From Podarcis gaigeae (Eukaryota): DNA of 64,000 bases. Each line of letters opens with the position of its first letter. Positions within the stretch are counted from its first letter, which is position 1. The position numbers were made by a program, and so were the translations under genes. The stretch is taken from assembly GCA_964106915.2 (NCBI GenBank), contig OZ066914.1; one strand, written 5' to 3'. The notes beneath the pieces are model-generated. The model was not told the origin of the DNA. It did not search any database and saw only the letters and a list, made by a program, of their open reading frames with translations. Below, piece by piece: positions 1-64,000 of the stretch.

Positions 1-3000
1 CACAAGCATTGGGCATGCTGGATGCAGTTCCAGATACACTGCCCAGCACAGCTGCCAGGAGGGTGCCAAGGCCCTCAGTACAGAGCCCTCTGTTGCACAA
101 ATGCTGTGGTGGGGGTGGATCCCATAAGGACTTGCTGCACAGCAGATAGCAGCCCACAGAATTCACGCTTGCGGTAACACCCATAGCAGCACCAATGCCA
201 ATGGCACGGGTACTAAGTACTGGCCAGCCCTGTGCACCTGCGGGACAAAGAGATAGAAAAGACGAGAAGTGAAGTCCAGTCATTAAGCCAATGAAAGGGC
301 AAAGTATGGTTAAGCCATTTATTACCTGGGTAAGGCAGCTTGAGCCATGGGGACTGCAGGGTGCTATTGGTGAGGGTTAAGTGGGGTGTGGAAGGATGCA
401 ACACATCCCAAGAGGTTGGAACAGGTCTCAGCATCCCACAGACAAGCCAGATCCCAGAGAAGGGCAGCAGAATCTATAGGAATGCAAGACTGAAAGTGAG
501 AATTTGCCTATCTGCCCCTCTTGCTGTCCCTGGATCCATCTGCATAATGCCAAAGGACACAGGATTAAGCTGTGCCATATTTCTCAGCTCAGGGCTTTAG
601 AAATATTGAAGATTTGGGGAGTGGGAGATAACAGGGGAAGAGGAAAGCGGAGAAGGGAGCCAAGTTTGGCTGTACCGTTAGTTCATTAATTCATACCGAA
701 AAAAAGTGCAGGGCTGGGCTGCCCGATTTTATAGTGAGCCCTCTTGCTTGGCTCCACTGGCAAATGGGCAGTCGACAGGAAGCCAGGTGCTGGGATAGCA
801 AAACGCACAGCAACACAAGCCTAAAAAGAGATCATGAGTGATATTCAGCAAAGCACTGCCCTAGGAATATAGGTTGCTTGGTCCTAACACAGAGAATATG
901 TAAATCCCAAGAGCTGCCATGATAACAGCTCGGCTCCAAGAGGTTTCTCAGTTGAGTAGCTACTCCTTTCCCCAATACTACCCAATATTCTATTTCCAGT
1001 CCCTAATGCAGGCATCCCCAAACTCGGCCCTCCAGCTGTTTTGGGACTACAACTCCCATCATCCCTAGCTAACAGGGACTATGACCGGGGAGCCCAGGGT
1101 TAGAATCCCTATTCACCCATGAAGTTCACTGGGTGACCTTGGACCAGCCACCATCTTTTAGCCTAACCTACCTCACAGGGTTTTTGTGAGGAGAAAATAA
1201 CCATGTACACCACCTTGAGTAGCTTGGAGAAAAAGGTGGTATATAAATGTAATAAATAAATAAAATAAATATTGTTGGGAAAACTCTGGGAATGAACAGT
1301 GTTTTCTGGGATTCTCATCCCAGCACTAATGTTAGAGCAGAAAAAAATATTAAACAAATTACTCCAGAATCTCAAACATTCTACACAGCTCGAGTCACAC
1401 CCGCACCAGACACTTAAAGCACATTGCTTCCCCCAGGGACTCCTGGGAACTGTAGTCTGTTAAAGGTGTTGGGAGCAGTATATCTGTGCAGGGTAAAATG
1501 CACTTCACAGGATTCTTATGGTGCTTTATGGAATGGATGTGACCTTATCCCATAAGGAGGACCTCAACTTTTGAAACCCTATACTTTTTATCATTGGGGA
1601 ATGGCTCCTGAATGGGGTGGGGAGTGAAAGGAGAAGATAGGAAAGTCACCTTTCCTCCACCCCCTTCAGCTGACATGTCTCTGGTTTGAACCTTAGGTTT
1701 TGTGGGATTTAAGACTTTTGGCTTAGATTTGAATTTGAATCTGGCAGTTTTAGTGTGAGAAAGTTGGTGACTGTCTGAATTTCAATTCCAGCCCAATATG
1801 CCTCATTCATTCCCTTCACAACCTCCTTTTGAGAGGGCATGAAGCACAGTTACTGGAGCTGGCTGGTCTTTTGAAGAGAGCTAGCAGTCAGCAATCTGAA
1901 CTTACAGCAGGGCGACTCCCCAGTTTTCAGAGCAGAGAAGAGCAGCAGGTCTGTATGCTGAAAGTCCAATGACAGAAAGGCTTGGGGCCAGAACCATGGG
2001 TCCGCAGCGATGGGTAATCCACCCACAGGCACCTGACATCCCCAATGCCACCTGCACCAGAGCAGAAATCAGCACTGCACCTGAAACCTGGAAGGGGAAA
2101 AACAGGCAGAACAGGGTCAAGTTACAAAACAGGGATGTGGAATTTTAGGACTGGGGGCCAGATGTGGGCCTCCAAGTATCTCTATCTGATGCTCGGGACT
2201 CTTGCCACACCACACACCATCCCTCTCCTCAGGTGACACCCCTCATTGGTCCTTTACCCTTTCCTGGAGTGTTCTTGTCGGGCTGAAAAGTGGTTAGAGT
2301 GATCGACTAGGCCCAGCACCAGGGTTCGAATTCCCACTCAGTCATTAAGCTTACTGGGTGACCTTGGGCCATTTACAGTCTAACTTACCTCACAGGAGAT
2401 AAAAGGGGGAGGGAAAAAATGTACATTCCCTTAAGTTCCTTGGAGGAAAGTGGGCGGGCAGGTGTTAAATGTAAAAATAAACAAATTCTCACAATGCCTC
2501 TTGCTTGCCTTGATGGACAAGAGAGGGTTGTGTGAGTGTGTAGAAACCAGCTGCCTTACAAAGGTAAAATTTGCATTTGTTCCTCTATCCACTTTTGCCT
2601 CTGACTTCACTGACCACTAGCATGTGACCACCCCACCCATAAGGGCATGTGTCCCCCAGGTTGAAACAGGTCCCCCAGCCCTGTTACTATAGGCCTCCAT
2701 TACAGTACATGCTTCCTCGGGGATATTTTTCTTCATGCAGGCAAGGTGGTGTGAGAGGCACAGGCAGAGCTGGTGGGACAGCTATGGTAGGATTGGGAGA
2801 CACCCCAAAGCAATTGAGAGCAGAGTCCAGCAGCATGGTGGTGAATTACTTTCCATCCTTCATGGTGGCAACAGAACATGCCATGTGCTGCCATGACTTT
2901 GGTACACCCACCAAGCTGGTATCTTATGTCCAAAGGGATCCAAGAGACTCTGTCTTCCTGGTGTCTAACCCCAACCCCACCACCACTGATGCCAGCCTCT

Positions 3001-5137
3001 CCGTATTGGGTTTAACCAATCAAAGCTGCCAACCTCATGGAGTAACTGGTCCCAGTTTCTTGAGTTTTCACAATCTGGCCCAGCACATATGTCAGGGGCC
3101 TCAGTGCCTGAAAGGGAAGCAGGGACAGATAAATGAGTTGGGAATACAGTGAAATGAAGAACACAATGAGGAGAAGAGGAAGATCCCAGAATTCAAATTA
3201 GTGTTAAGCAGATTTCATATTTTTAAAAACTGATCTGCAGAAGTCATTGCTTCTGAATGGAATGCTGATGTGAGGGATAAGCAAGGATTCTCGAGGAATA
3301 TGTAGTGGAGGAAAACAAGGATAAAGGGCTGAAACCAGTCACTGGCGTCAAACACTGACAATTGCATCCCTTTGACTACCTACTGTATACAAGGGGATGA
3401 GACTGAAAGGTGTTTTTCCCATTTAGAAAGACAGACAACTGAGGGAGAACATGGCAAAGAATTGTAAAAGAACTGGAGAGGATATGTAGAGAAATTTCTT
3501 TCACACAATACTGGTCACCAACAGACAAAAGGAAGTACTTCATGTAATATACAAGGTTCATGGCTAAATGATGTGGTGGTGGCCACACTGACATGGGGAG
3601 AGGCTTCTAAATCTGTGGAAGCATGGACTTGTCAATGACCGCTAAGCATGACAGTGAAATTAAATCTATAAGATCTGAGGCAGTACACCTTTAATTGTCA
3701 AAAGCTAATGACAAAAAAGCAACAGAGAATAGCTTGTGAGCTTTTCAAGAAGCATGTGATCGACTACTGTTGGACAGGCTGGACTTGACAGCAATTGTTC
3801 TGATCCAGAAAGGCAAATTACACACCTAAGTCTGCCCAATCAAACAAGAGATGGTTGTGCTTATTTTTGGAACATAGGATTCAGCACTAAGACGTGAGTA
3901 TTCACTGTGCAACAAAACAGCAGCCACCGATGGCTGGTTACCATTCTTGCTGGATCCAAAACTCCTCAAAAGAGATGGCATTTGGAAACCTTGCCATCCT
4001 TGCCCTGTGATTGCAGTGTCCTGTGCTGGTGGCTGAGTATTTGGAAGAGGACTGGGTACTTTTGCCTATAACTCACTATTTCCATTTGACTGGAGAATGG
4101 GAGCCACATGTTGGGTCTGTATCATGGCTGGGATAAGGAACTCAAAAGATGGAGCCTGAACCAGCGGCAACCTGCAGGGAAGACAAAGGGGAGATCCTGC
4201 TACAAGGAATGGACAAAGCCTAAGGGAAGGAGCTGCTAACTAGAAGCTGTGTAGAACTAGGCATTTTCCAGAATACTAGTCCCTGCTTAGACTTCTAGTA
4301 ATAGAAGGCCACACCCAACTCCCCAACCAAGAAGGCAGCAAGGCTGTGGGATTCCAATAGGTCAAGGGTTGCCTAGAGCCAGCTTACCTGGTTCCCAATC
4401 CACACTGAAAGGCTGTGGCTATGCCACAGGCAAAAAGATTGCATGCTAGAAGTTCATTCCAACATGGAGTACCATTCAGCATCTTGCCGGGGAGGGTGGC
4501 GATGAAGAAAAAGTGAAAGATGCAGAGAAAAGATACCTGGACCAGGAGATGCTAGGAAGGAACAACAAGTTGGTCTGAGCCATGGCCTTGTGAGCACCTT
4601 CACCCTTCCCTAGAAGATGGCACAACACACTTAAGCCCAATAGTGTGTCTCAGTCACTCCCAAAGCTTCAGATGCTGGCTTTGCTGCCACTCATACATTG
4701 CCACTTTCTTTAATGAGACCCACATCAAAGTACAGTCGCTAACACCAATTTCTGCCCCATCGGCAGTTCCAAACTTCACCTAGTATCTGCAGGTCAGGAT
4801 TTAATGAAAAACAGCCCAAACCCTGGAATCACATTCCTGCATATATTGCATCAGAGATGACCACTGGTTCATCACTGCTCTTTTTTTCACAAGATGCTCC
4901 TCACTTTTTGCAATTCTCCAGAGTTGCAATGTTTGTCTGCATTGCAGCAAACACAACACAGAGCCTTGCGACACCCTTTTTGAGGGATATGTTTCCTCTT
5001 GGGTGTTGTGCTACGCCCGCCCACTCCAAACAACTCACCTGCAAGGCCAACAAGCAGATCAGGAGCCAGGGAGGAAATTTTGGCCCTTTACGAGCATGGG
5101 GAAGGATGCTTTTAGAAGCCCTGTTGACTTTGTTCAT
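1..5137 (-). CDS. SLC23A3: Solute carrier family 23 member 3 (SVCT3, nucleobase/ascorbate transporter family), 5' part; the gene continues beyond the window start
   Basis: Coding exons in transcription order: 5137-5039, 4551-4388, 4171-4077, 3107-3034, 2087-1906, 820-697, 473-326, 237-<1. All are GT-AG with consistent phases. Peptides CLLALQHLLV, RLPLVQAPSFEFLIPA, VSGAVLISALVQ..CGPMVLAPSL, LLSQHLASC, PWLKLPYPG and CNRGLCTEGLG match SLC23A3. The gene neighbours CNPPD1 as in mammals. The start ATG at 5137 is the best candidate but is not certain. Confidence 0.92.
1009..1080. mobile_element. Half of a palindromic hAT-type MITE
   Basis: CAGGCATCCCCAAACTCGGCCCTCCAG..GGGACTACAACTCCCATCATCCC is the same family as the complete copies at 25986 and 28983. 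Confidence 0.6.
1081..1270 (+). mobile_element. tRNA-derived MIR/L2-tail-type SINE fragment
   Basis: B-box-like GGTTAGAATCC, core GGGTGACCTTGG..CCTACCTCACAGGGTT..GTGAGGA and a (TAAA)n tail. A related copy lies at about 2288-2485. Confidence 0.6.
2288..2485 (+). mobile_element. MIR/L2-tail-type SINE, apparently nested in an older hAT-like element (about 2130-2683)
   Basis: AGTGGTTAGAG (A box), GGTTCGAATTCC (B box) and GGGTGACCTTGGGC..CTTACCTCACAGG. Confidence 0.55.
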
Positions 5138-5199
5138 GATGTCTGTCTTTTTCCTTTGTGCTGGAAAGTGACCTAGCAACTGAATATATCTCCAATTCC

Positions 5200-5297
5200 T
5201 CCCCTTCTTTTATTTACACCCTTCACTGGCCATATGCATCTGAACTTCCACCTTTGGCCCTTCCAGGCCACAGTTGCTCAGCCTGTTAGCTATTAAC
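5200..5297 (-). promoter_or_regulatory. Putative SLC23A3 proximal promoter: TATA-like, HNF4-like DR1 and HNF1-like sites
   Basis: On the minus strand, GTTAATAGCTAAC (5297-5285) resembles the HNF1 consensus GTTAATNATTAAC. GGGCCAAAGGTGG (5260-5248) resembles the HNF4 DR1. TAAATAAAAG lies near 5206-5215, about 70 nt upstream of the ATG. Confidence 0.45.
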
Positions 5298-6306
5298 TTG
5301 GCTTGCCCAGTAACTCACCACTAGTGCTGAGAGGTAAAAGGCATGACTGAGCAGGGGTTAAACTACAGCAAGCTGGTTTTATGTGGACCACACCTGACCT
5401 ATTGGACAGTATCAGCAAGGGATAGTGCTGTGGTTGGCCATCTATAACCAAGGGGCAGTGTGCATATGATAAACATGCCTAGGCACTTGTTTATTTGCAT
5501 AAAAGGGACCTATTACATGTTATTATTTCTCAGAGACCATACTTAAAACAATTAAGAGAAAGAACTATCTGGGTGGGAAAGAGCTTAGACTAGTTAGTTT
5601 AAAGCTGGCCTGGGGACATTCTTGGGGCATCATGTGAAGGCACCGAATATTACCACCTTGCAGGTATGTTATGTCAGCATTTGAACTTGTTTACTTAATA
5701 AAATCCTAAAAGAAAAACAAAAGATTACTTTGCTGAAACCAAGTAGGTCTGGTCAGTGTATGGATGAATGACCATCTGGGAACTGCAAGTACACTCTACT
5801 GGGTTCCACAACAGATGAAAGTTAGAATATAAATTTAAGGGAATTGTACAGCCTTTCTAGCACAATTCCTCTTTTCTCAATGCCGGTGGCAAGAATCGGT
5901 GCTCCATCCGTCTTACAGTTCAAAAGCCATTTTGGACAGCTACAAATGCCAGGATTGCTACTGTGTGTGTGTTTGTGTACACACACACAAGCTACGGAGA
6001 CCCCTGCCCGAGTGTACCTGCATAATACATAGCACATGCATTTCTTGCTCACACTTTACATTTTTAGATGGACAATGGAAGCATCTTAGGCATACACCTA
6101 ACACTGTAATGTTTGAAGTGGCTCCAACACTCCGACTCCAACAAGGCTTCAGTTCTCTTTGTATTATTACATTTTAATCTTGGGGTTTTTTTCAAAGAGC
6201 TCAGAGTGACATACAAGGTTCTCCCCATGCACCTCTACCATTTTATTCTCAGAACAATCGTGAGGTGGGTCAGGCTGAGGGATTAGGTCACGGCTACCCA
6301 CCCAGC

Positions 6307-6554
6307 GTCCCTTCGAAAGCACCCCTAAGTGCAAGTAGATAAATAGGGACCGCTTACTAGCGGGAAGGTAAATGGCGTTTCCGTGTGCGGCTCTGGCTCT
6401 GGTTCTGGCCAGAGCAGCGATGTCACGCTGGCCACGTGACCCGGAAGTGTCTCCGGACAGCGCTGGCCCCCGGCCTCTTGAGTGAGATGGGCGCACAACC
6501 CCAGAGTCTGGCAAGACTGGCCCGTACGGGCAGGGGTACCTTTACCTTTACCTT
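6307..6554 (+). mobile_element. Sauria SINE, 5'-truncated, inserted into an older SINE
   Basis: Sauria SINE body (AAGTGCAAGTAGATAAATAGG..GGCCACGTGACCCGGAAGT..) with an (ACCTTT)n tail. The 12-bp TSD TACCCACCCAGC is at 6295-6306 and 6555-6566. Confidence 0.85.
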
Positions 6555-6777
6555 TACCCACCCAGCTCCTCTTTGCAGTCCTGGCTCAACCGCAAGAGCA
6601 CTTCACCCCTTTCCTCAAACATTTCATACACCGTAAAACTTTTGCCAGTTGTGCTCACTGTGACTCTACAGGTTTTTCTGTTTCCAAAGAAAGGGAAGCT
6701 AGTAGGGAACTGGCAGCACTTGGCTTGGGGTTTAGTAAAAAAAGAAAAGGCAAGACAGTTGCACATCAACAGCTATA

Positions 6778-6783
6778 TTTATT
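6778..6783 (-). terminator. Candidate CNPPD1 polyadenylation signal AATAAA
   Basis: AATAAA on the minus strand about 890 nt past the CNPPD1 stop, followed by U-rich sequence. Confidence 0.55.
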
Positions 6784-7672
6784 AGAAGAGATCCCATGTA
6801 CAAGAAATAGTGAAAAAACTACAGCAAAAATGTGCTGGTAGGAACAGGGCGTAAGAAGTGGTTGCCATCCCTCTACCCCCTCCCAGCCCAAGAAATGGAG
6901 AGGACAGTCAAGCACTCACAAGCAGAGATCCCAAAACACTGACCTGACCTGATGGACCATGAGCCTCCCCCTGCAAATCGGTGCCCTTTTCTTCTCAGAC
7001 TTATGTCTAAGAAAACTCCAGGCTAGTCCTGCATGGCTCTTAGAAAGCAAAGGACACTGTCTTCATAAATGAAAGCAAGGTAGGCAGGCACAGGCCAAAG
7101 TAAAATTGTGTGGCAATCACTTGGTGGCCTGAATGTGTAGAATTGCTGGTATTTTTCACCATGATAGGGAGTCACCACAGATGATTACTTCCAAGTGCCC
7201 CTGGCAAATTCCCACACAATAAGAGCCAAGCTAGAGGGTCATTCATGGTGCCCTATACTAGCTCTCCCAAGGTGTGTGAATTCACCCCAAGTTTTACTCA
7301 AAATAGCCAGACAAAAATAGAGTCAGGCCTTTCAGGCAGGTAAATGGCTCAGCTGTAGCAGAAGACTGGTTCCAACAGGCCCAGGCCTCACTGATTCAGT
7401 CCTTCATCCTACCCAGCCTTACACAGCTAAGATGGGATGCATCATTCCAGAAGACTCATTGTGGCCCCTAGGCAAAGTGACCATTTTGGAGGGCAGAGAA
7501 GTCCTGCAGTCAGAAAGGGAAGTTGACATCCAGTGGGGCACAGACTGATAGGTACCTCCTTTCCCACTCTTTCCTGCCTTGTGCCCTACACTTTCCAGAC
7601 ACCCAAAGCATTTCCCATCAAGGTGCCCCCACCCCAGCCCCAAGCCCAAACTACATCCCCTCCCCTGCAGCC

Positions 7673-17658
<9,986 letters not shown>

Positions 17659-19886
17659 CTTGCCGCGCGTGAAAAGGGGCGTCAAGCGAGGCTGCCTCCT
17701 TGCTGCTGCCCCCGTTGGTAGGTAGGCAGGTGCCCGGGTGGGAGCAAGACGCCTCCTCCGCAGATAGCACCGCAAAAGGAAGAAGAAAGGGCTCGGCGCA
17801 GCCTTCCTCTTCCTGGGGCGGGAGAGAAGAGAGGGAGGGAGGGAAGGAGGCGGGCTTTTCTGCGGCCTCCACTTCTAATAAGCCGAGCGCGAGGGAGGGC
17901 GAAAGGGTTGCCCTTAGGATGAGTCACTGCGCGTGTGGCGCCTTCATCATCCCTCCGTCCGGTCCTGCCAACTCAGGTCGCAAGCAGCCGAGATGGACGT
18001 CTCTGGCAGCAAAGGAAACGGGACTTGGCTTTTTTCTTTTTTCTTTGCAGGGTTGGGATCCGCCTGCTGCAACCCAGCAACCCCTCAAACAGAACTGGAG
18101 GGATGGAAGTTTGACGGAAAATAGAAGTACTGGTTGTACATAGGTATACATGCGATACTCGATTTCTCATCGTTGATATACTGGCCGCGAATAAGTGAAC
18201 TGACTCCGTTTCAAAGCTTTGCGTCAGTCACATTGGTAATCAAGGGATGAACACATCTATACGAATTAGTCCTTTGAGCGAGCGTGTCAAGAGGATGGAT
18301 CCTGGCACATCACAATGTTATTTTTTCCTACACCTGTAATAAGAGAGTATTTCTTGTTTTTTAGGCAAGCAAGTCTACCCAGACATGTAACTTTATTTTG
18401 GACATTTATGTTAAAACTGCTGTTTTTATCTGTATTGTGCTAAATGTTATGTCTGTTTGCTTTTAAAGTTTGCTTTTATCAGTACTTTAATATATATTTT
18501 ATATTGTTTTATGTAATCTGCTTAGAGGTTTTTGTTGAAAAAGCAGGATATAAATCTTGTTAAATTGGACCCCATGTGTACCAATTTGATTATTTGTGCT
18601 ACAACTCATAAATTGAAATGGTGGGAGGAATAGAAGATAACGCTTTTGTCCATTGTGATCAATCTGACAGTGCATAGAACATACTGTGGCACGTTTGTGT
18701 TCCGCCATCCTTCTGTCTCCAAAACAGAATCTCCTCATGGTTACCAAGTACTTCCTTTCAGTGGAAGTAAATGATATTTTGTACAGAGGCATTGCAATAG
18801 ATATAGAGATGTCTCACTTTCTCTTCACATCCATCAGACAACAACATATTACGCTAAAAATGATTCTGGCCTTGTATAGGTGAACTAATATCTACTACCA
18901 CCAAGCCATTGGGTGTCTGAAATGCCATAAACTCCGATATGACCAGAGCCACATGTGTATATTAATTTTCTGAAGGCAGTTAATAGCACACTGCACAAAC
19001 AGAAGTGGTGAGAGGGGGATCCCAGGATTTGCTCTTGGTTCCACTTCCCAAAGCACAAGGTTGAAGTTGGTTACTATTACCAATTTCTTATTTCTAGTCC
19101 CTACAAAAATTCAAAACAGCAGCATGAACAGCCTCAATAAAGAACTGAAGTTTATACAATGCCTCTATAATACAAGTAACCACAGCCTGGCAGGCAACCT
19201 GGCAATGAGAATATTACACCCGTAACGATCACACCAGCAGTAGAGGAATTCGGATTTTATTTTTCCAAAAGGGTCTGTTTCTTATTTCTTCAACTGCTCT
19301 GTTAGGCTGTGTTCACAAAACAGTCCTTCAGTTTATTAGATGTACTTCAAGTCACCAGCATTCTTTGTGCTCATTCACATAAAGGAGTATTTAAAAATGA
19401 CTATTACTCATACTTAAATCTAAGCACAACCACGAGGTCTCCTGATTAGCCATTTGGTTTGTGATGTTGAATGTTGCCTGTTAACTCGGTTCTATCCTGT
19501 TTCCCCTTTGTTTAAACCAAATCATGAACCAAGAACTTACACATTCACTGCTAATAATGAACCATATGTTGTAGATATTACTCTACGTTTATTATGCTAT
19601 TTTTGTGATATACAAATGACATGAGAAAACTTGGTATACATTCTTGTTTATAAAACGCAGTAAAAAGTTATTTAAAAAATAAAATAAAAAATGAGTAATT
19701 TAGCACCTAAGCTTTTTAGTTCTCCAGAAATTGTTCATCAGACTAGATGGTAAACAAAGCAGGGGAAAGGGGGGGGAGTTAGGTAAAGCCATGAGTGCAT
19801 CATTCCACCTTAAGCCTTTTGCAAGATACCTTGTGGCTTTGCTACCAGTCTACATTTTCTCCCATCCACCCTGCTGTTTACCATTT

Positions 19887-19924
19887 TGCCTGATGAAGAC
19901 GTCTGGAGAACTCAAAAGCTTGCA
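19887..19924 (+). mobile_element. Degenerate Penelope-type minimal hammerhead motif (retroelement remnant)
   Basis: TGC-CTGATGA-A-GACGTCTGGAGAACTC-AAAAGCTT-GCA. The conserved GAAA appears mutated to AAAA. Confidence 0.45.
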
Positions 19925-20219
19925 TGCCATTTTGTGACATTTTTGTTGCCCTAATTAATATGTTGTGCTAATATAGGTTCTGGAATGCTGCAGTATTGTG
20001 AGGCATGTATTTTATTTTATTTTTTGTGAGAAATGTTTCGTCTTAGCTCCACCTCTACGCTGCGAGCTGTCAGAAGCCACTGTCACTGCCATAGCCCCCA
20101 CCTGCAATATAAGGACAATGGATTGTGTTACTATTGGCAGAGCAATTCTTTAAACCCTTCTTTAAACACACACACAGACATTTTTTCCAAACGAAATAAC
20201 CTGAGTTAAAAAAGAATAC

Positions 20220-21150
20220 GACCCGTCTCTTCTTTGTTGGTTTTTATTTTCTTTTTAGAAGGGAGCGGCGGGCATACTCCGCAGCCCACTCGTAGCTATA
20301 ATTTCTCCATGGTTTTCCAATAGACGGCCTTTTCCTTTTCGCCCTGGAAGCGGAAGGTTGAAACAGCCTCAAAAGAAACCCTAGGATTTCTATTTCTGCA
20401 GGAAGCCGAATAGTAGCGGCTCTCAACTTTTCCTATCTCTATTCTTGAATAGGAGGGACTGAGCGGCTTGCGCATGCGTGTCGCATGAAAACATCCCGCT
20501 TCACGTTCCGAGGCCGATGCACGTGATCGCTGAGTCGCTCTGCCTCGGCGTCTGTATGGCTGCTGCGGCTACTTCCGGCCGCGGCTGTCAGGAGGACTCC
20601 TCGCTCCTCCCCCGCCCCTTCCTGATCGGTGGCTGAAGAGATGGCGAGCGGCGGCGGCGGCGGCGGCGGCAGCTTGGATGTCCCGGCGGCAGAGGCAGGG
20701 GAGCCGGTGCCAGTGCCCGGTGGCTGCGCGGCCGGAGGCGAGGAGGAAGACGAGGAGGAGCAGGAGGTCTTGGCTCTGGCCGTCCACCTGAGGCGGCGCC
20801 TGAGGGGCTGGGAGGCGACGGTGGCCGCCGTGCAGCGGCTGCTGGTCTGGGAGAGGCCGCCCCAGAGCCTGGCCGGGGCCGCCGCGCTTGGAGCTGCTCT
20901 GTGGTGAGAGGAGGCGGAGGCCAGTCCGGGGGGGTAGGGGGGCGCAGGATGGGGCCCCAGGAGGTAGCGCGCGCGCGGGGAGGGGGTGTTGCTCGCGTGC
21001 GTGGCAGCGGCGGCGGTTAGGAACCGCGCGAAGGGGGCTGAAAGTAGAGCCGGCAGGTAGATGGGGTCGTGGATGCTCCTGACGTGGTTTCAGCTGGGCG
21101 GCCGGTTCTCTCTTGGCGAGAGGAAGCAGGCCAGGCTGCAAGAGAGCCCC
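20220..21150 (+). promoter_or_regulatory. CpG island / promoter of RETREG2 with NRF1-like, E-box and ETS motifs
   Basis: TGCGCATGCG at 20469-20478, CACGTGA at 20520-20526 and ACTTCCGG at 20571-20578, within very CpG-rich sequence. Confidence 0.7.
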
Positions 21151-24100
21151 GGGCTTAGGGTCACCTATCCTGCTGCAAATTTAATACCACATAGAGCTGT
21201 TTTCCTACGCGTGCTTACTTGGGAGTAGACCCCTATTGAAATCCGTTGGACTTACCTCTGAGTAAGCGTGAATAACCTTGTGCTACTCATAATCTTCCAG
21301 TTGTCTGCAGGGAAGCTTTCTAAGGGACAGGAGTTGCCAGTATGATGTGAGGTGGGCAGCTTTAGGGTAGCGTTTTCTGATGTGGGTCAAGGGTAGGATT
21401 GCTCAGGAATAGCCGTTCTGTTTCATTCTGAGTGTCTGCCATGCATTATTCTGGAATAAGTTGATAGCCCCATGTGATTATGTTTAACTTATGTATGTAA
21501 CCCTTCCCTTCTCTAAAGATCTCAGGTTTTCATATATAGGGTTTCTCTGGCTATTCTCTTAGCAACCCTGTAGGGTTGGTTGAGCTTAGTAATAATCAGT
21601 TGCCCAAGTCAGTAAGCTGGAGCTTGGACCAAGGACTCCCCAAATCAATCAAAACACACATACAATTTGTGCAAAGATTTTGGTTGGGACATTTGGAAAT
21701 AGGTTTCTTGAGGTTAGGGAATTGTGGGAAAAGGTACTTGGGAGGCTAGTATGAGGAATGGAGGAAAGTGGAATGGGTAAGAAATTTTCAGTTGTGGAAG
21801 GGAATCTAGGGCTGTGAAGTTGAGTGGTAGTTGCAAGGGAGAGATCTGGTAAAATGTAGTTATGCAGTGGTGATGGAAAGGCCCTGCAACAGGTAAAACT
21901 ACACAGTGCATGTGTAAAAGATCAAAGTTGATAAGAGCAATAAAGCATTTGAGAATGGAGGATATTTGGTTGTGAATTCTCTCCATGGCCAAGGATTATC
22001 CTATTTTAAAGGAGGCACAGGTGTGCAGGGACATCCCCCACAAGTTGGAGTCATTCTGAAAAGAGCAGCACTTCTCCCAGAAGTAAGAGCAATGTGAAGG
22101 AACACTGAGATGAATTGCTAATTGATAGTGGGTGGAATGTGCATTAAGATTGTATGACTGTCTGGATCACTACTGCAGCCCCAAAGTAATTCAGATGGGC
22201 CTTTAAATGTCCTCTGACTTTTGGATTCTTGGCCTTATCTTCTGAAAGTTAGAAAAGAACTGCTAGATACCTTTAAAACCAGCAGATCTCTGGACACCAT
22301 ACTTTTGCCCAATTTTGGTATCACTCTCTAGCAATCTAGAAGCTTCTGTTTGGAAACAACAACAAATCATAAAAGCAATGTAAATCCTTCTTTTGTGGTT
22401 CTTCATTAGTATGAGAAAAGTGGCAATTCTAAATATTCTTTCCTGGGACCAATTTTCTGTGCACTATGAAGGGAGGTAGATGACTTTAAAATAATGGACC
22501 CCGAAAGCTTAGTCAAAGAAACTCATAAAATCTTTGCTTCTTCGTGTAGATCTGCAAAAATTGTGAGATGACATGAGTGATTTAAAAGATAGGAAAGCAT
22601 GGGAAACTTTCATTTGCTCCTACTTGGCACTACTTGGAGCAGTTTTCAATATCCTTTATAAACAAATCCAGAATGGTGCCTCAAGTTATAATTATCGTTG
22701 GGAGTGGAAGGATGTTGGGTCCAGACGTCTAGTGAAAAAATGATTGCACCCTCCTGTAGCAAACTTTTGCTTATCTAATTGTTAAAATTCATCCCAGATG
22801 TCTAGGGGTAAAAAAGTAAGTTCAACACCCTTCCCCCTGGATTACTTGCTTATTTCAGCAATAAGAATCTACTTTACAGGGAGTCAGTACTGGGCTCAGC
22901 AGGTCAATGGTCTACTACTTTCACTGGCAGAAAAAACTCTAGAGTCGCAAGTCAAAAACTTTCCCAGCCCTAGTCCCTGAGACTCTTAACTGACAATAGC
23001 AGGGACTTAACATTGGACTTTCTACATGCCACACATGTACTCTGCCTATGAGCTATAGAGAAGAGTATAGAAAAGCTGCATGCATGAGTCAGTAGTGGGG
23101 TTCCCTCCTTGAAATTTGTCTGTCTGAGACTATTGCTGGTCTTGTATGGATGAAATTCTGTTGCCCCTGGCCACAGTGCAGTCATGGATTGATAAAGTCC
23201 CTGGTGGACCCAAGAAGGCTTCGCTTTGAGGCATATTTTGTGGTGTCTTCTACACTTGATCTAACAAGGATTGCAGTCACAAGCTTAGGATGTGGGACTT
23301 AACATTGGTTGGGTTTAGCGTCATGTAGACTTCCCTCTTCACTCTCAAAGTATAAACAGACCTCTCCCTGACGCACGGGTGGTGCCAAGTGCGCCTCCAG
23401 GACTTGGCTTGTGATAAACATGGACTGCTACTAGCAGCTGCAGATAATTGGAGACTCGCCCAGGAGTGTTTCTACTTAGAATTTGTGCACTCACTGTGTA
23501 CAACCCACATGGTTCATACTATCCCCAGCTTGGGCCTGGTAGCTTAGTAGTAACCCCTGGCAATGTGCCAGGCGGGAGTAAGCCCTACAAGCTGTGCTCT
23601 TGTTAAGCCTGCGGTGGATGAGAACTGTAGTGCTAGCACATTCCTTGTTTTCTGCCTATCCTGCCTCTGCGCACACAGCAACATTGAACAAGCCCGTGTG
23701 GTGGAATCCAGCATACAGCTGGGGGGGGGGGGAAACATCCTGTTTACTCTTGCAGACAATGAGCTGACTGTCAGCAGAGCAGATTCACAGGCTGGAGTCA
23801 AGCAGGGGTTGGTAGTACACTTCTAGTACCACTGCAGTTTGTGGAGATGTTAATTTAAACTAGAAATGTTTTTTGTTATACTACTTAATAACAATTTAAG
23901 AGAAGGGAGAAAGATCCTGCCAGAAAATATTTTCTCATTAAAAGAAGAAAAATTCTCAAACAGCAATACATACAGGGCTAGAAAGAGAAGAAAACATAAC
24001 ATAAAAGAAGCCAGCAGCATATTTTTTAGGTACCCACCATGCTCGGGCTAATATATTTCAAATTACTAGGTGCCACCAACATCATTTTTCTAGTTGACTG

Positions 24101-27100
24101 GATGCCTGTAATTTTTAAACCTTTAATTACACAGAGTACAGGTCTCTAAACTGTACACTCATGGTCCGATGCATAGAAATCCAGTGCCTATAATAGATTT
24201 CAGTTGGAAGCTGTATACAAGACTTTCAAGGATGTGAACTTCTGCCAGTGATAGCTCAAATAGGTAGAAAATAAAAAGGAACAGGGGTGCGCATCCCATT
24301 CCCACAATAAGCTTTGGGTGAACAGAAGAGTATATTTTGTCAGAGTGCATTAATTCATTTCTTGCCCAACACTTTCGTTCAGTGTGTTTATGTCAATAAT
24401 AGGCAAAATGTGTAAAAAAAAAAAATTAGGAACTTGGTGTTTCCACCTCAAATTGTGGTTTAAAGGTAAAGGTACCCCTGCCCGTACGGGCCAGTCTTGA
24501 CAGACTCTAGGGTTCTGCGCTCATCTCACTCTAGAGGCCGGGAGCCAGCGCTGTCCGCAGACACTTCCGGGTCACGTGGCCGGTGTGACGAAGCTGCTCC
24601 AGCGAACCGGCACCAGAGCAGCACACGGAACGCCGTTTACCTTCCCACTAGAAAGCGGTGCCTATTTATCTACTTGCACTTAATTGTGCTTTCGAACTGC
24701 TAGGTGGGCAGGAGCTGGGACCGAACGACGGGAGCTCACCCCGCCGCGGGGATTCGAACCGCCGACCATGCGATCGGCAAGTCCTAGGCGCTGAGGTTTT
24801 ACCCACAGCGCCACCCGCGTCCCACCCCAAATCATAGATCCACACATGCAGGATAATGTTATCTAGAGATGACAGACTCATAGACTCATATCTAATGCAA
24901 GTTTTTTAAACACAGGACACTGTCAAATGTGTTGGTCTAAGCCATTGCCAATGATAGCCAAACACGCGTAGAAAAGAATAAAGAACTGGGGAAGGGATGC
25001 AATAAACGTTGGTATATCACAAATCATATACCCACATCTGCAGGATGGTACCCTCTATCGGACAGCATAGAATCACGTCAGGTCCAATGCTTTTTGGAGT
25101 AGCAAGGTGCTATCAATTACATGGGTCTACACCAATAATTGTCAAAATATGTACAACTCTATTGCTGGATGTGTGAGTATATGGTTTGGTGGTTCCTAAG
25201 TTCCATCTTATTTTTTTACACATTTTGGTTGTCGTTGGCATAGTTTCACACCACACAGTTTCTTGTGTCCAAGCACTGTGTTGCTAGACCAAATGCAACT
25301 TGGGTATAACCATTGTGGTGGTCCAAAGCAAGTTTGGGTTGCACAAACCCAGTTCCTTATTCTTTTCTACATTTGTTGGCTATTAATTATTTGTTATATT
25401 AGAATAATATAATTTCTAAAATTGGCTATCATTGGACTACCTAAAAATTTATAATCTGACATAAATTTTATGGATGTCATTCTTCATGAGATAGGTGCTG
25501 CAGCAGAGTGACAGACAGTCATTTTGGAAAATAACTTCTGCAGACATGTGCCAATGTGCACATGATGTTTACTGATGTTTCCTCTTTCTGAACTATCTTC
25601 TATGTCATCCAAGTGGAAATTGCTTTCAGTAATGACTTTCCTCCTGAAATTTATTACAGTGGTACCTCGGGTTACATACACTTCAGGTTACATACGCTAC
25701 AGGTTACAGACTCCGCTAATCCAGAAATATTACCTTGGGTTAAGAACTTTGCTTCAGGATGAGAACAGAAATTGTGTAGCAGCGATGCAGCAGCAGCAGC
25801 AGGAGGCCCCATTAGCTAAAGTGGTGCTTCAGGTTAAGAACAGTTTCAGGTTAAGAACAGACCTCCAGAACGAATTAAGTTCTTAACCTGAGGTACCATT
25901 GTATACGACACTGGTCTATAGTGTTGGACTTGGACCTTGAAAACTTTGAAATGTACTCTAGCATTTGGCACAATATGGCCTAGATCAGACATAGGCAAAC
26001 TCGGCCCTCCAGATGTTTTGAGACTAGAATTTCCATCATTCCTGACCACTGGTCCTGTTAGCTAGGGATGATGGGAGTTGTAGTCCCAAAACATCTGGAG
26101 GGCCGAGTTTGCCTGTGCCCGGCCTAGATCAAGGGCCACTGACGAGTGCCAAGGCACCTGCAAAGGCTTTAACTGATGCCCCAGATACTGAGCTTTCATA
26201 AGTAAGTAAGTCTGTAGTCTTCCTAGAAAGGAAGTTATGGGGTAAAATGTGCAGGTACTTCAGCAATTTCTGTGAAATGAGTGAGTGTGAGATGGCCTCT
26301 TTTAACTTATGTCTTTGTCCCTGTAACTTTCCAGGCTGTTTTCCTCCACTTCGTTGCGTCCTCTATTCCTCCTCAGCATGGGCTTTATTGGTGTTCTCCT
26401 GTTGGAGAGATGGAAGCCTCAATTCCTGTTGGATTTCTCAGGTAAGTGAAGTAGTGAAGGTTGTACAAGTAAAGGAAGTGGTGTAGTTCTGGAGCAGGGA
26501 TAATCTTGGTTGATTCTTGCACTCTTGCAAGTTCAGTTCATTGCTTCCTGTCCTGCTGTGATTTCCTGCTGATCAAGCCTTGAACTAACAGTTCCCCCCT
26601 TTTTGCTGTACTACACTGAATAAAAAGTAGCAAGTAATTGGAGTTCTTTGGACTAAAGGCACTTGGTTAATATTTGCTGGCGTTTTTTTTCCCCCCCATC
26701 TCTTTGCTTCTGCTCATGTTGAGAATGCACATTAGAGCACCTTTCTGTTTGTTGAGGGCAGTCATGTGAGAAATGCTGTTTGGCTGAAAGATTAAATGTA
26801 GCAATTTGTTTTGTACAGTTAGATCTTAAGGAGTGTGGATGTAACTGCCTGCAAGTCTTAACAAATTTTGGATTAAATAGGTGGTATCATGAGTGCCTGA
26901 GTGAGAACCAGGCAACTATGTGGTGTTGGCCTACAATGTCTAATGTCTTTCCTTCACTATCCTCAAGAAAGATACCCCTGATGAGCTCAGCATGTGGAGG
27001 GAGTCTATTGTCTGGATTTAATATTGAATTGACTTAATCAACCCTGCTGTGCCCAGACATCAAACCCTAAACAAAATACTGGCAGGGAGTGGTGTAGAAA

Positions 27101-30100
27101 AACAGAGACCTAGGTGCCCTGTTCAAGCAGGACTTGTAAAAACATTGCAGCCTAGAAAATTGGATCACACACTCCACTTGTGCAGTAAGGTGTACCATGT
27201 CAGTTTCACTTTGTGATTTTTGGAAGGTTTCCCATGTCACAGAATGATGCAAAGCACCAGTAATATCACTCTTAGCAACGGATTTCTGCTTTAATCTTCC
27301 TGTGCTGGAGGAATTTCCTGTAGAATAGCAGGATCAGCATCATTTTATTTTTATGTTAAATATTACTTGAGTTAAGTTAAGGCTGTTTTGTTCCAGATAA
27401 CTGCTGGCAAAGAGTAGAGTTGCTGTGGGGTTACATAAGACAAAATAGTAGGCCAGCCATGGTGAGCTGAGGGTTATTTTCTTCCTACTTTTGTTAAACG
27501 ACCTGGTGAGCAGAACTACTATCCAACTTGGTTTATGTAAGATCAACTGACAAGCCACCTATCCAAGACACATCTAATGTTGACCCTCATAACTGACACA
27601 GTCATCCTGATTAGATCCTAGGCGGAGTCTGTTGTGATCCTTATGAATCGTATTGGAGCTGTATCATTAACTAAGAATGCAGCTTCCTCCCTGTTTGAAG
27701 GACCAAGAAGAGCAGTTCTGAACATGATGAACATTTTTCATATGCAGAATACAGCCAAATTCATAGAGAGACTGTACTGAGAAATTCACTGAGGATTCAA
27801 GATTAATAACTTGCTGTTGCAGTGGACTGAGATTTCTGTGTGATCTTTCAGGCCCATAAGACTGCTACACAAGGTGAAGCAATTGTTAAGTGAGCAGCAC
27901 AATGCCCCTGCCAGAGCTAACAAAGTCAAAGGCTGCATTAGCTTCCTTGTTGGTGCATTAGGAGGTACAAAACGGCGTGGTGTAAACAGTTGCGTTCCTG
28001 CTGCCCCAGTACATGATGCCTGGATTCAGCACTCTGTCAAGCAACAGTACTGAAATAACAGGCAAGCACAGTAGCCCATGTATTTGGAGCTGCCGTAAAC
28101 AAACATTACAGCCAGGCTTCTGTGTTAACAATAGTAGCTTTTCACACTCCTGAAATGGGCCCAAGATTTTTCATGTGGGCAGTGGCTGCTGCAATGCCTG
28201 AGTACCGACCAGAATCTCTGCTGCCTGAGGAAGATGGTGATTGGCTCCCTATGTTAGGGCTGATTGCCTGGAATCTGGGTCACAGACTTAACAAGATTGC
28301 TTTCCGCCGCTCCACTGCTCTATTCACCAGCCTGTCAGCTCTGTGTATGTGGCCCAGGGGAAAGGCCTGAGTTAGCCCCAAGCGCTGTAGCTTGTACAGA
28401 CTGTGTGCAGCTGACTGCACATTATAAATAACAGCATAGCACGTCAGCTACACTAGATAGTCATATCTGATGAGCTTTGAATTCTAGCTTCAAATCTCTA
28501 ATGCAAAAGAGCTTATTCACACATCTTCTCTACAACTGGGCTCAAACAAAGGTCACATTTTAAGGAGCTTCCTGAGTGGCTTTGTAAAGCCAGGGTTTCT
28601 TTTTTCTCTCACATAATATAGTTTATTGAAATTTGGAAGAAAATACAAAGATTGATGTCAGGTATCTTTTTATCAAGACTAAAAAACTATCCTAAATAAA
28701 AACACAAAACAGAAAGAAAAAGAGAAAAACAAGATGAAGAAAAAAGAAGAAGAAAAAGGGGGGTGAGAAAATGAGAACTTCTGATTCTTCATCTGTCAGC
28801 TATATGTAGAAAATTATTCAACACATCCAAACCAAGATAAACACCCAACAAATCTGCTTTCAAGAAACCAAAGCCAAGGTTTCTTCATACTGTGTACCAA
28901 GGCAATCCAACTTCTACATCAAGAAAATTCCAATCCTGTGCCCATACTCAGTTATTCGAGTAAATGTGTGGTTTATGTAGCACAGGCTTCCTCAAGCTCA
29001 GTCCTCCAGATGTTTTGAGACTACAATTCCCATAATCCCTGACCACTGGTTCTGCTAGCTAGGGATCAAGGGAGCTGTAGGCCAAAAACATCTGGAGGGC
29101 CAAGGTTGAGGAAGCCTGATGTAGCATATACCTGCTCAGTTTTGATTACATCTGAATTAGTTCAGGAAGTTTGTTCAAAGTGCTGGCCTCTTTGATGAGT
29201 GTGGGGTGTACAGCAGAGGAAAAGCCAAATGCATGTATAGAAGTGTGATTTGAGGTGACATTGGAATGAGGACACAGGTACTTTTGCACCCTGGAACTTT
29301 ATGTGATCCCTGTCTCTTTCCAAAGTGTATATTTAAACACAAGAATAAGAGAAACGCTTGTGGAAATAATACAAAAAGCTACCTGAGATTCTCACATATC
29401 AAATTTGGTACCAACAACCCTGCCCAGAGCACCCTCCCCACCTGTTTTTTGAGTTTGCTCAGACTTTGGAGATTGCTTACTGGCAAAATATGTTACTATT
29501 CAAACCTGTTGGCCAGAGCTATGAGAAAGTTCCTCAGCAGAGGTGGACTGTGATCTGTTTCAGAACTCCCCCTTCCCTTGTTGCAATTTTGTCAGTTGGC
29601 ATATGTCTTGGGACATCAAACAACGCAGATCTTCTGTAGTTGTGTGTGCACAGCTACATAGAACATGATAGCTCTGTGGTTAGAGCATGGTGCTGATAAT
29701 ACCAAGGTTGCAGGTTTGTGTTATCAGCGCCCTGCTCTAACCAAGTGAGCTATCATCCTCTAAGTGCTGAAGGCCAGTGTCAGGGAACTGCCATCGGACG
29801 AGCAGGTGGTGGAAGGGCTCAAGGAGGTTAGGAGAGACTTAACAGCAGAGGAGGGAACCAGCAGGGGGAGAAAAGGAGCTCCGAGGGAAAGGGAGTCGGA
29901 GGGATGGCTCTGGGACACTTCTAGCGAAAACAGTGAGGAGGTTTCAGGACCTCCTATAGGGACACCCACACCTCGCCGGAAACTGTCACGCCGAGAGTCC
30001 AGAAGACGCGTTTCCGTTAAGGAGCTTTTATGTTGGAAGAGATTCCGCAAACGCCCACTGTCGGATTCTGCCAGCGATTGAGGGAGCCATGCTTAAGGGG

Positions 30101-33100
30101 CTCCGCTACAGACAGAGCTTTGCTAATCTGGGCAAACTCTGAGGGACTAAGCTTTTACGCACAAGCAGCTCATCATCCCATCACAGCCAGGCTGCTGAAG
30201 GAAGTAACCTCTAGCATTTAAACTGTCACACTTCACTTACTGCTTAGCTGAATTATATTTTTCTTCTTTCTCCTACAGTGCAGCCATTGGAGGAACCTAG
30301 AGGAGACAGGTAGGTTTGCTCTGTATTGTCTTCATAGCGGAGATGGTTCTTGCCACCCTTCTGCCTTGCCTGCTTTCTTTTACTCAGTATTTTGACCTGT
30401 GTTATGACCTGAAAAGTGCTTCCCCAAATGGGTTGTAGGGCTCCTTACTCATTTCCCTTCCTTAATGGGGTCAGGTTTGGTTCTGGTTTCAGTTTCTAGA
30501 AATTGGAAGTGTCGGATGGATGGATGCCTTCTTCTCAGGATTTAATGGCATTTCAAGGCCAAGAGGAGGCGCTCAATTGTAGTCGTCACCTACTGGATGG
30601 ATGTCTGTCCTGAAAATGCCACCTGAGGCTTAGGAGGCATGGGGTTCCAAGAAAGGAATGTAGGAAGGAATTAACAGTTGTGCTGTGGTAGTCATTTCAT
30701 CAGCACAAGCTTTTCAGTTTCTCAGACAGAACAATCCCCCATCTCCCCCAGCCCCTGGTCTGGGAGGGCCTCCTAATCTTCCCTGTGCTAATTTCCCTGT
30801 GGGGAGGGAGTCCTATTCCACAGGCAGAGGTTCTTGTGCAAGTCCCTATTAGCAGGACTAGTTAGTTGAATCATGCCCCTTTTGGGTGGGCTTCACCTAA
30901 CCAGCCCCATTGGTGAAAGCCCTGCTCAAGAACTCTGCTTGTGGCTTTCCCTCCTCTCTTTCCCCCACCCCACAAATTGGTTCTGGGGAAGTTGGAGGAA
31001 CCAATGAGGGGGAGAGGCAAGCTGAATTACTTGCACATATGGAACAACTGAAAGAGGTCAACATTTGGCCATAACTTTGTTCCACAACAACTTTGATAGC
31101 TTTCTGTTAATACTGCCTGCAGGAAGTGATTCTCTGTTGCTTGTGGCAAGCGTACCTGGAAGGTCTAAAGTACTGATACATTGTTTCCATCCCTGTAGTG
31201 ACAGTGAGATGGCAAGAGCACAGCCTCACCTGTTAAGTGTCCCAGAGCTCTGTCGTTTCCTGGCAGAGAGCTGGATTACCTTCAGATTGTACCTTCAGGA
31301 GCTGCTGCAATACAAGAGGCAAAACCCTGCTAAGGTAAGCTGGGAGTCATCAGGCCCTCTCAGGAAAAATCCTAGAACATGGCTACTTTCCCCCATGGTG
31401 CCTTTGGGCCGTGGCTTGTTAACACATACATACATACATACATACATACATATTCAGATACATATATTCAAATACAAATACATACTCACAGTTGCTCCTA
31501 GCACTTAGGGCTGCTTCACACTGGATTATTTTTCTACATGGATATTGCTTCAGTTTAAGAAAGGATGTGCATACACAACAGCATGTGGTGTAAACGTATT
31601 CCAAACAGCAATTTTAAGGGAATAAAGTATTCTTCACAATATATGTGGAAACAAAAAATGGGAGTAGGGTTTTAATCAAGTATGCCAGTACAGACAAGGT
31701 ACAGTGTGTTCCAGAAACTATCCTGAGAAAAACAGCTGAGGGCAGACATACCCTTAGCCTGCACATACGTGTTGATGTTGCTTTGTAGATGTCATTTCTT
31801 TGTTTCTTTTTCCTCCGCTGTCACCCAGTTCTGTTTAGTAATCCAAAATGCATAATGTGATATATTTGTGTTGCAACTTTGTTCTTGACATTTGTCTTTC
31901 ATTGCAGAGGGGCATTTCTATGTGATGGCCTCATTCCTGCATTGAAATGTGAGATTGTTGCTTGCAGCAGTTGCTCCATATAAGCAGTAAATGAGCAGTT
32001 CTGGCCCTGAGCAGAATTCAGATTTTCTTGCTGTGGTGTCTGGGATTTATGAGCATAGATGGCAAGCAGCTCTCTCTATTGATTAATTAATGGCCTGTCC
32101 TTGGAGGAGAAAGCATTACCTTATATTATATAGTCAAGATCAGTTAAAGGGAAGGCAGGTAGAGAGGGAAGTAATGTATGGGCCTTATTTTATCTCAGGA
32201 TGAGGGAAGTCCTGAAATCTGTTCCAGTCACCTTTTGCCAGTGGGAAATTTCTTCCATTTCCATTGACAGCCTTAATAGTGAATCAAACACATACTCCTT
32301 TCAGAGGGTTGGGATTGGCATAGAAAAAGTCAGGCTTTTTCCTCTTGTAGTCAGCTATTTGCCCATTTGTCAGTTACTTTCAGACATGCAGCTTGCTGTT
32401 GCAGGTACTTCTGGATCCCCACCCGGCTCTGTTATAACACTACTTGGCAGCAGCACCCGGGAGAAAAAGAGTAGCCCATCGTTCTGGCATGGCAGATGCA
32501 CAAAGCATGCAAAATGGCTGTGTGGTGAATACAAGCAGTTATTAATTAAAACAAGGTTCTCTGGGATTGGAGGCATCTCTTGAGCCATTGCAAAGGTGGC
32601 TTATTCTGTGCTAAACCTTTCTTCTCTATCTTCTTTTGCCTTGTACTTCCAGTTTTGTGCCAGAGTCTGCTCAGGATGCTTGATCTTAGCGATAGTAGGA
32701 CACTATGTTCCTGGAATCATGATTTCCTACATTGTCTGTGAGTATAACTGGACTGTTTTATCCCTTAAAACTAGACATGTGACTTAACTAAGCATATGCC
32801 CAGGAATTTTCTTTATCCAGCTCATTTAAAAGAAATTAAAAGCACATAATAGTTCCGACACCTTGTGGGGAACAGGGACACAGATTGAATTTAATGAGGC
32901 GCAGCTGGTGGAGGGCTGGACACTGAGTAGTCTTGGGAAAATTGGCTGCTTCTTTGTCTCTGAGAATATATGCTTCTAACACTTTCTGGACTGTCTCCAG
33001 TGCTCAGTATCTTGCTGTGGCCGCTGGTGGTGTACCATGAACTTATCCAGAGGATGTACACACGCTTGGAGCCCATTCTGATGAAACTGGACTATAGCAT

Positions 33101-36100
33101 GAAGGTGGATACCTTGCATCTTAAACACGAAAAGAAAAGTAAGACAACAGCTCCACAGTACCTGAAATGCATAGCTTTTGATGATAGGATGCAGGGTGTA
33201 AGTCCCAGCAAGTAAAAATTAGAAACTGGGCTGGCTAGCTAGGAGCATTCAGTCCAGTGGGGTGAGGTCCAAAATCACTGGAGATGGCTGGATTTTAATT
33301 TGCATTAGTGTCCGGTACACTGATACCTTGGGTTACAGACCCTTCAGGTTACAGACTCCGCTAACCCAGAAATAGTACCTTGGGTTAAGAACTTTGCTTC
33401 AGGATGAGAACAGAAATTGTGCGGTGGCGGCGCGGCAGCAGCAGGAGGCCCCATTAGCTAAAGTGGTATTGTGGGTTAAGAACAGTTTCAGATTAAGAAC
33501 AGACCTCCAGAATGAATTAAGTTCTTAACCCGAGGTACCACCGTACTGTGAGGAAGCACGGTCTGTATGAAGCTTCTGATAAAATATTCCCCTGGTCTTC
33601 TTATAGGACTAGTTTGACTGATGTCCCATTAAGCATTTTATATATGTTTTCTAACAGAGCGTCAAGGAAAGAGTGAGCCCGAAGCTGGCAATGAGCCGAT
33701 GGCAGAGACTGAAAGTGAGAGTGAGGCGGAGCTGTCTGGGTATTCTCCAGTGGTAAGAGCATGGGAAGGGATGCATGTTGGTGTTGAGCATCATTCCTAA
33801 TAATTCATTTCTTTCAAGTGATGTGAGTTTGCCTGCAGGGTTGGAAGGTCTGAGATCTTGTACTTGTTCCCTTCATAAAGGCTACTGTATTCAAGCTGAC
33901 TTAGGAACTTGTAGAACTTGCAGGTCTGCTCTTTTTTGTCATTGTTACCACCTATGTGCTTGCTGGGCAAAGAGCCAGTGAACAAGCAGGTATTGGCATC
34001 TGTTGCCCCTCCTCACTTTCCCAGTGGTCTTGACCACAGCAAAAGGCAGGTGAACAAGGAGATTGCAATGATGAAGAGGCGGAGAAGGTCCAGTGGTGTC
34101 TCGTCAGTGGTCCCACTCCTGAAGTGTGGCCCCTTAGTAGATCCATCCTGACCCTTGATGCCTGTCCTGGAAATTTGGCATGATACTTCAGATTCAGGGG
34201 GACAGAGAGGAGTGGTGAGGTTCGCATTGTTGGGGGCATCTCTCTCCAAATGCTCCCTCCAACTTCTGACTCTCCAACCTTTCTTTTCAGAGCCAAAATC
34301 ACTCTATCTCTCAGGGTTTAGGTGGAAGAGTTAGACTTGGAGGATAGCTCTTCCTCATTATTGCCAGCACTAATTAGATATATAACCAACCTGGTATGTT
34401 GGATCTGGGTTCAAATTCCTGTTTGGTCAGAGTGGGTCAAGTGGGTTAAATGTTTAAGACACAACAGCATGTCCAATTTTAAATCCGGAAAATAAGATGG
34501 CAGAATCCCAAGTCACTGATTCCTCTACAGTTAATCTTACAACTAATTTTTGTAATTGGAACAGCCTTCCTTTTGATAATCCATGCATTGTTTCCATTCA
34601 GTAAAAGGTTAATATTTTTAGTGCATCCCTCTTTGAAATCCAAGTTAATATTGGCTCAGACTCTGATGGCAGAGATTCTAGGCTAACAGGTGGGACCTAG
34701 TGGCTCCACTGTAAGGTGGAGATTTTTAGCCACAAGAACAAAAAATGTCCTCACGCTCCTCCTTTTTGCAGGTGGATGTGAAGAAGACAGCTCTGGCATT
34801 GTCAATTACAGACTCTGAGCTCTCCGATGAGGAGGCCTCTATCCTGGAGAGTGGAGGCTTCACCGTCTCCAGAGCTACCACACCACAGCTGACTGACGTG
34901 TCTGAAGGTGCCATTTTCTTACTCCCCAAACCCAAATGCTGCATATTATTTGGGGCCACTGTGTGGTAGAGTACAAGTTGTGTGTTCCCTTCTAGAGTGT
35001 TCAGAGATGAAAACTAGGATATGAAGGGTACAGTGGTGCCCCGCAAGACGAACGCCTCGCAAGACGAAAAACCCGCTAGACGAAAGGGTTTTTCTGTTTT
35101 GGAGGCGCTTCGCAAAACGAATTTCCCTATGGGGTTGCTTCACAAGACGAAAAAATCTTGCGTCCCCCAGCGGTTTTTTTTTGGTTTTTTTGCCCTTTTC
35201 CTAAGCCGCTAAGCCGCTTATCAGCTGTTCCGCTGATAAGCCGCTTAACAGCTGATCGCTGGAAGCCGCTTGACAGCTCTAGCACTAATCCGCTAAGCTG
35301 TCAATGGGCTTGCTTCGCAAGACGAAAAAACCGCTAGACGAAGAGAATCGCGGAACGGATTAATTTCGTCTAGCGAGGCACCACTGTATTTGTAGTTGAA
35401 TTCATGAGAATGATGAACTTTGGGCTGAAAAGGACCAAAATCAAATCTGATTCCTGATTTCCAGACTTGGAGTGGCCCCTGAATACAGCTGTCTTCACCA
35501 GGAAACATGGATGTACTTGTTTACTATATTTTTACATGTTACAGTGCAAAGTCCAGTGTCTTTATTATTTCTTGATTCATGATAGACATCCCGGACTGTT
35601 CTGTAACTTGCGGGCCATTGGGAGAATGCGAGTAGCTCCCTTACTATGGTTACTGGTGCCACACACAAACAGCCCCAAGTTCTTCTGCAGCATTGTGAAG
35701 TCTTCAGGGATTAGCTGTCCACTCTAGGCTCTCCTTGCCTGAGCTTTGATCCCCCTATACTCTTTTCCCCCACCTAAGATGAACAGCTGACATTATCAAG
35801 GCAACATATTTCACTGAGGATTGCAGTCCTTGAGGCTGTAAGCCAAAAAGACTCACTTCTTCGACCAATCCATTTCCTTGTCACCCTAGCCTTGCCTTAC
35901 ATCAGGAGTGGTCAACCTTTTAAGACCAAGGACAGCATTTCCTCTCTGCCAGTGATTGGTGGACTGAGCAGAAAATTTAAATTTTGCCTCTGTATAGTAG
36001 GCTACTTTCTAAGCACACTTGCACACCCATTTCTCTCCTCCATTCAGGCCAGCAAGAGGCAGTATCAGAATTCAGTGACACATCCCAGCCAGGCAAAAAC

Positions 36101-39100
36101 ACTCAAGGAAGGGTACAAACCAGGCTGGTAAAAGGTGTGGCTTTGACAGAGAAGGGTGTGGTGAAGTGGGAAGTGTAGCCTTACCAAATCCTGAGGGCCA
36201 GATGGAGAGGCTTAGAAGGCTGCATCTGGCCTCCAAACCTGAGCTTCCTTTCCCCTGAGCATAACTTTTATTCATTTGCAAGCCTCCTACCCCCACACCA
36301 CACACAGCAGTGTAAATTGCAAACGAGAAAGGACGGTATTTTAATGCAGAAACTAGCACACTTGTACTATATAGATGTTGTAGTAGCTAGTGGTAATGTG
36401 GTATCATTACTGCTAAATCTCTGTGTATGTGAAAATCCAAAGTATTGGATCTTGTTCCATAATAGCTCATTTACACACTTAGAAGTAGCAGTTGCAGCCA
36501 ATTCCACTGCAGTAGCATGCAGAGCTTTTCCTGAGGCTTTACCAATGAGGAAGAACCTGGTGGAGTAACTTCAGGGAGCCCCAGCCTGCAATGCTAAGTA
36601 TGATTGTGTTTGTTTGTATAGTGCCTTAGAGTGCTTTGAAGCACATCAGCTTTGTTATCATGTTATCCTAGCTGCCTTGTATGATAGGTCAGGGTTGTTG
36701 CCATGGTACATGTTAGCACCAATGACGTGGGGAAATGTCATGTAACGCTGGAAACACAATTTAGGTAGCTAAGTTGGAGCTTGAGAGCCAGGACCTTCAC
36801 AGTAGATTTATTTTAAATGCTACCTTTTCTTTGTACAAGGCCAGCTAGACAGGCAGGGTTGAGTAGTTCAATGTATGGGTGAGTTGGTGGAGAGGTTTGG
36901 ATTTGTTAAGCACTGAGAAATGTTCTGGGACAAGCCAGGCCTGTACAGAAGGGGCAGGCTCCATTTCAGCTGGGACGGAACCAGACTGTATATGCTTAAA
37001 AGGTGGCAGAGCAGCTATTCAGCTGTTTGCTGGGAGAATGCCACTTGAAGCTGAGGATCATCTTATTTGGGGCAAACCATCCAGGGGAATCCAGGAAATT
37101 TCAGGGTGGTTAGTTTAATGTCTCTTCTGGGAAAACTGGTGGCAAGCATAATTAAAGATTGGAATACCAAGCATATAGAAGGACAAGCTTTGCTGAGTCA
37201 GAATCAGTGTGGCTTCTGCAAGGGTAAGTCCTGTGTTTTAGAATGTCAGCAAGCACATAGAGAGAGAGAAAGAAGTGATCCAATTGACATAGTGTACTTA
37301 AACTTTCAAAAAGCCATTGTCTATGGAGTCCCTTGCCCAAGACACCTGATTAAGTTTAGCAGCTGTGAAATAAGAGGGCATGCTGTTATAGATCAGGACT
37401 GGTTAAGAAACAGCAGAGAGTAGAAATTAATGAAGGGTTTTCCCAATGCAGTGGTGTCCAAACTTTTTTCAAAGAGGGCCAGATTTGATGTAGTGAAGGG
37501 CCATGAGGGCCAATCAAAGGGCCAACCAAAGTTTTAAAGCTTTTTTCAGGATTAAAGTTGTGGAGGTTTTTTTAGGACTTTACCCCAGGAAATAAACAGC
37601 CACAGGGGCCGGATTAAACCTACCAGCGGGGCCGAAGTAGGCCCCCAAAATGCACTTTGGGCATGCCTGCAATAGAGGGATGTAGAAAGTGAGGTCCACC
37701 AAGGTTTGATGTTGGCACCGGTGCTTTTTAAACTTGTTCATAAATTATCTACAGTTGGGAGTGAACAATAAGGTAGCCAAGTTTGCTGCTGATACTAAAT
37801 TGTTTGGGGTGGTTAAAACAGAAAGGAATTGTGATGGGCTTCAAAAGGAGAAGTAGACATTAAAATGGGAAATGCAATTAAATATAAGCAATGTAAGATT
37901 ATGCATGGTGTAGAGAAAGAGAGATGTTTCTCATAATACAAAAATCTGAGGACATGTAATGAAGCTGCATGTTGGAAGATTCAGAACAGACAAGAGGAGG
38001 TTCACATAGCACATACCATAGTTTAAACTATGGAATTAGTTCCAACAAGACATAGTAATGGCCATCAATGTGGATGGATGTAAAAGACAAATTTCTGGAT
38101 GATAAAGCTGTCAATGGCTGCTGGCCACAATGGCTTTGTTCACTGTCCACTAGTGTGTCTGAGTTCCAGTTGCTGGGAATTCCAAGTGGGAAGAGTGCTG
38201 TTTCGCTCATGTCCTGCTTGTGGATTTCTCATAGGCATATGAGAACGGGATGCAGGACTAAATGGGGCTTAGGTCTGATTCAGCAAGGCTGTTCTTACAT
38301 TTTTATTGCCCCCATATTGTAGTGCAGGGGGCAGGAGTGAGAATGAGATAGTGGTGGTATATCTAAAGCACCTAATGAGTACATGACAAAAGTGAGATTC
38401 AAACCAAGGAATTCCTGATTTGTACACACTCTTCATAGCCACTACGATACACAGCTTTCATACATCAGCATTAACGTGCATGATACTGCATACATTTACC
38501 AACTCAGATTTGTTCTGGTGAGATGATTGAACAAGAAAGAAAAGCAGTAGCAAGATCATAGTGGGGTTGGTGACTTTTAATCAGGGAGTACAGCTATAGA
38601 ACAGCAGCAACTGACCTGTTAATGAGAGAATAGGAAAGAACATTTCTGTGCAAGGTCAGGATAAGATGATAAGGAGGCACACAAAGGCAAGTACAGTAAG
38701 TGTATTCAGAAAACAGACTGGCAGCTGAGCTTGGAATGGCAACTGATGATTGAGAACAGGGAATTCTGGGGTGTTTGAGGAGGCCATGTTCATACTCCCA
38801 ATATGCTTTTCAGATCTGGACCAGCAGAGCCTTCCCAGTGAGCCAGAAGAGTCCTTCTCCAAGGACTTGGCAGAGTTTCCTTCTGTGGAAGAGTTTCATT
38901 CCAGAGACTTGGGACCACCCAGTGAGGATGACAAGTTTGCAGTGCCTGCCCACACTGCCCACCAACTGGACTCGGCTGAGAAAGACGGCGTGGCGGCAGC
39001 AGCCATGAGTTCAGACACATCCATCCTGTGCCTGGCCTCACCCCTGCACTTTGTAAATACGCACTTCAACGGGAACGGGCAGGCAGTGGCAGGAGGAGCC

Positions 39101-39493
39101 CTGGAGCCCCAACCTGTCACTGCTCAAGGCCTGGGGCTGCACATCGATTCACTGAGCCAAGAGATTGTCACCACTGCTATCAGTACAGTAGTGCAGAACA
39201 CCCTGTCAGCCCTGCTCCGCTCCTCTGAGGACAACGAGGGGCCTTCTCTCTCTGAGTTCCTGCCCACTGAGCCCGAGGAGAGACTGAGCTTCCAGGCCCA
39301 GCTGTCTGAGAGTGCGGAGGTGGGGGCGGCCTCTCTGCCTGGGGAGGAGGAGGAGGAGGAAGCTGATGATTTTGAGCTGCTTGATCAGAGGGAGCTGGAG
39401 CAGATGGATGCAGAGCTTGGCCTTTCTGGAGAGACAGAGGCTCAAGCGACACCGGCTCTCCCTCCTGAAGAAGAATCCTTGCCCAGCTCCTAG
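20641..39493 (+). CDS. RETREG2: Reticulophagy regulator 2 (FAM134A), ER-phagy receptor, complete, 556 aa
   Basis: Coding exons: 20641-20903, 26335-26441, 30279-30309, 31199-31334, 32653-32737, 33001-33138, 33658-33752, 34772-34907, 38814-39493 (stop). The total is 1671 nt, GT-AG with consistent phases. Reticulon-homology peptides [26 protein letters not shown] and QNPAKFCARVC are present, as are [19 protein letters not shown] and the LIR motif DDFELL at 39365-39382. Confidence 0.96.
24462..24823 (-). mobile_element. Sauria SINE, full length, CpG-rich (young)
   Basis: The minus strand reads GGGACGCGGGTGGCGCTGTGGGTAAAACC..GGTTCGAATCCC (tRNA-like head) through GGGTACCTTTACCTTT. Confidence 0.88.
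25657..25901. mobile_element. Tc1/mariner (Tigger-like) MITE
   Basis: TA TSDs at 25655-56 and 25902-03, TIRs CAGTGGTACCTC/GAGGTACCATTG. A highly similar copy lies at 33318-33543. Confidence 0.8.
25986..26121. mobile_element. Palindromic hAT MITE
   Basis: Perfect 8-bp TSD GCCTAGAT (25978-25985, 26122-26129) with long internal inverted symmetry. Confidence 0.85.
28598..28940 (-). mobile_element. Probable decayed L1/Tx1-like 3' fragment
   Basis: T-run with TTTATT at the left edge, followed by A-rich low-complexity sequence typical of a LINE 3'UTR in reverse orientation. Confidence 0.4.
28983..29118. mobile_element. Palindromic hAT MITE
   Basis: Perfect 8-bp TSD ATGTAGCA (28975-28982, 29119-29126) and TIR CAGGCTTCCTCAA/TTGAGGAAGCCTG. 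Confidence 0.85.
29665..29756. repeat. Inverted pair of tRNA-derived SINE heads forming a hairpin
   Basis: ATGATAGCTCTGTGGTTAGAGCATGGTGCTGATAATAC (29665-29702) and its near reverse complement at 29718-29756. Confidence 0.7.
29778..30185. mobile_element. Solo LTR (408 bp) of an LTR retrotransposon or ERV
   Basis: Starts TGTCAGGGA and ends TCCCATCACA (TG..CA with a short imperfect inverted repeat). It is flanked by a perfect 5-bp TSD GCCAG (29773-29777, 30186-30190). Confidence 0.75.
31423..31450. repeat. (CATA)n microsatellite
   Basis: Directly visible tetranucleotide tandem repeat. Confidence 0.8.
33318..33543. mobile_element. Tc1/mariner (Tigger-like) MITE
   Basis: TA flanks and a body very similar to 25657-25901. 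Confidence 0.8.
35031..35386. mobile_element. Young CpG-rich Tc1/mariner MITE
   Basis: TA TSDs at 35029-30 and 35387-88, TIRs CAGTGGTGCC/GGCACCACTG, and internal repeats of GCAAGACGAA and AAGCCGCT. Confidence 0.82.
37050..38306 (+). mobile_element. Decayed CR1 LINE (reverse transcriptase fragment to 3' end), interrupted by a hAT-like MITE at about 37449-37668
   Basis: Remnant peptides [30 protein letters not shown] and the AKFAADT (KFADD) motif. CR1 3' tail TGATTCAGCAAGGCTGTTCTTA. Confidence 0.8.
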
Positions 39494-41790
39494 GTCCCAC
39501 TGCTCCCCTGTATTTCTGCAGCTGCAAGGGAAGGACAAGTGAACACACAGCAGAGTTTGGTCTGTGCTGACTGGGGACGGCAAAACATCCACATTCACAG
39601 TGTTATGTCTGGAATAGTGAGTCCTCTTCCTAGTGTTGGCCTTCCCAGCAGGGTGTTGCGTCTTGCCCACGCTTCCTAGTGGTGATGCAATCTTTTTGGT
39701 CTGCTGCTGCAATTTGTCTGTCTTTGTCTATTCGTTTTGTTTTTTTGCACGCCGCATCCTCAGCTAGATATCCCCGCTGCTCGCACCCACTGTTCATGCC
39801 CCCCCAGTAGGAAGGAAAGCGGTTTTATTGGATGAAGGGGGGTGCCAGGGGGTCTTCATTGTAAATATTTTTATGAAAACATTGGTTTGTTTAGTTGGGA
39901 AGAGGGAGAAGGGATTGGTGGTATGGAGAAAACGGGTTGAGTTGGGTTTTTCCCCTTGAGTTAGAAATTTGGGGGTGGAGGGGAAGTAGGGCTTCAAAGG
40001 AGACATTGTGTGGAGTATATTTGCTGTCAGGACAAGATGAGGGGGCACAATTGAGCTTTGCTGCCCACTTTGTACAAGAATAGCAGCTGCTTTTGCACTT
40101 CTGAGCACTAGCCCTTTCCCTTACTTTCACCCTACAACCCAGTTTCCTTTATTCAGTTCTGTGAATATGACACCTGATTTGGGCTCCAGGAAGTGGGTAG
40201 TCTGGTCCTGTAGATTCTCAACTCCAAGGCCAGGCTGCCTGCAGGCTCTTTAATCCACTTGGGGGAAAACAAAGCAATTTGCAGTGACTTGAAAGCTTCC
40301 TCTTCCACTGCTGCACTTTAAAAGCAAAATCCCCTTATATCTACTTCTTGTCACCTTTCTCTAAGGCCTGTCTGAGCCAGCTCTGCCCTATGATGCACCC
40401 TGGCCAGAGCACAATCTTCTGCTGCCCTCAGCCTTGCCTTAGGGAAAAGAGCAGAGCAGCTTGAAAAGGAATGATGCGTGTGGGACATTGGGAAGAACAT
40501 TCTCCAACTCCAAGCTCTCTAGGCTTATCTCCACTCTACTCCCACTCTCAAATCACTTTTGAAACCTCAGGGGTTTCACCTTTATAGTCTTTTGCTAATT
40601 GGAGTAGTGTGCCCATTTATGTTCTCAGGAGAAAGGAGGGACTAAATAGGAGTGGAGGATTGTTTGGTTTTTTTCCTCCAAAGGTGGTTATTGCCCCTGA
40701 TACCTATTGCTGCTTGCACAGGTTTGCAGAATATTAATTCTAGCTGTCTTTCAAATATTGATTTTAAGTTGCAATGATAAAATGGGTTTTTAATTAAATG
40801 GAAACAAAGATGCCCCCTATTGGGTGTGTATCTTTGTTAAGAGGCATCAGTCTGTCTTCAGGAATAGCGTTCTTGGCTGAGTGGATACTGCTTGCTCCCA
40901 GTAATGGATCTCATTTTTTGCCTCTTTTCCAATGATTGCTGGAGAAGCTGGGTGGGTTGGGGAGTGTCATGAATTGGCCATTTTCTTGCTGTTGAAAATT
41001 TCCAAGCTGGGCACTTCCAGGCGATTCCTGACGCTTTCACATTCTCACAAGTGACTGCAGCTTTGCAGATGCAGGCCCTGAAGCTGCGATAGCTTGCCCT
41101 GCAGGCCTCAGCATTTTAAACTGCACTTCTGAGAGTTTATGACCAAGGTGAAGGTGCTGCCTCTCAGCAAGAGGGGCCACCAATCAATTCCAAGCACATT
41201 TGCAAGACCCCAGTTCTTGCCTTTTGCACCCTTCAAGTTTCATCACTTGCTGAGTCAGTCACTGGCCCACTCTTTGTATCGAGGATGGCTGCCTGTCTCA
41301 GGTTCCTTCAGTCATGGGGCAATGATTTTCTTGAAATGCAAAATGATCTTGTTCTCCAGAGTTTCTGACCTGTGTTGCCTGCCCCATCCCAGCCCAGCCC
41401 CAGTCAAATGTTGAGGGGAGGATGCCTGTTAATACAGCTTCCTCCTAATGTCTGCACTTTGGAAATGGGCAGCCACGTAGCACTGAGTGTGGAGCTTGCT
41501 CGCCTTTGTATTGTGTCCTGACCACAAATTTTGCTACCCCTACCACCAGCCAGAAGCCCTAGCTTTCCCATTCTGGTGCAGGAGGCATGTTATATGTTTG
41601 TGTTTTTCTCTGAAGCTCTAAGCTGTCTTCCTCTCCTTTGGTGGCAACAGCGCCATAATGCTCCATGATAGGGGCCTTCTGAGGAAGGGCTGGGAGGCTG
41701 CTGATGTCACCCAGGAAAGGCAGAGGGCTTTGAACTGTGTAGCGGTGTTTATTCTATGGCTAAATATTTAAAGCAAACTGTAGTCTTTTT

Positions 41791-41796
41791 AATAAA
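41791..41796 (+). terminator. Candidate RETREG2 polyadenylation signal AATAAA
   Basis: AATAAA about 2.3 kb past the stop, followed by GT/T-rich sequence. Confidence 0.6.
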
Positions 41797-43246
41797 AAAG
41801 GTTCAAATATGTGAATTTTGGGTTAAAAGTTCTAACTCTTCATCTTATCCAATCACCCAGAAACCCCGCCTTTCTCAATTTCCCAGGTATCCCTGATGCA
41901 CTGGGATCTGGCAGCCATTTTAAGCCTATGTCCAGATGGCTATTACCCTAGTTATGGTCTTTCCTGATAGTATTCAGTATTCCATTGCACATGCATTGCA
42001 GCTCCACTAAGACGCCATTGTTTGCTCAAAATCGGGAAGTTATGTCCAGTGTTCAGTAACTGCTGTAGGTGAGCAGCTGGCACAACCTTGAACTGAAGGC
42101 AAGATGGCAGTAATGCTACATGAGCCATCATATCCTTTAGTATCTTCTCAGTTCCAGTTCTCACAACCACCCAAAGTTGTAGTAAGCATGTGCCTTGTAC
42201 TATGTCAGGATCCAGGTGGGAATACACACAATTGCATGCTGTACCATACAGTTTTGTTTGTTGTTGAAAACTAGTGCATTTGGAGTGAAGAATAGAACTT
42301 TGCTCTTCATGCTAATGGACACGACAGCTTGAGGTGGTTTCTTAATGCTGCTGTTCCCCTTTATTGCCTCTCATTTAACAGCTACCCTAAGGTAACTGAG
42401 AAGTCTGTAAAGCCTATTAACAGCAGGTGTCATTTGAGGTTGGATAGCTGAGTAAATTAAAGGAATAGAGATACAGCTATAACTCTCCTAACTCAGGCTT
42501 CCAAGGACCATATGCTAGTGCTGGTGATTGTAAATTTTAACTTAGAACTGTAGGTTCTTTCTATCCTACATCCAGGCAAGCAAAGGGCATTATCACAATG
42601 CTAGGACACATTTCAGCCAGGCAAAAACACTCAAGCGGGGCTGCTAAGAAGAGTCCTAAGGATTAGATAGTGAGGCTTGGTGGATTGCATTTCGGGCCCG
42701 AGCCTGAGTTTTCTTATCTCAGACACACTGCGTGATACAGTAGCTCTCACAAAAGCCTGCTTTTATTTGAGTGTAAGATTATGGCTCACATATCCACATT
42801 TATGCAGAAGTAAGCCCTACAATGTTCAGCATAGCTTGTTTACAGCGGAATGTGTTTAGAATTGCAACCTTACTTTTTTCATTTGTACATTCCCCCACTA
42901 ATTCCCAACAAAAATATGGAAGATAATTTTTCATGTTCAATTTTGTAACAAATGTTTCAAGTTAGGTAGATTATGTGGCAAAATGTTCATATATTTTCTG
43001 CATCTAAGTGTGTTTTTGGCATAGAGTGTAATTCAGTGTAGCACTTAGTGGTGTAGGTATGCATGAAATGAGGTCCCCAATCCTCTAGCACAAATTTTAG
43101 GGGAAGAGGGAGTCCTGTTGCATGAATGGATGCCATTCTGCACCCACAACTTATTTTTAAGACCTCTGGGTGGGATTCAACTCTCTTCCACCAATTGCCT
43201 CTAGGCTACATCCATATGGAGGAACATGTGAGAAAACAAACCAGGT

Positions 43247-43469
43247 TTTATTACAAAAGCACACTATTAAATATAAAAAAACAAGAGACCAACTGGGTCA
43301 GGGTCCTAGTCAAAGAAATACTGAAACAAATAATGCATGCAATCCATTACAGTTGATCAGAGGCTCCAGGGGGGATACTATAACTCCAATAAAAAACTGA
43401 AAATGCTTCCTGCCTTCTGACCCACAACTTAACCTGCAAAAGTCAAAGCAAAAGAGGTACTACTTTATT
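43247..43469 (-). terminator. Two candidate STK36 polyadenylation signals
   Basis: AATAAA on the minus strand at 43469-43464 and 43252-43247, each followed by U/GU-rich sequence. Confidence 0.5.
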
Positions 43470-43958
43470 CTGGCCAGTGACGCCACTGTTCTCTTTTCTG
43501 CTTTTAAGTAGCGATGTTTGGTGACTTGTGACTGTCCACTCTTCTTCTTCAAGGGGAAAGGAAGAAATTCTCAGAAAAAAAGAAAAAACAACTTCATGAA
43601 AGACCAGTATCCCAAGGCACTTAATGTAGAGTGCACTGAGCTAAGGTTTTTGCTACACATGAGCTACACGTCTTGTTTAGGTAGGAGAACACAGCAGCTT
43701 GGCTTTTTCCGTGGATGGTTCATAGCAAGAAAATGGTGAATGGATCTGAACAGCGGACTGTGGCACCTCTGTTCAGATGATGTAAAACAGAGTTCTACTT
43801 CCAACTACTTCCAACTTCAGCTAGAAAGACTAGCACGCTCTTGACATTTTGGCATATCGAAGGCCACTCCAAGACAGTAGCTGCAATCATATTTCAGCTC
43901 CATGGTTCTCAAAACCTGGTGTTTGGAAGGAAGAGCACATTGGAACCCTCTTGAATTC

Positions 43959-46900
43959 TCAGGCACTGTGTGCAGGCTGCAGGAGGTGGATCAATTTCTT
44001 ACAATGCCTTGATGATGAGGGCCGTGGGCTGCTGTAGGCACTAGTCTGAGGTTTGTTACATGAAAGTGCTTCCAATTTTTCACTTGCTCCGAGTGACACC
44101 AGCACCTGGAAAGATTGGGACAGATATATGTTGTGCCCTGGTATAGCCTATTGTGCTAAGCTATGTAGGGCATTAGCACAATTACTTAGAGAGGGCCTGT
44201 GTTTTTAATCCTGCCTCCAACATCACTTCCGCATTATCAGGACACTGTGTTGGGATTTCCATCTACTGCAAGTAATGCACAGCTGATTGAGGAATATGTT
44301 ATGTTGGGGATGGGACTGAAAACAAGGCCCCTTTTGAGTAATTATGGTAACTCCCTCAATGTGAATAACACAGCAATAGGATTCTATAGAGAGCCTCATA
44401 ACTCCAGTGTATCTTCAACGTCTGGTACTGAGAAAGATGTCATTCTGACAGAGCTGTTCAATAGTGGAACGAACAGACTCCCACGAGAGGTGTTGGACTC
44501 TCCTTCCTTGGAAGTTGTTAAACGGAGGTTGGATGGCCACTTGTCACATATGATCTAGTTGAGATTCCTGCATTGTAGGGAGTTGGGCTAGATGACCCTC
44601 AGGAACCCTTCCGACTTTACAATTCTATGATTCTTGGGGAGCACAGTCATGTTTTCATAGAAAGGGGACTAGCAATTTAGGATTGTATTCAGTGTACTGT
44701 CAGTGCACGGCCTTTTGGCTGTGCAAAGTAACTCCCCTTCCTCCCTGCAAACCCTCTAAATCTGTTAAGGGGCTTCCACAGCCATCAAAAGCAAATTTGG
44801 GGAAGGTGTGAGGTGCACAAGAATCAAGGAGAGTTCCATTGCACAAATGCCAATCCTTGCACTAACAGAGCAAGTGCATTGGATACCACCCTTACACATA
44901 AAAAGTGATGATTGTAACTAGGTAAAGGAAGAATGAGATCTACTGTTGGATGACCTAATATAAGCTCAGGGACACTTGGAACCAACAGAAAGTTATCATG
45001 GAAAAAACATCTATTCCTTGAGAATCCAGTGGTGTGATAGTTTGGAGCTCACTTATGTGCAACTGTTTTTGAAAGAATGGAACAGGTTGAGTTATATTGA
45101 TAACTGCTAATTAAGATGACAAAGCAAGTCAGCTATCACACACTGACTGTTTGTAAAGTGCTTCTCTCATAGAAAGGAAGGGTCAAGAGAATATGGCAGC
45201 TAATAGCAGCAATGAACTCTCAAGCCCCCCCCCCCCCGCCAACAAGAACCTACCAATGTCATTTTCCTTTTTTGCCCCAATGTACAAACCTCAATTCTTG
45301 ACCAGCAAGCAAAGCTTCATTATCCTCAACAATCACGGCAGGTAACCTTGCAATAAGGCTTCCGTTATGCATTGTCAGGAATTAACTGAAGCACAATAAA
45401 TCTGACTACTGGTTTATTAGGGCCTGCCCTCAGCTCGCCAAGTCTTTTCCCTCCACAGTTGCTGAACTAATACCTGGTGGATCCTGGGCTGCTGGCCAAT
45501 AGATCGAAGAGCAATGAGTGCTGCCTCTTGCACAGCTGGTTGCGAATCATGGCAGGCCACATCCAATAGACGACCAGGTACCCTGCTCTGGATCAGCAAA
45601 TCTTCCAGTTCCACCGACTGGCGGCCCAAGTTGCCCAGTGCTGAAGCTGCATTACAGCGGGTCTTGGCTTGCGGATCACTCAGGAGCTGAACAACCCAAG
45701 GGACTGCTTTGCTGAGGGCTGGAGTAAGAGGGCCAGCCTGGTAGGCTGCATTGCCAACAGCAAAGCTGGCTGAGCGTCGCACATGTTCGTCCTCATCCGA
45801 AAGGCATTCCAGCAGATGTTCCAGCAGCCCAATCTGGTCCTGCAGAACCTGAGGAAACCCCTGTCTGTGGCGCAGCAAGTTCCCCAAAAGGCTGCAAGTT
45901 TTGGCACGAACCGGGCATTCTTGGTGGCACAGCAAGTGGCTCAGTGGTTGGGAAGCAGAGTCTGAACCACATAGGAGTCTCTGTAGGAAAGGCAAGTGAG
46001 CTGGACTGGCCCGGGCTATGTGGGTGAGCAGAGAGAGCAAGTCTGCAGTAAGGGCTACTTGGTCTGATAGCAAAATGGCAGACAAGAAGGCAACAGCATG
46101 CTTTGAGGCAGCCACCCCCACCACCTGCTCAATGACTCCCTCGTCGCTCAGCACCAAGTGGCACAGGAGACTCAATGGCAACTCTGTCTCTGAGAAGGGA
46201 AGGTGGTGAATGCAGGCCTACAAAGAAAGCAAAAGCAGAATAGTGTCTCAAAGTGTGCATACCAGTATGAAGTTGGCACCAACCAAGTTGTGTTTGTGCA
46301 AAGACTTCTGCTTATGCTATGGAACTTACTTTCCTCACCCTAGCCACAAAATCTATTTGTAGTCTTTCCACAAACTGGACAACTTTGTTGGACATAACTC
46401 TGAACCTTGATCATTTTAAAAATGTTTCCCATAAAGGGTAAAAATTCCCTTATGTCTTTATGAGACTGGCATTTCCATCCCTTCCCCAGCCTACAACCCC
46501 CTTCAAAAAAGGCATTTGGTGCCTTGTTTTATGAAAAGCGGTTTTTTGAGTGCATCCACATAAGCACAACCACCATGAATCAGGATGAAAGGCATTGCTT
46601 TGTGTGGAGCAGGGCAACTGGTCTGGCTAAGGCAGAGTCTGCATCTAGTGCTTAGACGACCAACATGAGGTTTACCTGGAGTAACCGTGCAGGGATTTCA
46701 GAGTCCCTTAGACCTGTTGTAATAAGCTCTAAAGTTTCAGGGTCCATGTCCAGAGCAAAGGGGAAACAGAACAGCTGGCAAATTTGGAGCACAACAGCTG
46801 ATACCAGCTCTGGGTCACCATCCTCTTGCATCTGCCTGGAAGAGGGAAGAAAGCCGTCAAAGTGAGGTGTTAACTTCCAGCTGTAAGTATATTTGGGCTG

Positions 46901-49900
46901 CAATAGTAAGCTGCATAAGAGGCTCTGAAACCCTGGAGAGCCTCTTATCTGTCAAGTGTAGACAATAAATGAAAATGAGGTAGACTAACTTGATATAAGG
47001 CAACATTCTATATTCTATCTGTCCTGCTTGGCCTTCAGCCATTACATGCTGGTTTTAAGGGATGTCTTGAACAAAAAGTTAATTGCTCTGAGCCAAATCA
47101 CTGTTTTTTATAAAAGAAGCAAATATGCTCTTTTATACCTATGTTACACCAAGCGGGACACGGGTGGTGCTGTGGTCTAAACCACTGAGCCTAGGGCTTG
47201 CTGATCAGAAGGCCGGTGGTTCGAATCCCCGCAATGAGGTGAGCTCCCATTGCTCGGTCCTTGCTCCTGCCAACCTAGCAGTTCGAAAGCACATCAAAGT
47301 GCAAGTAGATACATAGGTACCACTCCGGCGGGAAGGTAAACAGCGTTTCCATGCGCTGCTCTGGTTTTGCCAGAAGCGGCTTAGTCATGCTGGCCACATG
47401 ACCCAGAAAAACTGTTGGCTCCCTTGGCCACTAAAGTGAGATGAGCGCCGCAACCCCAGAGTCGTTTGCGACTGAACTTAACTGTCAGGGGTCCTTTAAC
47501 TTTTTTGTGTTATACCAAAGCAGAAATAGGCTTAATGTGCAAACCTTATTTTGACTGTAATTTTTGGAATTAGGAATCAAATACATTGGCGAAGTTTGGA
47601 AAAGGGCAAGGAATAAGGTTTACATAGGGATGCTGTAATAAGAAGCTGAAACTGAGGAGAGTTTGGGAGATATGCAGAGCACAACTAGTGCCTCTTTCTA
47701 ATCTAATCTAATCCAATGGCCTGCTCAATAAAAATCTTTATGGACAAGTATAATCCTAAAAACTTCATCTTTAATATAAAAACAAAGGTTGTTAGAAAGC
47801 CAGATTCAGCTGCATGTATCTGGAACATTCCTGAGATTGAACATAGGGACACAGAAGGTTGCATATCATCCACTTCTGCGTCTTGGGGCAGCTTTCTTGC
47901 TGAAAATGGAAGTTGGTAAGAAGGGGAGGAGCTAGACCAAAATCAGGGTTGGGGGAGACTATATTGCTGTGCTGTGTTTGGGTAAATGACAAGTATGTTT
48001 CTATGCAGCAGCCCCCTGCCCTTGTTCCACTTTAGCAGCATTTGGTTTACTTCCTTCTATAGCTCAGCCCTGGATTTATCACTCACGTTTGTGCCAAGTA
48101 AGTCAGGAAGTCAGGTTCAAGCAGCTTGCTCAGGGTTGCCATCATGACCCCATTGGGCTGGCCCAGCTGGAGAAGGCACTGGTGAGGCTCTCGTGTGAAG
48201 ATGAAGAGGGCTAAGCTGAGGAAGAGCAAGGTTCCTACAGCAGGGAAAGTACGAGTGAGTACCCCTTAGCCCACCTATTCAATGTCCCCTTGCCTTTCCC
48301 AATCAGAGAGGTGACTGCCAGAACCAGGCCTGGCACCATGGAAAGACTGTGAGCATCCTTATATAAAGCTTCACCAAGACGAACCTCCTCATGAACCTCC
48401 TCAGGTGGTTCTTACTAAAGGAAAGCCACTTTGTACCTTGTGGTGAGATGAGGTTCCAGTATGGCTCTGGTGCCTGCTGGCCAGCTCTCGGGGTGTCTCC
48501 TTCCATCACTGGCTCCTGAGAAGTCAAGTGGAGCACCATGGCAAAGCGATGCCACACGATGCCCCAGAGTTCGGAGGTAGCAAACTCCCGCACTACTGCT
48601 GCATCTCCCTGATGGAAGAGGAACAAGCCCCAGAGCAGTGAGATGGGAGCCTAAACACCCTATCCTGCATTGCAGCTCAGGGATTGGCTCATCGGAGACA
48701 CCTTAATTCCATGGGTGCTCCCTCTGTAGCCTGACAGACCTAAACCCTTTCTGACTGGACCTCTCTTCCCACCTGTATCTAAAAAGCAGGAAGCTGGGCG
48801 TCCACTAAGAGGAATTGCTGCACATAACTCAGCTGATATGCCCAGAAAGGGCAGTGACTTAACTGCCCTCCCCATTTTGCTAGGGAATTTAAGGTCTTCA
48901 TCACCAACAACTGCAACATATATTTTCAAAGATGGAACAGGGTCAATCCTGCAGAATCCTAATACTCTGCTTTTATTACATTTTAGCTATCATAATATAT
49001 TTTAATTGGGTGGAAGCAAACTTCTAGTCCATAAGAGGGGGAAAACAATGTGGTAATATGCAGGTAGCTATAGGTGAGAGTTTGGCTGGAGTTTCTTCAC
49101 ACGCACAAATATACATACACAGCAAATTGTAGATAAGAATAGTGCAATGTCCTCAACAGTATTTTTTTTTAACTTTCAAATTCTGTAGAAAGAACTGAGC
49201 CACCTAGCCAGAAAATATGCTTGGAAATTATCATATCTATATAACTATGTTAGCAAATTGGGTTGTTTAGGTCCAGTTCTAGACTGTACGGTCTTTCTCT
49301 ATCTCAGTGTTACCCAACCTGGTGCCCTCCAGATGTTTGGAAGTCTACCTCCCATCAGCCCCAGTTAAGTGTAGATTAGAAAATGGTTGGGGTGATGACA
49401 ATTGTGGCCCAAAACATTGAGGATGCCAGGTTGGGGAGGGCTGCTCTGTCCTTTGACCCAAAGTGGCCCTTCCAACTTCCAAGGAAGTCCATGAACAGAC
49501 AGCACAGCACCTGGATGAGAGCCAGTTCCCTACTGCCAAGAGCTGAGGGGCTACACACGGCCTTGGCGGAATTAAGCAGGCCATTGCTTACCTTACCCCA
49601 TTCTGCTTCACCTAACAGCAAATACTTTCCCTAATACCTCCTGGATCATTTGTGTACATCCTCTTGAGCAGCCTTTGCCAACCAGGTGCCCCCAGATGTT
49701 AGACCATAACTGTTTGTTGGACCACATGCTGGCTGGGGCTGATGGAAATTACAATCTAGCAACATCTGGAGGTCACCAGGTTGGCCAATGCTGCTCTAAA
49801 GAATGCAAGGAGCTGCTTGGTGGGGCATGAAGTCATACCTGGCTTAATAGCTGCAGCATCAAGAGCAGGAGCCCATCATAGAAACCAGCTCCCATGGGAG

Positions 49901-52900
49901 GTGGCAGGCATAGCTGAAAGACACCAAGAGAAAGGACTAGACCTGAGACAGTGACCTCAAAGTCAGCCACTATATGGCATGACAAGCATGACACAGCCAG
50001 TGGCCTATGTGTCCTGATTTGCCCCTGTCTACCTGGAGCTGGTTTCTTACCTCCGCAGGTTCTGTGAATACAGTAGCTATAATGGCCATGGCTTCCTCTT
50101 GCCTGAGCATCACAGCAGCGCCATTTTGAATGAAGTATGTCAGCAGCAATCCTGCAGCACTCTGCATAAGAAAGAGAGACCCCTCTGTGTGCAAGAATGG
50201 CCAGAATGCCTTCTTTACTTGCACTAGATGCAAATCTAGTTATTAGACTCACTGCAGGAATGGGAATGCTGCTTTCTCCTTCATAGTCTACAGAAGTCCA
50301 ACTCCGATACCTCTGATATGACAGGGTAACAGGCAGACCATGCCATTTCTTTGCAGTCCAGAAGTATCTAGTACACACTTGTGGGACATGTGGGAACAGT
50401 GGGATACCTCTTTTTCACAGCTTGTGAAGCTCTGTCTACAATACCTCCAACTGTGTGTGGGGGAAGATAACTGTTTGGTTCTTTCCTTGACATTAGTGAG
50501 AATCCATCACTCTCCATCGGGTGCAGAGTGGAAGAGTTCCTCGTGAGTACAAACCTACAGCTGGGGCTACTACCAATCAGATTACACATATGGGGTAAAA
50601 GAATCTATATAGACAGTTCTAAACTCTACCCTGGAGTAGAGATTACTCACTAGAACAGAGGTAGCTGTTGCATGGTTGAAAAGAGCCAAGGCTTCCTTCA
50701 GCACTATTTCAGACCTAAACCACAATCAAAGAAATAGCAGCATTAGAAGGATGAAGCAATGAATGCCAAGGCCCTCATCTTCAAAGCTAGCAATACTCAC
50801 CAGACACTTAAGTGTGTGCCTGGAAAAGGAACGGCAGCCAAAAACTAAGGCTGGGGCTCAAAAAATGTGGTTATGTTATGTAGCGGCTTCAGTGGAATCC
50901 TAAAAACCAGTAATTTCATTTTCTAAACATCAAAAAAACTTCTTGGCAGCATTGTTGCTCACTACTGGGTAGTTTCTGCTTCAGACTAAGAAACCATCAG
51001 TTCAGCACGGCTTACAGTCACCAGAAGTCTAGTCCTTAACACAGATGCCAGCTCTCTCCTTATGTATACTCTGTGTAAATAGCTGGGAGGCTATTGCTAC
51101 TGGGCCCCACTCTGGGCAAGCTGCTCCTGAGTTTAGGGCAGCTACAGCAAACATTAAAAGAGCATAGTGGGAGGGATGTATCTGCTTACAGAGCACAGTG
51201 AAGCACCATTGCACATCTTCCTGCAAAACATCTCTTGGACTGGCACGTTTTGCGATAGGGCATATCCCTCAAAACCAGGGTTGTGTTGGACATTTCCGGA
51301 GAACTGCAGATCAGTTTCCCCTTTTTGTCAAGTGCCTCCCCATTTTAGCACTGACTCTCCTTACTTCTTGCCAGTCTACTTCTTGCCAATCCACACAACT
51401 CAAGTTAAGTCTCTGCGAGCCTTTTCCCTTGTTCCCAAGCAGTCAAGGCAAGAATATGAAAGGTGCCAAAGCAACAACACTTACTGAGGTGGGAGGATCT
51501 GTAGCTGGAGGAGCAGGAGGGAGAAGAGTCTCAGTGAGGCTTCAGCTGCCTGTACTTGTGCCACTTCAGTCAGTGGGACCTTTCAAAGAGACAAGGCTCA
51601 GTCCTGAAACACTGGTCCCACAAACCATCACCTTTCCATCCCATATCCACTCCTAAGAGAAGCTACCCAATGTTCCTCTCACAATGTTTTGCTCTAAAAC
51701 CATGCTTATCTCAGTGCCCCTCCCCTGCCCATGCCAATCATGTTGGAACGCCTCTCCTGTTTCCACACCATCCTTTCCCTGATACAGTTTCCAGTTCCTT
51801 GCTCATTAACTCTCAAACCCCAGCATCTCTGGTTAAAAAAGGATCAGGGAGTAGGTTGACGAGAAAGACCCCCTGATTGAGACCAGGGAAAGACACTTCC
51901 AGTCAGAGTGGACAATATCAGATGGAAAAATAGTTTGACCTGGTAAGAGGCAGCTTCCTTTCTGCCCCACCCCACCTTCTTAGGGCTGAGACTTTGCATG
52001 TGCTCATGATGAGGCAGTTCTCTTTGCAGTTTCAGAATAAAAAAATACCTTGCCTTGCAGGGCACAAATCAGGAAACTCAGCCTTTCTGGAGTTGCTAAG
52101 CGATGGCACAGAGTCAGACTGACATGGCAACAGGCATACAGGACCTGGGTGATGGAAATGCAAAGCAAGATCAGACCACCGAAGCATCATCACTTTCTTC
52201 CCAAGTGAGGAGGGAAAAGGGAATGCATTAAGGCATGTTGCCTCCAAGGATAAGATGGCCTGGGCACCAATTCCCCGACTCCCAGAGAAGCAAAAGGAAC
52301 ATGGGGAGACGCGTTACCTTCATCCCATTGAGAGAAGAGGCAGAGCGCTCAATTCCTGAGAGAAGACTTGGCAGCAGGTCATTATCTTTCTCAATGAGCT
52401 TCTGGGCTACTTGCTGAGAGATCTGCAATGGAAATCCCTTGCCTTCAGTGCTAACACCATTATCAGTTTCCACCACTTGAGGGAGCAATATAGTCAACCT
52501 CTCAGAAACATAAATGCCAATAAAACTCCCACCTGCTTTTTGGCCTTATGACATGTGCTGTGCCCTCCTGGGATGCCGCAGGATGCAGCCAGGGCTCCAG
52601 TAGAGGCAACTGCCAAGTGTTCACTCCACTCTTGCACTGCCTTTGCTTCTTTGGGGAACACTGTTGGGGAGCAAACAGAATACACCAAGTAAGGTTAAAT
52701 ACACCAACTGGAAGTGGAACAGAAATGCCACTTACAGTGATATTATCTATTATTGTCTACTTTTATTTGTCACTTTTTTGCTCAAAGTGGACCCAAGGCA
52801 ACTTACAAGAATAATACAAATATTAAAACTAAAACAGAATAAAAACCTAAAAATGCATCCTCCATATAAAAGGGAGGTCTACTACATCCATCCTACCTTT

Positions 52901-55900
52901 AAACCATCAAATTAAGAGTGAAAAGCCTGGGTAAAAGAAACATTTTTGCCTGGTGCATAAAAATAGAGATGACACTACGCTTGCCTCTCTGGGCAGAGCA
53001 TTCCATAATTAGGCAGCCACCACCGAAAAGGCCTGTTCTCATAGAGCTGTAGAGTTGGAAGGGACCCCAAGGTTCATCTAGTCCAACCCCCTGCAATACA
53101 GGAATATCAACTAAAGCATCCATGGCAGAGGGCCATCCAACCTCTGCTTAAAAACCTCAAAGGAAGGAGAGTCCACAACCTCCCAAGAGAGATCACTCCA
53201 CTGTTGAACAGCTCCTACTGTCAGAAAGTTCTTTCAGATGTTTAGTCTGGAATCAGGAGCCATTTTGCATTATCCCAAAATGCAGTCAGATGGGCACATT
53301 CTCCACAGCATTTGTTACCTTCCTGAGCTGGCTGCTTACAGCTAGCCCCGCGGCAGAGCACATCCAGAAGGCGGTGATGCTCCTTAAGCAAGCTGGTGTA
53401 AAAGGGAATGGAGATGGATGGGCAGGCACAATCCATGCTCTCACACAAGTGGGTGAAGCACTGTAAGGACAAGAGACAAGGGATGCTGTTGCAGTGAGGA
53501 TAGTATAGGTCTGGGAGTTGTGGGGAGCCTAGAGCAAGAGTGGGGAGACTTTTTCAACCTGAGGCCCGCATTCCCTTCTGGGCAACCTTCCAGAGGCCAT
53601 ATGCTATGCTGTATGTAGCCAAAGACAAAAGAGGGCACAGAAATGAATGTACTACAAATATGTTATATATTTTGGGATGTAGGAACAATAGCTGCTCCTC
53701 ATCTTTGAAAAAGTCAAACTCTGGGTTGGAACACATTTCTGTCCCAAGCCTTAAAACACACAGGTTCCAGGGGTAGGCAGGGAGAAGTGAACATTAAATT
53801 GAGAAGAAAACTGAATTAAATTTAATATAGTTTCCCTCAAATTAAATTTAATGAAATTAAATTGAGCATTGAACATTAAAAGGATGCTGAAGGGAGAGGG
53901 AGAGAGACTGAGACAAGATGGAGATGAGTAGACCAGGAATAGGAGGCTTCAAAGGGACCCTTACCATCAGGCTTTGTTCTCGCAGCCTGCTCTCTTGGTC
54001 TGTGGGCTGAACCAGCAGTGCAGGTAACAGGGCAAGGAAGCGACTGGCAGAACTGTGGAATGCCTGCAAACTAGAGAAGTATCTGTGTTTATAGGTTTGA
54101 CATAGAAGCTTAGCCTTGAAACATGGCAGTGAGCTCAACACAGGCACTCAGATTCCCTCTTTCTTTGGCCAGTACTGTATAATTGTGTAATGCTCAGAAC
54201 CTGTATGATGGCAGGTAACTAGGGACATTATATGCCATTTCCAGTTCTCAGACTAAATACTGGCACAAGGCATCAGAGTGTGGAATGAAACTGCTTCTTT
54301 TTGGTATTTACTGTATTCATGCACACTGTGCTTTAATTTTGCCTACTCCCATAATTCACCTTCATATTTCATCTGCCATGAAAGTGTCTTACCTTTGCTT
54401 CTTTCCACTCTGCTGTCGGTTGAAATCACTGGCAAAGTAGGCTGACAGGACAGTGATTAAGTCTATCAGTAGGGTGATGTACCAGGGCTGCTGTGGGATA
54501 GAGAGAGAGGTATGTGTTCTTGGGGCTGGATTCCAACTGGTTGGGTGCCCCATAGAAAGAACCAGTAATCAAGAACTACCGGAATCATCTGCCAAGGTAA
54601 GAAGAATGGGAGGAGGAGGAAACTAACAGGGTTCTGAGTAAAGTGGGCTGAATTCTGTGCCAAATGTAACTTTTGTACAGATGCACAGAATCTGTAGAGG
54701 AAAGACTGTTTTCCATTACAGTGTGAACTCCATGTGGCACAAAATTTGGGATCAAAGAATGAGGCTTTTAAATAATCTCACCAATAAATGTTTTTAGTTC
54801 CCAGAGTTATCCACATATATGTTAAACATGCTGGTATCAGCTGTGGTAAGGTCAGACACCCTGGAGGTTTCAAGCAATCAGGTGATAAAGTTACTGAGCC
54901 AAGCCCTCGGTTCCTAGTCCCTTGTCAGCCATTCATACCTCCTCTTCTTCCGAGCTGCTTATGATTCTTGTCAAAATATCCCAGATTCTGCAGAACACTC
55001 TAACAGTGCTTTTAACCTTGTGCAAGTTAAATACTTTTACATAATGAACCTTCTTTTTTTAAAAAAAATCCAAACACTATATGCTTAGTTTGGATTATAG
55101 TCCAATAAGAAAAAGGTCCAAATAACAGCCTGCTAGACACCTAGATGCTTTAACTCTTCAAAATGCAAGTACCCGACATGGTGTCCTCCAGATAATGTGG
55201 TCATCATCCCTGACCATTGACCATGCTGGGAGGGAGGGAGTTGTAGTCCAAAGCATCTGGAGGGCACCACGTTGACTACCCCCTGTTTTGGCGAATGCCT
55301 CTTCTCTACCTGCTTGATGTTGATACTCTCCAGGATACTTCCCGCTAGCTCCACAAGGAAGTGGGATAATCCTGTGTCACTGCAGAAGTTGTACAACAGC
55401 TCCGTGTCACAGCGGGTACCTAACAAGTTGCCAATAACATGGAGGGCAGGGCGAAGATGGGAAGCTCCCTCCAGCATTCCCTCCAGCACCTGTATAAGGA
55501 AAAGGGGTAAATGTACATAGGACATACAACTCTTCCCCATACAGGGCAAGAGTCATGACACCAATGCCTAAAGTGCTCTATAAACATCATCAAACTACTG
55601 ATTCCACAGTCACTCTGTCTTCAACAGCATCACAGCACACTTGCCATCCCAAAATTCATCCATGAGATGTTGCTCCCAACTAAAGAGTTAATGACATGCC
55701 CAGCTTCCTTTCTAGGATCCACACATTTTTATAAGACCTCTATACCCTGTCAGGGATGTGGGTGGCGCTGTGGGTAAAACCTCAGTGCCTAGGACTTGCT
55801 GATCGCAAGGTCGGCGGTTCGAATCCCCGCGGCGGGGTGAGCTCCCGTCGTTTGGTCCCAGCTCCTGCCCACCTGGCAGTTCAAAAGCACCCCTAAGTGC

Positions 55901-56322
55901 AAGTAGATAAATAGGTACTGCTTTATAGCAGGAAGGTAAATGGCGTTTCCGTGTGCGGCACTGGTCTGGCTCGCCAGATGCCGCTTAGTCACGCTGGCCA
56001 CGTGACCCGTAAGTGTCTCCGGACAGTGCTGGCTCCCGGCCTCTTGAGCGAGATGAGCGTGCAACCCTAGAGTCGGACACGACTGGCCCGTACGGGCAGG
56101 GGTACCTTTACCGTATACCCTGTCAATTCTTAAGAGTCTCCATCTTTCCAAGCTGTCCCTAGTCTTTATGTATGTGGCTCATCATGTACTAGCTGAAAGG
56201 CCAAAACTACCAAAGGAATTCAACAAGGAAAGAGTGTTTCCACCAGTTTCTTTCCTCTTCTCTCTGTAGGAAATCTCGCTTAGCTTCTGAAGGACATACC
56301 CAGCATACAGCAAACATAACGT

Positions 56323-56356
<34 letters not shown>

Positions 56357-59300
56357 TTAGCCCTTCCCTACAACTCACCTGCCGACCAGAATCCTTGAGT
56401 CGGGCATGGATGCGCTGCACAAAAGCAGGGTCTCCCAGAAGGCTCAGTGGGGCACTCAGCTGCACATGGGAAGGATCTGTGGCATCTATCAAGTGCTGCC
56501 ACTCCTCATCGCTATCCAACTCCTAAGAGGCAAGAGTGAGTCAGTGAGGACCACCACCATCAGAAAGCCAAGAAAGTACTTCCTTGCAACTATGCAAATC
56601 ACTGTGGAACCTGGCCATGCACTCACCTCAGTCTCCAGATCCACAGTGTCAATGCTGCGTCTGCCTCGTGCTTCTGCTCTGCCACTTTCTGGCCTCAGCT
56701 CTGGGAATTCCCGCTCGTAATCCTGTGTGATCCGATTTTCTCTGTCCATGAAGAAGAGGGATGAGAGGCTGAAGGCGGGCTACACAACAATGAAATGTTC
56801 TCACCCCAGCTTTGGTTTTCTCTTGTAAAGGACCCCTGGACAGTTAAGTCCAGTCAAAGGTGACTATGAAGTACAGCACTCATCTCGCTTTCAGGCTGAG
56901 GGAGCTGGTGTTTGTCCACAGACAGCTTTCCAGGTCATGTGGCCAGCATGACTAAATCACTTCTGGTGCAACGGGACACTGTGAAGAGTGCCAGAGAGAA
57001 CAGAAATGCCATTTACCTTCCTACCGCAGTGATACCTATTTATCTACTCACAATGGTATGCTTTTGAACTTCTAGGTTGGCAGAATCTGGGACATATATA
57101 TGTCAGCTAATTTAGTTGTTTCCAGTGTTGCCTTGGTCATTTGGTATTACTTAGAGCAACAGTATCTCTATCTGAAAGTCCTGCAAGCTGGAACTTACGT
57201 TTCTATGTATAACTTTGTCCAGAGCTGTTTTGCTGAGCCTATGACTTCTACAGCAGTAAAAGATCTGGACCTTACTCTGATTCTGTGTGGTGTCTGGTAC
57301 TGCCAGCTTTAGATCCACACTTCCCTTGCACGTGTATCATATACCACATTCTCAACAAAATAAACGCACTTCAATTCCTTCTTCTCACCGAGGTGTGGGG
57401 GAAGATTCCTTTTGCTCCCACTCCATTTCCTTTCCTCCAAGGCTAGGGTGCCTCTGTTCTCCAGTGCCAGGAGCTGCCCGATTCGCTTCTCTGGGATCTG
57501 TCTGAGCAAGGCAGGCTTTGCGTGTGTGGCTCTGGACCCCCTTGGGGGTTTCTTCCTTAAACAAAACCCTGGATTTCCCCATCTCCTGTAAGAAGTCAAG
57601 CAACACAGGATGATTCTAATGGACTGCACCCCACCATACCATAAGTTGCCTTGCCAGCAATGGTACTACCTGCCTCTCACCTTTCTCCGAGCTTCCTGGG
57701 CCATCTTCTGCCGTGCTTTCCTCAAGATCTTTGACTGGCCACTGTGAGGGGCCAGCGAGTGTGTCTGCTGCTCTTTCAGGGCCTGCAGTTCAGGAGGTAG
57801 TTTGCTGGTGAAAGGGTTGGTAATGCCTTGATCCGCTGTGTCATCAATCACTGCAAAAGAGAAGGTCCATGTCGGTGACTGGGCTTGCTTGAATTGGGCT
57901 CTGTAAGGAAAGGCAGATGCAGGAACCAGATGGGGGGAAATTGCAAGTAAGCATGGCAGCTGGTACTCACCAGTGACCCGCCCTGCAATGAAGGGGTGAT
58001 AGAGTAGCTCTGGCCAGGACAGGCGCTGCCGAGGGTCTTTCATCAACAGGCCTTGCAAGAAGCTCTACACAGTAATGAGAGATGGTCACTTGCACGTCCT
58101 CACACTACTTATAGTCTATAACCCCAGCTGCTAATTTTACAAGGAAAACCTTGGAGTCAATGAAATTCCTTGGTCGCTGTGGGAAGAGTCTATTCAATCC
58201 ATGCATACAAAAAGCACATTTTCCAGAATGTTCCCATTTTTTTCATTTTTAAGTTTCTAGCTCTGAAGAAAAAAGTCTTGCAAACATGGCTGCATATTCT
58301 GCCTTAAGAAAGAACCTGGTGGCCCCAATACCACCTAAACATGTTTGCACACAGAACTACATTCTTTGGTACAATGTAGCAATGTGGTATCCTTCAGACA
58401 TTGTAGACAACATTACCCTAACCACTGGCCAAGCTGGCTGTGGCTGATGCAGTCAAAATCATTGGGGGGGGGGGCATCCCTGCCTTAGCAAGTACACTCT
58501 TATCCCAGTCTAATCCCCACAGGCAGTGGGGTAGGATAAGGATTGGAGAATGCACTTAAAATCTGTATTTCTACCTTTCAGACATACACACCAACAGTGT
58601 GAAAGAGGCCAAGTGGCATGAGTGAACAAAATCTAAGGCGTTCAAGCTTCCAAGGAGAGAACAAACTCAAACCACAGATACATACAGTGTAATGCCAGAG
58701 ATACAGATAGCTGAATTTGAGTCATGGGAAACCCAAAAGTATAAGCTTCTAGAGCAAAATATATCTCTTATGGCCCTTAGCAGGGCCAATCTACCTTACA
58801 AGGCTCTTGTGTGTGGATAAAATGAGACTAAAGAAGCAATGCATCTAAACCTGCCCTGAGATCATTGGATGGAGTGGGGAAGGCATTTAAGTACAGTTAC
58901 CTTGAAACAAAAAAAATTCCTTCCAGTAGCACCTTAAAGACCAACTAAGTCAGTTCTTGGTATGAGCTTTCGTGTGCATGCACACTTCTTCAGATCATGC
59001 ACACGAAAGCTCATACCAAGAACTGACTTAGTTGGTCTTTAAGGTGCTACTGGAAGGAATTTTTTTTGTTTTGACTATGGCAGACCAACACGGCTACCTA
59101 TCTGTAACAGTTACCTTGAAGTTGGGGCTCATGTTTTTTGGCCACTTGATGGGGTCCTTGATGATCAAGCTCACCAACTGGAAGATGCTGTTGGTGTAGA
59201 AGGGTGGTGTCCCTACACACAGCTCATACAGAATGCATCCCACTGACCAGAGGTCAGCTGTGTGGTCGTAGGGTTTCTCTTCCACTAGCTCAGGCGCCAT

Positions 59301-61661
59301 ATACAGTGGAGTGCCTTTTATAGATGTCAGCACCATGGTGTGAATACTCATTGCGCGGGCAAACCTTTCCAGGAAAGAAAGAAGACAACTGAGACCTTTC
59401 AGTAATGAGACCAGAGATTGGTTGGGGAGATCAGTTCTTAACGTACCTACCCAAAGTCACAGAGCTTGATCACTCCTCCTTTCCCAAGAAGGATGTTTTG
59501 GGGTTTCATGTCACGGTGCAAGATTCGGTGGGAGTGCAGATAATAGAGCGCTGAGACCAATTGAGAGGCAATATCTTGCACCTGAAAGAAAATGACAACC
59601 CTGATACTTTGCAAAGCCCATTTAATCCTGTAGGGATGCTCCACATCTCCAGCATAAAACTTCCATTCCTTTTTGTTATCTTTGCCGATGCCCCTCAATT
59701 GTGAATCATAAGTCCTTCCCCAACACACAGAAATCTACTTGTATTATCCTAAGACAATTAGATCTATTTTTATCCTTGCGGGCAGCAGAGAGCAAGCATT
59801 TCCACTCTTCTATGTACCCTTCAGGTATTTGAAGACTGCAATCATGTCCATCTGCTGCTAGACTTCTCTTCTCCCGATTCAAAGCTAGTTCAAAACACAT
59901 CTGTTCACTCAGGCATCACTTGAAGTGTGACTCCAGATATTCTTATTTATTTAGGATAAGGGCTGTAACTCAGTGGTAGAGCTTTGCATACGGAAGGTCC
60001 CAGGTTCAATCCTCAGCATCTCTAGATAGGGCTGGCAATGTCCCTTGTCTAAAACACTGGAGAGTCACTGCCAGTCAAAGCAGACATAACTGAGCTAGAT
60101 GGACTAATGGTTTGACTCAAGGCAGCTTCCTATCTTCTTATTACTAATCATGGTGAGTTTGTAATGTTTTATGGTTTATTGTGTTTTTATATTGTACCAT
60201 ACACCACTTTTGATATTCCAGTTTGAGAAATATATAAACTGGTTAAAAAAATTAATAAACAAAAAAAGTAGGAAGTAGGAAAAAGTAAGGAAGTACCAAC
60301 TTCCTTAAACCTTTCCTTGATTTAATCTGTTCTAATATCATCCTTGGTATCAAATTCAGAGGGATGGGTCTCTAGTTTCTCAGATCATCTTTTTAAAGAT
60401 TGGGACTGTCTTGTAAGCACCTCAGTCACTATTCCAGGAGATGTAACAGGTTCATGTCAAAGTACACAGCTGGAGGGTTTATGGCCTAGCAAAGACTGAC
60501 ACCTACCCAGACTCCAGCTACTCTCCCATTCCTGGAGTCATTCATCACACTGAATCCCCACTTACTCTTCTGGTCATAGTTACCTGCTCCTCAGGCAAGT
60601 TCCCATCATCCTCAAGGATCTGAAAAAGCTCCCCTTCAGCATAATCTGTCACTACTACAACCTAAAGGAGATAAACAAGACCAGAATGCCAATGAGAACA
60701 TTTTCAAAGGTGGGACACTTGTGGGTAGGGAATGACAGTATGACTAAGCTCTCTGTACTGTTTGAAGCCAACAGGAAACCACCATCAAAAGAAGAGTGTG
60801 CAGCAGCTACCAACACATTTTTATTTGATGAAGGTCCCTATGGAGAGCTCCAAACTCTAAGTGTGTTGGGACATTCTTTGGATAATGTCATTCTGCTGAT
60901 AGGTCTTGGCAGGCTAATTACCTGATGCAGCCTCATGAACCAATAGGCTTGATGTGGCAATCCACACTTCTACAGACAAGATGTGTAATTTAGATAGCTG
61001 TTACCAAAATGGCTAAATTTTAGTTCACTCCTCCTAGGTACTCATTGGAACATCTGGAGAACACCATATAACCTAAACTTCATCAAACAAAATGTAGCCG
61101 TTTTCAGGCCTTTCTGCTTCTTGGGGGACTTTTCACAGAGCCAGGAAGACACCATTTTCTTCTTCACCTCCCACACTTAAAAAGGACTCCCAGCAAGTCC
61201 TTTACCTCTTTATCAGTCTCAAAACTGTCAAGCATCTGGACAATGTTGGGATGATGAAGCCCCCTCATGATCTCAATCTCTCGCTGCAAATTCTTCAGCT
61301 CTTTCTGTGAGCGACCCACTTTAGGGATAAACTTCAAGGCCACCACCTGCCAAAAAATTATTATTATTTTAAAAGGCTGGAAATGTGTCATACACTACTT
61401 TCCCCTCTGTCTGTCCCTGAAAAACTCATTGTGAAACAATGACCACTGCAGGCTCAGGAGCAGACTTCTTATATAGCAATCTTTGGAAACAAATCTCCCT
61501 AAATTAACTCTCTTGCCTGTTGATGAGGTCCATCCCCGTTCCCTTGTGCACTCTGCCCTGTTCCCTTGTGCTCTTACCTGTGCACTGTATTTGCGACGCC
61601 CCTTGTACACTCTTCCAAAAGAGCCTTCGCCAATCATCTCCAATACATGATACTTCTCCAT
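43959..61661 (-). CDS. STK36: Serine/threonine-protein kinase 36 (Fused homolog), complete, 1324 aa
   Basis: 26 coding exons: 61661-61578, 61346-61206, 60661-60584, 59581-59451, 59364-59115, 58064-57971, 57850-57681, 57585-57389, 56741-56627, 56522-56379, 55489-55310, 54490-54393, 54070-53965, 53460-53319, 52660-52533, 52422-52318, 52144-52049, 51579-51485, 50714-50651, 50161-50051, 49913-49839, 48608-48437, 48234-48087, 46835-46676, 46217-45474, 44105-43959 (stop). The total is 3975 nt with consistent phases. Kinase motifs are intact ([39 protein letters not shown]), and C-terminal HEAT/ARM repeats are present ([21 protein letters not shown]). Confidence 0.97.
44442..44634 (+). mobile_element. 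CR1 LINE 3' end
   Basis: GGATGGCCACTTGTC..CTAGATGACC..TTCTATGATTCT tail. Confidence 0.75.
47155..47506 (+). mobile_element. Sauria SINE, full length
   Basis: GGGACACGGGTGGTGCTGTGG head, GGTTCGAATCCC B box, Sauria body and an imperfect TSD TGTTA(C/T)ACCAA. Confidence 0.85.
49305..49793. mobile_element. Two older hAT-type palindromic MITEs (about 49305-49443 and 49669-49793)
   Basis: CCAACCTGGTGCCCTCCAGATGTT / AACATCTGGAGG..CCAGGTTGG inverted structure with degenerate 8-bp TSDs. Confidence 0.6.
53041..53250 (-). mobile_element. CR1 LINE 3' end, adjacent to an L2-like 3' remnant at about 52740-53040
   Basis: GAGTTGGAAGGGACCCCAAGGTTCATCTAGTCCAACCCCCTGC is the reverse complement of a CR1 tail. 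Confidence 0.72.
55753..56113 (+). mobile_element. Sauria SINE, full length
   Basis: Perfect 12-bp TSD TATACCCTGTCA (55741-55752, 56114-56125), tRNA-like head and GGGTACCTTTACC tail. Confidence 0.9.
56322..56356. repeat. (TG)n microsatellite
   Basis: Directly visible dinucleotide repeat next to an STK36 donor site. Confidence 0.85.
56826..57090 (-). mobile_element. Older Sauria SINE fragment
   Basis: TAAAGGACCCCTGGACAGTTAAGTCCAGTC..GGTCATGTGGCCAGCATGAC..TTTACCTTCC..CCTATTTATCTACT. Confidence 0.7.
58907..59106. mobile_element. Recent Penelope-like element remnant (inverted pseudo-LTR fragments) with a 14-bp TSD
   Basis: TSD ACAGTTACCTTGAA at 58893-58906 and 59107-59120. Perfect 76-bp inverted repeat at 58905-58980 / 58996-59071. 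Contains GGTCTTTAAGGTGCTACTGGA, CAGACCAACACGGCTACC and a CTGAAGA..GAAAGCTC hammerhead core, which I recognise as typical of reptile Penelope termini. Confidence 0.78.
58958..58995 (-). ncRNA. Minimal hammerhead ribozyme motif (stem I truncated, probably inactive)
   Basis: Minus strand AU-CUGAAGA-A-GUGUG-CAUG-CACAC-GAAA-GCUC-AUACC gives a CUGANGA box, a perfect stem II and a GAAA box. Only 2 bp of stem I remain. Confidence 0.55.
59960..60138 (+). mobile_element. tRNA-derived SINE with CR1-like tail
   Basis: GGGCTGTAACTCAGTGGTAGAGC (A box), GGTTCAATCC (B box) and tail GAGCTAGATGGACTAATGG..GGCAGCTTCCTAT. Confidence 0.7.
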
Positions 61662-62480
61662 GATGGGAATGTGGGGAGGGGTGGGTATTAATCTGAAAGG
61701 GCAGAGACAAGAGATTAAGCTAAACACGAACAGTAAATGAAAAATGTAAGCACAATGGCAAAGCATGTCATTTCACAATACCATTTTGCAAAGTTATTAT
61801 TATTATTTATTATATTTGTATACCTCCCTTCATCTGAAGATCCCAAGGCTGTTCACAAAATAAGCATACAAATCATGCATGTGTGGTCAAAACCAAGAAT
61901 CAAAAAGAAAAAAGGGAGCGAAGCAGTCAGAAAAGGTTGGGGAAAGGGAAATAGACTCTGGCAAAGCCAATATGACATGCATATCCGGCAAACAGCTCCA
62001 AAGAGGGGTCCCAGATCTCAGAATAGTTGCGCTTTTTGCATCTCCAGGCAAAATGCATGAGATGCATGACAAGACAGCTCTCCAACCAAGGAGCTATTGG
62101 AGGAGATATCAAGTCCTTGCAATGCTGTAAAACCATTCGCTTAGCCACCAATAAAGCATGCAAGTTCCAGGACATTAGGATATAACAGAGCCATCCATGA
62201 CCATCCAAATATTTCAGGGACAGTCTCATAACAAAATTAATTTGAGCAAGCACCTTCACCGAAAAAGAAGCCAAAGCAATGTTTTTAATGCCTCCCAAGA
62301 AAAAAGTTAAGGCACCCCTGGTCCAAAGTGCCCCATCAGGAGTCCATCAACACACAGTCTTTTTAGCCATCTTCTTGCCTGCACAACTCTCCGAATCCCT
62401 TTTGCTATACTGTATAAAGTCCTCACCCGGCCACGGCGTCTTGAGGAGCCTCCTAAGGCGACGATCCTACGCCCACTTAC

Positions 62481-62690
62481 TTAGGAGTAAGCTCCGCAAA
62501 AGTGAAATAGGGCAGAGAAATGCACACAAGGTCGGGCTGTGCGCTGCAGCCCGACACCGGCTCCTTCGCCTCAGCCTCCTCCTTCCAGGTCAATCCAGAG
62601 GAAGAACAGAAGCACCCACGTCCCACCCGCCCCGTCTGACAAAGCCTTTGCCGCGCTGAGCCCCGGCGGGGGCCGTTGGAACCCGGCGGC
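62481..62690 (-). other. STK36: Probable non-coding first exon of STK36
   Basis: Strong donor TAA|GTAAGT at 62481/62480 within the CpG island. The ATG exon has its own acceptor at 61692/61693. The 5' boundary is approximate. Confidence 0.55.
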
Positions 62691-62840
62691 TCGAGAGTAG
62701 GGCGGGGCGGGACGGACGGAGGCTGGTTATCAGCGCAGGCCCCGCGCAACGGCGTCTCCCGGCTGTTGCCTAGCAACCCCCAGCGCCGGAAGAGAACCCG
62801 GCAAGCATTCCAAAGCAGTTGAGTTTCCGGGCGTGTCAAG

Positions 62841-62890
62841 ATGGCGGCGACCGGCGACAGCGAGGAGCAGGAGGAGTTGGCTGCGGATTG
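62841..62890 (+). CDS. RNF25: E3 ubiquitin ligase RNF25, first coding exon (the gene continues beyond the window)
   Basis: ATG in good Kozak context gives MAATGDSEEQEELAADW, ending in phase 2 at TG|GTAAGG. This resembles the short exon 1 of mammalian RNF25 (MAA..EEDW), and RNF25 lies head-to-head with STK36 in mammals. Confidence 0.75.
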
Positions 62891-64000
62891 GTAAGGGAGC
62901 GGTTCGGCCTTGTGTGTCCTGCTTTCTCTCTCAGCGGAAGGCAGATGAGCAAATGCCTGGCGTATCCCCCCCCTTTCCTCCTCTGTTTTCTGTAGCCCAG
63001 GCCATCTCTTCACGAAGGATTTTTTTGTTTCTTCGTCTTGTTCTTATGTAATGTTCGACATGTACGATGTGATTCGTCATCTTCCTGGGTCTCGTCACAA
63101 CCCCCCGCTATTTCTGAGGGTAGGGGGCTGAGAGAGAAAGGCAGCGCCCAGTAGCCGAACAAGCAGCGATATGAATCTTATATTCAAGCCAAGTGCAAAA
63201 TCCACTCCCTGGGCCAATCCTGTTCCTCCTCGCCCTTTGGTCTTCTAGCAGGGTTTTGTTTTGTTTTTTTTACAAACTCCTTATGAAAAACTGTAGATAG
63301 AAAAATAAATGCCTTCTCTTTACCGCACAGTTACCTGGCTAGAAGCATATGCCAACTGAGATCTCTTCTCAGTCAGCTGCTGTTATGCCACTGGTTCCTT
63401 GTGGATATTATGAAAAAATACTCCATGCAACAATCTCACTCTCGGTTAGTATTACAGCTGTGTTTCTGCCCTTTGCAGTATGGAGCTGTGTCGTTTTTCA
63501 GCCACAGAATCAAAACAGAAAGAAAGTGACAGCCTTTCTCAAGCATGGTAAACTACCCACTGTTGTGGGAATTGTGTGTAAGGTAAAATTCTGAGAAGTA
63601 GCCAGAGAGAAATGTTTTTGTGGTTTTCATTATCACTGGCAGCAGCAAAGGTCTGCTAGTTTAGACTTTGTGCCCCTTCACAAGTGCCTATCCTCTTAAG
63701 TGTTTTAGTGGCATTTTAAAAATTCAGGTTATTATGTTGGATTGCCACAAGATATCAGCATTTACAAATGGGTTACATAACCCCCAAAACTTAAATTAAT
63801 GTAGGCATCTAATGTGATGTATGTGTTGTTTGTTCTTCTTGAACACTGATTTGCCTGCCATGGTGATACTCTAAAGCAGTTTTGCCCTGGTGGGCTAGAT
63901 CTTTATCTCTCCCACCCCAATGGGCCAATTTTGAGAAGTGTGTGGGACCACCTACCTGTCAATCATTTGGTGACATATTGATATCAGGTGATTGACAGAT

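Follow-up and report, generated by a model that had tools for sequence, protein, structure and literature searches.

How is an exon spliced after a retroelement has landed on its splice donor and duplicated it? The question is raised by a 64,000-nucleotide stretch of contig OZ066914.1 from the lizard Podarcis gaigeae, which we call the window. An earlier note on this DNA proposed that an insertion into the STK36 gene had created a potential recursive splice site, by a route that was suggested for intron gain. The locus carries a recent and polymorphic stub of a Penelope-like retroelement (PLE). We think it probable, though well short of certain, that splicing mainly uses the original donor, that some leakage to the copied donor would be removed by nonsense-mediated decay (NMD), and that the copied AG is inert.

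The STK36 locus with and without the insert

The exon at 59364-59115 belongs to STK36, as the earlier note had it: the two best of its 1,503 matches are 100% identical and are named Podarcis serine/threonine-protein kinase 36. The ESM Atlas gave no more than "protein kinase". By tblastn with one of the two Podarcis proteins, the gene extends from 61661 to about 43962, this is its fifth coding exon, and the junction after residue 228 leads to the exon that starts at 58064. We examined 120 proteins, and in 107 of the 109 homologues that could be parsed, S/N/D-FLQG continues past this junction, which corresponds to the exon at 58064.

An exact 14-nt direct repeat is found at 58893-58906 and 59107-59120 (a spacing of 214 nt). 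Its minus-strand sequence is TTCAAG/GTAACTGT in both copies, with the slash at the exon end and GT at 59114 and 58900, so the donor is present twice at the distance described before. The right-hand repeat begins with AC (plus strand), and these two letters also come next in the element, so that 2 nt of the 14 bp are microhomology. The two donors are identical from -6 to +8. In the exon 5 donor, as in several other donors of STK36, the +5 position is C, and the acceptor at the upstream end of the same exon is also AAG. A third donor-like site in the insert (TAG/GTAGCC at 59097, in the part that we call the tail) is weaker and would cost more to open (6.4 kcal/mol). The features on the gene's side are:

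59115-59364, minus strand: fifth coding exon of STK36, 250 nt, kinase domain, residues about 146-228
59107-59120: duplication copy with the original donor AAG/GTAACT (GT at 59114-59113); its two insert-side letters are also element sequence
59094-59096, minus strand: in-frame TAG, which translation would reach after splicing from the copied donor; it precedes the new junction by 193 nt
58893-58906: second duplication copy, with AAG at 58903-58901 and the duplicate donor GT at 58900-58899
57971-58064, minus strand: next STK36 exon (SFLQG...), with acceptor TAG at 58067-58065

If the downstream donor is used, translation reads through as ...NFK VTVTDR to the TAG at 59096-59094, in agreement with the KVTVTDR stop that had been reported. 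This stop is six codons into the insert, at about residue 234 of 1,324, and would truncate the kinase. By the established rule for NMD, applied to a stop 193 nt before a junction, the transcript would be an expected NMD substrate and probably decays.

Elsewhere in the window (about 29760-39500, plus strand), a second gene has exons that run towards the 3' end of STK36. Their translated pieces resemble RETREG2/FAM134A, a candidate identity for this gene.

The insert is missing from three of the four sequencing runs that we compared. In the contigs of X3, a different sample that carries the same species label, 58892 is followed directly by 59107, and the same join is seen in two other organisms (X4 and X6). 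This empty allele has one 14-mer and no insert, and it is exactly 214 nt shorter. In the remaining run (X1, possibly the sample from which the assembly was made), flanking contigs reach 22-23 nt into the insert from both sides, with no break at the duplication. Judging from the contig breaks among the matches listed, X1 probably lacks the empty allele and looks homozygous. The insertion at STK36 is thus recent and polymorphic, as the earlier note had suspected, and the alignment of orthologous loci that it suggested does give the junction with a single 14-mer in three other samples.

We consider an assembly artefact to be extremely improbable. Palindromes are generally hard to assemble, which is all that can be said for this explanation; against it, the X1 contigs contain both junctions and their flanks show no differences, the empty allele differs by precisely the length of the insert plus one repeat copy, and thousands of sister copies share the insert's structure. 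Within the same intron, the window also differs from all three of X3, X4, and X6 by a small indel at 58786, and from the two other organisms, X4 and X6, by small indels at 58267 and 58312.

The insert and its element family

The insert is 200 nt long and is dominated by an inverted repeat, whose two 76-nt arms (58905-58980 and 58996-59071) are 100% complementary and are separated by a 15-nt loop. The folding of this hairpin is beyond chance (z = -23). The parts of the insert are:

59072-59106, plus strand: PLE "tail", on one side only, 35 nt; in the full element L051 (below) these are the first codons of the ORF
58996-59071, plus strand: sense-oriented, 5'-truncated piece of the pseudo-LTR; the 5' arm of the 76-bp stem in STK36 pre-mRNA
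58981-58995, minus strand: 15-nt loop, with the 5' end of the inverted copy and the joint of the two copies
58905-58980, minus strand: inverted, tail-less piece of the pseudo-LTR; the 3' arm of the stem, which holds the branch zone and the U-tract
58964-58993, minus strand: minimal hammerhead core (CUGAAGA, stem II, GAAA, CUC), read against the contexts in L033-L053
58905-58916, minus strand: U-tract, the proposed polypyrimidine tract, predicted to be paired (mean probability of being unpaired 0.025)

The genome contains many relatives of this insert. All 40 of the scored candidates (out of 291) are near-identical hairpin copies, and 23 of 30 hairpin copies that we fetched have a duplication of 12-15 nt, so the 14 nt at STK36 are of a usual length for the family. 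The 28 nt at the insert's right end, in the tail, have 7,411 exact copies in the genome (the control had 0). Taking 30 tail copies in genome order, we found an inverted arm within 1.4 kb in 17, and 12 of these 17 have a 12-14 nt duplication. We fetched 20 loci that match GIY-YIG, and 18 of them also contain the insert's sequence. The locus L051 holds a full element: a repeat with the tail, a 921-codon stop-to-stop frame, and a repeat without the tail. The domains above cut-off in this frame are RVT_1 (45.5 bits) and then a C-terminal GIY-YIG (26.5 bits), with CX4CXXC between them at residue 781, and both arms of the insert are 98-100% identical to the repeats that flank the ORF. On this similarity we identify the insert as a hairpin stub of a PLE; the earlier note's call of a retroelement insertion holds, with L051 as the partner that encodes reverse transcriptase (RT) and GIY-YIG. 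Two other candidates, the 3' end of a LINE (CR1/L2) and a miRNA precursor, were dropped after this partner was found.

PLEs typically have inverted 5'-truncated copies, a one-sided tail of 30-40 nt, and hammerhead motifs, and a cysteine motif in the linker is described in Neptune and Nematis and as absent from Penelope/Poseidon (PMC8557442). If placed by its linker motif alone, the L051-type element would belong to the Neptune or Nematis clade. The uninterrupted 921-codon frame of L051 is at 5768-3003 (minus strand), its first ten or so codons form the tail, and the repeats around it are 98.8% identical. Given the intact frame and the similarity of the repeats, the family is young and probably still active. 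The hammerhead core can also be read in the pseudo-LTR of full copies, where helix I has 4 bp, as compared to 2 bp in the insert, whose motif is mostly inside the stem. Rfam gave no match to a hammerhead family in the insert, only below-threshold matches of the miRNA type, which we discount because any long hairpin yields such matches. Thousands of perfect intronic hairpins like 58905-59071 would make long double-stranded RNA, which would be a likely substrate for ADAR or small-RNA pathways, and editing could loosen this stem.

The ends of the copies suggest how the hairpin was made. As the reference for the pseudo-LTR we used 6065-5690 on the minus strand of L051 (G000:C17:77538500-77546500). 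Of 60 copies, 51 have the end of the tail arm at reference positions 360-365; an inverted arm is present in 44, and 35 of these arms end at 321-333. In an anole, a PLE nicks and extends both strands, and reverse transcription starts internally, at one site on either side of the tail (PMC11167929); our two clusters of 3' ends match what would be expected from two internal starts and nicking of two strands. We propose that the element's endonuclease would make two nicks about 12-14 nt apart; that RT would extend from both nicked strands, at two sites in the element's RNA that are ~37 nt apart (the end and the start of the tail); and that the two short copies would be joined head to head. Staggered nicks, two priming sites, and head-to-head joining would together explain the hairpin, the one-sided tail, and the duplication.

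We also note that the 5' ends of the short copies (L055-L114), as taken roughly from blastn alignments, form a cluster 1-6 nt ahead of the hammerhead core, with 15 of 60 tail arms and 18 of 44 inverted arms. This cluster coincides with an initiator-like TCAGT whose A is 30 nt past a TATATA in the pseudo-LTR, which suggests that, in many stubs, the 5' end is not a random truncation but the start of a short transcript, made from a promoter of the element and copied in full. Also, the target letters TCTGTGAG... lie beside the tail at many unrelated places (L087, L092, L114, and ten or more others), which suggests that the element either prefers this site or has often inserted into the copies of another repeat family.

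Splicing of the allele with two donors

In the STK36 pre-mRNA, the stem would close as its 3' arm is made and would hide the sites for U2AF and U2, while both U1 sites would be left just outside the stem, the original one in its exonic context. The U1 sites are predicted to be about equally accessible (3.1 and 4.0 kcal/mol to open). Also, the filled allele appears to be tolerated. We lean, with modest confidence, towards mainly normal splicing of exon 5 from this model.

The main competitor is the copied, intron-proximal donor. If it mostly wins, the exon would grow from 250 to 464 nt, and the allele would be a strong hypomorph of a motile-cilia kinase; in both humans and mice, loss of STK36 leads to disease of the cilia (PMC6952885; PMC10295485). 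We consider this outcome unlikely, but use of the downstream donor is a live possibility that the earlier note underrated, as it is favored by experiments with duplicated donors. When strong donors were duplicated at least 45 nt apart, almost only the downstream site was used, in HeLa cells and in vitro (PMC3413131). With the stem folded, the two donors here would be separated by about 47 single-stranded nucleotides (43 + 4, from the coordinates), the contexts of the donors are identical from -6 to +8, both are outside the stem at similar predicted cost, and the duplicate inherits the native downstream context of the intron. However, the rule was described for sites with high complementarity to U1 (PMC3413131), and these donors have C at +5. 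The model in the same paper assumes that SR proteins coat the spacer, which a double-stranded spacer would not allow. And near-complete loss of the normal transcript would be hard to square with a carrier, X1, that apparently lacks the empty allele. The stem or the hammerhead could also disturb processing in other ways, by skipping of the exon (250 nt, so a frameshift), by intron retention, or by self-cleavage of the pre-mRNA. A 76-bp stem begins 43 nt past the donor and the gene strand carries an intact hammerhead core, so these outcomes deserve mention, but we think them very unlikely, as the original U1 site is outside the stem. Self-cleavage of STK36 pre-mRNA in particular seems unlikely from the sequence: helix I is only 2 bp and most of the core is within the stem, single minimal hammerheads were inactive in vitro (PMC4209133), and the anole hammerhead required the element's protein (PMC11167929).

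In two-step splicing, as the earlier note envisaged, the insert would be removed as a 214-nt intron (59115>58900), perhaps with the stem bridging its ends, and AAG/GUAACU would be regenerated and used again. The layout that suggested this is present, with a U-tract, an AG, and a full donor in order, but the UUCAAG before the second GT belongs to the duplication and not to the insert. Recursive sites are known across a broad range of intron sizes (PMC10156609), structures that span an intron can replace U2AF2 in fish introns (PMC4691745), and AAG is usable in STK36, as it is the exon's own upstream acceptor. We nevertheless consider this reading improbable, and we predict that the copied AG does not work as an acceptor. 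The U-tract and the whole -40..-18 zone are predicted to be paired, with probabilities of being unpaired of 0.025 and 0.001. The predicted cost of opening is 13.3 kcal/mol for the U-tract, 16.5 kcal/mol for the U-tract with the AG, and 53.9 kcal/mol for the branch zone (-40..-18); for -16..+1 at two real acceptors it is 5.9 and 7.4 kcal/mol. Folding at 30 C gives the same picture; this is an equilibrium model, in which helicases, ADAR editing, and bound proteins have no part. With its 5' arm transcribed first, the stem could close before the AG is made. Since the stem also encloses the branch zone, splicing without U2AF2 opens only a small door.

The motifs argue in the same direction. The branch consensus is yUnAy, and its only matches (-50 and -63) fall within the stem; the unpaired tail has none. 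Other AGs, at -44, -32, and -19, precede the candidate AG. The site also departs from the definition of recursive sites as Y5+N0-4YAGGT (PMC10156609), as it is AAG/GT. These motif arguments are weak, since the real acceptor at 58064 has no yUnAy within its -40..-18 zone and the exon's own acceptor is AAG, which leaves the stem as the main argument. Furthermore, the layout is a routine by-product of this kind of insertion. We found a donor-like motif after the tail at 32 loci in the insert's orientation, and of the 30 that we examined, 21 have an inverted arm and 19 (including STK36) have a U-tract and a duplicated AG/GT; 9 have YAG, which is better than the AAG at STK36. The claim of a recursive site is thus not supported, given three features that the earlier note had not weighed: a stem that is predicted to bury both tract and branch zone, an AAG, and a layout that recurs at comparable copies; and even if it were right, the mRNA would stay unchanged.

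Other stubs in this set (L085-L114), such as L090, L091, L108, and L112, duplicate strong donor-like motifs with YAG behind the U-tract, such as CAG/GTAAG. The YAG stubs in L085-L114 had no Pfam match, and there may be exons among them that are untranslated or not in Pfam. It is conceivable, although we rate it as quite improbable, that PLE stubs are ready-made, structure-bridged introns, whose stem joins the donor to the duplicated AG, so that the stub is removed precisely and the donor is regenerated. If this were true, then an abundant family in lizards could land harmlessly on splice sites or on exonic AG/GT, and it could be a source of new recursive sites and introns in a vertebrate.

The proposed route to intron gain also does not fit this locus. 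Intron gain from a transposon requires an insertion that splits an exon (PMC3296678). No exon was split at STK36; the duplicated AG/GT is an old exon end, and the empty allele has its intron at the same position, so no intron was gained. Even successful two-step splicing would give the normal mRNA, with no new exon or intron position.

Chance expectation and comparison with known systems

A stub at a real donor need not be surprising. We expect about one to three such hits per genome by chance, and about 1.4 in this orientation (7,411 tails x 17/30 with a hairpin x ~5 registers x ~200,000 donors / (2 x 1.51 Gb), where about 200,000 is the number of donors per genome). The motif AGGTRA is next to the tail at 32 loci in the insert's orientation and at 56 in the other, and we do not take this difference as selection, because the element's AC and TCTGT favor the second pattern and most of these motifs are not real donors. 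We compared 36 of the 37 stop-free stretches that end at the donor-like motif, from 30 of the 32 loci, to Pfam, and only the STK36 locus had a match; this search had low power and left out one second frame of the STK36 locus, and it may have missed other real donors. The insertion in STK36 is an ordinary one, of a well-known kind, at an unlucky place, and is one of thousands of young PLE stubs.

The allele is of interest for another reason. A natural allele with a duplicated donor and the empty allele occur under the same species label, which could provide an in-vivo test of the intron-proximal rule across a double-stranded spacer. If the rule holds here, then a loss-of-function allele of a motile-cilia gene is segregating.

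Our literature search, which had scant coverage of subscription journals, found no paper on this STK36 locus or on a PLE that duplicates a donor. The closest known systems are PLEs with an endonuclease (EN+; PMC8557442; PMC11167929), which share with our insert the inverted truncated copy, the one-sided tail from the start of the ORF, and the hammerhead in the pseudo-LTR; their full copies have RT and then a C-terminal GIY-YIG, as L051 does. The STK36 insert differs from them in its landing site alone, which is an exon-intron boundary. As for the lizard copies in general, their duplications are consistently 12-15 nt, which the available portions of PMC8557442 and PMC11167929 do not discuss. 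With Neptune and Nematis, L051 has the CX2-5CXXC linker motif in common, which is not diagnostic of Neptune alone.

As to splicing, the engineered duplicated donors of PMC3413131 likewise set two identical donors in cis, at a distance above 45 nt, in competition for one acceptor, whereas ours is a natural allele with a sub-consensus +5 and a spacer that is mostly a perfect stem. Recursive sites, as described in PMC10156609, similarly have an acceptor-like AG fused to a full intronic donor; the STK36 site differs in having AAG instead of YAG, in the predicted pairing of its tract and branch zone, and in its lack of conservation, as it is absent from three other samples. Finally, intron gain and introners (PMC3296678; PMC9860276) also involve a transposon that is flanked by a duplication and supplies splice dinucleotides, but the target in STK36 was an existing exon end, and no new intron position arose.
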